DNA of 64,000 bases from Eledone cirrhosa. Its lineage: Eukaryota. The position numbers and the translations under genes were made by a program. Under the pieces are notes generated by a model, which worked only from the letters and a program-made list of their open reading frames with translations, had not been told where the DNA came from and did not search any database. Location: NCBI GenBank assembly GCA_964016885.1, contig OZ024754.1, positions 4,836,001 through 4,900,000 of the forward strand, given 5' to 3'. Below, piece by piece: positions 1 through 64,000 of the stretch (positions are counted from its first letter, which is position 1; each line of letters opens with the position of its first letter).

Positions 1-54338: not shown

Positions 54339-54401
54339 TTTTGTCTGATGAGGACGTACTGAAAAAACCAACACAGTACCTTTGAAATATATATAATAAA
54401 G
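54339..54401 (+). ncRNA. Type I minimal hammerhead ribozyme
   Basis: UUUUGU-CUGAUGA-GGACGUACUG..CAGUACCUUU-GAAA-UAUAUA-UA^AUAAAG; relative of 4030. Confidence 0.75.
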
Positions 54402-54575
54402 TATATATTTTGATTATGAGAATATTTTTTATTTTGAATAATAGAAACTCGTGGAAATTTTTTTTTTTTTTTTGAGTGCTTCTAATCTATTGTAAAATTG
54501 TATTCGTTGAGTAATCAACGAACCATACAAATCTTTGGTCATATATATATACACACTCACACACACACACACACA

Positions 54576-54617
<42 letters not shown>

Positions 54618-54728
54618 TAAAAGGAATTCCAACTTTGTCTGATTTACTAGTTGTATTTACAATCCTTTAAAATTATAATGGTATTAGAATGAAATAGTAT
54701 GGTAGAATATTAAATGTTAAGTGTTAAT

Positions 54729-54767
54729 TGAACAAGTACTTTCATGCTTTCGCAATCTTCAGGTTCA
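54729..54767 (-). ncRNA. Type I minimal hammerhead ribozyme (inverted copy)
   Basis: Reverse complement of 54852-54890. Confidence 0.8.
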
Positions 54768-54851
54768 TATTCTGTGGTGACAATCAAGTTTGCAATTTTC
54801 AACTGTGAAAATTGCAAACTTGACTGTCACCACAGAATATGAACCTGAATA

Positions 54852-54890
54852 TGAACCTGAAGATTGCGAAAGCATGAAAGTACTTGTTCA
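54852..54890 (+). ncRNA. Type I minimal hammerhead ribozyme
   Basis: UGAAC-CUGAAGA-UUGC GAAA GCAU-GAAA-GUAC-UU^GUUCA; palindrome AAGUACUU. Confidence 0.8.
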
Positions 54891-55036
54891 ATTAACACTT
54901 AACATTTAATATTCTACCATACTATTTCATTCTAATACCATTATAATTTTAAAGGATTGTAAATACAACTAGTAAATCAGACAAAGTTGGAATTCCTTTT
55001 ATTAATATAATCTTCTATCCACAATCATACACACCC

Positions 55037-55100
<64 letters not shown>

Positions 55101-55504
55101 ATATATATGGATATATACAGTCACACAGATGTTGTCTTTTCAAGCGGAACATTACAGTATTGATGCTATGATACACTATACAGCGATCGATTCCATCTGT
55201 GACCTGTATGGCGACCAGCAAAAGTAATGGGTATTATATTTTGAGAGGAAAGGTGTAGAAAGATAATTTATCCATTGTCCAGTATTGGTCACAGATGTCA
55301 CCAATACGTTGTTAGTAACATTGTCGATGTTTAACAACTGTGGAATAGATTGATGTTTAAATGGTGGGTATATCTTTATATGTTGATAGACTTCCTTCTC
55401 TACAAGGTCACTATGTAACAAATTGTATTTCACACCCAGAGGGATTATAATTTTACATAGTCCATAAGATTTCTGCCACTTTTGTGGACTAGCAAAGTCA
55501 CTAG

Positions 55505-55683
55505 GTAGTATTGGTAGAGGGTCGGGCGCCATGCTTTCTCGCATAGAGTTACGCCCCTTTATGGTCTGAGTTCAAATCCCGCCGAGGTTAACTTTGCCTT
55601 TCATCCTTACGGGGTCGAGAAAATAAAGTACCAGTAATGCACTGGGATAATTGCTGGCCTTGTGCCAACAGTAGAAACAATTA
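55505..55683 (+). mobile_element. tRNA-derived SINE family A
   Basis: Consensus match. Confidence 0.85.
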
Positions 55684-55731
55684 TATATATATTCGACTGC
55701 TTTCAAACCCAGCAGTCGCAAGTTTGGGAGG

Positions 55732-55777
55732 GATCGTCCTGATGAGGACCAGTTAAGTCCGAAATGCATCAACGATT
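55732..55777 (+). ncRNA. Type I minimal hammerhead ribozyme
   Basis: GAUCGUC-CUGAUGA-GGAC CAGUUAA GUCC-GAAA-UGCA-UC^AACGAUU; the first stem I pair is mismatched. Confidence 0.8.
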
Positions 55778-55944
55778 GTCCACCTTGCTTCTGCTGGACA
55801 CCACCAGAGGGCGTTACCCCCGGTGTTTTTTTCCATAGCCACGGCTTTCAGAATGTTTACATGTAAACATACCGTGTTACTTTAGAAATAAGAAATTTCT
55901 ATACATGTCTGTATACAGTTATGCCTGAAGCTAAATCCTAATTC

Positions 55945-55992
<48 letters not shown>

Positions 55993-55997
55993 AAATG

Positions 55998-56032
<35 letters not shown>

Positions 56033-56129
56033 GTATATATGTATATATATATGTATATATATGTATATATATGTATATATATGTATATATATGTATATAT
56101 GTATATATGTATATATATATATATTTATG

Positions 56130-56261
<132 letters not shown>

Positions 56262-56311
56262 CTTTAGTTAGCTCATGTGGCCAATGACGAAAGTATATAT
56301 ATATTTGTATA

Positions 56312-56360
<49 letters not shown>

Positions 56361-57429
56361 GTGTGTGTGCGTGTGTGTGTGTTTCACCAAAGCCCAGATG
56401 GACACATCCGGCCGCAGTTCATTTCCTGTGTCCGTAGCAAGGTTAAGCCCCAGCTACTACTGCTGCTAGTGATGGAGGAAGAGGAGAAGGAGGAGGGGGA
56501 GGTGTAAGAGCAGGAAGAAGCAGTAGAGGAAGTGGAGGGGGAAGATAGTGCTAGTGTCAGGTGACCTACGACCTCCGACCTCTATAATCTGATATCTGGA
56601 AAGATATGGGGTCTTGCTTTCAAATGTTCCTGTAGCAAGGAACTGCGCTTCTCCTTCCAAATTCAGCTACGCTTTGATGGTTTGTTCCAGGTGGGTCGGC
56701 ACACGGTCCATTTCGCTGATAATAACTGGAATAATGCACAATATGTATATTGTTGTTGTTTAAACCTAGGTCATCTTAGATCTGTCAGAGCTATCAACAA
56801 AGGCGTTAAAACCATGACCTTCCTGACTTGTATATTTTTTCAGGATTACATTATTTTATGTTTCCTTCTCTCTTCTTTTTTTTTGTTTTTTTTTTGTTGT
56901 TGTTTTTTTAAATAGAAAAATTAAGTCGTTAGGGTGTCCTATGAGGGAGGTGTGACTGCTACTATCTAGCTGGACGAACGACCACGTGGAGGGTCACTTC
57001 GTTGTCTCTATGCGTTATATACAGGAAATATTTCTCCAATTCCTGTCGACGTACTATAGCCTATTTGTATCGTGGCAGCCCTAAAGATTTTGAAATTCCG
57101 TCTCTCAACCCAGGCCTAGCATATAAGACAAAAAAGTTGAATTTTCAGGTGAAATTATCAGCTACGCAGATACTATTATTTAATTAACTACAATAATTAA
57201 TATAAAGAAATTTTTAGAAATAACAGAAAATATCCAATCAAAATATTTTAATCTTTAATGTGACTTCTGTTCTTGCTTCTTTTCTGCACCCCCCAAGAAC
57301 AGAATACCGCCCCCCTCCTTCCCCATCCTTGGGGTTGCCGACACACCAGTGTTTGGGATCCCAGTGCGTTGTATACTCTTTTACTCTTTTACCTGTTCCG
57401 GCCATGATAGAGCACCGCCCTTGTTGCTA

Positions 57430-57655
57430 CACATTTTATCTCCAACCTGTGATGGCTGGCCATTGGTGTAAGAGGGAGTCCGTTGCGGTTGCGCTTAGGT
57501 TACCTTCGTACCGTGCTGTGGGCTCATCCGGGATCATGGACAGCAGGGTGTCAAGATGTTTCTTGAAAACATCCACGTCCACACCATGCAGATTTCTCAA
57601 ATTTTTTAACAGCTTGTTAAAGAGTTGGGGGCCTGTATCTTGGTTAAATGTCATT
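57430..57655 (-). mobile_element. CR1/L2-group LINE ORF2 C-terminal fragment
   Basis: GPQLFNKLLKNLRNLHGVDVDVFKKHLDTLLSMIPDEP..ATDSLLHQ. Confidence 0.65.
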
Positions 57656-57700
57656 TACCATAGCTTCAAGTCACCCCACGTATCTTATTTCTCATTCTTT

Positions 57701-57734
57701 CTTCTGATGAAGGACTAGCGTCCGAAACGTTAAG
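57701..57734 (+). ncRNA. Type I minimal hammerhead ribozyme
   Basis: CUU-CUGAUGA-A-GGAC UAGC GUCC-GAAA-CG-UU^AAG; island 57681-57820 is homologous to 22640-22797. Confidence 0.75.
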
Positions 57735-57816
57735 TACCTCTTCCTGCTATTTCAAGCTTTAACCTAATATATTCCTTCCATATGCTGTACCGATTGTGTT
57801 GTTATTTCTCTTTACC

Positions 57817-57935
<119 letters not shown>

Positions 57936-58074
57936 GTAACATTTTTGTGTGGCCATTATCTATGTCAAACTGTAAACACCATCTGTGTCATTTGATATCT
58001 TCTGTTCTTATCGGTTCATATTGGTTTTAATATAATTGACTTTTCAAACTCTGTTTCTCATTTCCTTTCTTTGT

Positions 58075-58144
<70 letters not shown>

Positions 58145-58283
58145 CGTCTCTCTCTGTCTCTCTCACGCACACACACACACACACACACACACAGACATCC
58201 ACAAACCCATACACATTCTCTCTCTCAGGTATACTATCTTTCCCTCTCCATATAATATATATCTAATATATCTATCTATCTAC

Positions 58284-58353
<70 letters not shown>

Positions 58354-58602
58354 GATACTGAGACCAGGAAGTCCCTAAATCAAAGAAGTACTCGATTCAG
58401 GGTTTGATGCAGATTGGTGACTTTTACTAATATGTATGTATGCCACTTGGTCTTTTGCTGTTCTATCGATCTAAGGCCACCTGTTCGAGCTGCGATGGGA
58501 AGTAAGTATCGATAAAAATCATACTTAGTAATCTTGTTGAGGACAAGTTGGCTTGGCCACCACTGTGAGGACATGATAGTGTACAAAAGCCGAAAGTGAC
58601 CA

Positions 58603-58838
58603 GTGACTATCGTGGATCCACAACGACGCTTGTGTAGCTCACAGGTCTGGAGGCTGAGCCCCAGGGAAACACTAATAGGTAGACAGTCATTGGCATATGA
58701 TATAAATAAGATGTAAAGTATTCAATGACCATTGTAGATCCACAACGGTGCTTGTGTAGCTCACAGATCTTGAGGCCGAGTTCCAGGGAAGTACTGATGC
58801 TTAAACAGTCATGACTTATGATATAAAGAAAGGTGTAC
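58603..58838. repeat. Diverged ~123-bp tandem duplication
   Basis: gatccacaacg..gcttgtgtagctcacag..ccagggaa..acagtcat..tatgatataaa occurs twice. Confidence 0.75.
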
Positions 58839-59175
58839 AGAAGGTGTAAAATACTGAGTGTGTAAAGAAGTTAAAGATCCACCTGACACCTTGTTATTTC
58901 CTGCTTTAATGTTGATGTTATTTAGAACAACAACAACAGTCTCATGACAACAGCTGTTTCTTTCAAATACTTCACACATTATATTTCTATGATCCCTTAA
59001 TGTCTTCTTCATATTTCAACAGGAATAATATAATTTTTTCTTTAAATATAGCTTTGTTATTACTAAAGTTATACACACACATATATATCTATATATTTAT
59101 ATGTATGCATGTGTATCTGTGTATATATATATATATATATATGAAAAAATGTTATAATCTCTCTCACCTCACACT

Positions 59176-59213
<38 letters not shown>

Positions 59214-59317
59214 CATAGAGATATCCACGGAAAGTTGTAGGGTCTATTCTGCATGAAGAACTCAAAAAGCAGTGAAGTATATCTCTAATGACTTGATTTT
59301 TTATTTCACTGTTTTAA

Positions 59318-59365
<48 letters not shown>

Positions 59366-59401
59366 TATAAGATCAAAAGATGGTTAAAAGAGTACCAAGT
59401 A

Positions 59402-59467
59402 TTTTATTATGCGCATTTCAAAAACAAATATCATCATGGATGATATCTACGTTCTCATCAGATAAAA
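59402..59467 (-). ncRNA. Type I hammerhead ribozyme at the PLE 3' terminus, in sense orientation
   Basis: UUUUAU-CUGAUGA-GAACGUAGAUAUCAUC CAU GAUGAUAUUUGUUUUU-GAAA-UGCGCA-UA^AUAAAA. Confidence 0.85.
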
Positions 59468-60440
59468 TAGGGAGACATGATATGAAGCTTAAAAAAACAC
59501 TTGTGAGCAGTGAAGTTTTAAATCAACATATGAAAAATAAACTAAGATGGATATATGAGATTGGGAAAAATGAGGGGGAGGGGGGGGGGGTAGGAAAGAA
59601 AAATAAAGGATGGTGGGAGAGGAGTATAAGAAGGAAGAATGAGAGAGGAGGAGAAATGAGTGAGAGAGAGAGAGAGAAATAGCCTTTACAACTGAGAAAA
59701 CATTGTCTCACAGAGAGAAATTAAAAAACCATTGGAAGATAATAGATAATTTAAAAAGATTTTGAAATTAAAAGTTAATGAGGTTTATGCATGAAGAAAA
59801 AGGAATTAAGAATAGTATTAAATTAAGGTTTGTATATTGAGAGGTTTAATAATATGTGCGAAAAAAAGAATTTATTAATATGTATTATTAAAATAAAAAT
59901 ATTAATGATATTAAGGATATAATGTGAAAGAAGGAGAAGAATAAATGAATTATGAACTTAGAGGAATTAGTTAGGGTTTAAGTTTGTTTTTATGTATTGT
60001 AATATGTAAACGTAAATAGTAGGTTTAAAACGAGCACGGAAGGAGAGAAGAAAAAAGAAAGTTTAAGGAAGAAAAAATATCTAACGCAAAAAGTATATAT
60101 GTTTACGAAAATTTTCTAATGGTAGTATTATATATAGTTTTAATGGCCAATAATATGAGGGAAAATGGAAAAATGGATAATGCTGTAGTGAGTAATAATA
60201 TGAATTGAGAAGTAGTTGGGAAGTAAAAGTTACAGATTAGAGATTAGAAATTAAAAAAGAAAAAAGGAAGAAAGGAAAAATGATAAAAAGAAGAAAGATA
60301 GGGGATCACAAAGACATAGAATGAGTAAATTGTATTATATAATATATAATACTGAAATAAGGTAGAAAGATGGGTATATTTGTAAAAGATATAAAAGCAT
60401 TTGAGAAAAGAAGATTTTAAACTAATTAGGTATTGAGATA

Positions 60441-61729
60441 TTAGCTGTATACTTTATGGAATGTTCTATGGGATTTATGCAAGCAGAGCGAAAATAAATC
60501 CGTGCGTCTATTTATTATAGAATTGAAATTAGATATAATGGTAAATTTCTCGGCTAGGCAGAGATTACATGTTCTGGATAGGGAAGAATTCAGGTAAGGA
60601 AAGGCGGTGCAAACCTTCCTCCAAGAGATGTTATAGTTACTATTTTTGTCTTTTAAGGACGATATGAGTTCCGAGAGTGCCGTGTTAGTTCTTTTAAGTT
60701 GGTATTTAAAAGACGATTTGTGATTATAAAATCTTGCTTTAAAGGAAGTGGAAGTGGAACCGGAATAGGTAAAAGAATTAGTATCAGTTATAACCTTACA
60801 TTCATACACTAAGTTTTTATCAAGACATTGGTTATTAAGAGGACATTTAGTTCTAACAGGGCAATTACAATTACGATTAGAGAAATGAACAGAGTTATTA
60901 ACAAGTGACCTAATATTATTTATAGAAGGAATTGGATTGGAGAAGTTATTTACGATAGGAACTATAGTTTCCTGATTTAGATTGGTATAATGAACATTCA
61001 ACGAAGTTACGTTTGACGTCGTATTTAAATTTACAGTTAACAATGACGTCGGGATTACTGTTGCTATTATTATGACGCTCAGTGTTGGAAGGATGTAATT
61101 TATTATTTAATATTTTATTGTTGTGTTTAGAGATAATGTTATAGATGTTGGAAGTGGTGGAATAAGAAAATTTGATTGTATGTTTGTTAAAGATTTTACT
61201 ATAGATATGTGAGGGAGGGAAGCATTTATCTAAGGCCCTATGAATAGTTTAGGAATATTATTATTAATAGATAAAGAAAAAGGAGTATTATACCAAATTA
61301 TATTTTTGTATCTAGGTCTTTTATTTAAGTTATTAGAATGTTCATAATTAACTATTTTACTATAAGACCTTCGATGATTGGTTTCTTTACTGTATTTAAT
61401 TTTATCAGGATAACCGGCTTTGGAAAGCGCATTATTATAGTAATTGGCATTAGCGTCGAAGATATCTTTATTAGAGAATAGATTTGAGATTCTTTTTTCA
61501 ATATTACTGACTATAACATTTTTAACGTTAGTGGGGTGGTTAGATTTAAAATTAACATAATTTAGATTCTCATTGTTTTTATGGTAAGGGTAATATAGGC
61601 CAGTGTCAAGATTAAGGGATATATCCAAGAAGTTAGCTAGTTTGACGTTGTTATCAAATTCAATTTTAAGGTTATGGTGCTTAAATAGATCACGTATATT
61701 GTTCTTAATAATATTAAGGTTAACTAAGT

Positions 61730-61730
<1 letters not shown>
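60441..61730 (-). pseudogene. PLE reverse transcriptase C-terminus plus GIY-YIG endonuclease, frameshifted
   Basis: LANFLDISLNLDTGLYYPYHK..YVNFKSNHP..IIWYNTPFS; frameshift near 61232 to DKCFPPSHIYSKIFNKHTIKFSYS; second shift to CNCPVRTKCPLNNQCLDKNLVYECKV..YSGST..FKARFYNH..CNLCLAEK..NRRTDLFSLCLH. Confidence 0.9.
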
Positions 61731-61798
<68 letters not shown>

Positions 61799-62369
61799 TT
61801 GGCAGGGTCGTTAGAATGTGGGATAGAATAATTTGCGGTATTCATTTCGGCTTTCTGCTCTGTGGGTTCAAGTCACGCCGAGTTTAGCTTTGCCTTTCAT
61901 CCTTATGGGGTCGATAAAATAATGTACCAGTAATCGACTTTCCCCTCCCTTCCCAAAAATTGCTGACCTTGTGCCTAAAGTAGAAACAATTATTATTAAT
62001 CTTCTTACGATTTTGAGTGTATATCTGAGAGATGAGTTGTAGAAAATTTCCACTGACATCTGCAGAAACTCCTCTGTTAAATAAACAAAGTAAACGTTAG
62101 CCAAACTTTTGGGATGTTTATCTTATTTCTTAGCCATACACTATGATTATAAACTCCTGTTTCCTCATCAGAACCTAACCATCTTGTACTAGTTAAACCA
62201 CAATTTAATACGGTCAATGTTAAATACGACAAGACGCAGATGTCATTGATATATATAAGCTGAGGGGGGCGGAAAGATATAAAGTCGAAGGTTAAATAGT
62301 TTGCCGACTACGTACTATTACTATTGCGCGTGTCCTTTGTAAAAAAACACCATTAATTCTTGGTATTAC

Positions 62370-62738
62370 ATAACTGGTTCAATCCACTTAGTTTTATAAC
62401 TGGTTCAATCCAGTTAGTTTTATAACTAGTTTAATCCAGTTGAGTTTATAACTGGTTCAATCCAGTTAGGTTTATAACTGGTTCAATCCAGTTAGTTTTA
62501 TAACTGGTTCAATCCAGTTAGGTTTATAACTGGTTCAATCCAGTTAGTTTTATAACTGGTTCAATCTAGTTAAGTTTATAATTGGTTCAATCTTGTTAAG
62601 TTTATAATTGGTTCAATCTAGTTAAGTTTATAATTGGTTCAATCCAGTTAAGTTTATAACTGGTTCAATCCAGTTAGGTTTATAATTGGTTCAATCTAGT
62701 TAAGTTTATAACTGGTTCAATCCAGTTAGTTTTATAAT
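62370..62738. repeat. 26-bp minisatellite with internal inverted repeat, about 14 copies
   Basis: Unit tataactggttcaatccagttagttt; TAACTGG/CCAGTTA. Confidence 0.9.
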
Positions 62739-62920
62739 TGTTTCTACTTTTGACACAAGGACAGCAATTATCCCAGTGTATTACTGGTGCTTTATTTTAT
62801 CGACCCCGTAAGGATGAAAGGCAAAGTTAACCTCGGCGGGATTTGAACTCAGAATGTAAAGGGCCACAACTCTATGCTGCAAAGCATGGCGTTCGACCTT
62901 CTACCGATACTGCCAATCCA
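62735..62920 (-). mobile_element. tRNA-derived SINE family A
   Basis: Consensus match; a diverged copy lies at 61795-61992 (+). Confidence 0.85.
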
Positions 62921-63731
62921 ATGCCAGTTAGTTTTCTAATTGACGAATAAGTTGAGCTTAATAGAGTAGATCTATGAACAAAGACGTGCCAACGGTGACC
63001 ATCCTGTCTTGCTGTTGCAACTCTTGGCTGTTCATCACAAATCACAAGAGTGTTAATACTACAAAACAAACAAAACAAAACAAAGCAAACAAAACACAAA
63101 ACAATTATAAATAAATGAATCTTTTAAAAAATGACAAAGAATCACGAGAATTTCGAAATTTTATTTTTTCACAATTTTATTAATACGAAAAAAAGTTTGG
63201 AATATTTACATATATGATAATATATTTCATAACACTTACTTACCTTCAGTAACGCAATTAATTTCGGATCAAAAATATTTAGGCTAATGCCTGACACTGT
63301 TGATTATTTAATCTTCATCGGGTTGGAACCATTTAGAACGAGGTGGAGCATAACATGACAACTTACAGGTCATCGGATCCGAACTCTGGTCTCTTTGATC
63401 TCCGGACTGCCGTTTTCTTCTGGAAAATTTTGAAAGTGTGCTTCCCGCCTGAGGATGAAGCCAGTGAAGGAGGAGGAGTGGAGGATGCAGCGGGTATCGC
63501 TGGCTTATCCTCCACAGCGGCAATGATGCATTCGTCAGCTTGTCTTTGGGTCGCAGCTGAGATATATCACCTAGACAGGGCTATAGAGTTTGCCCCTCTC
63601 CCCTTTGTTTTTCATTATTCAATTCTTTTTTTTTCTAGTTTATTATGCGAAACTTTTATATAGAATAAATAAAATGTAAAAAAAAAAATCCCTGTTTCTT
63701 GTTACAAGTAAAATAATAATAATAATAATAA

Positions 63732-63948
63732 TGGTTTCTTATATAGGCACAAGGCCAGCAATTCTAGGGGAGGGGAAAGTCCATTAAATCAGCCCCAGTG
63801 CGTGACTGGTACTTTATTTTATCGACGCTGTAAGGATCAAAGGCAAAGTTAATCTCGGCGGGATTTGAATTCAGACCGTAAAGGGCCGTAACTTTATGCT
63901 GCAAAGCATGGCGTCCGACCCTCTACTGATACTGCCAATCCACCGCCC
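63732..63948 (-). mobile_element. tRNA-derived SINE family A, long variant
   Basis: Full head to tail with an extra ggggaggggaaagtc..ttaaatc segment; another copy begins near 63975. Confidence 0.85.
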
Positions 63949-64000
63949 TTTGTTACAAGTAAAATAATGAATTCTAGTATAGGCACAAGGCCAGTAATTT

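Follow-up and report, generated by a model that had tools for sequence, protein, structure and literature searches.

A truncated Hydra-clade Penelope-like element and hairpin-bearing fold-backs in a 64-kb window of the Eledone cirrhosa genome

The coding element at 59365–61732

The window, by which we mean the whole stretch of 64,000 nucleotides of Eledone cirrhosa DNA that was analysed, had a high AT content and many (TA)n, (GA)n and (GTG)n microsatellites, together with one abundant SINE-like repeat. Its coding element occupied positions 59365–61732 on the minus strand and was a 5′-truncated, dead copy of a Penelope-like element (PLE), which consisted of a single arm and terminated at the standard 3′ end. 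The element lay between two (TA)n tracts, one at 59320–59364 next to its 3′ end and the other at 61733–61797 next to its 5′ truncation point. Results of tblastn showed that three minus-strand pieces were collinear with the full-length relative P0086, of which residues 355–501, 503–550 and 552–688 corresponded to 61715–61236, 61233–61090 and 60881–60477, respectively. Together they extended from reverse transcriptase (RT) motifs 6–7 through thumb and linker to the GIY-YIG domain. The first piece (61230–61732) contained RT motifs 6–7 and the thumb, began just past the missing YRDD and closed in a frameshift and a stop. The second piece (61090–61233), which was found by tblastn, was in a shifted frame and covered the thumb-to-linker region. 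The third piece (60441–60881) contained a CxCx5C linker (60843–60869) and a GIY-YIG endonuclease without CCHH and with CxxC and CxH.

Two frameshifts were found in the element, one near 61230 and the other in the low-complexity linker. In addition, the 5′ start of the element abutted (TA)n directly, about ten codons past the expected position of YRDD, and the catalytic YxDD was absent from every frame between 61236 and 61900. As no frame contained YxDD, the RT remnant is the C-terminal end only. Likewise, the copy is not autonomous because the catalytic YRDD of its RT is missing. The initial annotation of this locus, made from sequence alone, described RT and GIY-YIG remnants of an autonomous PLE between (TA)n tracts. 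The flanking tracts and both kinds of remnant were found as described, with the RT part reduced to its C-terminal end without YxDD; the claim of autonomy has to be dropped, given that this copy is dead (no YRDD, two frameshifts) and that only its parent family would be autonomous.

The endonuclease piece had 4163 relatives at E ≤ 0.001. No Pfam family was found in the two coding pieces scanned, and Pfam was blind to Hydra proteins, with no relevant family in the two window pieces and six relatives. A sequence search of the PDB yielded nothing beyond weak matches to bacterial RTs (E 0.2), and no relatives were found among 69 candidates from viral contigs.

The Hydra clade of PLEs is defined, in the sections of Craig et al. 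(2021, PMC8557442) that concern it, by a C-terminal endonuclease, a CxCX5C linker, lack of CCHH, CxxC and CxH motifs, a hammerhead ribozyme motif (HHR) and (TA)n targets. All six features were found in the element. The order of the tblastn pieces placed the GIY-YIG endonuclease C-terminal to the RT; the linker was present as CNCPVRTKC; no cysteine pair was found within the GIY-YIG core of the element or in any of the 151 relatives that were fetched; CxxC and CxH were present as CNLC-LAE...IN...CLH; a sense HHR, called by a descriptor match and not by Rfam, was close to the 3′ end; and the element was inserted in (TA)n. Of the fetched 151 relatives, 133 possessed CxxCxxEK and 129 possessed CxCx4-8CP, while none contained a CCHH-like motif. 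Moreover, RW[KR] was found in 31 and DK[TS] in 34 of the 37 relative loci with long ORFs, and the region of RWK, DKT and the divergent RT4, which are Hydra motifs, was missing from this copy. When compared by eye, the Hydra rows of the published alignment (the part of PMC8557442 used here) matched the remnant motif by motif, whereas the Penelope, Poseidon, Nematis and Neptune rows did not.

The CCHH without a zinc-finger-like linker of Penelope/Poseidon and the CX2-5CxxC linker with CCHH of Neptune and Nematis were not found in the element. Similarly, the N-terminal endonuclease of Naiad and Chlamys was not found, as the endonuclease was C-terminal by the tblastn order. A tree of 48 rows was built by a quick search without any non-Hydra reference or outgroup, with the RT core missing from this copy; lacking an outgroup, it adds nothing on the clade. 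Judged by its linker and its CCHH/CxxC/CxH motifs, the element belongs to the Hydra clade and not to Penelope/Poseidon, Neptune or Nematis, the clades against which it was initially proposed to be placed.

The 3′ untranslated region of the element (59470–60440, minus strand; assigned from its sequence) was long and AT- and pyrimidine-rich. Compared with the Hydra definition, which includes a length under 3 kb and a single ORF, the element was truncated and its 3′ untranslated region unusually long, about 1 kb versus mostly 50–520 nt in Hydra-type loci. At its 3′ end, a type I hammerhead motif with an intact core was identified by the descriptor at 59400–59469 on the sense (minus) strand, 38 nt before the next (TA)n, in agreement with the sense-strand HHR reported initially. 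Its core was at 59461, H17 was at 59408, after which cleavage is predicted, the triplet was AUA, stems I, II and III contained 8, 15 and 4 pairs, respectively, and stem III was palindromic. The same descriptor identified 14 HHRs in the window, whereas 30 local shuffles contained 0.17 on average. Rfam yielded no matches at the gathering score, also for the HHR of the element. Among the best 150 of 249 Rfam rows at E ≤ 5 over 19800–59700, almost all were microsatellite-driven miRNA matches; the HHR of the element was not among these 150, and the sole hammerhead was HH9 at 46189–46260, below gathering. The free fold of the HHR of the element was no more stable than those of shuffled sequences (z −0.65). 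Further minimal cores, at 8023, 55739 and 57704, were found by the core search only; we take them to resemble the minimal HHRs of other PLE clades.

A bulged hairpin in Hydra-type loci

From metagenome contigs, 77 Hydra-type loci were fetched (best 80 of 189 confirmed; scan over 27 of 64 parts). A sense HHR was found 3′ of the endonuclease in 30 of the 52 loci with a flank of at least 150 nt, and an antisense HHR in one. In 41 of 53 loci, the ORF was preceded by the sequence GAGCAC at a distance of no more than 220 nt. The order of the pseudo-LTR was HHR, AT-rich spacer, hairpin 1, about 40–55 nt, hairpin 2 and ATG, so that the hairpins were in the 5′ untranslated region, of which hairpin 2 was mostly 16–46 nt upstream of the ORF start. 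Each hairpin was about 25 nt long, with a base of four GCUC/GAGC pairs followed by a bulge of 2 nt on the 3′ side and by an inner stem.

For the pairing count, which was anchored on sequence only, inner pair 1 was Watson-Crick in all 66 distinct sites from 42 loci (44 C-G, 21 U-A and one G-C); the shuffle mean was 36, and none of 2000 shuffles reached 66. Inner pairs 2 and 3 were Watson-Crick in 43 of 61 and 28 of 39 sites, respectively, and inner pair 4 was not above shuffles. When the partners were slid, about 15–25% of them paired. On a tree, the inner pair of hairpin 1 switched at least seven times among 31 labelled rows. The outer pair was U-A in loci L042 and L049, and A-U in most window copies. 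Thus, Hydra-type loci possess a twice-repeated bulged hairpin with covarying pairs between the ribozyme and the ORF start.

In 29 of 47 loci, a descriptor of the paired hairpin matched the 5′ region; ORF interiors and the antisense strand yielded no matches. The same descriptor, which allowed any outer pair and was chosen after the A-U variant had been seen in the window, matched 15 hairpins in the window, compared to 0.06 in 100 null sequences. Different from the paired descriptor, a sequence-only weight-matrix scan for the hairpin did not exceed its local-shuffle null, and the stem was out of register in a MAFFT alignment of 38 hairpins. Of seven folded hairpins, five yielded the bulged form, either as the minimum-energy structure or as a structure close to it, and had z values below −2; those of the other two were −1.5 and −1.7. 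The same hairpin was recognised by eye in the published consensus ends of Hydra-2_Amil, Hydra-1_Ajap and Hydra-2_Ajap, and no clear hairpin was seen by eye in the published consensus of Hydra-1_Obim.

The 3′ ends of the metagenome copies were also found near the hairpins. Fourteen of 26 matches of a 5′ pseudo-LTR to another copy stopped −1 to +7 nt from a hairpin (chance about 8%), although these matches were not all independent because some came from related sister families. The stops were at hairpin 1 or hairpin 2 and were mostly followed by TA-rich DNA. The remaining 12 matches did not end at a hairpin and were mostly short cross-family or internal matches; those of L013, L017 and L040 were self-matches that missed the hairpin by the rule used. 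Moreover, TAT or ATA was found just before the hairpin in 49 of 64 sites.

Fold-backs and their 3′ ends in the window

The terminus of the element was homologous to a fold-back of family A, as stated in the initial annotation, with 140 of 166 positions identical to its left arm (84%) and 127 of 153 to its right arm (83%). The left arm (26480–26649, minus strand) had the standard 3′ end, joined to (TA)n, and a 5′ reach about 14 nt longer than that of the other arm. The right arm (26650–26805, plus strand) contained an HHR with its core at 26705 and, instead of ending in (TA)n, carried an 87-nt tail (26806–26892, plus strand), which possessed a Hydra hairpin with an A-U outer pair (26810–26836) followed by (TA)n. 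The fold-back first delimited at 26480–26648 extends to about 26892. The two arms were identical to each other at 156 of 156 positions, and the 3′ end of the coding element coincided with that of the untailed arm. The stem II strings compared initially were correct, and 15 of 16 positions paired in both the element and family A; all seven differences, however, were one-sided wobble transitions, with no two-sided compensatory change, and stem II is therefore modest evidence. An HHR pattern of family A had seven matches in the window, which were not independent as the same matches built the pattern, and no matches in the metagenome contigs.

Family M was found at nine loci in the window. The longest fold-back (19848–20440) had one tailed and one untailed arm and an HHR with a U3:A8 core at 20335–20341 on the plus strand; the others were at 4379–4602, 2071–2212, 8465–8651, 8759–8962, 16626–16764, 20447–20663, 40959–41151 and 50896–51092. 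Family M was missed by the HHR descriptor, owing to the U3:A8 variant of its core and to the fact that most of its arms keep only the 3′ half. Family B comprised a fold-back at 23005–23290 with two HHRs and one arm with tail and hairpin (23056, minus strand), and another at 51915–52107 with a decayed HHR arm and a short arm with tail and hairpin (52069). The family E fold-back at 44950–45236, in which no complete HHR core was recognised, had a hairpin in its tail (45022, minus strand), and a second copy was at 16303–16563. Family F was an HHR island at 45471–45690 on the minus strand that ended at the standard end, with tailed relatives near 35299, 10710 and 23860–23990. The family C fold-back at 35715–36128, in which the HHR flanks resembled those of family A, had a hairpin in its tail that was decayed as judged by eye; its relatives were at 4084 (minus strand) and 54345 (plus strand). 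Finally, the family D fold-back at 54610–55040 contained two HHRs and was extended on one side by 30 nt, in which the hairpin was absent.

Of the 15 hairpins matched in the window, 13 belonged to families A, B, E, F and M; whenever the arm retained an HHR or HHR-like 3′ half, the hairpin lay downstream of it and shared its strand. The other two (41286 and 44823) had no HHR remnant upstream. Conversely, five of the 14 descriptor HHRs were in the hairpin families A and B, three were in family C and its relatives with hairpins decayed by eye, and six, at 26351, 52176, 54857, 54762, 46242 and 22765, had no hairpin.

Sixteen hairpins of the window were examined for an inverted partner arm, of which nine had a cleanly aligned one. 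All nine clean partner arms stopped 3–5 nt before the hairpin and were followed by (TA)n, and the other arm carried the hairpin as a tail. Seven hairpins lacked a clean partner; two of these fitted by eye. Similarly, seven of the nine family M fold-backs paired an arm that ended at reference position 272 with an arm that ended at 353, and two broke this pairing. Similar to the copies in the metagenome loci, the 3′ ends of the elements in the window thus lie a few bases before one of two hairpins.

The presence of two arms could also be accounted for by a snap-back, in which one cDNA folded on itself and was copied, or by a short insertion later duplicated as a palindrome. Such an origin would suit the near-identity of the arms, which was complete over 156 positions in family A, and the fold-back centres, where only 0–1 nt of overlap or small palindromes were found. 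The longer 5′ reach, however, was that of the untailed arm in family A, and in family M that of the tailed arm in three fold-backs and of the untailed arm in two, with equal reach in two. Each of the two arms therefore contains sequence that is absent from the other in family A and in two M copies, a situation that a single self-copy fails to yield unless the centre was later deleted unevenly, and we regard this origin as improbable.

The hairpins might function as DNA, either recognised by the endonuclease or as a promoter element, or might be signals for translation or packaging, and not RNA bound by the RT. The endonuclease of Drosophila virilis Penelope needed tail sequence for recognition (as cited in a passage of PMC11167929), the hairpins are in the 5′ untranslated region at the short distance from the ORF given above, and the strand evidence for the hairpin as RNA was weak, since six G-U versus two A-C pairs do not fix the strand. 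Nevertheless, the covariation of pairs and the constant 3′ bulge of 2 nt are in keeping with a single-stranded structure. Moreover, insertions without a tail stop short of hairpin 1 and run into (TA)n, a target that has no hairpin DNA, and the hairpin landmark must therefore sit on the template. A role as DNA or as a translation or packaging signal is thus considered unlikely.

Except for the element itself, no matches were found in the window by tblastn with the 151 relatives, and no RT or GIY-YIG Pfam family was found among 109 window ORFs. The link to the coding region was demonstrated for family A (26480) only. Families B, E, F and M appear to be linked to it indirectly, via the Hydra hairpin and the tail, a similarity that supports a Penelope-like origin of several island families. 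The initial annotation treated the other HHR islands as heavily 5′-truncated insertions of other PLE families. For many of them, an origin as 5′-truncated PLE ends is likely; the link to an ORF was found for family A alone, and six of the 14 HHRs had no hairpin.

Several island families, especially M, may alternatively be short non-autonomous elements that never possessed an ORF and use the Hydra protein via the hairpin, as SINEs use LINE proteins. The arms of family M start in a narrow zone, with 15 of 18 beginning at reference positions 203–247 and one at 266, and the longest extends no further than about 170 nt 5′ of the HHR; no coding remnant was found near any island in the window; and such PLE derivatives are in print (sections of PMC8557442 and of 10.64898/2026.07.22.740005). 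Family A, however, looks like these islands and yet is tied to an ORF, and at the end of the long M copy there is a pyrimidine-rich stretch that resembles the 3′ untranslated region of the element. We consider a non-autonomous status possible but doubtful, and it would keep the same insertion mechanism.

The islands were also compared with retrozymes of the tandem or LTR type, satellites and MITE-like DNA transposons that would be unrelated to the coding element. Short, non-coding islands with inverted ends could belong to any of these, and a 77-nt tandem of 2.3 copies was found beside an HHR-like core at 32578–32787, of which 32578–32752 is a weak retrozyme candidate. No tandem array, however, was found over families A–F or M; the complete motifs were of type I and outside LTRs; and the ends of the islands were unequal, with a tail on one side, and carried a hairpin that was also found in ORF-bearing Hydra loci. 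For the hairpin-bearing families this origin, the LTR-retrozyme and satellite part of which was named as the alternative in the initial annotation, is highly improbable and largely refuted.

A proposed two-start model and its relation to known systems

The observations comprise the motifs of the Hydra clade, the 5′ truncation, the hammerhead motif, the covarying hairpin, the ends before the hairpin and the combination of one tailed with one untailed arm per fold-back. Based on them, we are fairly confident that the element is a 5′-truncated Hydra PLE in (TA)n, that it has its 3′ end in common with the fold-back at 26480 and that the hairpin islands are likely short related insertions primed near the hairpins. 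The two hairpins likely set two start sites of the RT.

From the observed positions and structure, we infer binding, priming and joining as follows. An intact family member would be transcribed into the next pseudo-LTR, so that its RNA would include the HHR, the spacer, hairpin 1, hairpin 2 and the ATG. The protein, perhaps as a dimer, would bind the hairpins and nick (TA)n on both strands. Every DNA 3′ end would then pair with a short TAT-like sequence immediately 5′ of a hairpin and prime cDNA, which would yield the standard end at hairpin 1 and the tailed end at hairpin 2. Both cDNAs would usually stop early and join head to head to give a fold-back, and one long cDNA would give the 2.4-kb copy. 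Most arms cross the predicted cut site of the ribozyme, and the template was therefore likely uncleaved there.

We give roughly even odds to a further proposal, in which the hairpin pair would be an undescribed, clade-wide RNA feature and serve as a ruler for the RT, a relative of telomerase: each hairpin would bind one protein subunit and put the TA stretch in the active site, like the template of telomerase RNA, and one RNP would prime both strands of (TA)n from two start sites and thereby build the head-to-head insertions with a tail on one side. If so, the tail and the inverted pseudo-LTRs of PLEs would be explained together, and the hairpin would be a sequence-structure marker for classifying ORF-less fold-backs. 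The hairpin lets annotators spot ORF-less fold-backs that might otherwise be filed as MITEs or unknown repeats, of which about 15 such insertions were found in this window.

Within a known clade, the element represents a new family. Publications on Hydra elements that lie in (TA)n and possess a sense HHR already exist, also for octopus: Hydra-1_Obim of Octopus bimaculoides possesses a sense HHR and prefers (TA)n (the relevant part of the supplement of PMC8557442). Similar to the Hydra clade as described in sections of PMC8557442, the element has a C-terminal GIY-YIG domain, CxCX5C, no CCHH, CxxC and CxH, a sense HHR, a (TA)n target and a 5′ truncation; inverted 5′-truncated copies and a one-sided tail are likewise shared with that clade. 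The element is a different family from Hydra-1_Obim, from which its HHR and its protein diverge as judged by eye; its best fetched relatives were about 37–41% identical. An annotation of Octopus vulgaris lists 31 recently active Penelope-like families, and Hydra and ribozymes are not mentioned in the portion of its main text considered (PMC13282606).

That lone hammerheads are truncated copies of PLEs is also in print for other animals (passages of PMC4209133 and PMC8557442). In parts of PMC4209133, dispersed PLE hammerheads of Schistosoma and others, both single and in opposite-strand pairs, were read as truncated PLEs. Similar to them, motifs in the window include a U3-A8 core variant and a palindromic helix III. 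The strings 'mollus' and 'Hydra' had no matches in the main text of PMC4209133, and no landmark for the tail was found in the passages of that paper examined. Neither the twin hairpin nor the rule for end positions was found in the sections searched of PMC8557442, where 'hairpin' and 'stem-loop' had no matches in main text or supplement. The twin hairpin, also as a landmark for RT start, was not found in the openly accessible literature that was searched.

Similar to non-LTR retrozymes, the islands have a type I HHR, are non-coding and appear derived from PLE pseudo-LTRs (parts of 10.64898/2026.07.22.740005). Different from these retrozymes, which form head-to-tail tandem units in the parts of that source considered, the islands are single or head-to-head. 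LTR retrozymes differ further, as they contain type III HHRs within long terminal repeats, whereas the islands are of type I with inverted, unequal arms.

The closest mechanistic comparison is with Poseidon of Anolis carolinensis, the protein of which cuts and extends both strands in vitro (Frangieh et al., 2024, portions of PMC11167929). The passages of that study on priming also describe two internal RNA start sites that bound the tail, an uncleaved RNA template and a predicted dimer. How the RT of PLEs chooses its internal start, why one end has a tail and how inverted copies arise have been answered only in part, for this one Poseidon element; a covarying motif of about 25 nt lies 3–5 nt from both kinds of 3′ end in the fold-backs described here and is therefore directly testable with purified protein. 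Similar to Poseidon in those portions of PMC11167929, the insertions in the window would combine two start sites that bound the tail with use of both strands, AT-rich targets and an RNA template that was likely uncleaved. Poseidon, however, belongs to another clade, and its starts are inside an AC-rich stem-loop within the ORF and lack homology to the target or cut DNA (the same portions of PMC11167929), in contrast to the TA pairing proposed here. Different from Poseidon, each end of the insertions described here lies 5′ of its own hairpin copy in the 5′ untranslated region, at a stretch resembling TA, and a single insertion combines the two ends.

Twin hairpins of the Hydra pseudo-LTRs

The pseudo-LTRs of the Hydra clade of Penelope-like elements (PLEs) possessed a bulged hairpin that was present as two repeats, and its pairs covaried among the 5' regions of the 77 Hydra-type loci (L001-L077) and the copies in the window. 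Both kinds of 3' end stopped just before a copy of this hairpin, in L001-L077 as well as in the window, where hairpin copies were found at 26810, 52069, 23056, 4527 and other positions. In the partial-tandem Hydra loci (L024, L028, L058, L065, L018, L046 and L061), the 3' pseudo-LTR continued across both hairpins into the next ORF. Between the hairpins of fold-back family E at 16488-16522 and 44990-45026, both sides of the base stem had changed, from AUUC/GAAU in the former to ACUC/GAGU in the latter or the reverse. A further fold-back flanked by (TA)n was found at 15975-16210, whose one-sided extension, as judged by eye, carried a long-loop form of the hairpin.

Family M and C fold-backs

Family M fold-backs were abundant in the window (19848-20440 and eight other loci). 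Their hammerhead core was U3:A8, and most of their arms started at nearly the same place, inside stem II. In the longest one, the two arms shared 98.7% identity across 234 nt (20110-20350), which marks this fold-back as a young insertion. In family C, a perfect palindrome of 54 nt (35959-36012) occupied the middle of the fold-back.

Other repeats and hammerhead islands

A SINE-like repeat of roughly 200 nt was also abundant (1550-1930, 5230-5460, 13300-13550, 33500-34050 and about ten more), and some copies formed inverted pairs (33518-34050). Minisatellites were found at 5769-6316 (period 74), 30176-32315 (period 34), 38867-39450 (period 116), 58604-58827 (period 122) and 62370-62744 (period 26). 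The 74-nt unit appears to derive from a tRNA. The minus-strand translation of 57450-57660, which had no Pfam match, resembles the C terminus of a reverse transcriptase protein encoded by LINEs.

At 32578-32787, 2.3 tandem copies of a 77-nt unit adjoined a hammerhead ribozyme (HHR)-like core on the minus strand, possibly a decayed retrozyme. Among the matches listed, the island at 46189-46260, which lacked the hairpin tail, was the only one to match an Rfam hammerhead (HH9, 34.9 bits, below gathering). The HHR islands without the Hydra hairpin, at 8023, 22765, 55739, 57704, 26351, 52176 and 54762/54857, probably belong to other PLE clades.
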